A DNA stretch of 64,000 nt. It comes from Xylographa opegraphella (taxonomy: Eukaryota). Positions 1 through 64,000 of this stretch are shown here, in pieces. The first letter of the stretch is position 1; every line of letters starts with the position of its first letter. The position numbers and the translations under genes are program-made. Where the stretch lies: the NCBI GenBank assembly GCA_022813865.1, contig JALDZX010000015.1, forward strand, positions 310,001 to 374,000, given 5' to 3'. The notes under the pieces were generated by a model. That model did not search any database and had not been told where the DNA came from. It saw only the letters and a program-made list of their open reading frames with translations.

Positions 1-725
1 GATCTTAGGTGGACTCGAACCAAGCCGTGCTTTCGGTGATGCCATCTACAAGTGGAGCAGGGAGACGGCATTGCGTATGAAGTCGGACTTCTTCGGTAGA
101 ACTCCGTCGCCGTACCTCACCACACCACCATACGTGACTGCGGAACCCGTGGTTACCACTACCCAAGTGGAGCCCAACAAGGGAGACTTCCTAGTGATGG
201 CAACCGACGGGCTATGGGAATGCTTGACTAACGAAGAAGTAATTGGATTGGTCGGCCAGTGGATGGATACTCAATCACATGACGCCCATGGCGGATCAAT
301 CAAGGGCTGGTTCAGTCACACCAATAACTTATTGCCCGTGGAAAAGACTAGTTTAAATGGGAAGAAAGGAGATGGTCAGCGGGCGCCGATACGACAGGAT
401 CAGTGGCACGTTGGCGGCGGTGACGAACGCTTTGTTGTGGAGGACAAAAACGTGGCTACGCATCTTATCAGAAACGCGTTGGGAGGAAAGGATAGGGACA
501 TGGTCTGTGCGCTACTGGCTCTTCCAAGCCCGTATGCACGACGCTACAGGTAAGCCCGGCTCTTTATTTGGTGGACACTTCCATTCTTCACTGGTCTAAT
601 GATCATGTAGGGACGATCTCACGGTCGAGGTTATCTTCTTCGGCGAAGGTGACAAGAGCGGAAGCGTGGTCCCAATAGCTGAAGCTCACGCCTCTTCGAG
701 GGCGGATATCAAGGCAAAATTATGA
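1..725 (+). CDS. PTC5: PP2C-family pyruvate dehydrogenase phosphatase, 3' part (5' truncated by window); intron ~550-610
   Basis: Frame from base 2 reads ILGGLEPSRAFGD...PPYVTAEP...FLVMATDGLWE...NVATHLIRNALGG. After a GTAAGC..TAG intron it reads DDLTVEVIFF...DIKAKL*. These are PP2C metal-binding motifs. Confidence 0.9.
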
Positions 726-1492
726 ATATAGACATTGGAAGTGTTGGAAGCCATGTTTCATGATTCTTCGTGCTGCATTTTTTTTGATACCCCTTGCTAT
801 TAAGAAAGCTTAGCATTGGAGCGTACATTGCATTGGAGTATTCATACAAGGTCTAGACTAGGATTGAAACCAATTACGGCTTGCGGACGTCTATTCGCAC
901 TCGCTACTTCTGTCATCTGGTTGAATTGGGCCTCGGTGTCCATGCTTGACGCCGGTACTTGTGATAGCTCAATCTCGTAAGTGGCCTCTCTCCTTGCCAG
1001 CTTCAATGTTCGTCGGGCCTCTTGCCTTTATGCACACGACATGTCCTCTGGTCTGGATATACTCATGATAACCAATGCCGTGCCAGATGATGCTGTACAA
1101 GGAGTGTAAAGGCGCATTGTGCTTCCTTCGATGCGCCCTAGGTGTGCCTTGTAACTCATGCCCTCTCTTGACGCCTTTCCACTTCTAGTCTTCCTTTCTT
1201 TTAAGCCTCTATTCTTCGGGCCTTCTTCTCTTTCGATTCCATCAGCTTGTCGAAGATCTTAGTTTCCCTTGAGCATTGCTCTGTTGAAATGCAATCTTAC
1301 GTCGAAGAAGAATCAATCAGCTGGATATGGGCAGTCACTCTGAGAGCGTGCTTGCCAGACCATGGTTCAGTAGACTTGTGATATAACTACTCAGCTTGAT
1401 TTGCAGTCATCTGTAGTCGGCTTATCACTATTTCGACGAAACTTCTGCGCAAGGCCAAGCTATTTATTGATTCCACATGGTTCAGCAGTCAT

Positions 1493-2536
1493 TCAGTTCC
1501 CTGCGGCTGGCTGCTTGGCACCAGGGGCCTGCACTACAGGCGGGATAGGCAGGAAAGATTCCAGTATCATAGTTTGACCCAGAATTGTCAGAGAGCTGGC
1601 CATCCAATAGATGAGCATGGCGCTCGGAAGATGCAGCGTCAGGGGACCTATCGCAAGTACCACAATCTTGGAGATGCGAGACCTTCGAATTTGCCACTTC
1701 GAAAGCACGCCGTATCTGCTCAAAGCTCTTCGGTCCTGCTGCACGATCGTGGCCAAGAAACAAGCCGAAAGTGCAAATGGCAGAATTAGTATAGGATCTG
1801 GCACAAGAAGGTCCGGAAACCAGAGACCGCCTTCAAAAGCCATTGACGGCTCTATATATGTAGAGATGACATCCTCCTTCACTGGAGAAAGTGCCGCTGT
1901 AGCTTCGTCTGCTTTGGGTTGTTCGAATGACTTTGCAATCAGACCCAGCAAGCCCTCTTGAGTTCCGCACATTCGCCTGATCGTTTCCATAAAAACAAGC
2001 CATACAGGAAAATTGATCAAGGGAGCGAACAATGTCCAGCGTCTGATTCCAAGCCTCCGGTAAGTCTCCGATCGCTTGTGTTTGAGCTCCTTCTTGAGCT
2101 CCTTCTCCTGATCCGCCCAACTTCGTTTTCCGTGTCCTTGTGCATCACGGCGTGCGAGCTGGTGGGCCCAGGCCGACAGCAATGGTTGAAGAGCAACTTG
2201 ACGCCTTACAGTCTGGTGACTGTAGATATTGAGTGGGGTAATGAGACAGAGGCGTACCAGAAAAGCGGTCAATGGTAGCGCGAGAACCCAGGGTAAACTT
2301 GTGAAACTATGGATGCTGGTGAAGACATTGTGAGCTTGGGACATACAAATGTCGAGGACTTCGGACTGTCTGGATGGGGAGGCATGGAATCGTCGAACGG
2401 ATACGACTGGCCTAGTTATATCGTTGACGCTGTAGTTGCGATTGAGGCAATTGCTGGAGGTGATTGAGGTAAGTGGTTTTGGAAGTGGTATAAAGGAACT
2501 TCTAGATATAATCGTGTTCCTCCAGACTATTGACAT
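1493..2536 (-). CDS. COX18: Mitochondrial inner-membrane insertase Cox18/Oxa2 (YidC/Oxa1 family)
   Basis: 347-aa ORF with an Arg/Ser-rich presequence, 'LPWVLALPLTAFLVR', 'GGLWFPDLLVPDP' and 'PSAMLIYW'; lacks the long Oxa1 C-terminal tail. Confidence 0.85.
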   Translation of the reverse strand: MSIVWRNTIISRSSFIPLPKPLTSITSSNCLNRNYSVNDITRPVVSVRRFHASPSRQSEVLDICMSQAHNVFTSIHSFTSLPWVLALPLTAFLVRLCLITPLNIYSHQTVRRQVALQPLLSAWAHQLARRDAQGHGKRSWADQEKELKKELKHKRSETYRRLGIRRWTLFAPLINFPVWLVFMETIRRMCGTQEGLLGLIAKSFEQPKADEATAALSPVKEDVISTYIEPSMAFEGGLWFPDLLVPDPILILPFALSACFLATIVQQDRRALSRYGVLSKWQIRRSRISKIVVLAIGPLTLHLPSAMLIYWMASSLTILGQTMILESFLPIPPVVQAPGAKQPAAGN

Positions 2537-2804
2537 CTCATGTGATCTGATATGGCCAATGGGACGTACAATGGTTGGAGTTTTACTCTAACGCTCTACT
2601 TTTCGAGGCGCCGCTAAACCCCGGCTCGCCCGGCAAGCTAAATTAAAGTTGAAGTTTCAGCCACTTTGTTCTCGTGTGCATAAGTTAGCTGTGGCTGACC
2701 ACTTTGCCATTGACTTCTAGTCTTTTAAAGGACGCGATTTATCAGCCTGTAGTTCTTGTGTCATTATCAGGAATCTGCTACAGTGTGAGAGTTGCTCATA
2801 AGAT

Positions 2805-4544
2805 ATGTTTGGTGATGAGTTTTTCTTGGATTCTTCATATGTCATAGCAATAGTTTCCGCTCTAGGTACTATTCTTTTGACATGGTCAATTTTCTCTCCC
2901 TTGCGAGGATGGAACCTGATGCGGAAAAGGAGAGACGTGGGCAGTGAGTATGATAGATATATTGGTTTCTTCCATCCTTTCTGGTATGATTCGGTTGGGC
3001 CTAAATCAGGTGTGCGCACGCTTACTCTGTAATAGCAATGCGGCAGGAGGTGGTGAACGGGTACTGTGGGCGGCAATCAAAGCTACACAGGAACGATATC
3101 CCAAAGCCGCTTGTATAGTATACACAGGTGACGTCGATGTGCCAGATAGTGAGACCAAGATTCTTAAGACAGCAGAGTATGTCAGCTCTACGGATGCAGC
3201 AAATGCTATGAAGCGAGATGTAATCCTCGAGAAAGTCGAGGTCAGGAAACTTCTTTGACTTCACGCATTTGTGATCAGAGCCGTCTAATTCTCCCGAAGC
3301 AAAATTTCAACATACGCTTACATCACTCGAGCATCCACTTCAAGTTTCTCTCGACACGAGACTGGCTTTTGGCATCCCGCTATCCTTATTTCACCCTTCT
3401 CGGTCAGAGCCTTGGATCACTACGGGTGGCTTACGACGCGCTGTCTCAATTTGTTCCAAATGTGTTCATTGATACCATGGGTTATTCGTTCGTTACTGCT
3501 TTTGCGCGATTTGTTTTTCCAAGCATGCCTATTGGCGCTTATGTCCATTACCCTACCATCTCTACGGACATGCTTGGCTCTCTCGATGTCGATTCGGCTG
3601 AAGGGCTTAATGCGGGGACAGGCAAAGGTTTCAGAGGCTACGTCAAACGAATTTATTGGCACCTGTTTGCGCACTTGTATGGGTGGACAGGCGGTAACAT
3701 TGATGTGGTAATGACAAACTCTTCGTGGACCAAGGGGCACATCCAGTCACTCTGGGGTCCTAGTCGATCAAAAGCTGGAAAGAACTGGGAAGTCGAAGTT
3801 GTTTTTCCTCCAGTGTCAGTAGAAGAGATTGAGAGAGCCGTGGATGTTAGTGAAGCCAGTGAACACAGAAGAGAGGGGGGCATTCTCTATATTGCGCAGT
3901 TCCGGCCAGAAAAAAATCACGAGCTGGTCATAAATGCTTTCGCGGAATTCCTTAACATCTCGAAAGATATAAGCAAGAGAAGTTCTCCTAAGAAAAAGCT
4001 AGTCCTGCTAGGTAGCTTAAGAGACGATAACAAGCAAGACGTCAGACGAGTCGCCCAACTTCGTCGACTGATTCAGAAATTGGAAATAGACGATAGCGTA
4101 GAGTTCGCCCTCAATGCGCCATGGACGCAAATGCTGGATTGGCTTGGAAAAAGCAGTATCGGGGTGAATGGAATGTGGAACGAGCATTTCGGAATAGGGG
4201 TAGTGGAGTATCAAGCGGCAGGATTGGTATGCGTTGTCAACAATAGTGGAGGACCTAAGCAGGACATTGTTGTGGACATGGATGGAGGCCCCACGGGTAT
4301 GTAACGGAACGGAATGGGGGCGGAAAGTCACTGATAATGATTGCTAGGATTCCATGCAAGTACAGCTTCAGAGTATGCTGAAGCATTTTCCAAAGCGCTT
4401 TCCCTGTCACCGAAAGAAGCATTAGCAATGCGGCGCCGTGCCCGCTTATCAGCCAAGAGGTTCTCGGAGGAGAGATTTGCATCACGATGGAAGGCACAGC
4501 TTGATACCCTGATTCACCTCCAGAATAAGACTCTAGGTCACTAG
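2805..4544 (+). CDS. ALG11: GDP-Man:Man3GlcNAc2-PP-Dol alpha-1,2-mannosyltransferase; introns ~2984-3035, 3241-3299, ~4297-4348
   Basis: N-terminal TM, spliced [64 protein letters not shown]. Confidence 0.95.
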
Positions 4545-5132
4545 TTCGACGACCAGAGCTCAAATGGCCTTCCGACGGCATATACTGGCCATATGCTAGC
4601 TTATGATTTATGGAGCACTCGGACCTTTACCATCAATGGTTGTCAACCATATCTTCTGCAATCTTGTGAAAAGGAAGGAGTTTGCCCAGGGCAAGACGAG
4701 GATTGTTTGAAAGAGGTCGCCTGATTGTACACTAAAAGCAAGGGCCAAAGATGGATGTATCAAATAGTGTGACAACTAATTCTCATAGGTGAATCTGTGA
4801 AGCAAGCAAAGGAATATTACTCTTGAATTTCCCTCATCCATATTAGTACCCGCCATGGTAACCCGACGTATAAAATATATGGCGATTTTCGTGTGGTCCT
4901 GACCAACAATTCAGAGTCAGGACGCTATGTACTCAGTTAAACTGCAGAACGGTAGTAGGTTCGATAATTGAGATGAGCATAAAGCTTAGCATGCCAAGGT
5001 TTCGCGGATGGCTTACTACTTTAGTGTATTTTAAGCTAGCCCCAGGGAGGCTGTCAGGACGTCATTGGTCATATCTCGGGAGCCTGCAGACTGCTGAAAA
5101 CAGCTGCCCAGAACACCACAGCTTCGTATATC

Positions 5133-7966
5133 ATGGCTTCGTGAGTGGGACTTCGCTCTCGAACTATTAAAGCATTTGCTAATGAATTCTATAGCAATAT
5201 TCTTCCCATACCTTTCCGACGAACGCACGCAGTATCGTTGTCTGACGCGCTGAAGCAGTACATATCGAATAAATATGATCAGCATCCAGATATGTTCAAG
5301 CATGATCTGGAGGCAATAGATGCATTGCGTGTAGATGCCGTTACGTCACTTGAAGCACATACCAGTGGCATAAGGAAACTAGCAACTTATGCTGCTCAGC
5401 TAGTGTGGATAGGGGGAAAGTTCCCTATAGATGTGAGATGCGCAATTCCTAGTACTAAAAGCATTAAACTATCTCTTTCACGCCCCAGAGATACTGACAA
5501 CAAATGGTGATTTATAGATCGGCGTAGAATTTACCTGGTATCCGGCACTGGGTTTCAACACGCAAAGTCCCGGTAAGCAAGTTTGTTCAGCCATCAGTGG
5601 GGCATGCTGATCGTGCTAGAATCCCAAAATAATATTCGATTCGAGCTTGCGAATATCCTCTTCAACTTAGCTGCGCTGTATTCCCAACTTGCCGTCGCAC
5701 TGAATCGAACCACGCCTGATGGTTTGAAGGCTGCTAACAACTATTTCTGTCAATCCGCCGGCGTTCTTGGTTATCTGCGGTCAGAAATCATCCCAGACCT
5801 TCGCTCTACGCCGCCTGAAGATATGGATATAGTGACATTGGAATGTCTCGAGCAATTGATGTTGGCTCAGGCACAAGAATGTTCTTGGTCCATGGCAATC
5901 AAGAAAGCATACAAAGACGCTCTGATTGCGAAACTCGCCGCCAAGGTGTCCGACTTCTACGATCAAGCTGCCGATTTCGGAACAAGATCCGACATCATCA
6001 GTACTGAATGGATTCATCATATGACGGCAAAACACCACCACTTTGCAGCCGCAGCGCAGTATAGGGCTGCGTGGGATTGCTTGGAAAAGCACAAATATGG
6101 GGAGGAAGTTGCGAGACTTAGAGACAGTCTTGCCTGCGCAAATGAAGGGTTGAAGGAAGGGAGGTGGATCAACAAAGCTGTGCTAGGCGACCTAAATCAA
6201 TTAAAAATGAAAGTATCAGAGGACTTGAGAACGGCGGAGAAAGACAATGACATCATATATCTCAATTCTATACCTACAAAATCTGAATTGAAGACTTTGG
6301 ATCGAGCGGGTATGGCTATCGCTAGAAAACCCACAGAGATATCTGATCCGTTAACATTACTTGGTGATCGAGGAGCTTTCGGTCAGCCGCTGTTTGCCAA
6401 ACTTGTTCCATATTCAGTACACGTTGCGGCTAGTATATATGCCGAACGGAAAGACCGCCTAGTCAATAATACAATCATTGATGAATTGGAGGCACTCACA
6501 AACAATATGCGAGAGTAATCATCGCCCAATCTCCGTCTAGATGATAGAGCTAATGGCGATCAGGTTATTGCAGTCTTTCAATCTCCCAGGCAGTCTCCAG
6601 GCTCTTGAGAAACCACTGGGGCTGCCGTTATCTTTAACATCTCATGCTGAGGAGATCCGTCAGCAACAAGGAATTCATAGAATTCGCCGAGCAATGCACG
6701 ACGTCGAGACTCTAAAGGCAAACGATATAGCTATGTATCAGGATGGTGTGGAGCTGTTACGTAGCGAGGCGTCAGATGACGAGAAGGCAAAGATGAAGCA
6801 CGGTACTGAAAGATGGACGCGGCCATCATCTCACCAAGCGGGAGCGAAACTATATCAGCAACAAGCAATGATAGGGGAGCAGTATCTCAAGCCGGCCAAT
6901 GATAATGATGAATCTGTGAAATCGAAGTTCAAGGAATGTGAGCCATTCTTGAGAATTCTGGATGGTACAGACCGCGATCTCGAAGAATATGTACCAAGCA
7001 GCCGGACAGCGGTAATGCAACCGAAGGTGGAGCGAGAAGCGAGCAACCTGAGAAACGTGCTGAACGACATCCATCGAATGGAGAGTAGAAGACGACGCAA
7101 AGCTGAGGCTCTCCGAACGAAGGCAAAATCTGATGATATCAGTAGGTCGTCGGAGCTCTCTACGTGAGATTCTGCATGCTGACTCTAGTCAAGACCCCGT
7201 ACTTTTGGCAGAAACAGCTCGCCTCGAACGAGAATATCCTATGCAAAAGATTGAGGCGGCCCACTTCGAGGAATTTTTTGAGAAGAGGCTGCATCGATAC
7301 GACGATGATCTGATCATGGTATCCGACGAGCAAGAAGAACAGGAGCACCTTTCGGCCCAGCTTAAGGAAGCAAACTCAGCATTTGTAGCTGCAAGGCGCG
7401 GTGATTCCTCTACGAAGGAGCGTGAACAAGCACTGCAAAGACTCGAGAATACGTACTTAAAATATAAAGAGATTATCTCCAATCTCGACCAGGGTAGAAA
7501 GTTCTACAACGAGCTGTCGCAAATTGTTACGCAGTTTCGAGATGAATGCAGAGCGTTCAGGTATCAAAGGCGGGTTGAAGCTGATCAAATCGAAACGTAC
7601 GTATAGTGTTCGGTTTCTTTCGCATGAGTAGTGCTAATTTTCTCAAGGGATCTTTCTAACGCTATATCATCCCTGAATATTGCTCAAAGTAACCACTTGC
7701 AGGAACAAAAACAGCGAGAAAGCCTTCGCGCTCAGTACAGCGCGAAGGCTCCTATCAAGGACCCTATGACAGCTCCTGTTCCAACAAGGGCTCCCGTCCC
7801 TCCGCCACCGACACCTGGTATGTGGACCCCAGAGCTGGGCATCAAGTTCGGTGGTGTTGCACCGCCACCAACTCAGAACACGCATAACCCAGCGTATCCG
7901 AACACTCGGACTGGTCAGATGCGCGCTGGACAATGGGATGCCAATCAAGGCGTGCGCTTTAGCTGA
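5133..7966 (+). CDS. palA: pH-response regulator PalA/Rim20 (BRO1 + ALIX V domain), multi-exon
   Basis: ATGGCTTC|GTGAGT micro-exon, then NILPIPFRRT, FELANILFNLAALYSQLA, LMLAQAQEC, KYGEEVARL, AEKDNDIIY, NLDQGRKFYNEL and a Pro-rich tail GMWTPELGIKFG. Confidence 0.93.
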
Positions 7967-8419
7967 ATGGAAATAATTCACTTTTCTACTTTATTTGCAT
8001 AGTTTAGCGGAGATTTTCTTGCGATGATACCCACCAATTCCATGACATGAGCGGTTCAAGTTGCCTTCATTGCGAAACCCAATTTACATGACGCAGGCGA
8101 AGCACGAGACTGAAGGTTGCTTTTTTTTCTGTCGTGCTTGCCATGCGTGCCCCGTCGTCGACTAGGTTTCGAGGTATTACATTGGTGGTGCCTTGCTATC
8201 GCGCTTCCGTCCCTCCCCTTTACGGAATCGACTGATCTTCGAGCAACTACCCACCCGAGGCAACCGTCCTCTTGACATTCTTCTCCGTCGACAGAGTATC
8301 CGCCGACTATCCTTCGATCAGCATACCATCTTCCACGCTATTTACATCTCATCCTCTCATTTCTCCCGCTATATCCCTTATACCACATCTCCTTTCTCTA
8401 CACGTATTCCCCCCGCACC

Positions 8420-9262
8420 ATGCATCCCGCCATCCAACGGCACCATCACCACCCCGCCCTCGACCACATCCTCGACACGCTGGATGCCTTCCCACCGGGA
8501 TACCCCACGCTGTCGCCTTCCACGATTCCAACCTCCTCCACGCAGCCGGCCGCGATATCGGGAACACATCACAAACCCCTTACACCGGAAGCTGCAAAAT
8601 GCGTTCCACACGCCCGCTCAACTCCGCGCAGTCGGCCACAACCGTCTTCTACAATCCCCTCGCGCGGAGCGGCGTATGCTTCATCCACAAGCCGTCTGAG
8701 CGACAAGAAGCTGCATCTCAACGCCTCGCGCGCGCATGCCCTCCCCTTCGGGCCTAATGCCCGCTACACCGCGCTAGCCGCTGAATATCCCCCTCTCTGG
8801 CCCCAGGAGCGCTCCACGACGCCGAGCCAGTCGCGTCCGTCCGCCCCAGCGGTTTCCAGCGCCGATGACAATGACGCTCACCCTCCCTGCGGCCGACAGA
8901 AAAGCCCCAACGCAGCCAAGCCAGCTCCGTCAACGATAGCTCCCGCCTTCATCGCCGCCAGGCCCCCGTCGACCGAGTCAGCGGCTGCGGACCCGAGCCG
9001 GCGCTGTGACTCCCCCGCCGGGGGGAGTGACCTGTTGCCTACGGAGCTGGCCCCGCTGTTCGAAGCGCTGGGCTACCTCGCGGTCGGGGATGGGGAGGGG
9101 GAGGAACTCATGCCGGAGCTGTGGGCGACGGTGCGCTTTGCGCGAAGGCAGAGCTGGGGCTTGGAGGAGCGGGAGTTGTGGCGCTGGGCGCTGGGGGAGG
9201 AGGAGTGGGTGCGGTGGGGGGGGATGCTGGGGGAGGATGGGGGTGATTCACTTGTTTGTTGA
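8420..9262 (+). CDS. Hypothetical protein; low-complexity N-terminus, Trp/Glu-rich C-terminus
   Basis: 280-aa ORF whose 3' part has GC3-rich, coding-like codon usage; no family recognised. Confidence 0.35.
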   Translation: MHPAIQRHHHHPALDHILDTLDAFPPGYPTLSPSTIPTSSTQPAAISGTHHKPLTPEAAKCVPHARSTPRSRPQPSSTIPSRGAAYASSTSRLSDKKLHLNASRAHALPFGPNARYTALAAEYPPLWPQERSTTPSQSRPSAPAVSSADDNDAHPPCGRQKSPNAAKPAPSTIAPAFIAARPPSTESAAADPSRRCDSPAGGSDLLPTELAPLFEALGYLAVGDGEGEELMPELWATVRFARRQSWGLEERELWRWALGEEEWVRWGGMLGEDGGDSLVC

Positions 9263-10162
9263 GGGTCGACGTGGTCGAGACGCTGGTCCGATGGGTTTTG
9301 GTTGTGGAATTAGTTGTTCCGTATAGGTATTTGTTTTTCTGATGGGTGATTGGTTAGGCAGTGGGTATATAAGTAGGCTGGGCGGGCCTGGCGTCTTTTC
9401 ATCGTTCTGACTTCATCGTTCTGCTTGCTTGGTAACTTCTTACTCTTCGCTTGAGACGACTGAACTCAGCAATATTATGGAAGGGGACATCGTCCAATCT
9501 ATATATCACTCCAAGGAGCCGCCGTATCGAGTCCTGTAAGGATATAAGAGATGTCTCAGGTTATACATGACGCATTGCGACCATGCTGAGCCCTCCCCAA
9601 CACTCGCGCTTTTCCTCGTCTTCATTATCTACTCCTTGTTCTCGACAGCGGAGACGGACACATCGCCGACGACCCTATCAGTCGACGAACCATACTCCTC
9701 CAGGAAATCACACATCGGCATGGCAAGCACTGTGTTGGATGACAGCGAAGAGTAGACCGCAAGTGGTTCTCGAGACGTTTGCCAGCCTCCATCTGCAAGC
9801 GCTCGTCACCAAGCATCAAGGCCGACGGTCAGTGAACTCTTCGAGACGAGCAGGCGTTAGAGTTCTAGTATAGCTCGCGCTTATGGTTCTACTAGTAGAT
9901 ATAGGGCGGCAGGTACTGCTTCTGGTGATGTTGCTACTTGGGAAGAGATGACTGTCGTGTTCGAGTTCCGTTCCGTTGTAGGGAGGTTTGCGAGGGGTTG
10001 TAGGCTGCGGTCCCGATTATGCGGACATTTTTACGTGCTGGGTTGCTAGGATAGTGGCTGTGTAATCTGCAACGAGCTTCTGTAATAATGAATCCATCAT
10101 ATCAGATTGTGTCGATGTGCTCATCACACTGTAAAAGAGAGATCCTCACCTCGTGTCAAGTG

Positions 10163-11047
10163 TCAGTCGACGTAGAGCTTCTCTTCCAGGACGTAATTTG
10201 CCACGCTCTCTGTGCACAGCTCTTTCAACGAGTCCGCATCCCCGTCCTGCGCAGCCTTCCTCACTTTCGTCGAGCTGACGACTTTCTCTCCGGCTTTCTT
10301 TCCCTCGACCATCTCAATGGAATTTGCCCATTCCCGTTTGCCTCCCTCGTGCTCTCGTTTCCCGTCTCTAAGGTCCTTCAAGTAGGCATCCTGTTCTTCT
10401 CGATCACCCCACTCGTCGTCTCCCCGGTAGGTCACCCTTAGCCGGTTGTGCTCGAACATGTCTTGAAGAGGTGTCAGTGTGTGCGAAGGCGGATAGTATT
10501 TGGAGTTGAGAAGCCGAATGAATGTATCAAAGCCAATCAGATGGACCTGCTCGATCGGGGCTTCACCGGATTTGGAGGGATCTGGCTGATAGATTCCAGA
10601 AGCAGTAATGGCTTTACTCTTATCTATGAAGTAAGGATGTTTGGTGATCGCAATATCAACCGCTATACTGCCGGTGTTGACATTCTGTGTCGGTAACGAG
10701 CGTAACAAATCCTCGGCAAAAAGCGTCATCATGACTAACCGATGCTCAAAGGAAGCTGGCTTCGGCGCTTTGTCGGCATTTTGGATTGCAAGAAGCAGTA
10801 GAAGACGTTTGGAGGACGATTCGGAGTCTGTAGAACTCAGAGCCGACGTAGCAAGCCGTAAGTGGGCAATTGTAGGAGGGTTGAAGGACGAGTCAAGGAC
10901 ATAGAGTGTCTTGGCCCGTGGAGGTGTGGATGAGCTCGGGATTGTACGGAGGACTTGAAGAGAAGCAGACGAGGATGTGAAAGCATGTACAGCATCGCGG
11001 AAGTACGTAAGTAATGAAGACATTGCGTGTTTTGCTCGAGAAGCCAT
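10163..11047 (-). CDS. POF1: Nicotinamide-nucleotide adenylyltransferase-like cytidylyltransferase (Pof1 family)
   Basis: LYVLDSSFNPPTIAHL (HIGH-like), LLLLAIQNADK, PYFIDKS, LIGFDTFIRLLNSKYY, VSSTKVR. Confidence 0.85.
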   Translation of the reverse strand: MASRAKHAMSSLLTYFRDAVHAFTSSSASLQVLRTIPSSSTPPRAKTLYVLDSSFNPPTIAHLRLATSALSSTDSESSSKRLLLLLAIQNADKAPKPASFEHRLVMMTLFAEDLLRSLPTQNVNTGSIAVDIAITKHPYFIDKSKAITASGIYQPDPSKSGEAPIEQVHLIGFDTFIRLLNSKYYPPSHTLTPLQDMFEHNRLRVTYRGDDEWGDREEQDAYLKDLRDGKREHEGGKREWANSIEMVEGKKAGEKVVSSTKVRKAAQDGDADSLKELCTESVANYVLEEKLYVD

Positions 11048-11877
11048 GAGGAACTAGATACTTCAGGACACAATCGTCAGGACTAGAAGGATAAACCGTA
11101 TTTAACTCGTTGTCACTCGTCAAGTGACGTAATATACTGGGCTCTGGTATAATCATAGAATTCCATTTATGTTGAACACATGCTTGTGGTGCTCTGGACT
11201 TGAAAATACAAAGTGATTCGTATAAAGCAGTATCTGCGCATCAATGACGAAAGAAAGCTCAGAAATGGTGTTTGTTCTGTTTGGCAACAAACACTTCACG
11301 TCTTGCTCAACGCAGCGATATATTACATCTCGAGTTTAGCAAACTACTATTCTTTGAGATATCCTGAGCAGTTGTGGCATTGAAAACGGCGATGCGAAAA
11401 AGTGCTCAGCGTTCGTCCAATCCGGCTGTTGCTGAGCTTAGCGTACCTGAGTCTCAGTCATGTCAACATCTCGTCCCAAAAGGAGTATTATATGAAGGCG
11501 AGGTCTGGATAATCTGTCTAGAGTCTATGAAGCACCATGAATCTACACCAGAACAATCACCAAACCCAAGTTTGTAGGGGATCGGTTAATGTACCGTTCG
11601 ATCTTCGCAATTCGTACCTCTAATGTTTTGCACCATGATCCAATGGCATGTGTTTCTCATCGTTGATATTTTGAATTACGGATCCCATTTCATACAATGT
11701 ACTTGCAAAATCTATATGCACGGTTGATTGCAGAAAGTATGTCTGGAATGATAGTGTGCTCTGTTGGCCAGTTTGATAGTCTTGGCAGATGCAAGACATT
11801 TTCAACACACAAGTCGACGTTTCACTGAACATAATTTCATTCCACTATACAACAGACAACCGGATCATTAATGTTCC

Positions 11878-11916
11878 AGATATAGTACAAGGTATAGTAC
11901 AAGATATAGTACAGGA
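11878..11916. repeat. Three copies of a 12-bp unit (A/G variants of GATATAGTACAA)
   Basis: agatatagtaca-aggtatagtaca-agatatagtaca seen directly, in the 3' flank of the 11961-12490 gene. Confidence 0.8.
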
Positions 11917-11960
11917 CCAAACACTCCAACACCGACGCTCAAAAAGCACATTCATATCAC

Positions 11961-12490
11961 TCATACACGGTCGTGGCCTGTAGCACAGGGATCAGTAAAG
12001 CACCAAACCAGAAGTTCCATACCATGAGTGAACACTTACGACCCAGAGGCTTCGCTCTCTTCGAGATCGAATGAGCCTGGTTCTGCTTAATCTTCGCCAA
12101 GCGGGCCCTACATATCAAAGATAACAATGGTCAGCCACCCAGTGCGCACATGAGCCTCAGCCTCCAAAGGACCACTCACTCCTCAGCAGCCTCCCGCTCC
12201 AGCACCTTGACCTGCTCGCGGGCGTTCTTCACGGCCGCTCGGGCCTGGAAGCGCGCCTGGTCGGCATCCCGTTCGGCAGCCTCGGCACCAGCAACACGCT
12301 GGCGGGCGGCGGTGATGGAAGGGTCCTCGCTGCGGTGGAAGAAGCGCGAACCACCGGAGCGGGGACTGGTGGGGACTTGCTCGGGGGTGGAGGAGCGCTT
12401 GCCGAAGAGGCCTCGGGAGGAAGAGGTCGTCGTTGTGGTTTGAGGAGGGGTGCGGGTGGTCTCGGCGGAGTGGCGGCTGAATAGGGGCAT
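11961..12490 (-). CDS. Small fungal protein with basic N-terminus and coiled-coil C-terminus, 3 exons
   Basis: MPLFSRHS...EDPSITAARQRVAGAEAAERDADQA...LEREAAEE | ARLAKIKQNQAHSISKRAKPLG | RHDRV*, joined by GT-AG introns. Confidence 0.7.
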
Positions 12491-13983
12491 GATTGGGTTT
12501 TTCTGGTTGTTTGGAGATGGGATTGAGCCGAATGGTTTTGAAGCTGTCTGGTAATCTGCAAAATCGAGGGAGCCGTCTCCGGGCCTTATAGTGTGTGCCA
12601 GAACCAGGTTTCGTGAAGCATTTCAGGGTCTATCGCCAAATGACGTCGTGGGCCGGGGTCGCGTGCTCGCCAATCTGGGTTTTGTACGGGGGCCAAACGG
12701 TGTCGGACCCCGGCTCAATTGCATCGGCGGCTTGCTCCCACGAACGTGGCGTCGTGCACGCGTATATGTCAGTCCGTGCTTTAGTAGCGCTCAGACTGGA
12801 ACAACGGAATAATTTTGCTCTGTTTGTCAAAAGCCTGTTTAAGCTCAATGTAGGTATGTTTCACAAATGGCCCGGAGATTGCTATCGTGGATCGTATCTT
12901 CGTCGCTCTCCGAAATGGGGTGGGCAGAGACAGGACTACCGGATGTGGCTTCATAGTGTGTTTGGACAGCTTTCCGCTCCTATACTCTTTGCTCAGAGAT
13001 CAGAGGCCCATCGAAACCGAACCGCTGTGGCTGTTGTGCAGTTTGTTGAAATTAGGGAAGGCTGCGGACTTCCGCTGGGTAATACGACAGCTACCCTGGC
13101 GAACCAGAAAGTGTTGAGCTCGCAGCTACGGTGTCCCATGTTCGAGAAGCCGGAGGGCACCAGTCATGGATTTGTCGGATATAACACCATTAAGTGTCAC
13201 TCCTATCACATACTTCGGCCATTGGAGACCATTACTGATGTTGGTAGGACAGTGTTACGTATTCCCCATGAGCCTCAGTACTGCTTAGTGAACCTGATGC
13301 CGAGGACCTAACGGCCTCGTACCACCGCACAGCCAGCAGGAGCGTTGTGCGAGTTGTGTCCTCTGTGGGGAATCATCGAGCCAATGCCACTTCATTACAG
13401 GATCGAGCGGGTCTGTTGCGGCTGTTGGAGGACTCCGCCAAGCGCGGTAGGGGTCCTTAGACCAAGGCCCGGCAACCGCCGAGCGAGCCAATCATGTTGC
13501 AGCTCTCGTGCTTCTCGTTCCTGCGCTACTGCACTCCGGCCAATCTGACCCACAATGTTTCTTCCGTCGGCACCCAACCCATGTTAGCCGTCTTCTCTCC
13601 GCCAAGCTCTCATCCCGGCCCACTCACAATCAAATCGGCTCCCTTTTCTCATCGCCTGAGCCCCTCACGCATTCACTTTTTCTTTCTTCTTAACCACCTT
13701 TATCACCCTTCCATTCTTACCCACCGTCCTCATTTCCTGCTGTCTCTGGTAGAGATTTACATTCCTTTTCCATCATTAGTCGTTCTTTTTAGAAACACTC
13801 TTTACGCGAACAGTGTTCGCAGACATTCGTTCTGTATCAGACCTGGAGCATTACCTCAAGTATCAGCACCGTCAATCACACCAAGCTTCGAAAACCGTCA
13901 CATATTACGAACACATCCAACCTTGCATCTCATCAGTCATTGTCGACTTCTGCACAGACTGGTAATAAACTTCATCACCGGCA

Positions 13984-15117
13984 ATGTTGACCAAATTGTC
14001 CGTCTTCCTTGTGGCCGGCTTGGTGGCTTTGAGCCAGGCTGCCGACCACAATGACCATGCATACCTCCACCATCGGCGCCAGACAAATGAAACCTCGAGT
14101 GCCGGAGATACCCTTGTGACAAGCACGGTATACACGACACAAGAGATCACCATCACCAGCTGTGCCCCGACAGTAACGGATTGCCCTGCCGAAGAGTCCA
14201 CGCATACTACCATTACTACCGTTACCGTGGCTGCGTATACGACTGTTTGCCCGGTCACCATGTCCCTGTCCCCATACTCATCTCCAGCAGTACCCGTCCC
14301 GGGTAGTCTGTCTTCTCTGATATCAACTGCAGCTGCAACGGCCGTCCCAACCTACGGAAGAGCTCCAATTGGTACCGCTCCTATGCCAGTCAGCTCAGGA
14401 AGTTCCTCCGGGAGCTCAAATGCCGCAGGCCCTGCTTCCAGTACAACTTTTGTGGTCGTGTCCCCAAACATGCCTCTCAGCACTGGGTATGCTGCCTCTT
14501 CCATGGCCGCAGAAACAGATGTCTTCAGCACTTCGACCTATGTCAGCGATTCGACTTTAACTTATACCCTTGGTGCCGGGTCTTCGACAACCATCGTCAC
14601 TACAGTGATCCAAGTCACTAGTACGGAAACTCTATACTCCACTGCGTATGCAACATCGGCTCCTGCAACCTCGAGTAACGTAGCCGGCTCTGCAAACTCG
14701 ATGGAACCTACGACAACCATCTCTTCGACAAGTACTACAACTATCTTCATCACCGTTCAGACTGCTGCCGCTACTTCGCTCAACGCAGCACTGCAGGGCA
14801 CGGCCACGAGTCTTCTTGAAGCGGCCACGGATGTAGCTTGCGCTACCCAGGAGACTGTAACCGTGACTGCACAATTCACGGTCACGGTTACTGCCGATGC
14901 GGGAGCTGGCTCGGCACCAACGTCGGCTCCGTCATCCCCAACTGCAGTGGATGAGCCTGTTTCTCCGAGCGCCGCACCTACCTTCACGAGTGCTCCAATA
15001 TGGGGGGGCAACTCGACCACCACTGCTGGCTGTGGTAGCACAGGCTTCGTCACCCTGACCTCGGCGTCCGCTGGGCCAAGCATCTACCGCCGAGGAAAGT
15101 ATCGTCGAGGCATTTGA
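13984..15117 (+). CDS. Secreted Ser/Thr-rich cell-wall or adhesin-like glycoprotein
   Basis: Signal peptide [19 protein letters not shown], dibasic HHRR|Q, flocculin-type motif [13 protein letters not shown]...AYTTVCP, S/T/A-rich body. Confidence 0.8.
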
Positions 15118-16077
15118 GCGGTTAAGAGCTTTCGGGAATTGTTCCTTCTTCTTCTTCTTCTTCTTCGGTCTGCCCGACAACGATGTACGTGTCGGACGTG
15201 ATCATCTTTTGCATGCCCTTTTGTGTGGCTATGTTTGTGATATTGTCACCTTTGGACACGAGCAGGTGCTGGTGGACGAATGCTTCTCCGGTAGAAGATA
15301 TTGCCTTGGCCCACGAACATATTGTACAGATGTTGGATGATGCTATATATCATGCAAATAGCTATCAGATACCGTAGCCTCGGTTTAGCATATAAATTTC
15401 ACTGTGCATTGTGCCCTTGTATGCAACTGTAGGAATCCGAACGTCAAGTATTTGATCGTAATCAGCGCTCCTGTGAAGCCGTACTTCAGTTAGTAGGTAA
15501 CCCGACGTACTGGGGCTTTACATGTGGGTTTTACACATATCATGTACTTCAGAGTACCTCTGATATCAATTGTCCTTTTGTCCCAGTGGGCAAACCCTCC
15601 GTTAGTCCCCATGGCTTAAAGTACTTCGTCAAAGGTGCTTATTCAGCATTCTAGGACGTTCCAAATATTCTTTTGCTAATCGATACGGCGTAGGGTCACA
15701 CTTGCCTGCCGCCCGCGACCGAGGCGTGTCGTCATTCGTCAGATCCACAACCTCAATCCAAGCACGAACTCGAGTCAACGGTGTTCCCCCAGCCACCTTC
15801 ATTTCCATTTGGCAGTCTCTATCATTTTATCCCACATACGGAGTATTGTTCGTGTCCTCGGTGTTAGGATCACTGTCTTTATTGCATATATTCACGAACA
15901 AAAGTATTGTTGAGCTTTATTTCTCTCGCCTTAGTCAGTCGATGATCTCGTGCCTACCGTGAACGGCCAATCACCAAGCTCAAACGTCGTATATACTGAT
16001 CAACACGTTATCTCAGTCTTCAAACAGCTCACGAAACAGGACTACATTACACATAATAATCCCAAGCCACCAGTACC

Positions 16078-18897
16078 ATGCGGCAGACCTCTCTGCCGCC
16101 GTACCTGGACAGCTTCACACCACGACCATCGTGCGCTGCCTCAGACGACATGCAAGATCTCGTGATGGCCTCCGACGGCGAATCATGCGGTATGAATCCT
16201 CTACCGGCTCATATCGCAGCACGATTCTATCGTCCGTCCAAAACTCGGAGGAAGTCCTCGGCGACATCATCCCGCCGGAATTCGCTTTCCTCGCTGCATT
16301 CCAACAGAAGTACTCGATCGTCACATGGTGGCCCTCAAAGTACGCACATCGCTCAGCATCTACGCCGCGCATCCATAATAGAGAGCCGAAAAGCACGATT
16401 AGCAGATAAGGCCGCGCACGCTGAGCAAGTACGATTACGAGCTGCACTCGCCAAGGCTGCACCAAGGTTCTCCACCAAGGGTGAAGATCGTGCTCTTGCT
16501 GCGCAGCAGGCGCGGGAGCGATACTTAGCCCAAGTTGCCGCAAGTTGTGCAGACGAGGTCAAGCGGGCGAAGAAGGTCGCCGAAGATATGAGGGAGAAAA
16601 AGGCGGCCGAGCATCTGAAGCTCAAGGAAGGTATGGAAGAAAAGTTTGCGGATGCTGAGAAAAGGAGGTTACGATACCAACAGACTCCGAGACGAAGCAG
16701 ACTTTCTGCGCTTCAACCTGTAGAGGAGAAGAAATTCGTGCTGAACACATGGAAACCTCGAACCCAGGAAGCAGCCGTTCGGATCATACAAAAAGCTTGG
16801 CTGAACTTCAGAAGGGCAAAGATTGTCGAGCAATTTCTACAACTCCACTTGAGTATGGAAAGTGTGCAGAAGCAGAGCTTTGAAGAACTGTCGGCTTGTC
16901 TAGGTCAAGAGAATATTATTCACATGACGGCACGTGTTCTGAAAGTATGCGGTCTCCAAAACACGGTAGATGGCAAACTCGACGAGACCACAGATATACG
17001 AATCTTCCTTTCCGCTTTTCTCGTTTTTGGCCATCCACAGCATGTCTTGAGCCAAAACGGGGAGCAAGAGCGGGATCTCATCTGGAAGGCGAAACATCTT
17101 TTAATTTCGTTTGAACACCTCCTAAAAACCTCAACTGTTGGGCGCAAGTTCGTTCCGTACCCTGAACATGTTGCCTTGGTTGTTGAGGCATTTGTCGATT
17201 TCCAAACAGCCTTCATGGCGTGGAAAAACCACGACTCCTCAATTCTGGTCGGCACAATGGTTGCACAATTTGTCGAGCTTGATGCTATATGGCAAACCGT
17301 CAAAAATGATTCGGATGGTCATGTCGCGAACGATTACAAAGAAGGAATTCAACATAACCAGACAATGATATTAGTTCGGTTGAAAAGACTTGCTGGCCCT
17401 GAGAAAGCACTTGAATTGGTTCGTGAGGCGGTACAAGCACGACGCAAAAGCAAAGTCAAGAAGCAGCCTCGTGGAAATATGCCTCGAGGACTTGCTGGAG
17501 CGGAGTACGGGCAGTCTACAACTGCCACTATAGCACCACCATACACCGAAGTGCAGCATCGCCAGTTTGAGTTCTCGACGAAGGGTAATCATAATGATGT
17601 ATCCTTCCTTATCAGTCCTCTGCCATCGAATCGAGTCATCGTTCATGAACTAGCTATCAATAAAGAATACAGGGTTGTGGAAATACCACCGTCCGAGGCA
17701 CTACAGGAAGCAAGTCGTAAAATATTCAATCAAATGAGAAAAGATCTTGCAGAAGAATGCAACGATCTGTGGATACTCATGATGGCACGGACTGTTCGGG
17801 ACCGACTATTACGTGTGGTGACACCCGGAAACTCTCTGTACAACCTTATCTCCGATACCCTTGACCTTGATCTTATGAAGAGCCAACTCCAGGTTGGCAG
17901 CTTTTCATTCGAGAGATTCTTCTCTTTCATGAACACAATTCTACCAAAACTGTGTGCTCCAGTAAGAGATCCTGAGGTCAAAGCGTTGGCAGCCAGCCAG
18001 GGGGATTACATCTCGCGACTGGAGAAGCTCTTACACATTATCAATCTATTGTCACTCGATTTCACCAACCATCTACTTCGAGTCGTCGCTCCAGGGGTCA
18101 CTTCTCGAGCCGCCGAGTATGAAATGAAGTGCTTTGGCGACCAGATTATGAACAAGAAGCTCAAGAATGCCAATCGCTGGTGGCGCAAGGCACGTGAGCG
18201 GTTGTCCATCGAAGCGTCTCGCCGACAAGCAGACCCCACATATACCACCATCGTTCCTCAATTGACCTCGGACAAGATCTATACCCAAGGCCTGGTAGAC
18301 CTCTTTATCACGCTAACACCGTTGCAACCCGAAGAACTCCCGGAGACCCTCGAGCTGGACACAACCCGAATCAGCGGTATCCAAACCGACATGCTCCGCA
18401 TCGTCACCGTCAGCACGATCCTGCTGACGGCCAAAAACCTGTTGAAACGTGACATCCGCAGCCAGTGGAAAACGGAGGCTCAGCGCATGTGGGACGTCGC
18501 GACCGGCTTCGAGGCGTCGGCGCCCTACCTCTCCATCATCGAGTCCTCCCACGCCCTCCCACCGTCCACGAAGACCTCCCTCCTCGGCACGATCGACCGC
18601 GTGCTCGGCGACGCCCGGCACCCGCACACGTTCACCCAGCCAGTCATGAAGGTCCTGCTGCAGAAGATCCGGAACCACGTCATGAGCCGGCTGGCGGCCA
18701 GCAGCTCGGAGGAGCGCCTCCGCAGCACGACCACGGCCAGCGAGGTGCTCGGCGGCAGCGGCATGGCGGAGTTCGTCGGCAGGATCGGGGCCGTGGTGGA
18801 GGAGATGGCGAGTGTGAAGCGGGTCGATTGGGCGGCGCATGGGAAGTGGTTGGATGACGTTGCCGCCGAGGTCGCGGGTGAGGGTGCGGCGAGGTGA
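16078..18897 (+). CDS. TCP11/Sok1-family protein with IQ-like motif (start could be a downstream ATG at 16150 or 16192)
   Basis: 939-aa ORF: coiled-coil N-terminus, AVRIIQKAW, RIFLSAFLVFGHP, IVHELAIN, KLCAPVRD, LPETLELD. Confidence 0.85.
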   Translation: MRQTSLPPYLDSFTPRPSCAASDDMQDLVMASDGESCGMNPLPAHIAARFYRPSKTRRKSSATSSRRNSLSSLHSNRSTRSSHGGPQSTHIAQHLRRASIIESRKARLADKAAHAEQVRLRAALAKAAPRFSTKGEDRALAAQQARERYLAQVAASCADEVKRAKKVAEDMREKKAAEHLKLKEGMEEKFADAEKRRLRYQQTPRRSRLSALQPVEEKKFVLNTWKPRTQEAAVRIIQKAWLNFRRAKIVEQFLQLHLSMESVQKQSFEELSACLGQENIIHMTARVLKVCGLQNTVDGKLDETTDIRIFLSAFLVFGHPQHVLSQNGEQERDLIWKAKHLLISFEHLLKTSTVGRKFVPYPEHVALVVEAFVDFQTAFMAWKNHDSSILVGTMVAQFVELDAIWQTVKNDSDGHVANDYKEGIQHNQTMILVRLKRLAGPEKALELVREAVQARRKSKVKKQPRGNMPRGLAGAEYGQSTTATIAPPYTEVQHRQFEFSTKGNHNDVSFLISPLPSNRVIVHELAINKEYRVVEIPPSEALQEASRKIFNQMRKDLAEECNDLWILMMARTVRDRLLRVVTPGNSLYNLISDTLDLDLMKSQLQVGSFSFERFFSFMNTILPKLCAPVRDPEVKALAASQGDYISRLEKLLHIINLLSLDFTNHLLRVVAPGVTSRAAEYEMKCFGDQIMNKKLKNANRWWRKARERLSIEASRRQADPTYTTIVPQLTSDKIYTQGLVDLFITLTPLQPEELPETLELDTTRISGIQTDMLRIVTVSTILLTAKNLLKRDIRSQWKTEAQRMWDVATGFEASAPYLSIIESSHALPPSTKTSLLGTIDRVLGDARHPHTFTQPVMKVLLQKIRNHVMSRLAASSSEERLRSTTTASEVLGGSGMAEFVGRIGAVVEEMASVKRVDWAAHGKWLDDVAAEVAGEGAAR

Positions 18898-21028
18898 TTT
18901 TTGCGTTGTTGGCTGGGAATGGGGATTTTGTGGATCTGTGGGTTGGGGTGGGGAGAATGGACGAGGTTGTGGGCGTTGGGTGGGCGGCGTTGGCTACGGG
19001 ACGGGCATGTATGTATGGCTGGGAAGGGAGTGAGTGAGTGATGGATGGATGGATGGATCGTGTTCACGGCATGACGGGGCGAGAGGTACGGGATCGGTTT
19101 GGGTGGGATGGGGGTTGGGTTTGATACTGCTGCGTAGGTGTCAGTCTATGAATCCAAGATCTCTGTACGAAGTCGTTCCGTGCGTTTGTTGGTTGTAAGC
19201 AAGCTCCTGATGTGATCTTCCGAGGAGCTGGCTTTTTGATTTTTGCGAATAGGTATAAGGTAGCCTGTAAGCGGCAGCAGTCGCCCGGGTTTGGACTCTA
19301 GAGTTTTGGCTTTTGGCTTTTGAAGTCTGGATTTGTCGGTAATCTAAACGTGGGACTTTGGGAGAGGGATTTGGGGTTTGGGGTTTAGGGGGGGCGGGTT
19401 CATGTTGTTTTTGTTCTGGAACGTTTGCTGCTGCTTCACTCTGTGCTCGTGCAAATGCTTTGGCGTACGCGGGTGGTTCTTTTATGAGCACGAGCACGAG
19501 CACGCCGGCGACTTTTTTGCCTAGCATTCGCTTTCCCACCCCATGATTGTACGATGCGATTCACAACTGAAAACCTCGATGTCGTCGCGTGGAAGATTCT
19601 GCTGGCTTGCTTGGTGCGAGGTGAGGCGAGGCGCAGTGGCTTGGCATGAGCATAAGATACTCTACTAGGTAGGTAGAGTAGGTTCGGAAGGGGGTTGGAG
19701 GTATCTGCGTATAAGCTCATGTTCGCGGTGATGGACAGTGGTTGCTTTCTTGATGGAGGGACGCAGCCAGCTTGGTCCAGATTGCTTTGCTGGGCATTGC
19801 CTTATGCCTTTTCTCCGCAGGCGTTTGTGGGACGAGCTTCCAAGTATGTACTGTGTACGTACTCCCTGCGTATGCAATTCTCGTTGCGTGGATGCTTGGA
19901 GGCCCATAACCTTAATCGTCCCTAATCGGTCAACTTTTGCCGGCTGACAAGCACGGGGGCTCGGGGGTCGATTGGCGATTGGTGGATCCGGTCGTTGGAT
20001 GTGGCGCTAAGCAGGGATAAAGCTCGCAAGCGCTGCTTGCGGACGCTCTTTTGGATGAAAGCCGTTCAGAATTGCAAGCAGAGCCGCATTGGTAAACAGA
20101 CGAATCACATGACGCACGAGGTTGGCGTGTGCACATCTGTCCGCCAGTTCGTCGGAGTCGAAAGGTTGCATGCTTCGATGCGATCTATATACGGTAGATT
20201 ACAGGACATGACGGTGCCTCTATATTGCATCTGCACCGGGGCGTATTTATATCATGCGTTGCGCGGTTATGCACTCGTTGGCGGAGAATGGGGAGGAGAG
20301 AGTGGAGAGACGGGCAAGGCTACCCCCCGGGTGGGTGTGGACGCCACTGAATGCGCCTCATTTCATGCTGAGCGTTGGCTTGGATTGCCAAGGTGGAAAA
20401 CCTAGATTCTCGGGACTCGACTCTCAGATCTTGGCCTGGGTCATCGTGCTCAGTGGTGTGTTGTGAAGAATGCGATAGTTGTCGTTGTGAAGACTGTAAA
20501 TGGAACAGTCTGTATCGTAGTGGCGAGGAACAAAGTTGCTTGCCTGAGCCATCGTTACCTTACTCATTCGCTAACTCACACCTCTTCAGGGCGCGCGACC
20601 GATGACAAACACCATTAGCGCGATGCAGCATGGCACATGCCGATCCCTACCGACGAATCCCGTGTGCGCGCGCTATTCCCGGAGCGGCGTAACGCCCTTG
20701 GCATGTGTCAGCCTTGCGTCCAGCTGCAGTCCCGATTCGGCCCTCCTCGCCATCCTGGGCAGAGCGGGAAGCGAGCTGAGTGGGCCCGGTGCTGGCTGCG
20801 AGTGAGAGGGGGGGCGCCGATTCACTGCATGCCACTGCTTATTTGTACACCCTTCATTTCCACCTGCTTTTTTTTTTCTCCACCTTGTTTCCTGTTTGTC
20901 CAAAACTCCGAATTCAGCTGATTAATAATAAATCCTGCTTCACCACTGCCCCCCCGTGAATAGGTACTCTCCATCCTCGACAGCTTCTCGCATCCCTTCC
21001 CCATCGTTCGCGACACGCAACCGCCGCA

Positions 21029-21830
21029 ATGGACAAATTCCACAGCAACAACAAGGTCCTCCTGCCCCTCCGCGGTGTCGCCGTCCTTTTCGCGATCATC
21101 GAGCTCGGCCTCACCGCATACGGTCCATCACTCCGAACATGTGCTACGCAGATGCCGATCAACGACTGACAGCTGCGCAGGTGTCAGCATTTTCGATGTC
21201 ACCTACACGGATGGCATATACGACTACACCTCGAACGTGGGCTCCCTGAACTTCATGCTATTCAACGTGAGTCGTGCTCCCACTCCCAGCAATAACTATC
21301 CCGTCAAACTAAGCTGGTTGCTGCAACACAAGTCGCTGTGGTCCCTCCTCCTGCTCATCTACCTCTTCGTGACCCTCCGCTTCGCCAACTTCAGCCATCC
21401 GATCGTGACCTTCGTCCTGCTCCTCGTCACCTCCCTGTTCTGGTTCTCCGGCTTCATCGCCCTCGCCGTGTTCATCGGGCCGAATTGCTACGGCAATCAC
21501 CTCTGCCAGACCATCTCCGCCGCCGCAGCTTTCGGCGCCTTCTTATGGTGAAGCACCCCCCCACCCCCCTCCACCTGTTGAAAGGGAAAGGAAAGCGAGA
21601 ACGAGATTGGATCCACAACCTTCACGTTCGAACTTCCCTCCTCACTTCCTCACGAATTCCCCCCCCCCCGAAACCCAACCCTTCCCAAAGGCCGCATGCG
21701 TGACCAGCCCAGCTAACACGCTCAAACCAGGGTCATCTTCCTCATCGACGCCATCTTCGCCGGCATGCGCGCCTTCGGCGGCCACCGCAGCACCGGCCAG
21801 AATTTCGGCCAGCCGATGCAGACCGCTTAG
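21029..21830 (+). CDS. MARVEL-domain four-TM membrane protein, 4 exons
   Basis: LRGVAVLFAIIELGLTAY | ...NFMLFN | SLWSLLLLIY...FWFSGFIALA...CQTISAAAAFGAFLW | VIFLIDAIF...QTA*; typical fungal MARVEL pattern. Confidence 0.85.
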
Positions 21831-22482
21831 GGCATGCCGGTTGCGCTTTTTTCCCGGTCCGTTGACGATACAGTCTTTGGCTCTTGCGTATACCAACAGT
21901 GATTTACCGATAATGATGGTTTTCTTTTCATGGGATTGAAGTGGTCTGGATGCGGATAGAGCGTAATAGCGACTGAATATATTGGTGCATCCCTGTGCCT
22001 ATGGTGGCTACTGGCGCAATGAATACGTGCGGGCTCATGATGACCACAATGCCTTTGGTGTGAAAGTGCATGTCAGGTTTTTTTTGCAGTTGGTAGGTGT
22101 CCGTGTCGTGAAGGTTGAGGAATTGCTTTCCTCACTGCTTTCATCCTCGTGGCGCGTTCTCCACGCCCGTGTCGTGCCTTTTACGTTCTTCTATATATCC
22201 ATCCGCCACGCTACCTCATGTACCAGAGGCCTGCCTGCATTCTGCCGCCTTTAGCTCTCTTCCCTCACTCGCCGCACTTTGTTCTCTCCGCGAGAATTGT
22301 GTTTTCCGCGTCTTCTTAGACCGAAGGACGACCCTCCATTCCGCCTTTCCTCCTCGCCCGTTCCGCAACTCCCAACCGCTATGGCACTTTATCCACACCA
22401 CGTCCACTCCAGAGCCTGGCGCGCCGGGCTCTCCGCAGCTGGCTTCCTCTTCCTTGTCGCTCGCCGATGTGACTCCTGCTAG

Positions 22483-23226
22483 GCAATACTGCCCCGGGTC
22501 GGGGATGGATAGGTTTACGTGAGTGTGAGTTTGTTCGAGTCCATTGGGTGGTGCTATTCAGCGCCGTGGCTTGTCTACGAAAGGCCGGTGGGCGAGGTGG
22601 GGGGGTCTTTATCTACGCCCGCAACGCCTATGCGAACGCCTACGCGGACGCTTACTACGAGCTGTCGGCCCGCTGGGTGGAGCCAGAGTATCATCTCGAG
22701 CACGAGCCCCATCTGGACGCGCGCGACCTCGACGAGCAATATTTCGAAAAGCGGGGCGAGACCGAGGAGCAGCGTCAACGTCGGTTGCGGCTCGCGGCCG
22801 CGAAACCCGTCGCAGATCTCATCTCGCAAGCGCCCAACCCGTCGAAGGCGATCGGCGCCATCCAGAAGGCGGCGGCGGCGGTGATCGGTATGCTTGTCCT
22901 CTTTTGCCTCGTGCCTTTTTTCTATTGGCTTTATCGTGTTTCCACCCTCCCCGCCACCCCCCCCCTCCTTTTTTTTTGGGGAAGAGAATCCGCTGATTCC
23001 CCCTTCTTCCTACCTTTGTAGGATCATCGTCCGGGTCGAACCAGCCGAAGCCGGTGGTGCCCCGCCCGAAGCCGGTCCTCCCGCCACCGGAAAAGAAGAA
23101 GTCTTTAGCTCCGGTACTAACCGAGGAACAAAAGAAGTTACTACACCCGAAACCGCAGAAGAAGCAAAGGCGCTGAGAAGGATACGGGGAAGGGAGGGGT
23201 GTGTGGGGAGCAGGGCTTGGCGGTGA
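22483..23226 (+). CDS. Hypothetical multi-exon protein with propeptide-like AYANAYADAY...ARDLDEQYFEKR segment; 5' end unresolved
   Basis: GC3-rich exon ~22562-22887, donor GTATGC, acceptor TTTGTAG at ~23020 and an open last exon to 23226. Confidence 0.45.
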
Positions 23227-23792
23227 GTTTGGCTGACTGGAGGGGGGGTTGCCAAGGTGGGCACTGCGAGACTGTCTAGGAATAGGCGCATCAGAAGATT
23301 TGCTTTATTGGTACTGTACTTCTGCATTGTTGAACTTTGAGCCAGTGATAGAAGCATGTGAGAGACGAGGGCTGGAGACTCTCATTCATCATGTAAGGCT
23401 GCCGAATCCGGATCCTTGCCTACCTATGTGACTTTCAGCCCCGCTGTCTATATGTTTTCGCTGTACCCTGCAAGATTCGTCTTCAAGTCACACAGATATC
23501 GGCCTCGTGATAGGAAGCGCTCACATCATCGGCCATGGATTATGCTAGTTTCATGTAACACATTGCTAGTGCCCCTCGCAACTCAGTCTCTTGGCGTACT
23601 GAATACGGAGTATATATTCATAAGTTCGCCCAGGTCAAAACTTGGCGTCCTTCATAATTCCAAGGACAGCATCATCGGATCCAGCCTGCCAGCGGTTACA
23701 AGAAGCATCAAGCAGCGCCGGCGTAATTCGATCTCTAGAATTGATGCTACCATTCTCTGTCCTGCAATTATCCTTGTCTGTTAAGCCCACTA

Positions 23793-25133
23793 ATGGACGT
23801 GCTACCACTGGAGATCTTCTCCATCATCTTATTTAAAGTTAGGAATGCTTCAAGCGTCTCCTCGCTCGTTTCTTGTCTGCTGTGCTGCAAACGATGGCGT
23901 GACGCTACGTTACCAGTGCTTTATCGAGACGTACGGCTTTGCGATGCGAACGAGAAAGCGTTCTCAGAGAGGTTGGATCCAGCAAATGCTGCTCTCGTCA
24001 TGTCCTTGACTGTTTATCTTGATACTGGTCCCTCATTTCGGATCATACCAGCTCGAGATACCATGTCCCTCAACGACAGCCATGAGAGCACAGGAGCGGA
24101 GTATGTCTGGGACCACTTTCGCTGCCTTCCTGCTAAGATTCAAACTATGAAGATGTTGACCACTTTCTCCTTCACCATTTCAATTAAGGCAGAGGTTCCG
24201 GGATGGCATGGGCGGAGTCTAGCGGTGGCCCAACTCATTCAAAGTCTTCCGGAAACTTGCTCGAGTCTTGAAATCGATACCAGAGGTCTAGAGTTTGACC
24301 AGGATCAAAAGCCAGGTGAATTTCATTTTTGCAATGCAATCCGAGCTATGATGCCTCGTTTAAGGCATCTCCGGTTACGAGTAAGCATGCTATGTCCAAA
24401 TTTTTGTGGAGAACATGCTGCCATTACCGGCTCGGCTTTTGACATGTCACATTTCAAACTTACGGCCGCGCCAAACCTTGACACGCTTGTGGTTAATTGC
24501 ATGCCACACTCTCTTTTCCGCGACCACGTTCGACTTTGCAGGACTAACCAGCAGGCTCGACCTCTATTGACTGAATGTCTCCAGGCCCTTGTGAAGCAGA
24601 ACAAATATCCCAATAGCAAGCGCTTTTATATACTCGATTCGCAAGCACAAAACGATCCTGGTCATTCTATCTACGCTGCTTTCAACAGACGGGACGTTGT
24701 TCAGAACATAACGTGGACTATTCCTTTTCGCCAAGTCACCACTGCCAAAGACAGCTTCCTCACACGCATGCCCGATGGAGGCGAGTATCTTTCCGATCTC
24801 CCTACGATTGAGCAGTTGGCCGAAGGTGGGCTTTGGCAGGAAACGATGAACGGGATCCGTCTTCCCAATGCTGTTTTGGCTGAGCGAGATGCTGGAACGG
24901 CCGGCCGTACTCTGAGACACATCCGATACGAAAGCTCCCGCGATTGGAGAGCTCGGAACCCCAAGAAATCCTGCACACTATGGCGGAATGAAACATTGAC
25001 CGGAGTAACACTCTTGGGCGCCGAGAGGCGAGATGGCCTTAGCACCACACTACCTCTGGCGGAGAAGACTCCTCCTGGATGGGTCAGAGATGGGTGGGAT
25101 TTGAAGCCCGAAGAAGATACGTCCTCTTCATGA
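23793..25133 (+). CDS. F-box-like protein with degenerate leucine-rich repeats, intronless
   Basis: N-terminus LPLEIFSIIL...LVSCLLCCKRWRDATLPVLYRDVRL fits an F-box; LRR-like segments LPETCSSLEIDT, MPRLRHLRLRV, APNLDTLVVN. Confidence 0.8.
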   Translation: MDVLPLEIFSIILFKVRNASSVSSLVSCLLCCKRWRDATLPVLYRDVRLCDANEKAFSERLDPANAALVMSLTVYLDTGPSFRIIPARDTMSLNDSHESTGAEYVWDHFRCLPAKIQTMKMLTTFSFTISIKAEVPGWHGRSLAVAQLIQSLPETCSSLEIDTRGLEFDQDQKPGEFHFCNAIRAMMPRLRHLRLRVSMLCPNFCGEHAAITGSAFDMSHFKLTAAPNLDTLVVNCMPHSLFRDHVRLCRTNQQARPLLTECLQALVKQNKYPNSKRFYILDSQAQNDPGHSIYAAFNRRDVVQNITWTIPFRQVTTAKDSFLTRMPDGGEYLSDLPTIEQLAEGGLWQETMNGIRLPNAVLAERDAGTAGRTLRHIRYESSRDWRARNPKKSCTLWRNETLTGVTLLGAERRDGLSTTLPLAEKTPPGWVRDGWDLKPEEDTSSS

Positions 25134-25463
25134 CTTCGTGACGCGGGGATCCCGCCCAGGTAAAATGGCACTCCTCATTCGGAAAACTTCCATGACAACG
25201 CCTAACAGCAAGCAGTGAGTCTGTCCGTGGGAATTCACTCAGTGGGATTACAAGCGGTATCAATTGCACGGCTTAAGCAATACTACGGGGAAAGAGTTTG
25301 GATTGCGCGTAGATATATCAAATGGGCACAAAGGGAGCGTTTCTAGCTCGTCTTTCCCGTTTCTAGACCGATGGTTTAAAAAAGTGTTCAACCTGCCAGA
25401 AGAGTTGACTGCGTGGGGAAGATGCGGCCGATGCTCTCACAGAAAGAAAATCGAAACATGGAT

Positions 25464-26704
25464 TCATGAGGCGGTTCTTGAGCTGGTGCTTTTTACACTC
25501 GTAGTTGACGAAGACGCTTTGGAGGTAAAGGAGCTGGTGCTTCGTAAACTCACAGTTGACGAAGACGCCTTGGAAGTGAGGGAGCTGGTACTCCTTACCC
25601 TCGCAGTTGACGAAGATGCTGTGGAGGTGATGGTTTTGTTACATGTTCCGAACTGAGACTGACTATCCAATGCCACAGCCATCAGCAGAGAAAGATGGCA
25701 TGCTTATCAATGATATCAATGCTTACCATCCCAACAGATCTGAGCAATAATACATGCTACTTCCACAATAACCTGCAGATGAGCAGCAATCCCCAAAGGT
25801 CGAACCTTTACAGATTAACTTGTTGTTATAGCCGCACGTGCCGTCCTTGGTGATTGTATAGGGAGCTTGAGTTGGTGTGGCGACTGCGCTTGTACTGGAC
25901 GAGCTTGACGCCGAGCAAAGTCCGCTTTGACAGCCGCTCCCGCAATAGTCGGAGCCATTGCCGCAACTACACTTGTCAGTTAGCTCCGGACAGTCACGAC
26001 AGTCAGTCTGTATCAGAGATGCACTCACTACCCCGAGCTCGAACAGCAGTTGCCAAACTTTGGAGGGCATGGCAAGTAATCATGTTCGGGGCCGCAGAGC
26101 CCATCGATGGAATAGACCTGACCGCCACTGCAGCTCCCTTCCTGACAGTTGCCTTCACCACAATAGGCGTCTCCCGTACCACAGCTGACGAGAAGGCGTC
26201 AGAACGTAGCCCATGCAGCGGAGTCAATGAACTTACTAGCCACCAGCGCCGCAGCAATCGCCGAATCCACTGCCAACACACGTACTGGTCCAGTTTTGTT
26301 GGTATCCACAGAGACCGTTTGTGGAGGCGTTCACGGGCGAGCCCGACGCTACGAAGCTTCAGTAAATCATGACTTGTGAAGTAGTATACATTCTCTTCCA
26401 ATGCCCTCGTACCTCGATGAATGCAGTACGTTTGCCCCGGTACAAAATCCGCACAGTTGGCTGTGATATTGGGATTCGCATATTGGAAATATTCGAGCGT
26501 GATGTTGAACTGGACGAGAACATCTGCGCAGCCTGTCCACACATCGGTTGTGTATTGTAGATGGCACTCGGGCAGTGGTTCGCCAGCGCTCTGCCGCTGC
26601 ACGAGGCTCCCGTCCAGACGCGCAGTGGAGTAAGCGGCACTTCGCTCTACGGACAGCAAGAGACTGAGCAACACCACCACCAATTGAATACCAGCTTGTA
26701 ACAT
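25464..26704 (-). CDS. Secreted non-catalytic chitin-binding protein: signal peptide + LysM + 3 hevein/CBM18 + S/T tail (~332 aa; introns 26349-26412, 26185-26236, 25967-26028, 25663-25726)
   Basis: LysM CHLQY...CADVLVQFNITLEYFQYANPNITANCADFVPGQTYCI; hevein units STNGLCG..FGDCCGAGGYCG, SIDGLCG..FGNCCSSSGYCG, TKDGTCG..FGDCCSSAGYCG. Manual splicing keeps frame (999 nt). Confidence 0.9.
25482..25630 (-). repeat. About three copies of a 51-bp coding repeat (ASSSTxxxRSTSSxTSK)
   Basis: AGTTGACGAAGA(C/T)GC recurs at 51-nt spacing (25503, 25554, 25605). Confidence 0.85.
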
Positions 26705-27558
26705 GATGAGAACGAGGTCTTGTTCTCGGTGCTTTAGATGAGGAGAATATTCAGGACATGCTCAGCGTTTCTGATAAGAAATAGGAGATGCGATTTCTGA
26801 CCACAGGCGCGATTCATTCCTTTCGAGGCAAACGCTGCGAGCCAGACTTCACTTGAGCCGCTGCGAGGAGGAATGTCGATCATCCAATCTATTGACGGCG
26901 TGTAACCAATATCAGCCTGCCTTATAGCGGTGAAGCATGTCAGCTCAAGGGACGCTCCTGTTCAGTATTTCCATTCGCTGAGTCTTCGCGCTCTGAAAAT
27001 TTTCTTGTATCAGCTGAGATTACAATGTGCTGTGATTAGTGCGCATCGGTGCCGAATATTGTACAAGGCAACTTGACTGCAGTTTGAGAACCCCAAATGC
27101 CTTTTTTCCTCGTGTATGCATGTATGTTTAAAGCACTCAAGGCATGAGGAGACTGATTGCCTGGCGCATCTGCAGGCCTTGGGATAGGCTCCTATTCCTG
27201 CGGACTGTGCCGCTGACGGCTTTTCTCTCTCCTCCAGGGTTTTTGTGCTACCTTCTGAGAAACTTTCTTGTGGCGGTCTGTTTGTATGGCCAATCGGTTG
27301 GTAACTTCGACCACCAGTGCTTATTTTTCCCATCCGAGTATGCCTCTATGTTCCGGCTGACCCTTGGGTATATGAACTTATTATTTTTGCCTCCATGTGA
27401 GTAAGACGGCAAGGCGAAGATCAACTTCTGCCTTCGGCCTTGCTTGTGACTGCCTTTCTTGTTGACTGCAGTGTCTATTAAGTTTTTACCAGAAGTCAAA
27501 ACCACTCAGTGTGGGATGCTGACAATGTGCAAGGATGTGGGTCACATTCAATTCCCAG

Positions 27559-27593
27559 AACCCGAAGGATGAACCCGCAGGATAAACCCGAGG
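27559..27593 (+). promoter_or_regulatory. Three AACCCG cores at 13-bp spacing, upstream of a TATA-like element (~27623) of the chitinase gene
   Basis: aacccgaaggatg-aacccgcaggata-aacccgagg seen directly; function is inferred from position only. Confidence 0.35.
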
Positions 27594-27681
27594 CTTCAGG
27601 GCGGTAAAAGGAAAGGGGCTACTATATGAGCAGACCATAGGGAGATGTGTTCCCTAGTCAGGCCAATTGTCCACGAAAAGT

Positions 27682-30600
27682 ATGGCTTACAAACTTCATA
27701 GAGCAGTTATACCACTCACTCTTTGTCTCATATTGCTTACTTTCACTTCGGCACAGACTTCCACTGTCAATGGTCAAGCTGTGTACTCTGGAACACCTGT
27801 TGCGACAAACCCTAATGGTATACCAACTCTTATATACAACTGTGCCAAACTTCCAGCAATCTGTCAAAATGTCAACCGTCGAAATCCGTTGACGGCCCTC
27901 GGCCCTGGTCAATATGGGACCTTACTTGGCAATGATCATATTGAATTGAATTACGATACAGATGCGGCACGACATGAAGCTCGTAATAAAGATGTATGTC
28001 CGGGGAGCTGGAAAAACACCCATCCTTGCCCCGAGACCAACCAGCCATACACAGTCCCTCAGGGTAGCTCCTACAATCATGGAGGATACCCTCCAGCAAG
28101 ATATAATCCCAACAACTTGGCCCCAGGTGCGTCTGGATACAACAAGATCGCTGATAGCCAAGGGGGAGAGTCAGGAATGATATGGACTTGTGATGAGTGG
28201 CCTCCAGCCATGTAAGCACCTCTACGTTCAGCTTGGCATGATTGCTTAGCAATTTTAGCTCGGCCGAAGGGGGACTTGGCCAAGCTCAGACAATCTGTGC
28301 TCCAGCAGATGCTTCCTGTGCTGGTGCCGGAGTGCTGTCGACACGATCAGAACAGAACTTTCAGTCCTATGCTCATAACACGCTTCGTCAACGGGTTGCT
28401 GGTACTACAAACCCTACTGGAGTTTTCACCTTTCATTTCAAGACTGTCTGGGACGACGACCCAGATATTCCGGCCACCCAAATCGAGTGGTATGATGACA
28501 CTGAGGCCGAGTTTTTGGATAACTACCAGAAACGATCTATTGTGCCTACCTACTTGGTTACCGATAATCTATTTGAGAATAGAACAATTCAAAGTGTGCG
28601 GCATCGTTTGACAGAGCAAGAAGTATGCAAATACCAGTCAATTTGGCTAAAGATTGTACTGATGTCTTTCTATCAGAAAAGAATCTTGCGGAATCGTGCC
28701 CTGCACACTGGCAATGCCTCTCATTCCCTTGTTCAGCAATCGTTCGATAGCCTCGACAAAGCTCCACCTCTTGCTATCATTGACATATCAAGAACACTCG
28801 TCCAGGAGGACGCTCATGTATCCGTGCAATTCAATGTCAATCAGTCGCATTGGTCATCAGCATTAGTAGACAGACCCTTTAACGATCATTCCTACAGTAC
28901 ACGAGGTTTGAAAGGTTTAAACACGATCGAAGCATTCTCTAAACGCCAAAATAAAGGGCAGTGTTCCGCTGGAAGCCCATGTCCTGATGGAAGCTGCTGC
29001 AACAATAACGGAGGTTGCGGCTACGGCCCCGAGAATTGTGGCCACGGAAACTGTACTTCTCAATGTGCGTATACGGTGCAGCCACAGGCTACATTACCAT
29101 GACACTGCATTCGCGTGGATTCTAACAGTAGGCCAGGCGATGCTACGGCTCTGTGCGGAAAAGACAGTGCGGGAGGGAACGTAAGCTGTCCGTTGAATGT
29201 CTGTTGTTCCTACTATGGCTACTGTGGAGTAAGTCTATATCCAGATCACAGATGTCAACCCTTTTTGCTGACCGACTTTCAGACGGGTTCAGATTTTTGT
29301 GAATCGCCCAACCCCCAAGCGCCCTGTCAGCAAGGGTTTGGATCGTGTCAAATAGTCTCGGCTCCCTCATGTGGTGGGGACTCGGCGAACGGTCGCTCTA
29401 TCGCTTATTACCAAGTGGCAAATGTACGCGAAAGACAGTGCAATCGTATTACCCCGGCGCAGATCAACACTACCGGTCTGACGCATCTCAACCTTGCCTT
29501 TGCGAGCATTGATCCATCCACTTTCATGGTGGTCCCAGGAGATGATGCGGACATAGAAATTTACCAACAATTCACAAGCTTGAAATCGTCGACCCTTAAG
29601 ACATGGGTGGCGATTGGAGGTTGGGATTTCAATGACCCCGGTCCAACGGAGACTACTTGGAGTGATCTCGCATCGACGGCAGCTAGTCGTGCGACTTTCA
29701 TTAGCTCTCTCCAGAAATTCATGGCGACGTATGGATTCCAAGGAGTGGATATCGATTGGGAATAGTGAGTTGCTTCTTCCTTCATTCCTAACATTTAGAT
29801 ACTCAATCACTTTTAGTCCTGGTGCGCCTGACCGAGATGGAAAAGTAGAAGACAAGGCGAATCTTGTATCTCTTCTGCAAGAAATGCGATCAGCCTTTGG
29901 AACCTCGTACGGTATCAGTGTCACTCTCCCTTCGAGCTATTGGTATCTCCGCTGGTTTGATCCGAAGGCAATGGAACCTTTTGTCGACTTCTTTGGTCTG
30001 ATGACATACGATTTGCATGGCCCTTGGGACGCTGAGGTCAAGTCGATCGGCCAAGTCGTGCTGGGACAAACAAACATCCCAGAGATATTCAATTGGACAA
30101 TGCCGTTATGGTACGACTCTGTGGATCCATCCAAGATCAACATGGGATTGGCTTACTACGGAAGAGGCTATACGCTCACAGACTCCAGTTGCAATCATGT
30201 CGGTTGTTCCTGGAGCTCGACGAGTCGACCTGGCCCTTGCACGGACTTCGCTGGAGTGATGTCATTGGAAGAGATCCAAAATCTTATTCCCCAGCTAGGA
30301 GTTGAGCCGGAGCTGCTTGCGACGGATATGATGAAGCAGTTAACATGGGGCAACCAATGGATCGGATACGATGATTTGGAAACAATTGCCATGAAGAAGC
30401 AGTGGGCCAGTAGTCACTGCTTTGGGGGAACTATGATCTGGAGTATTGATTTATATTCCGGTTCAGGAAGTGGGAACACTCCTGATGGGGGCGGTTCGAG
30501 CTCCCCTGGAGACCCTGGTTCTGGCGGAGGCCAGAACGGTGGTTCGGAAGGCAATTCTTCGTCAATAGTCTACATCGATCCCAAGATATGGGGTGAGCCG

Positions 30601-31728
30601 AATCCAGTCATCAATTGCGAGCCCCCGTGCACCTTTATATTGCCGCCATTGATACTATCGACCCCGACAACCATCAGCTTTCCGCTCTACACCACTTCTC
30701 TGGATGTTGCATGGTCCGCTTCCACGGGCTGGACGAGTATTGTCGAGACGACGGTCATCACAATTCCTCCGGTCACCACGACGGCAATCGATGTGTGGGA
30801 AATTACCGTGTCAGACACGAACAGCGCCACGGCCGTCGTGTCGTCTTTCTGGGTCACCAGTAGTGTCCTACCACCGCCCTTCAAGATCACCGACAACCCC
30901 AATCCACTCTCATCACCCGGCGTTTCGCACCCTCCCGTCACTCGAACCATCACCCCGCCTCCGTTCCCGTACACCTTCACCACTCCCGAGACCCACGCTA
31001 CGTCGACCTCCCACGAGGCAGCAGTCCTCCCCATCGTTACCTACAAGCCCGGCCCGCCCGGCCCGATCTGCAAATCCGGGTGCGGGAAACCGTGCCTGCT
31101 ATTCTGCAGCAGCCCGTGCCTGCTCGACTGCGTCGACGGCGGAGCCGACTTCCCAGACCCCATCAACCCCCACCCNNNNNNNNNNNNNNNNNNNNNNNNN
31201 NNNNNNNNNNNNNNNNNNNNNNNNNCCCCAACCTACAACGGCCCCATCGGCAAACCCTCCCCCACGAGCACCGTCTCCATCCAGCCCCCACCCCCCCCTC
31301 CCTCCCCCTCCCCGCCCCCCAACCCCGCGCCCCCGGCCCCGAACCCCGCCACCGAGTCCCTGCACTGCTACAACTCGGGCGCCGAAACGGGCCGCGGCGA
31401 CGCCATCAAGGCGCTGAACGCCTTCTGCACCTACTTCGCCGGCACGGTGCTCGACGCCTCGGACCCGCACTCGGCGCACACCCTGCAGGGCGACTACGGC
31501 GCCGTCTGCGCCGGCGCCCTCGGCTGCTTCGTCGACATCTACGTCTCCGTCACTGTTACCAACGGCTGCCGCTTTACGGTCGATGGGCCAGATCCCGATC
31601 AGGACTGTGGCCGCATCATCCGCGAGACGATCGATCGCTGCGATCAGAGTAGTACCCGCTTCAAGCAGGGCGGGACGGTGACGAGTAATTGCGCAGTGTG
31701 GGATTTCGATCCGAATGCGAATTGGTGA
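27682..31728 (+). CDS. Secreted multidomain subgroup-C GH18 chitinase with N-terminal NucA/NucB-like nuclease domain, 2 CBM18, Pro/Thr stalk and Cys-rich C-terminal domain (~1,250 aa; introns 28212-28258, 28623-28676, 29065-29136, 29229-29282, 29765-29816)
   Basis: Signal peptide; WTCDEWPPA|ISAEGG; CCNNNGGCGYGPENCG; CPLNVCCSYYGYCG; LTHLNLAFASID; VAIGGW; FQGVDIDWE|YP; MTYDLHGPWD; KINMGLAYYGR; WIGYDD; GTMIWSID. All five introns are GT-AG and restore frame. Confidence 0.88.
31176..31225. other. Assembly gap (50 N) inside the C-rich Pro-encoding stalk of the chitinase
   Basis: Run of N characters. Confidence 1.
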
Positions 31729-33277
31729 GGAGGAGAAGCCCGGGATCGGAGAAGGCGGGGGTTTGGGGGATAGATTTCGTGGCGCTGGGGGGTTAGGCCT
31801 GTGTCTCGAAGTACCAATGTTCGACGATGCGTGGATATATAGCGGACAGGATATGACGCTGTGGGAAACGGTGGCCGCTTACCATCCGGGGCTGGGGAAT
31901 CAGTGAAGCAACTCTATTTTTTTTTAGTAACACTCACATCCGCTCGATGATTGTGCGGCCACCAATCCATTTACGACGCACCCGGTACTTGGAAACACTG
32001 GAGATGGTAGTCGGTAAGCTGATAAGCATGCCGGGATCCTACACGAACGCCCACACGCCTCCGATGGTGTTTCTCTGCTCACAGAGCGTGACTTCGAAGC
32101 CTCATAGCTCTGAGGTCCTTCACTGCGGAGAAGACCCAAAGGTCCTACTATGATGTTTCGATAATACGTCCCAGAGTCATGTTAGGTTCACGGAGCCCGC
32201 ACCTCCACCCACGACAGCCGCAGTAGCTTTCTTCATGACTGAAGATCAAAAAAGGCATGGGATTTTCGTTTCTTGAGAGCGAGAGGGGATATAAGACACG
32301 AGATTCTCTCGGCCGTGGGTATTCAACGTCGCGTTGCAGGATCGGTGATATAAGCATTGATAGGGATAGCCGATATTGCACCAAGGATGGGGTATGGTGT
32401 AATATGGAGAGGACATGAGCGGTCTAGATTAATAGAGTTTCGATAATCTTTGTTCGTGATGTGCAAAGGAATGGTGGTTGTCCAAGGCAGCCTGAACGCA
32501 GGCAGCCTCCATGGAACCCAGCAAGCGACGCATAGTACATGTCTAATAAGGTAGCAATGAATCTGCAGTCGCTTCTTGCGGATCCTATATAATAATGCCG
32601 TGAGACTGTACACATATATCAACAACGAAATGACTAGTAGTGAAAGGGGCTTTTCGAGAGCGAAGGGTGTTGCTTAGTTGTGGTTAGCGCAGTCGGCGGC
32701 AAACTTCCTTAATACAGCAGCTCGTAAGGGGAAGGAACCCCGCTAAAGATCTTTGGACTCCTGGTGATATCCCACTAAGATCCAACTAATGATAGGTGTC
32801 CTTATCACCCGGCGCGAATGTTCCAGCGGGTCCGACCCGATTTGCGCCGGGAGGGTTTACCGGCTCGGTTCCGGGTCTTGGCAAGGCGAAGCAAAAACAG
32901 GCGAGGTTTCATGTGCTACAAAGGCGGGAAGTTTTCTGCATTCTTCACACCACGACTCGCTCACTAGCTGCGGCCTGGGGGCTGTACTGCATAAGCTTCT
33001 TGATGCTCCTGCTCTGTCTCTCGTGTTGGTGTGCCGGGTCTACTGGGTAGTGACCTGGGGAAGAGTATACCGCTGTCAATCTGCTTGCTCGAGATAGAGG
33101 CCCATGTTGCGGCGTCAGCAGGATAAGCTGATAGCTTCATTCATGCACTTTACATCCAGATTGCCCGACGGCCTGCCTTTGGAGATATACATCGGTTTCA
33201 TTGCGCAATGTAGCTGCACTCTGAACCCCAGCTGCCGTCCATCTGTAACATTCCGTTTCTGCTAGTGCTTGGATCTC

Positions 33278-34300
33278 ATGTCGGTGCGCCTCGCGGTCAG
33301 AGTCAATATTCTTCTGGCCTCCATCTTTATTTTTTCTCTTGATCAGCGTATGCCATCTTGGAATTGTGGTTTGCATATCCAGCAAGACTTGAGGCCTGCT
33401 CTGACCGCCAATGCTCTCTGAGTATGGCTTCGGCACAGAACCATTGGGTCGAACCACCAGACAACATCGGACTGTCGAACGGCGTTGTGACAGGAGATAC
33501 CACCATACCGGTATGGGCCTGGGGTACTACGCATCTCCTTGAATGGACAACTCCGTGGGAATTCTTCAACCTCTTCCTCGTCCAAGACTACAAGCCCAAC
33601 AATGAGGACACCATCCTGAGTAGGCACATCCCCACCGTTTCGAGCGCAGTTTCTGAGCCCACGAATTCCTCTATACTGACACGATCCGCTAGCGAATGTG
33701 ACCAATATCACAAGTTTCAATTGGACCGTCGCGACAGATATCATCGACCTGAGTCTGTCGCCGATATGTTGGTTCAAGCTGCATACGACCACGAGCGAAG
33801 GCGATAGCTTCTTCGAGTCCGCCGCATTCAATTTATCCGGAGGCCCGTCATGGCCTGCCTCTGAACTCGTTTTAACGACCGTGCTGCCGACCTCTTCCTC
33901 GGCTCCGACTTCGACCCCAACTTTGACCTCAAGTCCGACCCCTGTCTCCCTATCCATCCTATACACGTCCACGACCTCCACCCCAACGCCTACCACTCTC
34001 CCCTCCTCCGATCCTAACACAACCACCACCCCCACCTCCTCGCATCTCATCACCTCAATCGCTCTCGGAGTCAGCATCCCCGTCCTCCTCATCCTCGGCC
34101 TTCTGATCGCCTGGACGATCAGACGCAGAAGAAGAAAACCCTTGCCGCCACAAACGGCCAACAGTTCGGCCGTCGAGATAGCAGCCGAGGGGGGAAGTTC
34201 TGACGCGAAAGAAATGGAAGCTACGCAGGTGCATGAGCTGTTCAGCCCCGTCTCGCTGTCGGAGCTGCACGATGATGCGAAATGGGAGATGGCTGCGTAG
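33278..34300 (+). CDS. Single-pass Ser/Thr-rich cell-surface protein (Mid2/Wsc-like architecture); 5' exon uncertain
   Basis: Beta-rich ectodomain (LEWTTPWEFFNLFL | ITSFNWTV...FFESAAFNL), S/T stalk, TM IALGVSIPVLLILGLLIAW, RRRRRK stop-transfer, tail with EM/EL motifs. Confidence 0.7.
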
Positions 34301-36152
34301 GGCGCTTGATTGTTGTGGGCGGAGTGGTGTCTGTTAGGGTTGTCGATGGGGGTATGGCTTGTGGGGAGGCGTTCGTGGTGCTGGAGTCTAGCCCGGAGGG
34401 GGGGGATGGGGAGGTAGTAAATATGGGAAGATGTCCAGGGTGCAAAGTGGACGACAGGACATTCGATCATGGTAATTGGAGTAGGCTGATTGGGCTATGA
34501 CATCCCACCTTCGATGACAATGAACATGGACGTTCTGCCGGATACATAAATTGCATAAAAACCACCGCAGACCGCACTTCGATCCTGTGATAAACCGCAA
34601 ACAACTTGATCCTCAATCGAAAAGCGTATATTTATATGCAATAGACCCCGACCGCATCCGAAAACCCTTTATCCTTTTATCCCTTCCATCATTCCAACAG
34701 TCCTCCCCTCGCTCCCACCAACCCTTCTTCCCGTCCTCCTCGTAGTGTCTGTGACCCTTGCTATCCCGATCTCGCTGTCCATGACAAACTACCCCAACGC
34801 GCCGTCCCCGCCTCCCTCCGCACCGTACCCTTCTCCGTCATATACACGCGCGGAAATTCGTCGGCGTGAGCAAGCAGTTCTGGGACTGTAGCGCTCGTCA
34901 GTAGGGACGGTAGGAGCGCCGCCGGGTTCTGCGAACATTCAGACGAGGAGGTTCTTAGTCGTAGTATTTGGGGTAAAGTATCCGTCTTTGGGAGTGGATT
35001 TTTATTTGGCTTCTTGGTTCTCTGACAGAGGCGTGTCTCCTCGTTGAAGGCCGGCGGGTAAGGGGTTAGGACGTCTGATGGGGAGGTTTTTTGGCCAAGG
35101 GGAGGAGCTGTGAGTTTTGAGAATCGTGGGGGTGGGCTTTTTGGATTGGGAGGGATTGCGCGGAGGTTGGGGAGGGAGTTCTGCGGGATAGTGTGATATC
35201 GTTTGTTGTTGGGATTTGCTGCGAGGTTTGGGGTTTGGAAGGGTGGGTGCGGGGGGGGGTTGGTTCATGGGGATGGGGGCATGAAAGGGAGGCGTGATGG
35301 AAGATCTGGTATATCGAATGGAGACGAGATGGAAGGTCGATATGAGAAGATTAGAGAGAAGTCGACATGATGAGGATTGTGATATTTTGATAAGCATCTT
35401 ACCTTCCTCGCGAAGTTGAGAACTGGATAGTCGTGTTACTAGAAAATGTTTAGAAGGAGAGTGGGTATGTGGGTTTTGGTCTGTAGGAGTGAAGTAGATG
35501 ACTCTGTGCCTTAGATTCTGAGCAACTGCTCAGTCTGGTCGTGAACGCATTCGTAAGAGTGCCGCTACTTGTGGGCGTTCTTTACAATTCGTCCAGCAAT
35601 GGCATGAACTTGATACCATCATCGATTCTTCAAAGATGGCGAAGTAGAAGAGATATGCCCCTGAAGCTGGATCTTGATCCATCACTACCGACGCTTCTTG
35701 AACGCGCAGAGAAAAAAAATCCAGATATGTTACAATCCGCCAACAAAACACAGCGACAATAGAAAGCGGCCATTCACCGGATTTTTGAACATTCTGTGGT
35801 TGCTCTTCTAGACAGACTTACTACTGTAAAAGAGCCCCACTCTCGTAAAGAGCCTCACCTACCTATCAAATTAATACCGTGAAGGTATCATAGGTAGTTG
35901 GTGGATACTATATCATCGTCGACCACATGAGGTTAATCCAGTCCATACCAGCCCCTGCCCAAAGCGGGCTGGACCGCGAGATCGGCACTAAGGGACAAGG
36001 CAACGTCAAGCCCTAAACAAGGAACTCCCAAAACATTGCGTCACTCCAACTCAAGCTTGGACTCGACTCGACAAGCTTCTACATTATTTCCCAATCCATA
36101 CTCTTTCACTTCCTCCACACCGGCCGAACAAACGTCCTCCACACCCGCAATC

Positions 36153-36794
36153 ATGAACAAACTCAAGAAGATATTCAAGCACGACAACGCCGACAAGGGC
36201 AGCACCGCAGCCTCCTCCTCGGCCGCATCCTCCTCGACGCCCACCCAATCCAACTACGCCTCCACCCAGCCCACCACCCAACCCACCACCCAATCCTCCA
36301 CCACCTCCGGCATCGACCCCGCCTCCGCCTCCGGCGTCCTCCTCACCACCAACTACGGCCCCATCACCATCGCCCTCTACAAAGACCAAGTGCCCAAAAC
36401 GACGCGCAACTTCGCCACCCTGTGCGCCACGCACAAGTACGACAACGTCATCTTCCACCGCATCATCCCGGGCTTCATGATCCAGGGCGGCGACCCCACC
36501 GGCACCGGCACCGGCGGCAAGAGCATCTACGGCGGCAAGTTCGAGGACGAGTTCGACAGCAGCCTGACGCATGCGGCCAAGGGCGTGCTGAGCATGGCGA
36601 ACAGCGGGCCGAACACGAACGGCAGCCAGTTCTTCATCACGCTGGGGCCGACGCCGCATCTGAACGGGAAGCATACCGTCTTCGGGCAGGTGGTGGATGG
36701 GATGGAGGTCGTGGATGCGATTGGGAGCGTGAGGACCGGGGAGCAGGATCGGCCGGTGAAGGATGTCATGATCTTGAAGTCGGAGGTGTTCTGA
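36153..36794 (+). CDS. Cyclophilin-type peptidyl-prolyl isomerase with S/T/Q-rich N-terminal extension, intronless
   Basis: [60 protein letters not shown]. Confidence 0.95.
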
Positions 36795-37270
36795 GGCGGC
36801 GGGGAGAAAGAGTGTGTCTTTTACGCTGGCATACATACACATGCATACATACGGCAAGATATGGGACCGGTGCGCCTGACTGTATCAATAATCAGACGAG
36901 CACACCATGTTGGCTTGCACAGCCAATGTAGCATTGAATATTGAAATATGAACTTTACCGTCATATCTACCGAACGAAGTTGCAGGCAGGTTTGAATCAA
37001 CATTACATGGCCATGAGTATCATAGTTTTCGTGCCGAATGAGTGTATTCATCTCCTTGGAATTCGGTGAGCTCGGTATCCAGGAACAAACAACCTAGAAA
37101 TTACCAGGAGCGCGTGCCATGATTCCTCATAGACTCAAGTCCCTGGGCATTTTTACAGAGTGGTAATCATTGCACGTAACTCTTGTGCAACATTTGGCCC
37201 AATGGAAATCCAGTTACTTCATTAGCAAGTGTCAGCAGTAACTGTGCTCCCTTCGAGTCTATGCTGAGTT

Positions 37271-37455
37271 GATATGCCACAAGACACTGATATGCCACAA
37301 GACACTGATATGCCACAAGACACTGATATGCCACAAGACACTGCTATGCCACCAGACACTGCTATGCCACCAGACACTGCTATGCCACCAGACACTGATA
37401 TCCATCAAAAGACACTGATATCCATCAAAAGACACTGATATCCATCAAAAGACAA
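37271..37455. repeat. Minisatellite of ~10 units (18-20 bp) in three ordered variant blocks
   Basis: GATATGCCACAAGACACT x4, GCTATGCCACCAGACACT x3, GATATCCATCAAAAGACACT x~3. Confidence 0.95.
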
Positions 37456-37463
37456 GACACACC

Positions 37464-39198
37464 TCAACTATAATCATACACCCCACCATCATCCTCATCC
37501 CCATCCTCACCCTCATACTCATCCTCCCCCTCCCTCTGCCCCGCCTCATAAAACTCCACCAAAGCCTCCACCGCCCCCTCCAAGACCCCTCTCGTCCGCC
37601 CATCCACGCCCACCACAGTCTCCACAAGCTCGCGTGCGCTCTGCACCAGATCTTTCCGCTCCCGGCACATGCCCTCAAGCACACTCATACACAAAGGGGC
37701 GATATCGATCCCGCATGCATAGAGACGCAGGACGACCTCGAGCGCGTCGTCTGCGGAAGCGGTGTCGTCTCCTTGCAGCCAGAAGCCCAGGGCGCCGATT
37801 TGTGATATCACGAGGGGGTCCTGCGCCATGAGGCGGAGATCGGAGGGTTTGGAGGACTCGCTCATGGCGTTGTATCGGTCGCAGAGACTCTCGATGGTGA
37901 AGCGGATGGCTTCGCCGATATCGTCGCGTAACTTGAGGATGAGATCGAAGGGCAGGGACGTAGTGTCCGTGTTTTCGTCCTCATCCTCCGCCTGAAGGAT
38001 GTAGTCGAGATGGGCAAAGACGAGGTCGTAAGACGCAGCCAGCCGACTCGACGTATCTGGATAAGTGGGACTGGTTAAAACTTCCGATAGGGAGGGAAGA
38101 GTGGCGCGGATGTCGATCAGTAGGGTGGTTGAAAAGATATAACAGCGAGGCACTTTTCCGGACTTGCGGGACGGATCAAAGAAGATGGGTTTAAATTGCG
38201 GAAACTGCTCCAAAAGCAATCTTGCTAGAACAACGATAGAGCCTTGCAGGCCTCGGTCGGAATTGTAGTGCTTCGTTCCATATTCCTGCATCAGATCAAT
38301 GAGTGGCTTTAGCCACCCCAGCACCTCTGTACGAGGGTCCAGGCTCACAGCGGTAAGCATAGACAGAGCCTCAAATAGCTTATAAAACCAGTCGAGCAGA
38401 CATTTTGTTGCGGCGCCATCCTGGTATGTATTCTTCAGAAGTGTGCCCAATAACACGTCTAGCCGCTGTAGAATTTCCTGCATGGGGGTCTCGGTAGCCT
38501 CAGAACCAGATAAGCCGACATCGATGAACGTTCTTGATATTATTTCAAGGATCATAGGCTGTTCAGGAGCCTGCTCCAAAAGTGAGACCCAACAGTAGGG
38601 CGTTGCAGTACTATCATACAAGAGGCGAGCACCAGCTGAAGTGGTTGCAAGAGAAAGTAGAGTCTGAATTATCTCTATCGATATCGTTGTGGAACTGAGC
38701 ATGATAAGCCCCTACATTATAGACATAGTCCAAGACGACCAAACGACAGTACCTTAGAGGCTTTTCTACTACCAAAGCATGTATTCTCAAATTCCACGAC
38801 CTACGACTCTTATCGGTTGATTGTCCAGCGACAAGTAGGTCTTGTAGCTGCTGTGTCGGTAGCAAGGAGATGAAGGTGTGCAGCACAGTAACCCCGAGCT
38901 CGAACTTGATCTGAGCCTCCTCCTTGCTCTTGACATCCTCCTTATCATTGGTAACCTTCGCACGGAGTAGACGTGTCAGGAAAGAGTCCGGTATAGCATG
39001 CCAGCATTTGAGAATTAGATCATAATTCCCTTGAATTCCTTCGAGATATCTCATGAGGAGCGTCAGTCCCACGAATCGCTGCGTATCGTCCTTGCTCTTC
39101 AAACATGCGAATATTTGCTCCAATCCGGCAGGGCGGTTAAGTGGTAGCGTCTGGTCCTCCAGCTCCACCACTGCCAGCTGATCTGTCGGTGCCTCCAT
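37464..39198 (-). CDS. Neurochondrin-like ARM-repeat protein; intron ~38696-38752
   Basis: LKSKDDTQRFVGLTLL, FLTRLL, LLIDIRATLPSL, RLAASYDLV, LILKLRDDIGEA; acidic C-terminal tail. Confidence 0.75.
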
Positions 39199-39511
39199 GC
39201 TGGGTTGCTGAAGATTGCTCGCTATGACGAGGCTGCGCTACCGCTCGATATCTGAGAAATCTCTTGACGACGTAGCGGTCTATGATGTCCCACCATTGTA
39301 AAGCGCCCCAGACCAAAGTGGCATAGCGGAGCACCGTGGCTTCGCGTTGTGAAAGGTAGAGATCTGCCATAGTGGAGTTGCTTTACCGATGAGGTTGAAA
39401 AGTGCTCTAAATCCTCCCCAGTGAAAACACGCTAGCGAGATCCCTGTCATGGATTTGAGCTTCACGAAAGTCTTTCAACGACGACAAAGGATCCATATTT
39501 TTCTATAGACG

Positions 39512-40129
39512 ATGTCGGTCGCCAATCCACTAGTCACTCGGTGCTGCGCACGTTCTATTCGAGCCTACTCTAGTCCCTCTATCTGCGTCCTCCCCTCCAT
39601 CTCACATCACCGGCAACGGGTACCTTCGCGGCGATGGGCAACCACAACAAGTCCGAAGGTGGCAGGAATAGTCGATCAGATCAGTCAACTGACGTTGCTT
39701 GAGACCGCAGACTTGGTATCAAGTCTAAAGGTACTTTTCTCTGCCTTGCTACTCTCCTTTGAATACAATTCTACTCGCCAGGAACTAAATCCTGATCTGT
39801 TGTAGTCGAAACTGAACATCCCCGACATGCCAATGGGTGGCTTCGGTGCCGCCGCTCCAGCGGCAGCTCCAGCGCCGGTGGAAGAGGAGGAAGCCGCTCC
39901 AGCAGCGCAGGAGAAAACATTATTCACCCTGACACTCAAGTCGTTTGACACGGCGGCGAAGCCGAAGATCATCAAGGAGATCAAGAGTATGCTTGGATTG
40001 AGCTTGGTGGATAGTAAGAAGTTCGTGGAGAGTGCACCGAAGCAGATGAAGGAAGGCATACCCAAGGACGAATGCGAAAAGATAATAGCGACCATGAAGG
40101 CGCTGGGAGGCGTGGTGGTCATGGAGTAA
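39512..40129 (+). CDS. MNP1: Mitochondrial ribosomal protein bL12m; intron 39731-39805
   Basis: Presequence; IVDQISQLTLLETADLVSSLK|SKLNI; Ala hinge; KPKIIKEIKSMLGLSLVDSKKFVESAP. Confidence 0.95.
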
Positions 40130-40395
40130 TGACTTACTTGGAAGCATTTGCATTTTCTTCCGGGGCATAAGACAGATCGGATTCTAAATGTAGATACAAG
40201 AATCAAGGAAGCGCCGCTGATATCTTTACCATCGATTCACTATCCACTCAAATCCAAAAACAACTGGCATTGACATGTTCAGAAAGCTCGGATCATTATT
40301 GACATTTGACACTTCGTGGTGAATGCCGCTCTCATTTATGTCATTCTCATTCATAATCCCCCAAACGCCGATCCCAGGGTATCATAGCACACCAC

Positions 40396-41223
40396 TCAAT
40401 CGGCCTCCACAGCCTGCCGCCTTTCCATCGCATCCTCCTCAGCTTGCAAGAAGTCATCCTCCCCGATTTCACTCGCCTCGTCCCACAACTTCTCAAACTC
40501 CTCGTCCTCGGAGCCCACGCCCCAGATGCTTTCCTTCAGCCGCTTGTGGCGTTCCCGATCTTCCTCTATCCGCTGCTCGATCTGTCGTTTGTCCAAGCGC
40601 AGGACGCCGTTCGGCTTCAGCACGGGTTGAGCTACATTGGACCCTCGTTGCTCGTTGGCGTCGATGGGCGATAAGGCCGTGTGTTCGGGGAGGGTGTCTC
40701 GCTCCTTGAGACAGGCTTCGATCTCGGTGACGGTGTCGGGCTCCAGGATGGATTTTTGCTGCAGGCCTTGTAGGACCTGGGCTTGTATCAGCACACGCGC
40801 CACTCCCCGTTACGCGATCAGTGGCCTTACCCTCCTGACGACCTTCACGTTCGCTGCGCCAGCTCCATCACTGGGCGCAACGGCATCCACCACCTGGAAG
40901 ATATCTTTCTGCACCATGCGGACGAAGTTCAGGTGGTTCTCGCGCTGCGCCATGTCGCATAAATGCTCAATGAAGTACATGATATTCGCCCGATTATTCA
41001 TTGAATTCTGAAAAAAAGAAAAAAGTCCGTCAGAATACATGGCCGCAAACCAGCTAGGGTGACTTACTCGTTCCAGTTGCTCAAGGATACACGAGTGTAG
41101 ATCCTCATCCATATCCCGGTACTTCAGGGCATAATGAGCGGCCTTTTGAGAGGAGGTGGCGGAGGCATTCAGGTGCTGTAGTTGAGCGGTAAATCGCATC
41201 CGCACCTCGAACGGGTCTGCCAT
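40396..41223 (-). CDS. CTK3: CTD kinase I gamma subunit, 3 exons
   Basis: MADPFEVRMRF...ALKYRDMDEDLHSCILEQLE | NSMNNRANIMYFIEHL ... QIEQRIEEDRERHKRLKESIW. Confidence 0.93.
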
Positions 41224-41461
41224 GATACGTGTCTTGAGAGAAGAAAACCCTACTTCAGGAAGAAGGCTTGCTTGCGGAAGTGTATCGCAGTGCGGCAGCA
41301 AAGGCGGTGAAAGGCGGCAGAATGCGGAGTTTACCCCGGAATTTTTTTTCTCGTAACTGGCCCCGTCAGCGTCGTTCACTTTTTGTGAGCAGCTGATCCG
41401 GGGTTCTCATATATGAATCCGACATAGAAACCGCAAGATCCCTGTGTATCCTCTCCCAGCC

Positions 41462-42548
41462 ATGGCCAATCTACTCAATGGCACGAATGGCAGCGACGCC
41501 CAAAGCGGCGACCTGACTCTGACAGTGCTGGGATGCGGTACCGAACCTCCCTGCCCACAATGCGCGGAACCACAACGACGACGACTAACGCAGCCCAGGC
41601 ACCCTCGGCACCTGCATCCTCTCCGGAATCCTCTCCTCCCTCGCCGACCTGCAGCAGCCTACCCTCCACGCCCAACAAACCCCTTCCGGCCTCAGCACCC
41701 CGGCCGAAGACCTCCCGACGACGATCCCGCGGCGCTTCATCGCGTGCGTAACCAGCGCGCCGTCCGCGCGACGCATCGAGAAAACCCTCGCGCCCCTCAC
41801 CGACCGGCTCACAGTGCTGCAGAACGAGAACGTCCGCGGCGCGGCGGCGGCGGACGTCGTGCTCCTCGGGTGCAAGCCGTACAACCTCGAAGCGGTGCTC
41901 GCGGAGCCGGGCATGCGGGCCGCGTTGCGGGGCAAGCTGCTCATCAGCATCCTCGCCGGCGTGCCGGTCGCGCAGATCGAAGACACCCTCTACCCTCCTC
42001 ACGGCAGCGGCAGCGGCATGGATGCGGCGGAGGAGAAGCAACCGCGGTGCCGCATCGTGCGCGCACTCCCCAACACAGCCTCCATGCTGCGCGAATCTAT
42101 GACCGTGATCGCGACCTCGACCCCCCCCCTCCCGCCCCCCCTCTCCGCCCTCGTCACCTGGATATTCACACGCATCGGCCCCGTGCGGGCGATCAACCCG
42201 GCGCTGATGGACGTCTGCACCGCGCTCTGCGGCTCCGGCCCCGCGTTTTTCTCGCTCTTCATGGAAGCCATCGCCGACGGCGCGGTGGCGATGGGCCTGC
42301 CGCGCAAGGAAGCGCTGTTCATGGCGGCGCAGACGATGAAGGGCACGGCGGCCCTGATCCTCGAGGGCGAGCACCCGGCCATCCTGCGCGACAAGGTCAG
42401 CACGCCCGGCGGCTGCACCATCGGCGGCCTGCTGGTGCTCGAGGAGGGCAGCTTGCGCGGCACGGCGGCGCGCGGCTTGCGCGAGGCGACGGTCGTGGCG
42501 AGCCAGTTGGGGAAGGGCGTGCAGGGCGTGAACGGGACGCGGTTCTGA
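41462..42548 (+). CDS. PRO3: Pyrroline-5-carboxylate reductase; intron 41538-41598
   Basis: VLGCG|TLG Rossmann motif, VLLGCKP, LISILAGV, RALPNT, TALCGSGPAF, VSTPGGCTIGGL. Confidence 0.96.
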
Positions 42549-42646
42549 GGCGCTTGTTTTACACGTATTGTTGTCCATTGGGGCCTTTTTTGCTTGGGTT
42601 TTTTAGAGGGCGGCTGTGGTAGATAGTTAGATAGGTAGATACCCCT

Positions 42647-43320
42647 CCCCCCCCCCCCCCCAACCTGGATCTTTCTACGCTCTACGCCACCGGCCCACCC
42701 TCGCGACCGCGAAAGCCACGTCTCCCAACTCCTCGAGACACCCAATTCCACCACCCCTCGTCAAGCCCCACCAGCGCCAGCACCGAAAGCTCCCTTCATC
42801 CTCTCCCGCTGTTCCAAGAACAATCTTCCCCGGTGTCCCCACCCCTCCTCCACCCCTCCCGCATTCCGCTATCCCGTCGTCTCCCCTTCCCGTCCCCATC
42901 CCATCCCATCCCGCATGATGGCAAAGTCCACCATAGCCAGAACTATGAGCCCGCACACCCACCATCTTCTGCTTCCAGTCCCCTCCCTTCCCAATCCGCT
43001 TCCCACCCCTCCCAATCCGCTTCACTCCCTTTCCGTGCACGACATGACATGACATAACATAATACGGAATCAGGAGCGCGCCAACCAGCCAGACAGCCAG
43101 CCAGCCAGAATTACATACTAGCGGAGAACTCCGGTGTTGATACAAGGGAGGAAGGAAGGAAGGAAGCAAGCAAGGAACGTAGGGAAGGAAGGAAGCAAGG
43201 AACGTAGGGAAGGAAGCTAGAGAACGGTGTGGAATGAGATCTATACCAGGACCCCGCATTGGGGGGGGGGGACATGCAGCCCGCAGGAGGACGACCACGC
43301 ACGGAACGCATAAACACGCC

Positions 43321-43357
<37 letters not shown>

Positions 43358-43360
43358 ACA
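42647..43360. repeat. Simple-sequence cluster: poly-C, (CCAT)/(CAGC)/(GGAA)n, poly-G, (CA)n
   Basis: C run ~42647-42661; duplicated GGAAGCAAGGAACGTAGGGAAGGAAG ~43150-43216; G run 43261-43272; (CA)n 43324-43360. Confidence 0.85.
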
Positions 43361-44063
43361 TCCACCCCCGGCTCCGGACCAGCGAAGCATGAAACCCAGC
43401 CACAAGAGCGAGCGGCAAGAAATTAGAGCGCACGGCACAAGTCACAAGTCACAAGCATGCACCAGCAAGCCAGCATTCACCCATCCATTCTCCTCCGAAA
43501 CAAGCCGGGCTATGTACACGAAAGCCGAGGCCAGGTCTAGCACACACCCCCACACAGCCACAGCAACAACTACAACTTTTCTCCCCCACCGAGCGCGGAA
43601 CCGCCAGGCGGGGCGAACACAAACCGGCGCCCCCAGCCGAACAGAAAAAGGGCCCTCTCGCAAGGCAATCTCCTTCCGACCCGCTTTTCCGAGCCATTCT
43701 TTTCCTCTGCGTCCATTGCGCCCCTTTTTCTTGCCGACAGGCGCGAGCCCGGACTAGGTATATTATACACACAAAGCTGTAGATGAAAAGCATTATACAG
43801 AGTAAAAAAAAACCCGGCTGGCACGAAATCGAAAGGAAGGTGTGAAGGAGCCCTAAACGTGACGAAGCACACCCAGGCCGTGAAGGTGGCGGTAGAAAAA
43901 CCAAAGACAGCTGCGCCGACACCGGACCGGGATATCTCGTCGCTAAAATGCTACAGATGATGAGAAGCAAGAAAATGAGAGTCGTAAGGTGTAGGCGTCC
44001 GAGGAGGACAGGCTACTCATCAACGCTGTCGTCGTCCGGACGGTCGATCGGTGTAAGAAGTTT

Positions 44064-47000
44064 TTACTTCGCATGGGTCTGCCACCGAAGGCCCCGCGCA
44101 ATCTTCTCAAGGTCGATTTTGTCTCTGCTGCCCTCTTTGTCCTTGCTATGCCCCTTGGGGACGGCGTGTGCCGCTTCCCGGGGCTCGAGCAGAAGGCTCC
44201 TCCGATAGTGGTTCTGGATACCGGCATCGTCTGAGCTTCTGACCCGAACAAGTTGATCCTGCATCCAAGTCTGCAGCTCGGGGATTTCTTGAAATCGATA
44301 CGGGATTTGGAACCGTTGGAGCTCGGAGATGACCTTCGCAGTCTTCATATGCTTGTCGAAATTGATGACAGAGGTAGATTCCTCGACCTTACTGCCAGTG
44401 CCGGGCAGTTGACGCGTCGACGTGTTCCCCATATCCACGAAAGCGAGATCGGTGAGGTAGATGCCCACGAATGGAAGGCATGGCGCGACTTGGTTCTGCA
44501 GACGTTGACGTAAGACGGTGTAGTTCTTGGAAATGTCAACTATCGCTCTAAGTTTTTCCAGGGTGGCAACCGTCTTGGCAGAGACCAGGGGCCACGTCCG
44601 CGTCAGTCGTTGAATTGCGGTGGAGTTCAGAGAGCAGACGATTGCCATCAGGGAATCGTAGTTGTTCAGATCAAGGCACCTCGAAGCAATCTTCACCCAT
44701 TGCTTGATAAGCTTCGCTCGCTTGTGGTTGTCTTCGAATTGAAGGACACATTCTGCGACAAGGTTCGCCAGATCCGTTGACAGCGTGGACATGGCACGAA
44801 TATTGACAGACATCGAAGCCGATTTCTTCATCCATTCGAGTGCGATCAATTCCTCCGGGAGGATAGAACAGTATAAGCGAGACACTTTGAGAGTCAATTG
44901 GCGCGCAAGCTCAAGCGGATCGAAATCGAGAATGCTAACATGAGAGCCAGACTTTTTCCAATTCCTGAGTGACGATAGCTGGCTCCTGGTGATGATTGCG
45001 GTCGGCATTGGCGTGTCGGGTGCAACGTACTTGGCAACAGAAGTATTTGTCTTCCCCATCGACGACACAAGACGAGGAACCAAGGGGCCATTCAAATCCG
45101 AGACCTTCAAGGCTAGATCCATCAGACGTTTGCCGGTGGAAGGGATCGTGTTCGCCAGGGTTTCCGCCGCAAAAGGCAGGATCAAGTCCAATGCTGGCCG
45201 ATCGCAGTCCATCCTCCAGTGCGATTCCAACCAGCCCTTGAAGACGTTAAACACACGTAAGCGTACCGGAGTCGCATTACGGGCATTGTCGCCGACATAG
45301 TTGAATCGATCAATCAGGGCTTGAGCAAATTCTTGTGGAGTTGTGAATAAGCGGAACGTGAGATAAAATGTGGACACGAAGAGTGCATCGGGAGTAGAGT
45401 CATCTGTCGTCAGACGTTCAATCAGAGCAGGCAGAGTTCCTCCACTGATTTGGCCATCTTTGTTGAACACGAGCTCGTGTGCATAAGTCTTCTCGCGTAT
45501 CTTAGCCTCACTCTCGAGGGTCTCATCGTCGAGCGTCGACTCGCTGCCAGAGAAGCTATCACTCATCGATTGGAAAGCACCGGTCCGCGAGAAGATATCA
45601 GGAGACGTGACGCGCGTGGAAGTGGAAGAAAGAAGACTTCGTTCGGAGTCTCGCATACTTCCAATATAGGTACTACCACTGCTGGAGAGATCACTGCTCA
45701 TGGTTCGGTAACCTTTCACTTTGGAGAAGTTGGGCGTGTTGGAGTCGTCGGACGATGGTTGTGACACCGGACTATCATCTGCGGCTCCTGGCAACGCATC
45801 ATCCGAATGTGGCAGTGCACGATTCGATGGATGTGTCGAGTTCCCTTCGTGGTCAAGGACGGGCATTTCGCTATTCGCGGGTACCTGGGGAGGTGTAGCA
45901 TCAATTGTGGACAGTGTCGTAGCCGTTCCTTGAGAAGGCGGGGGAGGCGGTCTGTTCAATGGCTGCGAGGGAACTGATGCCGAGTCTTCGAAGGTGGATG
46001 CTTCTGTCGATTGACCTTGCTCCTCGGTGCTTTGCGACGACAAGAACTCGACCCCATCGAACGCTGAGACGCCCGGTCCGGTGACCTCGAAATCGAAGTC
46101 GCCGATCCTTTCGAGGACGAAGCGGGTTTGAGCCACACAGTCCCCAGCACTTCGAATGCACAGGGTCGCGGCATCGATGAGCCGTTTCCCATCGTCCTCA
46201 CTCAGGGACTCCGGCTCCGAAGGATACGCAGGCTGGAATATATCCTTTGCCACGTACACCAGGTCCGACAGCTTTCCATACATGTTGCTGCGAGCTGTGT
46301 CGAGAGATTCCGATCGGCGAAAGTCGCGTTCGCATACTGTGTCTACGATATTGAGGAGTCTCTGGCACGCCAAGACCGCCTGGTGAGTGGTGATGAGGAC
46401 CTCGGTCGACGTTCGCGATGGAAGATGGAGACCGAGGAAGCTCCCCAGAAAGCTTAAGAAGTTGTCGTGAGCTGCCGAGAGTTTCTCGGACACCAGGTCC
46501 TGACTCTGCAAATGCGTCGATACTCTGGAGGAGGACGGGCGATACAACAACGAGAGTCGTCTGCTCTGTGCAGACGACGGCTGCGCATTGTCGTTGTTCG
46601 AACGCGCAGTTCCCGGCCGTACCAGGATGGGCGATGCGCGGCTGTAACGTTTGCTTGCCTGTTCCCGGCTTTCCCGCATGATGGTCGCACCGTCATTTAC
46701 CGTCGAAACCCGTTGCGTCGCATTTGGTTGGTCGTCGGTAACAGGATCGATGTCGCCCGCAGCACCAAAACACACTCGATCCGCTGGTGGTGTGAGAGGT
46801 GCGCTACTGCCACTTTGTGGGATATCAATGGCATCCATGCCAGCTATCGATGCATCGATCGATGTCTCAAGCTCGACCTCATCATTCCACAAGTCAAAGA
46901 ACCTGACTCCTCTGAGCACCATCTTAAAGGCCATCATGACGAGGTTCTCCCAGTCGTCGTCGTCCATGTCACCTATGGGTCCTTGCGACATTTTAATCAT

Positions 47001-47748
47001 GACTTGAAGGTCCGCCAGAAGAGCCTTGCGATTGCGTCGCAAACTTGCATTCGTTTCAATCAGATGATCTTCCTTGGTCAAGCAACGCGTTTGCGCCTAC
47101 GAAATTGTGAGCGATAGATGTTCCAAAACAGGCTGCACGATACAATTCGTGGACGTGCAGCTGCTGGGGACTTACCAGTAGGTACCGCACACCGGCTACA
47201 AGACCACGCATATACTCACCGTTGAGGAAGACCAGACGAGCTTCGTCGCTGGTGCGATAGACCAGATCCCAAAAGGCCGTCAAGGCCTTCATGAGATGGC
47301 ACATCGGTTCGTGGTCGTACGCGACACAGTAGTTCGTCGGCAACCAGCCGCGAGCACCGGACATCAAAAGGGTGCCATCGGCCCAGCCATTGGGTTGGAC
47401 GGAATGCACGAGCACCAGGTCGCCTTCGTTGAGAGGCAATGTCACGGTCGATGATGAAGCGTCGAGATGAGGATGAAACGGGTAGAAAGCACGAAGATAG
47501 TTGTGGAATTGTAGTTGCTGTGGTTGATCTTGCGGACCGATGACCTCGACAGACGTCTGCGGAGTCAGTGGAGGTGTCATTTGCGACTCCCGACGCGTCA
47601 CCTGTACCGCTCGAGAAGGTTGCGAATGGATGGGAAACGAGGACGAGGAAGTCGATGAGCTGTGCGAGGTGGTATTACTTCCCGTGGGTTTGTGCTTGAT
47701 GATGCTGAGAGGTGCAATGAAGATACTCGACCGGTGGGTTTCCTCCAT
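44064..47748 (-). CDS. Ras guanine-nucleotide exchange factor (SH3 + REM + RasGEF, Cdc25-like); intron 47097-47175
   Basis: SH3 LRAFYPF...GWADG...RGWLPTNY; REM GGTLPALIERLT...FYLTFRLFTTP; GEF DPLELARQLT, LNNYDSLMAI, PCLPFVGIYLTDL, INFDK. Confidence 0.93.
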
Positions 47749-50700
47749 GGCGGACAGCTATGTCGTTCAGTTCGTTGGTAGCGTGTAGGGACGACGATGG
47801 CAATGCGATGTAAGGTTTTGCATCAGAACACTCGCCGTTCGGGCGTGTTCGAACGGATGATGATACTGTCGTTACCGGTCCACAGCCTCGAGCTGTCGTT
47901 GAGAACTCTTGAACTGCAATTGCAGGCGCTGGACTGCGGTTTACAGGAAGCGGGCGCTCAATTTCCAGATTCGGGGGAGTACCAGCTCTGGGAAAGATCC
48001 TTGTTTCTATTGATCATCAGTGACATGCATGATGGGGGGGTGCAAGAAATGCAGATTGGCAATCGGACAACACAGGGAATGCTGCACTCGACGATGTCGG
48101 ACCGGGTGGCTGCATACCTGGGACACTGTCGAGGGTTGGCTTTGTTGTTGTCGTGCTCATTCCAGCCTCCCGCTTGCTCCAGCTTTGCTCCCGCTCACTT
48201 GCTGTCAGCGATCACAACTGATGGCAGCACTCTGGCACGGCACCACGGCTGTTTATGACGTGAAGGTCCGATTGTGAAGTGTGGGGGATCCGAGACGCGG
48301 AGGTGTTGTCTCGGGCCAATGTGGATGGACGGAGTGTTGTGCAGGAGCGACTACTCGACCACAGCGTCCTGCGGTTTGGGGCGACCGGGAAGCTGTGTTG
48401 AGGGCCAGTCGTGAATTGATTGCTGTGGCAAGGACGGAGAGAGGGATGGCGCGTGACGAAGGAGCTCGAGGAGAGGGCAGTCAGTCGGGTCACTGGCGAA
48501 CGCAAGGGTCGTCGCTGCCAATGGGAGCGCTCGAGAATGTCAGGAATGACAACACGAGCCAATGCAGACCACAGTCGACGATGGAGGTTTGCAGACTTGT
48601 TCCTGCACCGACAGCTGCAAGCGTGGATTGGGAGATGCGCGATGAATCACACAGCAGGAACGAAAAAGTCTGTTGGGTGAAGCGGTTTCTGCCCTGTGCA
48701 GACAGAGTCCAGCGACCGTTCTGGGGCTCTCGGGTCAAGGTCGAGTTAGAACAATCAGCGTGCTGAAGATCGGACTGGGTTCAGGGCCTTGCCGCCAATG
48801 CAAGGGGGTGAACATTCTCTTGAACAGGGGGGCTCTCTCACTGTCTCTCAGGGGGTTTTTAGCTAGGATGCTAAAGTGTGAATGGACGTTGATCCTCAAC
48901 TTCCCCCCCCATGAACGGTGCCTTAGTTCCCGGTGTCCGTCACCTGTGGAACGGCTTCCCCACGGCCCCGAGCAAGGGAGTCGAGGGGGCCAAATGCCTA
49001 CTTAGGTAAGGTACGCTTGAGGTGGGAAAAAAATAGAGACGACTTTTCAATTGATGTGGCCCCCCGTTGGCGGGCTGATCGATCCTCGAGAAGGACGAGA
49101 TCCCTACTATTTCAAACCATATTCGCGATCGCTATCCCACAGTATGTTTGCCTTAGTCAGGAAGTAGTCAGTAAGGTAAGCTACCTACGTGATAAGGTAC
49201 CGGTAGGGAGATGGTGTCACGGCAACGACCGGAGGGGAGTTTGCCATCAAGCTTCGTGGCAACGTCTGTCATCGGGCCTACGACAAGCAGACACGTCCGT
49301 CCAGACTTTCCAGTGCAGTGTCGCTCCGAAAGGGGGGAGGACGGTCACTTTATCACCGTGCTCATAGGACGCCCATCTTGCTCTCCCATTATCGCCGTGC
49401 ATCATCGTGCCCCACCCTTGCCCGGCTCCTCAGGTACCGACGAATGACAATGTTACATTTCGTCGGACTTCGGTGCCCTTGCCTGACATCGCAGGCCCGC
49501 GCTGGTCACCCTGGCACGGGCCTCCATGCATGGGACGGATCCGTGGTGGGCAGGTCAAGCTCCGAGCTACGGCGCCTTCGACGTCCTGCACACGCATCGC
49601 TGCTGCAGCCCGACTGTCAGCGCTCGAAGCGAAACGAAACACATGGCCAATCATGCATTTGCTCATTGCATCGCTGCCCTTCGCCATCCCACGCAGGAGC
49701 GACCGAGCGACCGCAATCATCCATCGTGTTCCCTCCTCACCGCTGGCCGTCCATGCATCTGATTGATACCTTACCCAACGTATGTGGCTTGGCTCCCCAG
49801 GGAGCTGGCTCGGAGAGCTGGCTTAGGGGGGCGCCCCCAGCTTGGTTGCATCCGGCATTCATCCGGCACCTTTTCCAGTGGACGGCAACAATAAGCTGAC
49901 GGCCCACCAATCATCCACGAGCCAAGGGGGAAGCGATCGAGTCGCTCCGTCTTTGCCCTGCCTCTTTCCATCCTAGCGGTATCGCGTGCAAGCCTGAGAA
50001 AAGCTAAGCTAGGCTCCGACCGGATGGGCTCGAACGCCTGCGATTAACTTCGGCCTTAGCCCCAACGTCCGACTGTTGCTTGCTTGCTTCCCTGTCTGCC
50101 TGCTAACCCTCATCCAGATCCCCTGCCCAAGCCTCCTTACATAGTACAATAGATAGACCCGTCTCGTTCGATTTCGCCCGCTGCCCAAGCACACCCCACC
50201 CATGACGGATAAGAAGCCCACACCTCCCAAGCAAGCTCCCATCACGGTGCTGGCTTTAGAGCTACCTGTCCACATTGCGACAGCAATCAACGGCCCCTCA
50301 TTCGAGAGGAAATTGGGTGAGCACGCGTGGTAAAGAGAGCAAGCAGGGTCCGTGATGGGGTTGTACCTGTAGCTCTACAAAGGCCGCGGCCTTCTTTGCG
50401 ACCGTCCAGCGGTCGACGGGGCTGAGAGAGAGCCATCTCCCATCCTTCAGCCGTTTCAGCCTATCATGCCTTCGTCTCCCCGATCATCTCATCTCATCTC
50501 ACCATTCTGGACCGTAGACTACCGTACCCTACCCTCAGTCGTGAGATGGACACTGGATTACCCGTTCGCGGAGTCGGGAAGCCTTCCGCTCATGCAGCCG
50601 GGGCACCGTGTGTGATGAGGCTTCGGCCACCAACGGAAGCCAAAACCCGTCATCCTGTGCACCTTCACCACCACTGGTGCGCGGTATCTATAGACTCGTT

Positions 50701-50928
50701 GTGATTATTGAATAGAGAATGCGACGACGATATGGACCGTGACACATCTTGTTGCGCATTTGTCATTGGAGCACGATTTCTTCGCTTTTTGCAACTATCG
50801 AGAGTGGGCGAGTTGATTTCGGAAGGGCGACAGATTGAAAGGGTGACGATGGTCGAACTCAATTTCGTGATCCAGGCCCTGTCACCCGTCGGTCGTTCGA
50901 GTCCAGTAAGGATCAATAGATGTCTCAG

Positions 50929-52470
50929 CTAATTGTCCGGATTTGTGCTCACGGTGTTGGAAGCGTCCGAGGAGTCCAATGCGGGAGCATTTTTGGCAAA
51001 CATCTCGTTGAGCCATCGAGCCAGCTTGCGGATATGCTGGCCATCCGTAAACCTGGCCTTGCGTAGTACTGGATAGAAGTCCGTGATGTCGTGGATCTTC
51101 AATCCGATCAAGAAAGTTTGGAAGTCTTCGGCTTCTTGGTCGGCTGTACACCTGTGCTGAGAGGTGGAAATGCGGGCGGCGATTATCACCCCGGATTTGA
51201 CTTCAACGATGATCCGTGCCTAGTCTTTGAATTAGCTGCTATTTTTCCTGAATTATGCCACCCTTACAGTCTCCGGGATATAATCTGGCAACGGTGCCTG
51301 GCATCCTTCCTCTGAACTGCTTGAAGGATGAGTGGATACGGAGAATCTTGGTGTTTGACCATAAATCCATTCCGCTGACTGCAGGCAACTTAGCAAATGC
51401 TACCTTCCATGGGTCTTTGGGCCATGTCTTGCCTGTAATTCCTTCATGCCTGCATGTATCTCCCGTATGTTTTCGAGAGAGTCGTCGAGAGAACCGCAGA
51501 CCCAATTCGCTCCTTGTTGTAGTTCACCTTGTTCGCCAGCTCTATCAAAGCCAGCTAGAAGCTCTGGACCCAGTCCATGCAGTGTGGCAAAAGACTCTAC
51601 CACACAACCTTGGAAGTGCAAGGATGAATCACTCTTGAAGCCTGTATACACATTGCCTACAGGAGATCTCACACTTTCAACTCCTTTAGCTTTCAGAAAC
51701 TGCCGTGCTGGAGAGTTTAGATACTGTGATAGTTCCTTTATATTAGGCGAGTTGAGTAAACAGGTTCCGTGATGTAAAGATCGGGTTCTGGTCAGCTTGT
51801 AAGCTGAGCCTGAAACCTTGAGTGCCTGCTGACCATTGGTCTGGAACTCTGTTTGGTGCATATCGGCAAGCTCAGGCTGTGAACCATTCGTGGCACGTCG
51901 ACCTTGATCCAGGACGATGTCATGGCGCTCGTTGACACGGGCTCGACGATTATCCTTTCGTATGGCCTTCACTACCATCTCCACATGCTTGTCACGCGTG
52001 AAACTTTGCGTTGGACATATAACGCAATAGTTAACATTACCATGGTCGTGAAACACGGCACCACCCCCGGATCGCCTCCTGACTATGTCAATGGTAGCAT
52101 TGACATTTTGTATGGATCCAGCGGTCGCCCATGACTTCACCAACGGCCCGCTTCTAAGAAGCTGCAGGTCCGCCTCAAGCCATGGGTTCTGATTTCTTCC
52201 GATCACGACGCTCGGGCGATCGACATAGAAGAACAATATCGTGGAATCTGCAGGTGACTTTTGCAAGAGAAAATGTTCGATTGACAAATTGAGAAAAGGA
52301 TTGGTGCTTTTGGACGTATATATTTGATACTTGAGGCCTGCATCTTGGACTCGAGAGATAAAGGAACTTGTCAAACTGGAGACGGCTCTGATGTTTCGAT
52401 ATGTAGAGAAGCGAAACTGATATCGCTCTGTACAAGCGGGCAATAGTCGAAAAGAACACCTCGAAGGCAT
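50929..52470 (-). CDS. AIM22: Mitochondrial lipoyltransferase / lipoate-protein ligase A-like (Lip3/Aim22), 3 exons
   Basis: NPFLNLSIEHFL, VVIGRNQNPWLE, RRRSGGGAVFHD, KVSGSAYKL, HHGTCLL, GVESVRSPV; a downstream exon gives EWIYGQTP and the last exon is ORF 50929-51189. Confidence 0.9.
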
Positions 52471-52767
52471 GGAAAGCGTCAAGAGAAATAAAGTCGAAAT
52501 TGACTACCTTTTTCAATACCATACTCGAAGCAGGGGAAGTTTTAGCCGAAAACCTCTTTTCGCGTAGCCGCGAAAAATTGCCCTGAATGGATGACGCATC
52601 GCTGAGTGAAAAGTATCACAGACTGCAAGGGCATCTCACCATACTCAGCTGAGTCTTTACATATTTTTATTTCAAGGAGTGGCATTAATTCACACCGGCC
52701 TTCTCAACTAAGTTTCCCTTTACCATCTGCTAGACAAAGTGCAAAGGGTGCAACCAATTGCTCAATC

Positions 52768-54113
52768 ATGTCGACATTTGGAGAATATTTCCGAGTCACA
52801 ACGTAAATTGCCAATTGTCCGTTCGATCCTTACCACAAGCTAACAACCCTTTCAGTTACGGCGAGTCACACTGCCGCTCTGTAGGATGCATTGTCGACGG
52901 CTGCCCTCCAGGCATGGAGCTCACGGAGGACGACATTCAACCACAAATGACCCGCCGACGACCTGGGCAAAGCGCCCTCACTACCCCCCGCGACGAGAAA
53001 GACCGCGTGCAGATCCAATCCGGTACTGAATTCGGCATCACTCTCGGAAGCCCGATCGCGCTCGTCGTCCTCAATGAGGATCAACGACCCAAAGACTATG
53101 GCAGCAGCACGATGGACATGTTCCCCCGGCCCAGCCACGCAGACTACACCTACCAGGAGAAGTACGGCATAAGAGCCAGCAGCGGAGGGGGCAGAAGTAG
53201 TGCGCGGGAGACAATCGGAAGGGTAGCGGCCGGAGCCATCGCCGAGAAATACCTCTCCCTTGCGCACGGTGTGGAAATCGTCTCGTTCGTCTCCTCCGTC
53301 GGCGGCGAACACCTTTTCCCTGCCACGCCCACACATCCCACCGCCTCTACGAATCCCGTGTATCTGGACCTCCTCAGCAAAATCACCCGTGCAGAAGTCG
53401 ACTCCTTCCTCCCGGTCCGGTGCCCAAATGCCGAGGCCTCCGCCCGCATGGCAGAGCTGATCGCCTATCACCGCGACAGAAAGGACAGCATCGGCGGCAC
53501 CGTCACCTGCGTCATCCGCAACACGCCCGTCGGCCTCGGCGAGCCATGCTTCGACAAACTGGAAGCCATGCTCGCCCACGCCATGCTCAGCATACCCGCG
53601 ACCAAGGGCTTCGAAATCGGCAGCGGCTTCGGCGGCTGCGAAGTCCCCGGCTCGAGCCACAACGACGCCTTCATCCAAGCCCCCGCCGTCCCTCCCTCCC
53701 GCTCCGGCGCCTCCTCCAACCCGGCGACCCGGCCCCGCCTGACCACGAAGACCAACAACTCCGGCGGCGTGCAGGGCGGCATCTCCAACGGCGCGCCCAT
53801 CTACTTCCGCGTCGCCTTCAAGCCGCCCGCGACCATCGGCCAAGCGCAAAAGACAGCGACCTACGACAGCGAGGAGGGCGTGCTGGAAGCCAAGGGCCGA
53901 CACGACCCCTGCGTCGTGCCGCGGGCCGTCCCCATCGTGGAAGCGATGGCGGCGCTGGTGCTCATGGATGCGGTGCTGGCGCAGGAAGCGCGGCAGTCGG
54001 CGCGCAGCAAGCTGCCACCGCTACCGAAGAGGGTGTTACCCGCGGCTTTGACGACAGTGGAGGATAGGGCGGCGAAGGAGGCGCGGCAGCAGGAGATGGC
54101 GAACGGGCATTGA
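52768..54113 (+). CDS. ARO2: Chorismate synthase; intron ~52803-52855
   Basis: [51 protein letters not shown]. Confidence 0.98.
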
Positions 54114-54676
54114 CTTTACGAGCACGTGTGCGATGTAGGCCGCTTATAGATGAGATGAATTAGGTCCCTTCCACCCGCCGTTCTCTGCGCGCGCGGATGG
54201 CTTAGATGTAATGTTGACACTGGGAAGGTGAATACAATATACGTTTCAAGCCCAAAGCTTGCTTTCCTCTCATCCAGGACAAAACCTGCATGAAACCCGC
54301 CTCGCCCCCCTCTCTTGCGGGGACTTAGCCTTGGCCGCCAATTTCACGCATCACCAACGCCCACATTTTCGTGATACGCTGTACTTCGGGATGGGCGAAA
54401 GATATAGAATCTACCCCACCACCGAAATTTGAGCATCGCCGGCCGTTTTAAGCCGGCCGCACGAATATATTCTTCTCTCGCGGTTCAGGAGCCGACATTG
54501 GAGCTGGAGTATTCGATCATTCCGTCTCCACTTTTATGGTTGGGGCACATCGCAAGACATCTATAGTCTGCTGGCACATGTATACATTGCGCAATGGCAA
54601 CAAGCGGCATGTAGAAATAGACATCATACACTACCCTGACATCCACAAAACCGTCTCAACAAGTAGCACCAACCTA

Positions 54677-57600
54677 TCAAGGAGTCACCGACTTCACCCA
54701 AGCTTCCCGGAAGCCAGCGGCCCCTCGACCAACCCGCTGCTTCTTGCCGACCGGAAGAGTGCTGCAATACGCTGAGCCGTCGAGATTGACCAGTGGAACC
54801 ATACTGGGTCGACCGTGTGCGCACTGGAAAGGAAAGAAGCATGCCGCTAAATTCTGGATCAGCGTTTCGCACTCACCGAGCGCGAGCTCGTCGTTGAACA
54901 TGATTGCGCTTCTGCAAGACCGCGAGTTGAGCATGTCGAGGATTCCCTGCGGACAATCATGGATGAGTTGAGGCCATGACTGCTCAGCGTCCGCTTCCCT
55001 CGATGTGGGTAAGCATTGTAAATCAGGCTTGTTTGTGTAATTAGCTTGTGAAGGTCCTGGAATGCCAGCTTCTTCGCGCTTCCATACCTCACCGCGGAGG
55101 AGCTCAATGAGGTGCTTGACGTCTACACGGCACCGTTCTGCGATCGCAGCAGGCAGAGTCAGCACAATTATGTTCGATTCATGATTGGGCTCTACTCTGT
55201 CACTGCGTAGTGAGGAGCGGTTTAGGTTGTAGAGTATTCCCCATTTGGCAAAATGACTCGCATGTTTTTCAAAGAGGATGACCTCCCCCACTTTGATCGA
55301 GAAGCTTATAGGGTTGGAAAGCTTTGTAGTCTCAATACCAGAATGAAATCCAAGCGTAGAGACCAGCTTAGTAGCGACAGGAGTTGCTTTGACACACAGG
55401 TTTGCGAGTAAGGCTTCGATACGGATCCTCTCATCTGCTGCGTGCTGATCAACAAGGACAAGCATGTGATTGCCGTCGAGAAGTCGATCGTCTCTTACAT
55501 GGGTTGATGATCTCAAGGCGACTTTGATCAGAATGAACTTCTTGTCGACCTGGGAGACGATTCTAGCATCCCTCAGATCATGCTTGGCCAGTCGCGCTGC
55601 AAATAACATGGACGAATTTGTAAAGGCTTGCTCAGTTGAGCCGTGAGAAAGACGGTCATTTCCACGAGCAGGATCCTGGCCTCCGTAGATCTCCGTGAGC
55701 TTCTCAGAAATCCGAGGAATGGTTTCTTCAGATCGACGGAAGATAGGGTTATCCCAACTTTTAAGGAATGTGTCTGCCCAAGACCCAGCAACGGGCTTGA
55801 TGGTATTCGGAGTAAAACTCGGTCGCAGCTTCTGGTTACTCTTGGATTGACAGCTGGATACACGCGTATCTCGAGTGGCAGAATAACTACGGAATCGCAG
55901 TTCATGCTGATTTTCTACTACCGAACCAGTTCTCGAATTTATTTTGACATCAACCTTCGAGACTGGATTTGTCCAGGTCAGTATCAAATCGCCACTTTCA
56001 GTGTGCTCGGAGTCATGTAAAGAGCTGCTGGGCTCGGTCAACATTGTAGCCGTGGCCCCTACGGTAGAAGCTGCAGTGGCTGGCCCTGTTCCTGTTTTAT
56101 GATCGTGAACCAGCGCGTCCGGACTGAGCGTTAGGATACCCTGTTTTGCCATTGAGCAACAGCCCTTGATATCTTGGTCTTCAATACTTTTTGGCACAAT
56201 ATTGCAGTTTTGTGGTGACACTGATCTTAGCATGTTTGCTTGTGAGTCTTGTCTAGCACTCGGGAAATCTTCCTTCAACGAGCCTTTAATCCGGCTCCAA
56301 CCACTGAAGTCGGCCCTGATTCCATCGCTTCCAGATCGCCCAATCTTTGGCATCTTCACATTACTAACAAGATCTCCAGGGCTTGTAGTACCAGACTTCA
56401 ATGTTGGAGCTTTCGATAGGGGGCGATTGACAAATCTAGCATCGGAGTTATCATTCAGTTGCTGAAATGGCATGTTCGGTACTGAAGAACGTTTTTCAAT
56501 AGATCCAGAGTGGTCGTTTGGAGCCACTCTCGGCTTTTTATTGCGCGGTATTCTAGGTCGTAGGTGGTTTTCAGACAAATATTCAATAATCATAACCTCG
56601 AGAACTTTGATTGTTGAAGACAGACTATTCCTCTGCTCCATTAAATCGAGCTCTGGCCGCCATGGTAGGGGTCCGCCGACGTTCAAATCAATGCGAATGA
56701 AGAACCTTGGCCATCTATCCACTCCTTTGCCACCACCTTTCAGCTGCTTCTGAGTCAATCCATCTTGCCTCAAAGACCGTTTTGTCCCATTTTCGTCAAT
56801 TACCTCGTCGCGTATATGAACAAGCCTCTCTTGTATACCGAACGCAGACGAGGCAAATAAAGCGTTGACACGATCATAAAGGATGCTACTTTCAATATCC
56901 TGTCGCAAATGGCGTAGACCTAAGCAGATGAACTGCGTATCTTTTGATGGTGCAGGCTCAAGCGATATGATGCCTCGTAGAGTCAAAAAGGGCGTCCGTG
57001 CGGAAGTCTTCACCCAAGTTTTCAAATCACCAAGATCTAGTTTAGTGCCAGTGTGGAGGGTACTGCGTATAAAGTCGAGATTAAAGGATCCAGCTGGGAT
57101 GATGGGTTTTGAAAGGCTCTCGAGCGGTACTGGAGTTGGTAGTGGTAGCTTGAAACGCAAAACGTGGCCTTTATCAGACCCTTGAATGTTGAGGCATACT
57201 GGACTGTCCCAAGCCAAGAGTAGCCCTGTGATATTCTTGCGAAGCCACTCCCATTCTTTCTCTCTGAGTCTTCGAGCACTATCTGTGGCGGGTCGCCGTT
57301 TGACACGGACTGGCATATTGCCAAAAAGGTCCTGCACTTGTACTCTTGTGCCATGACTACGAACGTTGAGCTGATAGTGGACAGGGGTGGGAATCAGTCT
57401 TGCTGCAGCTCTTGAGTGGTGGTATACGATAGTGCTGGTAGAGTTGTAGGAGCGATGTCGAGAAGTGATAGTGAGAATTGCCATCGCTGCTAAAGACGAA
57501 AGGAACGTGCCATTACGTCCAAGTCGTTTGGATGAATCTCCGGTGTAGGAAGTATCTATCTCTTGTCAGTACGCAACGGTCAGCGTCGAGGAGAAGGTAG

Positions 57601-57854
57601 CAAATACGATATGGCTTGCCCAGGCCTCCATTTTCAGCGAAGTCCGTAGGCACAATTCCGGTTCCATTGTCTTCAACAGAACAAGTAGCGCGGCCGAAGT
57701 CGACATTGACAGCGATCTCTGTAGCTTCTGCATCAAGTGCATTTTCGACAAGACCCAAAACAACGTAAGACAAAGATATGATCGAAGTTGCTGACTTTAT
57801 CTGAGCTGCTACATCTGCTGGTAATGGACGTATTATTCTGGTGTCTTGAGCCAT
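54677..57854 (-). CDS. MLH3: MutL-gamma subunit Mlh3; intron ~57557-57607
   Basis: GHKL motifs LVENALDA and VEDNGTG; DLFGNMPVR; QVDKKFIL; endonuclease motif DQHAADERIRIE; SCRSAIMFND; FPFQCAHGRPS. Confidence 0.93.
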
Positions 57855-58625
57855 AGTGGACTGGTACCACGACGAGTTACTAGCAAGGCGAGGCAAATCA
57901 AAGCACAGACTAAGCCCAATATCTTTCATGCAACAATTGAGGCACACTCATACAGCTCAGTTCATCTCAACTCAGATTCTCGTTCATGGCGGTCGCCACT
58001 TCCCGTTGCAGTAACTACGATGTTTGGACAGTAAGAACTGCATTTTTTTGGGTGGGCGGAGAGAGCAGGAATCCCGTCGTTGAGGAGTTTCTGAGAGCCC
58101 TCACCGTATGATCGAGTCTCCTCAATCACAAGTAGGCACAAAGGTCGAAGCTGGACGCTCAATAAAGCGCGTATATGATGTTCATCAACCTGAGCTCTAG
58201 GATCCAAAAACAGACTTGAAACCGGCAACCTTCATGGCTCCCGCACCCGAGATCCGATAGGGCTGGCCAGCACTTAGATCTGCCCAACCCGAAACGAAAG
58301 AGAGCTTTCGATCATCCGTCATTTGGCGGTCCGTCCCCTTAAACACAGGAAGCTTTTCTGTAGTTCAAATAGTCACGAACCGACCTAGTATACCTATCTC
58401 GCTCATATCTAACCAGTACCCTACAGTATCGTACCTGTCCTACAAGTTCACCGTCTACAATTGAAGAAATTCCAGCTTGTCACAAGCCTCGTCGTGGGTT
58501 TCTGGCGCGGCTACAAATTCTATAAAGCGCCTGATCCTGAATCCCAAACCTCTACTGCTCCTCACTCTCCACTACGAAGTCATTCACATTCACACGAACA
58601 TTTATTACACGATCCCCTGAAAGCG

Positions 58626-60049
58626 ATGGCTACAGCTGAAGCGATGCCGAGACCTCAAGGTAGGCCAGTCCCTGTGCTTAAACTTCTGAGATGGATCGAT
58701 GGACCAGGCACTTGAGTCCGCAGCAATTACATAGCTGATCACTATCTCCAGATCGTCATTCACGACGGAAACCATTCACCAATTGGATGAAGCGCCTCGC
58801 AAATCTGAAGAGCTCCTCTTCAGATACACATACCAATACAGCCAACAAGCCTACCATGAATTCTGCCGCCTCGAAGTTGAAGACCAAGAAAGCCTCAGCG
58901 GTTAAGAACAATCCATATTTCGCATCGTATAAGGCTCCTACAGAGCCTTCACTCGCAAATTCCGGTAATGGCCATCTCTCATTCTATACGCCACCTTCAG
59001 GCAGGAGTGTGAACTACGGATCACCCACAGAAAGCAGACGATCATTGGAAGTCTCTTCGACGGATCAACCACACCTAGGTGCTGGAAACAAATCCGCAGC
59101 ACCCACCGTCTCAACGAATCCGGAGACGACCCACTCTGACGCAGCGTACTCGAAAGCAGGTACAGCCACCACTGGCGGAGGGGCCCTAAGCACGCACGGC
59201 ATTGGTGGAGGAGAAGGAAGCACATTTTCGTCACCAGCACCATCCGTTCGTTCCTTGACAACCACTCTCACAACAATTCAATCGACAGCACCGTCGAATT
59301 TCATGACTGGAACACAGCACCACCATCCGCAACACCCCAGTACGACAGTCACAAGTGGGCCTTCACAGCCCATCCACTTCTCTCACCAATTCCCGTCCTC
59401 CCCTCCAGCGTCTGCGATTCCTTCCCACGTGGTACACCCTTCCAGTGGCGGGCATCCAGCAACATACAGCACGGCTACGGCGAACAACTTGCTGACCGAC
59501 AACGCATCGATACTGACTCTGGCATCCTCCTCGAAACGGCGCCGCCGCAATTCTCTTGATACCAATGCTTCGGTACGGGCGCTAGCGCCTTCGTCGTTGT
59601 TCGGAGGAAGCCGCGAATCCTTACCGCTAAGCGTGCTGAGCAGCACTATCGCAGAGCCGACCTCCAGTCTGGGCCCGCTCCATGGACGTGCCAGCGTCGG
59701 TGGTATCGGGAATGTAGAGCGTGCAAGCGTGTACTCCTCTTCTGGCATTGGCCCTGCGCTGAGTAGCGAGCGGAACAGCTACTACGCCAACAAGCAGATC
59801 AACGCCGACGACGGCGCTAGCGTGCGGAGCCGGCTGATCGGCCACGGTCGCAACGACAGCACTACGGGGAGTATCGGGGGCCTGGCTGCGGCCGGCAGCC
59901 CATTAGCTAGTCCGAGGGAAGCGCCAGGGACCGGGAAGGTCAGCCGTCGTAATTCCGGGTGGGGAGAAGTGGACGAGGAGGAAAGCGAGGAGGAGGAAGA
60001 GGACAAGACGAGCCTGAGAAACGGTAGTGCGAAGACGAGCGTTAAGTAA
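58626..60049 (+). CDS. Ser/Thr-rich, largely disordered fungal protein; intron ~58660-58750
   Basis: Long ORF with motif-like blocks SPAPSVRSLTTTLTT and TDNASILTLASSSKRRRRNSLDTNASVRALAPSS; no function recognised. Confidence 0.75.
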
Positions 60050-60754
60050 TGTGGGCTGCTGCCGGGCTGTCCCTTTAACGAGGAAGAGTGATAGATTTAA
60101 TGGAGGATTTCACTACCTGGTAGGAAGTGTTAATTGGCTATGCAATGAGTAAGTCTTTTGGATGCTGTGCTATACCCCCGCCACGACCGGCCTGTACGAT
60201 AGTGTTTCGGATGGAGTTTTCCCCCCCACGGTTCTGGGTATTGGTCTGAAGAAAGTTGGTTTTCGCACACTCGTTGTCATTGCAGTTCGAGAGGCGGGAA
60301 GTTCCCAAAATTGCAAAATCTGTCTGTGCTATTTACACTTCAGTTCGTTCCATATAATGCGAGTTGCAAGCTCCATCAGCCTGCCCAGCCATATAGTAGT
60401 AAAAAAATTCAGTTCCCAAACGGGCCTTTCTTTCCGCTCCACTGCGTTCTTGGCGGTAACCACAGTTTCGGATATTCGTTCATCTATTTACTCATATTAC
60501 ATAATATCCGTACAGAGCGTATGTGATCATTACTTTCACAACGGCGGACGCAGCGCCCGCCTATTCACAGAACTCCCCTCTCCCTAAGCTCCTATCCTGA
60601 AAGAAACCCCACCGTAAACGCATCTGAGTCCTTCTAAATCCCATGTGGGTATCATACCGCGACGGCAATCCCCAGTACCGCCCCCGGTCCATATAATCGT
60701 GAATCTACGGCTCCGCTGCGGCCATCACACCCGCGCACGCAATCTCCAGCATCC

Positions 60755-60901
60755 TTATCTGCCCCTGACGCACATCAACCATAGCGACAGGATGGCAATC
60801 AGAACGGCCGGCAGCCCCAGTCCGATGCCAATGCCGAGCGCTATTATTTGGTCCTCGGTGTATCCACTGCTGGGCGGTGCCGGAGCGGCGGTCTGGGAAG
60901 C

Positions 60902-60933
<32 letters not shown>

Positions 60934-61609
60934 TTGCCGACTGTCCTGCAGCGGTGGTGCACGAAGCCAGGGGTGGAGACTGGGGTGTCGCCATCGCCGT
61001 CGACGCTGGGCTCATACTCGAGACTGACGACCAAGAGCGCACGGCCGTGACGGTTGGGATGGGCGGACTAGACGAGGCCAAGGATATTAACGTGGTGGGC
61101 ATGACTATCGCGGAGCTCGCAGCGCCCGTTGATGGGAGGTAGATGAAGAAGCCTTCCGTGCTGAACCAGTTCCCGGTCGTATCACCGCTGCTGGGATCGA
61201 CGTCTTCGATCTTAAGCCAATACCGGGTGTTGTTGCCCTGGTCTCCGTCCGAGGAGAGACCGACAAGGTTTTGGCCCAGCTCAAACGAGTACGAGTTTGT
61301 GTTTGTTTGGTTTCCTTTTGGACAGAGAATTAGCGGAGGCGAGGAGGGAGTTCGGAACGCAAGAAGATGGGGCCGCGTACTGAACAAAGCGAGATAGGGG
61401 TACGAGCCGTTCCGAGCCGGTCCGTAGACGTTGAAGTTTATATAGCTGTAAGCACACTGCCACACTGCGTTGATCGTTTCGCCGATCGCGGCAGTATACG
61501 GATCCGACGCGTCTGAGTTAGGGGGTGAAATGAAATACTGTGCTGAGCCGGCTTGGGAATGGAGCGTCAGAAACGCAAGGGTGAGCAGACTATGCATCCT
61601 TGGACACAC
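60755..61609 (-). CDS. Single-pass Ser/Thr/Ala-rich cell-surface protein (probably one in-frame intron ~61315-61380)
   Basis: Signal peptide, beta-rich ectodomain, poly-Ala from (GCC)n, TM IIALGIGIGLGLPAVLIAILSLWL, very short tail. Confidence 0.75.
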
Positions 61610-61680
61610 TATAGAAATGCTGGCGACTCAAGAACGCAGACCTGGGAACGGGAGAAACGGGCGCACGGAGTGGACAGATT

Positions 61681-61770
61681 GTGAGAGAGCAGAAAGTCGG
61701 GCAGAATGTGAGAGAGCAGAAAGTGGGACGGACGGGAAAGAGCACAAAATGGACAGAATGTGAGAGCAAG
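61681..61770. repeat. Degenerate ~27-bp purine-rich repeats in the 5' flank of the 60755-61609 gene
   Basis: TGTGAGAGAGCAGAAAGT occurs twice, plus a partial CAGAATGTGAGAGCA. Confidence 0.7.
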
Positions 61771-63188
61771 TGCTACGGACCATGAGTAGATATAAAAGAT
61801 GTAACGAGTAAACATGTGGAAATGTTGACACAGGAGGCTATGTCAATTGGTCCGAAGTCCCGGATTATTGGTAAGGAAGCTGGTGGAAGATTTTGCCTTA
61901 CCTAGTCCTTGTTAACAGGCAAAGGCACTAGGTACCTACCTTAGGTTGTTAGTGCGCTACGCAGAGCTAAGGTAAGGTACCAATGACTCGTCCATCAGTG
62001 CTAACCAATAGGGGCATCTGGCCAAAAACTGCTATGTCAAAGCTCTGTGAAATCTGTAAGATCTTGGCAGTGAACTATTGCCTAATCGGGTGTACCGAGC
62101 CGCGTTCTGTTTCATCAACACTCGCGCTCTGTCCGCTAAGAGGTCTAAACGGCCAATCACACGCTGCCAAGACTCAACCGCTTTTGGCTAGACGCCCCTA
62201 GCGGATCTCAACGAACTTTTGCCGCCTCAGAAGGCAGCCTTGCGCCGCTCCGTCAAGGCATTTTACGTGGTATGTTGCTTGCAGCGCTTGGTCGAAAAGG
62301 GTATGAATACCTGGCAGTCCACCCACGGTGGTACTCGCCGCTGTCAAGCCCCCGTATGCCTCCAACTCATCAGGTCTCAATTTGAAAAAAAAAGAAAAAG
62401 TGCTTGTTGGAGGTCCGGGTCACAGTTTTGTTTTTCAAGTTTGCCGCTTGTGTCTCGGTGAATTGACGTCGGTTCCAAGGGGGGTGGTTCTATTATTAGG
62501 TAGTTGAAGCGAAGCGAAGCCGGGGTTTTCCTTTTTTCTATAGTATTCGATTTGGCTAGGCCCCCAAGCGGACGGGCGACAAGATCTGTTGAGCGAGTCT
62601 TCCCAACAAATTCCATCTGCCGTGACTCACGGACGTTCAGCTTCGACGAACAATTTATCGCCGACAAAACAAGGCGTCATCTCTATCTTCTTGGCCCAAG
62701 TTTCCACTAGAGTGGAATCGAAGCCGACGTACGCTATCCTGTTTTCACCCTCCCGTCCGTAGTGGTTTGAAACATAGTAGCCTGGAGGTCCAGCGGGAGT
62801 GGGCAGGAGGTTGGGATGGAACAAGCAAGAACCCATGTGAGGGAAGGAAGTGCGGGTCGAGGAGATTGTATTGCGGAATTATTTAGAGATTACAGTTCTC
62901 CCGCATTCCGAATAGCAAACCTCGTCAAATCTATGTACATGTACAGTCTATGCAGCGCCTTGACCCTCCTGAATAACCAGCCAAGCGTCTCGGATTTCCC
63001 TCATGCCCGACCAGACATAGGCAGGCCCATCGCGAGTGGAATGGAGCAACACCACGATTCCCTACAAACCAGCCGTAGGGAAATCGAGATGCCGTCCCGC
63101 CAGCCATGCCATCAGACCATCGGTCCAACGCCGTAAATGCAACCGTTAGCATACAACAAACAACCACAAAACCTACCTGACCGCCTCT

Positions 63189-64000
63189 TCAGATCGTTAT
63201 TTCGTTAAAGCCATTGACCAGCTTTTCATCGATTCCCGTTCCGTTTGTCGAACTCATAGATTTGGACCTTCCCATTTTAGCGGTAATCTCCTCTAGACAT
63301 CCTGCGCTTGCCGCTACAAAACCGAGGTATGGTTTGCTGGGTTCAAGCACACGACTGAGGTATTCAGGGTGAAATTGAACACCGACGAACCATGGATGGT
63401 CTTTGAGTTCCAAGATCTCCATCCGCTCGCCCTTGTCGTCCTTGCCAATGAAGGACAGGTTGCTTGTGGAAAGGCGGTCGATGTACTCAGGGTTTACCTC
63501 ATAGCGATGTCGATGGCGCTCTAAGATGACAGCAGCATCAGGACAAGCGGTGGGAGAGAGAGGCGTATCAGAGTCGCTGAAGATCTTGTGCACCACTCCG
63601 GTAGCAGTCGGCCCACCTAGATGAGGTCGACCGTATAGAGCCCTCAATTTGCTCCACTCACTGCCAATCTGGAAATGAGTTGGCCGTAGACCTAGTCGCA
63701 TGGTCCCACCAAGTTTTCCTCGGTCGATTTCGGGCATGAAAATGATCACGGGATCTTTGGTCCGGTCGTCGAGTTCGATCGATGCAGCGTTGGGGATGCC
63801 GCATACATTTCGAGCAAATTCTATCACTGCGATCTGCATCCCGAGGCAAATGCCCAGGTATGGAGTTTTGTTCTGCCTCGCCCAGCTCGCAGCAGCCACC
63901 ATGCCTTCCGTTCCACGAAGACCGAATCCTCCTGGCACCAAGATACCTTGTGCAGTACACACTTCATGCCAGGCTTTGTGGTATTCGGCTGGCGATGAAG
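63189..64000 (-). CDS. URA7: CTP synthase, C-terminal glutaminase domain (5' part outside window)
   Basis: ILVPGGFG, YLGICLGMQ, LGGTMRLG, ERHRHRYEVNP, FVGVQFHPE. Confidence 0.97.
   Translation of the reverse strand, partial: SSPAEYHKAWHEVCTAQGILVPGGFGLRGTEGMVAAASWARQNKTPYLGICLGMQIAVIEFARNVCGIPNAASIELDDRTKDPVIIFMPEIDRGKLGGTMRLGLRPTHFQIGSEWSKLRALYGRPHLGGPTATGVVHKIFSDSDTPLSPTACPDAAVILERHRHRYEVNPEYIDRLSTSNLSFIGKDDKGERMEILELKDHPWFVGVQFHPEYLSRVLEPSKPYLGFVAASAGCLEEITAKMGRSKSMSSTNGTGIDEKLVNGFNEITI

What the first reader, a model, noticed from the sequence alone, without database searches (positions are those of the whole stretch)
27682..31728. NucA/NucB-like nuclease fused N-terminally to a killer-toxin-type GH18 chitinase: candidate single-gene, zymocin-like toxin
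Seen: four separate ORF-track fragments (27667, 28242, 29115, 29614) join through canonical GT-AG introns into one frame with a single signal peptide. The first ~270 aa carry YNCAKLPAICQN...LNYD...C...WTCDEWPPA|ISAEGG...TICAP...EQNFQ. Two CBM18 modules and a GH18 with intact DxDxE (GVDIDWEYP) follow. Established: CDE(F/Y/W)PxAxxxEGG is the signature of NucA/NucB-type secreted DNases, and subgroup-C chitinases resemble the Kluyveromyces lactis zymocin alpha subunit, which binds chitin to deliver a separate nuclease subunit. Inference: payload and delivery module are encoded in one precursor with the payload in front. In my recollection accessory domains of subgroup-C chitinases are usually C-terminal, so this order may be undescribed. 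It could serve to kill competing fungi or degrade extracellular DNA.
Basis: partly seen in the sequence, partly recalled or inferred. Interest (0 to 1): 0.9.

Follow-up and report, generated by a model that had tools for sequence, protein, structure and literature searches.

The report
Chitinase precursor carrying a NucB-like domain
A lichen fungus gene encodes one secreted precursor that joins a nuclease-like domain to a chitin-degrading enzyme; the same design recurs in many moulds, is unstudied, and may be an antifungal weapon or a feeding tool.

Summary
Six exons (27682-31728, five GT-AG introns) give one secreted protein of about 1255 aa. It is identical over its first 1040 and last 152 residues to a deposited Xylographa opegraphella hypothetical protein. 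Order of parts: signal peptide, a ~245-aa domain with the NucA/NucB Asp-Glu motif (CDEWPPA..EGG), two CBM18, GH18 with DxDxE, a long tail, and a terminal Y3/KP4-lectin-like domain.

The nuclease link is real but distant:
- Pfam PF14040 scores 20.2 bits here (cut-off 23.8), and above the cut-off in close relatives.
- hhalign against true bacterial NucB gives 80% probability over 27 columns.
- Foldseek ranks NucB second, but with E 0.64.

The fusion is not unique. It marks a conserved clade of LysM-less (C-I-like) group-C chitinases in at least four Pezizomycotina classes. The same domain also stands alone or precedes GH55-type (PF12708) domains. The only conserved dibasic sites outside the folded core lie exactly at the domain borders, so Kex2 probably separates the nuclease-like part from the chitinase.

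A zymocin-like imported toxin is possible but unsupported: zymocin-type chitinases are C-II, and no toxin or immunity gene was recognised nearby. A 2021 yeast-plasmid paper already noted a chitinase carrying a NucA/NucB fragment. Nuclease activity is untested.

The parts
27682..31728 (+). Whole coding region. Six exons (27682-28211, 28259-28622, 28677-29064, 29137-29228, 29283-29764, 29817-31728); five GT-AG introns; stop at 31726-31728.
   Evidence: Identical to deposited protein P0001 apart from the stretch around the N gap.
27682..27750 (+). Probable signal peptide, residues 1-23 (MAYKLHR + hydrophobic core + TSA|QT).
   Evidence: Hydropathy window. Cleavage site judged by eye; no predictor was available.
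27751..28535 (+). NucA/NucB-like core domain, residues 24-269 (includes intron 28212-28258). It has seven conserved Cys: 54, 61, 106, 116, 170, 190, 197.
   Evidence: AF2 model pLDDT 84.1, pTM 0.80. Pfam PF14040 at 164-203. 207 representative relatives at E<=1e-3. Conservation.
28189..28274 (+). Active-site-like motif C170-D171-E172-W-P-P-A-I-S-A-E-G-G, split by intron 1 after the second base of codon 177.
   Evidence: hhalign to bacterial NucA/NucB: D171=D93, E172=E94, E180/G181/G182=E102/G103/G104. The motif is near-universal in the family.
28350..28376 (+). Conserved helix start E208-Q209-N210-F-Q212...H216; candidate substitute metal or substrate ligands.
   Evidence: In A1: E208 48 of 52, Q209 50 of 52, position 210 is D or N in 47 of 52, Q212 48 of 52, H216 47 of 52. 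Helix from the AF2 secondary structure. No tool aligned this segment to NucB.
28530..28535 (+). Dibasic K268-R269; candidate Kex2 site at the end of the core domain, in a lower-confidence loop.
   Evidence: R is present in 47 of 47 filled rows of A1 and is preceded by K/R in 37 of 47. [KR]R by eye in 13 of 18 fused forms; the column count gave 12 of 18. pLDDT is 66-76 around it.
28536..28946 (+). Residues 270-388. Two strands and a helix that the model packs on the core (about 275-314), then a disordered linker with a conserved APPLP..I motif. Includes the in-frame intron 28623-28676.
28941..28946 (+). Dibasic K387-R388, six residues before the first Cys of CBM18; second candidate processing site.
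   Evidence: Arg at this place in 17 of 17 fused forms that have the region, dibasic by eye in 10 of 17. It is one of only three columns in A2 with >=50% [KR]R (9 of 17).
28962..29138 (+). CBM18 module 1, residues 394-428 (includes intron 29065-29136).
   Evidence: Weak Pfam match on the exon piece (11.8 bits). Hevein-type Cys pattern. Conserved in fused relatives.
29154..29327 (+). CBM18 module 2, residues 434-473 (includes intron 29229-29282).
   Evidence: Pfam Chitin_bind_1, 36.4 bits; 31.7 bits on the exon piece.
29400..30450 (+). GH18 catalytic domain, residues 498-830 (includes intron 29765-29816). D614, D616 and E618 lie at 29748-29762.
   Evidence: Pfam Glyco_hydro_18, E 7e-58. The motif QGVDIDWEYP was read.
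30451..31175 (+). Gly/Ser linker and conserved group-C tail (IVYIDPKIW..NCEPPCTF.., Cys-rich CGKPCLLFCSSPCLLDC), running up to the assembly gap.
   Evidence: No Pfam match. Conserved in A2 and A4.
31176..31225 (.). Run of 50 N (assembly gap) inside the coding region; true length unknown.
   Evidence: The deposited model splices over it.
31345..31725 (+). C-terminal Cys-rich alpha/beta domain with a Y3 / DUF26 / KP4-like fold.
   Evidence: AF2 pLDDT 84.9, pTM 0.73. Foldseek PDB: 5v6i E 2.8e-4, prob 1.00, TMt 0.63; also 3a2e, 6gre, 4nds, 8acx.
25726..26704 (-). Divergently transcribed neighbour: a multi-exon gene for a small Cys-rich protein with a CBM18-like end and a LysM-like stretch by eye.
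   Evidence: ORFs. Chitin_bind_1 24.9 bits, below the cut-off of 27.8. LysM not detected by Pfam even at E<=10.

Best explanation
The gene encodes a secreted multi-domain precursor. It belongs to a conserved Pezizomycotina clade of LysM-less (C-I-like) group-C chitinases. Order of parts: signal peptide, a ~245-aa NucA/NucB-like domain, a linker, two CBM18, an active-looking GH18, a long tail, and a Y3/KP4-lectin-like end domain.

Shown: the architecture, its conservation, and the motif-level kinship with NucB.

Inferred:
- A Kex2-type protease in the secretory pathway cuts after K268-R269 and K387-R388. This would release a nuclease-like protein of about 27 kDa and a chitin-targeted chitinase from one transcript, in fixed proportion.
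- The two products act together outside the cell on chitin-walled material such as competing fungi or dead hyphae.
- The chitinase binds and opens the wall. The NucB-like enzyme degrades nucleic acid that is exposed or released. The purpose would be antagonism, nutrient recovery, or both.

That the same domain also precedes GH55-type domains points to a link with fungal cell-wall attack in general, not to a zymocin-specific import route.
For: Gene model and identity to the deposited protein.

Domains.

N-domain family:
- 207 representative relatives at E<=1e-3, 98 at E<=1e-10.
- Of 57 relatives >=240 aa, 40 match PF14040 at E<=0.01 and 12 reach the cut-off.
- In the same 57, 3 carry GH18 and 5 carry PF12708. 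PF12708 is the Pfam family used to define GH55 in PMC12590764, which also reports a GH55 protein with DNase_NucA_NucB (passages read).

Kinship with NucB:
- hhalign of A1 against 28 bacterial NucA/NucB gives probability 79.8%, E 1.5e-5 over 27 columns, pairing D171/E172 with D93/E94.
- Authentic Bacillus NucB itself scores only 27.1 and 24.3 bits on PF14040, so 20.2 bits here is not far off.
- Foldseek places NucB (5omt) second of 260 matches, with TM 0.55 normalised to NucB.
- The three nearest Atlas clusters are Ascomycota 'NucA/NucB domain-containing' proteins (a lead only).
- Conserved polar residues D171, E172, E208, Q209, D/N210, Q212, H216, R101 and H114 suggest a working site.

Processing: across A2 (2043 alignment columns, about 1200 residues of P0001) only three columns are >=50% dibasic. 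One lies inside the core. The other two are at residue 269 and residue 388, exactly at the domain borders.

Conservation of the fusion:
- 23 of 123 related chitinases carry the motif upstream of GH18.
- P0001 sits in a clade with SH-like support 100. Of its 28 rows, 17 have the domain, 10 have too little upstream sequence to judge, and 1 lacks it.
- Named members come from Lecanoromycetes, Sordariomycetes, Leotiomycetes and Dothideomycetes.
Against: - No activity data exist for any fungal member. PMC7413093 says knowledge of the function is scarce (passages read).
- The Pfam score of this protein is below the cut-off.
- Exon pieces alone gave nothing.
- Neither the single sequence nor the family profile found NucB among PDB sequences at E<=10.
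- The Foldseek E-value is 0.64, and no PDB match reached 0.001.
- The longer hhalign alignment (probability only 27%) puts the NucB metal ligand N117 opposite A195, which is a variable column. The canonical metal site may therefore be absent.
- Kex2 cleavage is inferred from sequence only. The alignment in that loop may have been anchored on the Arg.
- Joint action of the two products is inference.
- The role in a lichen-forming fungus is unknown.
Confidence: 0.55

Rival explanations
1. Single-gene zymocin-like killer toxin. The chitinase part docks on the chitin of a competitor and helps the NucB-like domain enter the cell, where it cuts DNA and kills. The domain would be either still attached or held by a disulfide after cleavage.
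For: - Group-C chitinases are historically called killer-toxin-like.
- Bacteria use NucA/NucB as the end domain of polymorphic toxins: L008 shows Pretoxin-HINT followed by PF14040.
- The core has an odd number (7) of conserved Cys, so one could form a link to another chain, as the zymocin gamma subunit does (the zymocin disulfide is described in the introduction of bioRxiv 10.1101/2024.10.25.620242).
- Dibasic processing of a precursor also recalls zymocin.
- PMC8472843 proposes a killer DNase on a yeast plasmid chitinase.
- The fusion has been kept across fungal classes.
Against: - Zymocin-type chitinases are C-II and carry LysM. This protein and all 120 relatives listed lack LysM (PMC13348850 and bioRxiv section 8).
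- No gamma-toxin or immunity gene was recognised within about 10 kb. This is a weak test, because those genes are too divergent for Pfam.
- Most family members are stand-alone secreted proteins with no delivery module, and others precede GH55-type domains.
- No conserved dibasic site divides the chitinase into alpha and beta parts.
- Nothing shows uptake.
- The test of domain association could not be run (see Tried and rejected).
Confidence: 0.15
2. The N-domain keeps the NucB scaffold but is not a nuclease. It could be a different hydrolase, a wall- or glycan-binding module, or a pro-domain or chaperone for cell-wall enzymes.
For: - Only about 27-40 of about 245 residues align with NucB.
- N117 aligns with a variable Ala.
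- The family adds about 135 residues and three likely disulfides that are absent from NucB.
- It is repeatedly fused to polysaccharide hydrolases.
- The fold match is weak.
Against: - The Asp-Glu pair that NucB needs for catalysis is kept in nearly all members: D or E in 44 of 45 rows, E in 43 of 45.
- A second conserved polar cluster, E208/Q209/[DN]210, could supply the metal ligand.
- A conserved basic cluster, R97/R101/R102, would suit a phosphate-rich substrate.
- A mere pro-domain would not be expected as an abundant stand-alone secreted protein (PMC7413093).
Confidence: 0.25
3. Annotation artefact: two neighbouring genes (a small NucB-like gene and a chitinase gene) wrongly merged.
For: No transcript evidence was available. 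Stand-alone NucB-like genes are common.
Against: - One uninterrupted ORF (28242-29102) holds both the back half of the N-domain and the first CBM18.
- There is no in-frame Met between residues 166 and 540.
- The chitinase part has no second signal peptide.
- The same fusion is annotated independently in many species and forms a clade.
Confidence: 0.02

Closest known systems
Bacillus NucB / NucA secreted endonucleases (Pfam PF14040; structure 5omt)
   Same: Secreted. Shares the motif D-E-[WF]-P-x-A-x3-E-G-G, with the Asp-Glu pair that NucB uses for catalysis (PMC5758888). The order strand - loop - strand - helix is the same in the model. NucB is the second-best PDB fold match.
   Different: The core is about 245 aa, against about 110 aa for NucB. 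It has seven Cys and a Cys directly before the DE pair. N117 has no aligned counterpart. It is fused to other domains. It is eukaryotic and intron-bearing. Activity is unknown.
Fungal group-C ('killer-toxin-like') GH18 chitinases, subgroup C-I
   Same: Size above 1000 aa, two CBM18 in front of GH18, a long conserved tail, no LysM. A small chitin-binding-type gene lies next door.
   Different: It carries an extra N-terminal NucB-like domain, set off by conserved dibasic sites. The first Asp of DxxDxDxE is Gln. The subgroup was assigned from domain make-up only, not from a tree with named references.
Kluyveromyces lactis zymocin and the Pezizomycotina zymocin-like clusters (bioRxiv 10.1101/2024.10.25.620242)
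   Same: A chitin-binding chitinase is combined with a nuclease-type module. The precursor is probably cut at dibasic sites. A chitin-binding small-protein gene lies beside it.
   Different: In those systems the toxin is a separate gene for a tRNA anticodon nuclease, linked by a disulfide; the chitinase is C-II with LysM; and an immunity gene is often present. None of these was found here.
Debaryomyces hansenii plasmid pDH5A ORF2p (PMC8472843)
   Same: One secreted precursor of about 1226 aa with a chitin-binding domain, GH18 and a NucA/NucB fragment. Kex2 sites lie before the DNase fragment. The authors suggested a killer DNase.
   Different: It is on a cytoplasmic linear plasmid, has a LysM fragment, and the DNase fragment lies behind the chitinase after a predicted membrane span. 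It is also untested. I could not fetch its sequence to compare.
Hce2-bearing C-II chitinases (Aspergillus nidulans ChiC2-2 and others)
   Same: This is a precedent for an effector-type domain built into a group-C chitinase (bioRxiv 10.1101/2024.10.25.620242 passages; PMC8042737 section 8).
   Different: The added domain is different (an Ecp2 homologue). These are C-II chitinases with LysM and lie beside Tox-P3 toxin genes. That Hce2 sits at the N-terminus is my recollection, not taken from a call.

Membership tests
NucA/NucB deoxyribonuclease (PF14040) | Pfam model score at or above the gathering cut-off (23.8 bits) | tested here: not met
   P0001 scores 20.2 bits, E 8.4e-4, residues 164-203 against profile 44-82 of 100. 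Close fused relatives reach the cut-off in 3 of 7 and 7 of 17. Authentic Bacillus NucB scores only 27.1 and 24.3 bits.
NucA/NucB deoxyribonuclease (PF14040) | Catalytic Asp-Glu pair (BlNucB D93, E94) in a DEWP..A...EGG context | tested here: met
   hhalign pairs D171/E172, W173, P174, A176 and E180-G182 with D93/E94, W95, P96, A98 and E102-G104. The pair is conserved in the family.
NucA/NucB deoxyribonuclease (PF14040) | Metal-binding Asn (BlNucB N117) after the second strand | tested here: inconclusive
   The only alignment that reaches this position (probability 27%) puts N117 opposite A195, a variable column. A conserved E208-Q209-[DN]210 begins the next helix but was not aligned by any tool. 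No coordinates were available for a superposition.
NucA/NucB deoxyribonuclease (PF14040) | Beta-beta-alpha metal-finger fold like 5omt | tested here: inconclusive
   Foldseek: 5omt is rank 2, E 0.64, probability 0.33, TM 0.55 normalised to 5omt and 0.23 normalised to the query, rmsd 6.0.
NucA/NucB deoxyribonuclease (PF14040) | Metal-dependent non-specific endonuclease activity | not testable with these tools
No published assay of a fungal member was found.
Fungal group-C GH18 chitinase | GH18 domain with intact DxDxE | tested here: met
   Pfam E 7e-58. D614-I-D616-W-E618 read.
Fungal group-C GH18 chitinase | CBM18 modules N-terminal to GH18, size above 1000 aa, long C-terminal extension | tested here: met
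   The tail is conserved in relatives.
Fungal group-C GH18 chitinase, subgroup C-II (zymocin-related) | LysM (CBM50) modules | tested here: not met
   No LysM in P0001 at E<=1. None of the 120 relatives listed has PF01476.
Fungal group-C GH18 chitinase, subgroup C-II (zymocin-related) | Placement in a GH18 tree with named C-I and C-II references | not tested
   No named reference sequences were at hand. My tree holds only relatives of this protein.
Zymocin-type killer toxin system | Separate secreted gamma-toxin (tRNA anticodon nuclease) gene beside the chitinase | tested here: inconclusive
   No candidate was recognised among ORFs of 90 aa or more within about 10 kb on either side. These toxins are too divergent for Pfam, so the test is weak.
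Zymocin-type killer toxin system | Immunity gene | tested here: inconclusive
   None was recognised. No reference immunity sequence was available to search with.
Zymocin-type killer toxin system | Killing of sensitive fungi that depends on chitin binding and on toxin uptake | not testable with these tools
   Needs experiments.
Y3 / DUF26 / KP4-like fold (C-terminal domain) | Fold similarity to solved members | tested here: met
   Foldseek: 5v6i E 2.8e-4, probability 1.00, TMt 0.63; 4nds TMt 0.67; 3a2e; 6gre; 8acx E 0.054, on a model of pLDDT 84.9. Sugar binding or toxicity was not tested.

The most novel reading that the evidence does not exclude
The gene is a nuclear, single-transcript antifungal weapon kit. 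Kex2 cuts the precursor into a NucB-type DNase toxin and a chitin-targeted carrier (CBM18-GH18 with a KP4/Y3-lectin-like end). The two stay linked through the seventh, unpaired Cys of the nuclease. The carrier then breaches the wall and brings the DNase into competitor cells. This would be a DNase-armed analogue of zymocin that arose in C-I chitinases independently of the C-II/plasmid lineage. The GH55 fusions would be a second carrier for the same payload.
Probability: 0.15. Interest if true: 0.8.

Novelty: new variant of a known kind. Interest (0 to 1): 0.5.

Why it matters
Fungal proteins labelled 'NucA/NucB domain' are common in secretomes, but none has a tested function. Finding this domain hard-wired to two different wall-degrading enzymes (GH18 here, GH55-type elsewhere) gives a concrete hypothesis that can be tested. 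The hypothesis is helped by conserved cleavage sites at the joints and by a conserved clade that spans several fungal classes. It says that wall lysis and nucleic-acid attack are deployed as a fixed pair in fungal antagonism or necromass feeding. If the domain is a toxin that enters cells, this would be a second, independent route to zymocin-like killers, and a source of biocontrol proteins. If it is not a nuclease, a large annotated family is mislabelled.

Tried and rejected
- Pfam on the separate exon translations found no PF14040 at E<=1, because the motif is split by intron 1. The full-length deposited protein was needed.
- PDB sequence searches did not find NucB at E<=10: phmmer with residues 24-354, with P0049, and hmmsearch with the family profile.
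- NCBIfam gave nothing for the N-domain.
- The search for related loci with alignment A1 could not run because no stretch was conserved enough.
- P0150 and P0088, which I suspected to be bacterial bridges, look fungal.
Five times the queue was full, and then the tool was declared unavailable. The question whether the two parts bind stays open.
- LysM in the upstream neighbour was not confirmed: Pfam found none at E<=10, and the single PDB hit looked spurious (collagen IV).
- The search for a gamma-toxin or immunity gene among neighbouring ORFs recognised nothing.
- The protein Atlas gave only sub-threshold leads (0.87).
- The literature contained no study of a fungal nuclear chitinase with a NucA/NucB domain. 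PMC6960344 and PMC11433127 turned out to be irrelevant.
- Supplements of PMC8042737 and of the bioRxiv preprint were not seen. They may list domain architectures or clusters that bear on novelty.

Full report
**What is in the sequence.**
Reading 27400-32000 and listing stop-to-stop frames showed four long frames on the + strand. A script located the GT/AG pairs that keep the frame. The result is six exons: 27682-28211, 28259-28622, 28677-29064, 29137-29228, 29283-29764 and 29817-31728. The five introns are 47-72 nt, all GT-AG, and most have CTRAY-like branch sites. The product has 1255 codons, including an X run from a 50-N assembly gap at 31176-31225.

A word-index search with exon 1 returned P0001, 'hypothetical protein MMC26_002947 [Xylographa opegraphella]'. 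The species is a lichen-forming Lecanoromycete. P0001 equals my model for the first 1040 and last 152 residues. The depositors bridged the N gap with an intron and lost 63 residues.

Three facts exclude a separately translated secreted chitinase:
- The back half of the N-domain and the first CBM18 share one uninterrupted ORF (28242-29102).
- There is no Met between residues 166 and 540.
- There is only one signal-peptide-like N-terminus.

No transcript data were available.

**Domains.**
Pfam on P0001 gives:
- GH18 at 498-830 (E 7e-58), with D614, D616 and E618 in QGVDIDWEYP.
- Chitin_bind_1 at 434-473.
- DNase_NucA_NucB at 164-203, 20.2 bits, below the 23.8-bit cut-off.

A first CBM18 (394-428) is split by an intron and is weak on its own. 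No LysM was found.

**The N-terminal domain.**
- *Family size.* A full HMMER scan of 1.84 billion representatives with residues 24-354 found 207 relatives at E<=1e-3 and 98 at E<=1e-10.
- *Motif and intron.* Nearly all relatives that reach the region carry [ST]C[DE]E[FW]P.A...EGG. Many ORF-called fragments stop just after 'PPA', the position of intron 1 here. The intron position therefore seems to be old.
- *Pfam and architectures.* Of 57 relatives of 240 aa or more, 40 match PF14040 at E<=0.01 and 12 reach the cut-off. Three carry GH18 and five carry PF12708. PF12708 is the family by which PMC12590764 defines GH55, and that paper notes a GH55 protein with DNase_NucA_NucB (passages).
- *Structure.* AlphaFold with a 53-row alignment gave pLDDT 84.1 and pTM 0.80, ordered over about 288 residues. 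Foldseek against the PDB found nothing at E<=0.001. NucB (5omt) was second, with E 0.64 and TM 0.55 normalised to NucB.
- *Negative searches.* Sequence and profile searches of PDB chains did not find NucB.

*A direct comparison with bacterial NucB.* To test the link directly I scanned bacterial genomes with a degenerate pattern for a recalled eight-residue NucB motif. This fetched at least 120 loci, almost all Bacillus or Paenibacillus. I extracted the ORFs. One of them, L042 from Bacillus haynesii, has H53, D93, E94, S108 and N117 exactly as numbered for B. licheniformis NucB in PMC5758888 (passages).

Results with 28 of these ORFs:
- Profile-profile comparison with the fungal family gave probability 79.8% and E 1.5e-5, but over only 27 columns. 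It pairs D171/E172 with the catalytic D93/E94, and E180-G182 with E102-G104.
- Authentic NucB itself scores only 27.1 and 24.3 bits on PF14040. The sub-threshold score here is therefore not a strong negative.
- Against my reading, a longer alignment (probability 27%) places the metal ligand N117 opposite A195, a variable column.
- The family does conserve E208, Q209, D/N210 (47 of 52), Q212 and H216 at the start of the next helix, and also R101 and H114. No tool aligned these to NucB.

I conclude that the domain is a distant, enlarged relative of NucB. It keeps the catalytic pair, but its activity is unproven.

**Processing sites.**
- In the 53-row family alignment, R269 is present in all 47 filled rows and is preceded by K/R in 37. 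It lies in a lower-confidence loop.
- In 18 fused forms, only three columns of the whole alignment are at least half dibasic: residue 102 inside the core, residue 269, and residue 388, six residues before the first CBM18 Cys (details).

Two conserved Kex2-type sites exactly at the domain borders suggest that the precursor is cut into a nuclease-like protein, a linker piece and the chitinase. This is inference. The core has seven conserved Cys, so one may be free or may link to a partner. A complex prediction to test association could not be run.

**How common is the fusion.**
- A search with the GH18-plus-tail region gave 421 hits at E<=1e-50. None of the 120 listed has LysM. Many of the best ones carry a precomputed PF14040 label: Xylaria, Hypoxylon, Stachybotrys, Fusarium avenaceum and F. 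lateritium, Cylindrodendrum, Phyllachora, Collariella.
- Pfam confirmed the N-domain in 9 of 17 checked.
- The motif lies upstream of GH18 in 23 of 123 chitinases examined.
- I built a FastTree of 109 GH18 domains; 14 of the 123 were dropped because their match was shorter than 300 aa. P0001 sits in a clade with SH-like support 100. That clade has 28 rows: 17 with the domain, 10 with too little upstream sequence to judge, and 1 without. Four further bearers are basal, and a 67-row clade has none.
- Other named bearers come from Sclerotinia, Amniculicola and Piccolia.

The fusion is therefore old and maintained, not a curiosity of this genome. Relatives in the domain-less clade instead carry Peptidase_S8 or Aspzincin_M35 behind the GH18.

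**Comparison with zymocin.**
- The Wolfe-lab preprint (abstract, sections 5 and 8, and passages) and its 2026 sequel (passages) state that zymocin-type chitinases are all C-II, carry LysM, and sit beside a separate gamma-toxin gene and often an immunity gene. Neither paper mentions NucA/NucB.
- This protein has the C-I make-up.
- Its neighbours are an F-box-like gene, a small CBM18-like gene, a cyclophilin and a neurochondrin-like gene. No toxin or immunity candidate was recognised, though that test is weak.
- PMC8472843 (passages) describes a D. hansenii plasmid ORF with a chitin-binding domain, GH18 and a NucA/NucB fragment behind them. It speculates on a killer DNase, so the concept is in print, though untested.
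- A 373-genome chitinase survey (PMC8042737; passages and section 8) does not mention such a domain in its main text. Its supplements were not read.

**C-terminal domain.**
A model of window 31228-31725 (pLDDT 84.9) matches the following:
- the Coprinus Y3 glycan-binding protein (E 2.8e-4, TM 0.63);
- DUF26/ginkbilobin-2;
- a Lyophyllum lectin;
- more weakly, the KP4-type effector Zt-KP4.

This points to a lectin- or KP4-like module at the end of the tail.

**Verdict.**
The most likely reading is a Kex2-processed precursor that co-delivers a NucB-like enzyme and a chitin-targeted chitinase for extracellular attack on, or digestion of, chitin-walled material. A zymocin-like imported DNase remains possible (about 0.15). 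The architecture is already present in databases but is, as far as my four searches show, undescribed for nuclear fungal genes.

Noticed in passing
window 31345-31725: The last ~125 residues of the chitinase fold like the Coprinus Y3 glycan-binding protein, DUF26/ginkbilobin-2 and KP4-type proteins (Foldseek E 2.8e-4 to 0.05). The domain is conserved in group-C relatives and has no Pfam match.
   Followed up: partly
window 31176-31225: A 50-N assembly gap lies inside the coding region. The deposited protein splices over it and loses 63 residues, including a conserved Cys-rich stretch seen in relatives.
   Followed up: yes
window 25726-26704 (- strand): A divergently transcribed neighbour encodes a small Cys-rich protein with a CBM18-like end (24.9 bits, below cut-off) and a stretch that looks LysM-like by eye. 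Pfam does not detect the LysM. Such neighbours are reported beside group-C chitinases.
   Followed up: partly
P0095, P0118, P0134, P0138, P0146: The same NucB-like domain sits in front of PF12708 (GH55-type beta-helix) domains in other fungi. This gives a second fusion to a wall-degrading enzyme type.
   Followed up: partly
L008 365-979 (-), also L024, L049, L056, L100: In bacteria the NucA/NucB domain also occurs as the end domain behind a Pretoxin-HINT domain or Rhs-like junctions, that is, as a polymorphic-toxin payload.
   Followed up: partly
L042 231-656, L009 368-802: Authentic Bacillus NucB proteins score only 27.1 and 24.3 bits on PF14040 (cut-off 23.8). The Pfam model is barely sensitive to its founding members.
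   Followed up: yes
P0205, P0267 and other rows: Sister chitinases without the N-domain carry a Peptidase_S8 or Aspzincin_M35 domain behind the GH18. This group of chitinases often picks up a second enzyme.
   Followed up: partly
window 28211/28259 (intron 1): Many database fragments of the family end right after 'PPA', where this intron splits codon 177. The intron position seems conserved across the family, and it truncates ORF-based predictions.
   Followed up: partly
window 29739-29766: The GH18 motif reads QGVDIDWEYP here and FQGVD[IL]DWEYP in close relatives, whereas the published consensus is DGxDxDWEYP. The first Asp is Gln.
   Followed up: no
window 23745-25130, 35937-36791, 37467-39237, 41589-42548: Other genes around the locus: F-box-like, cyclophilin and a neurochondrin-like gene (two exons) by Pfam. 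A pyrroline-5-carboxylate-reductase-like ORF was named by eye only. None relates to toxins.
   Followed up: partly
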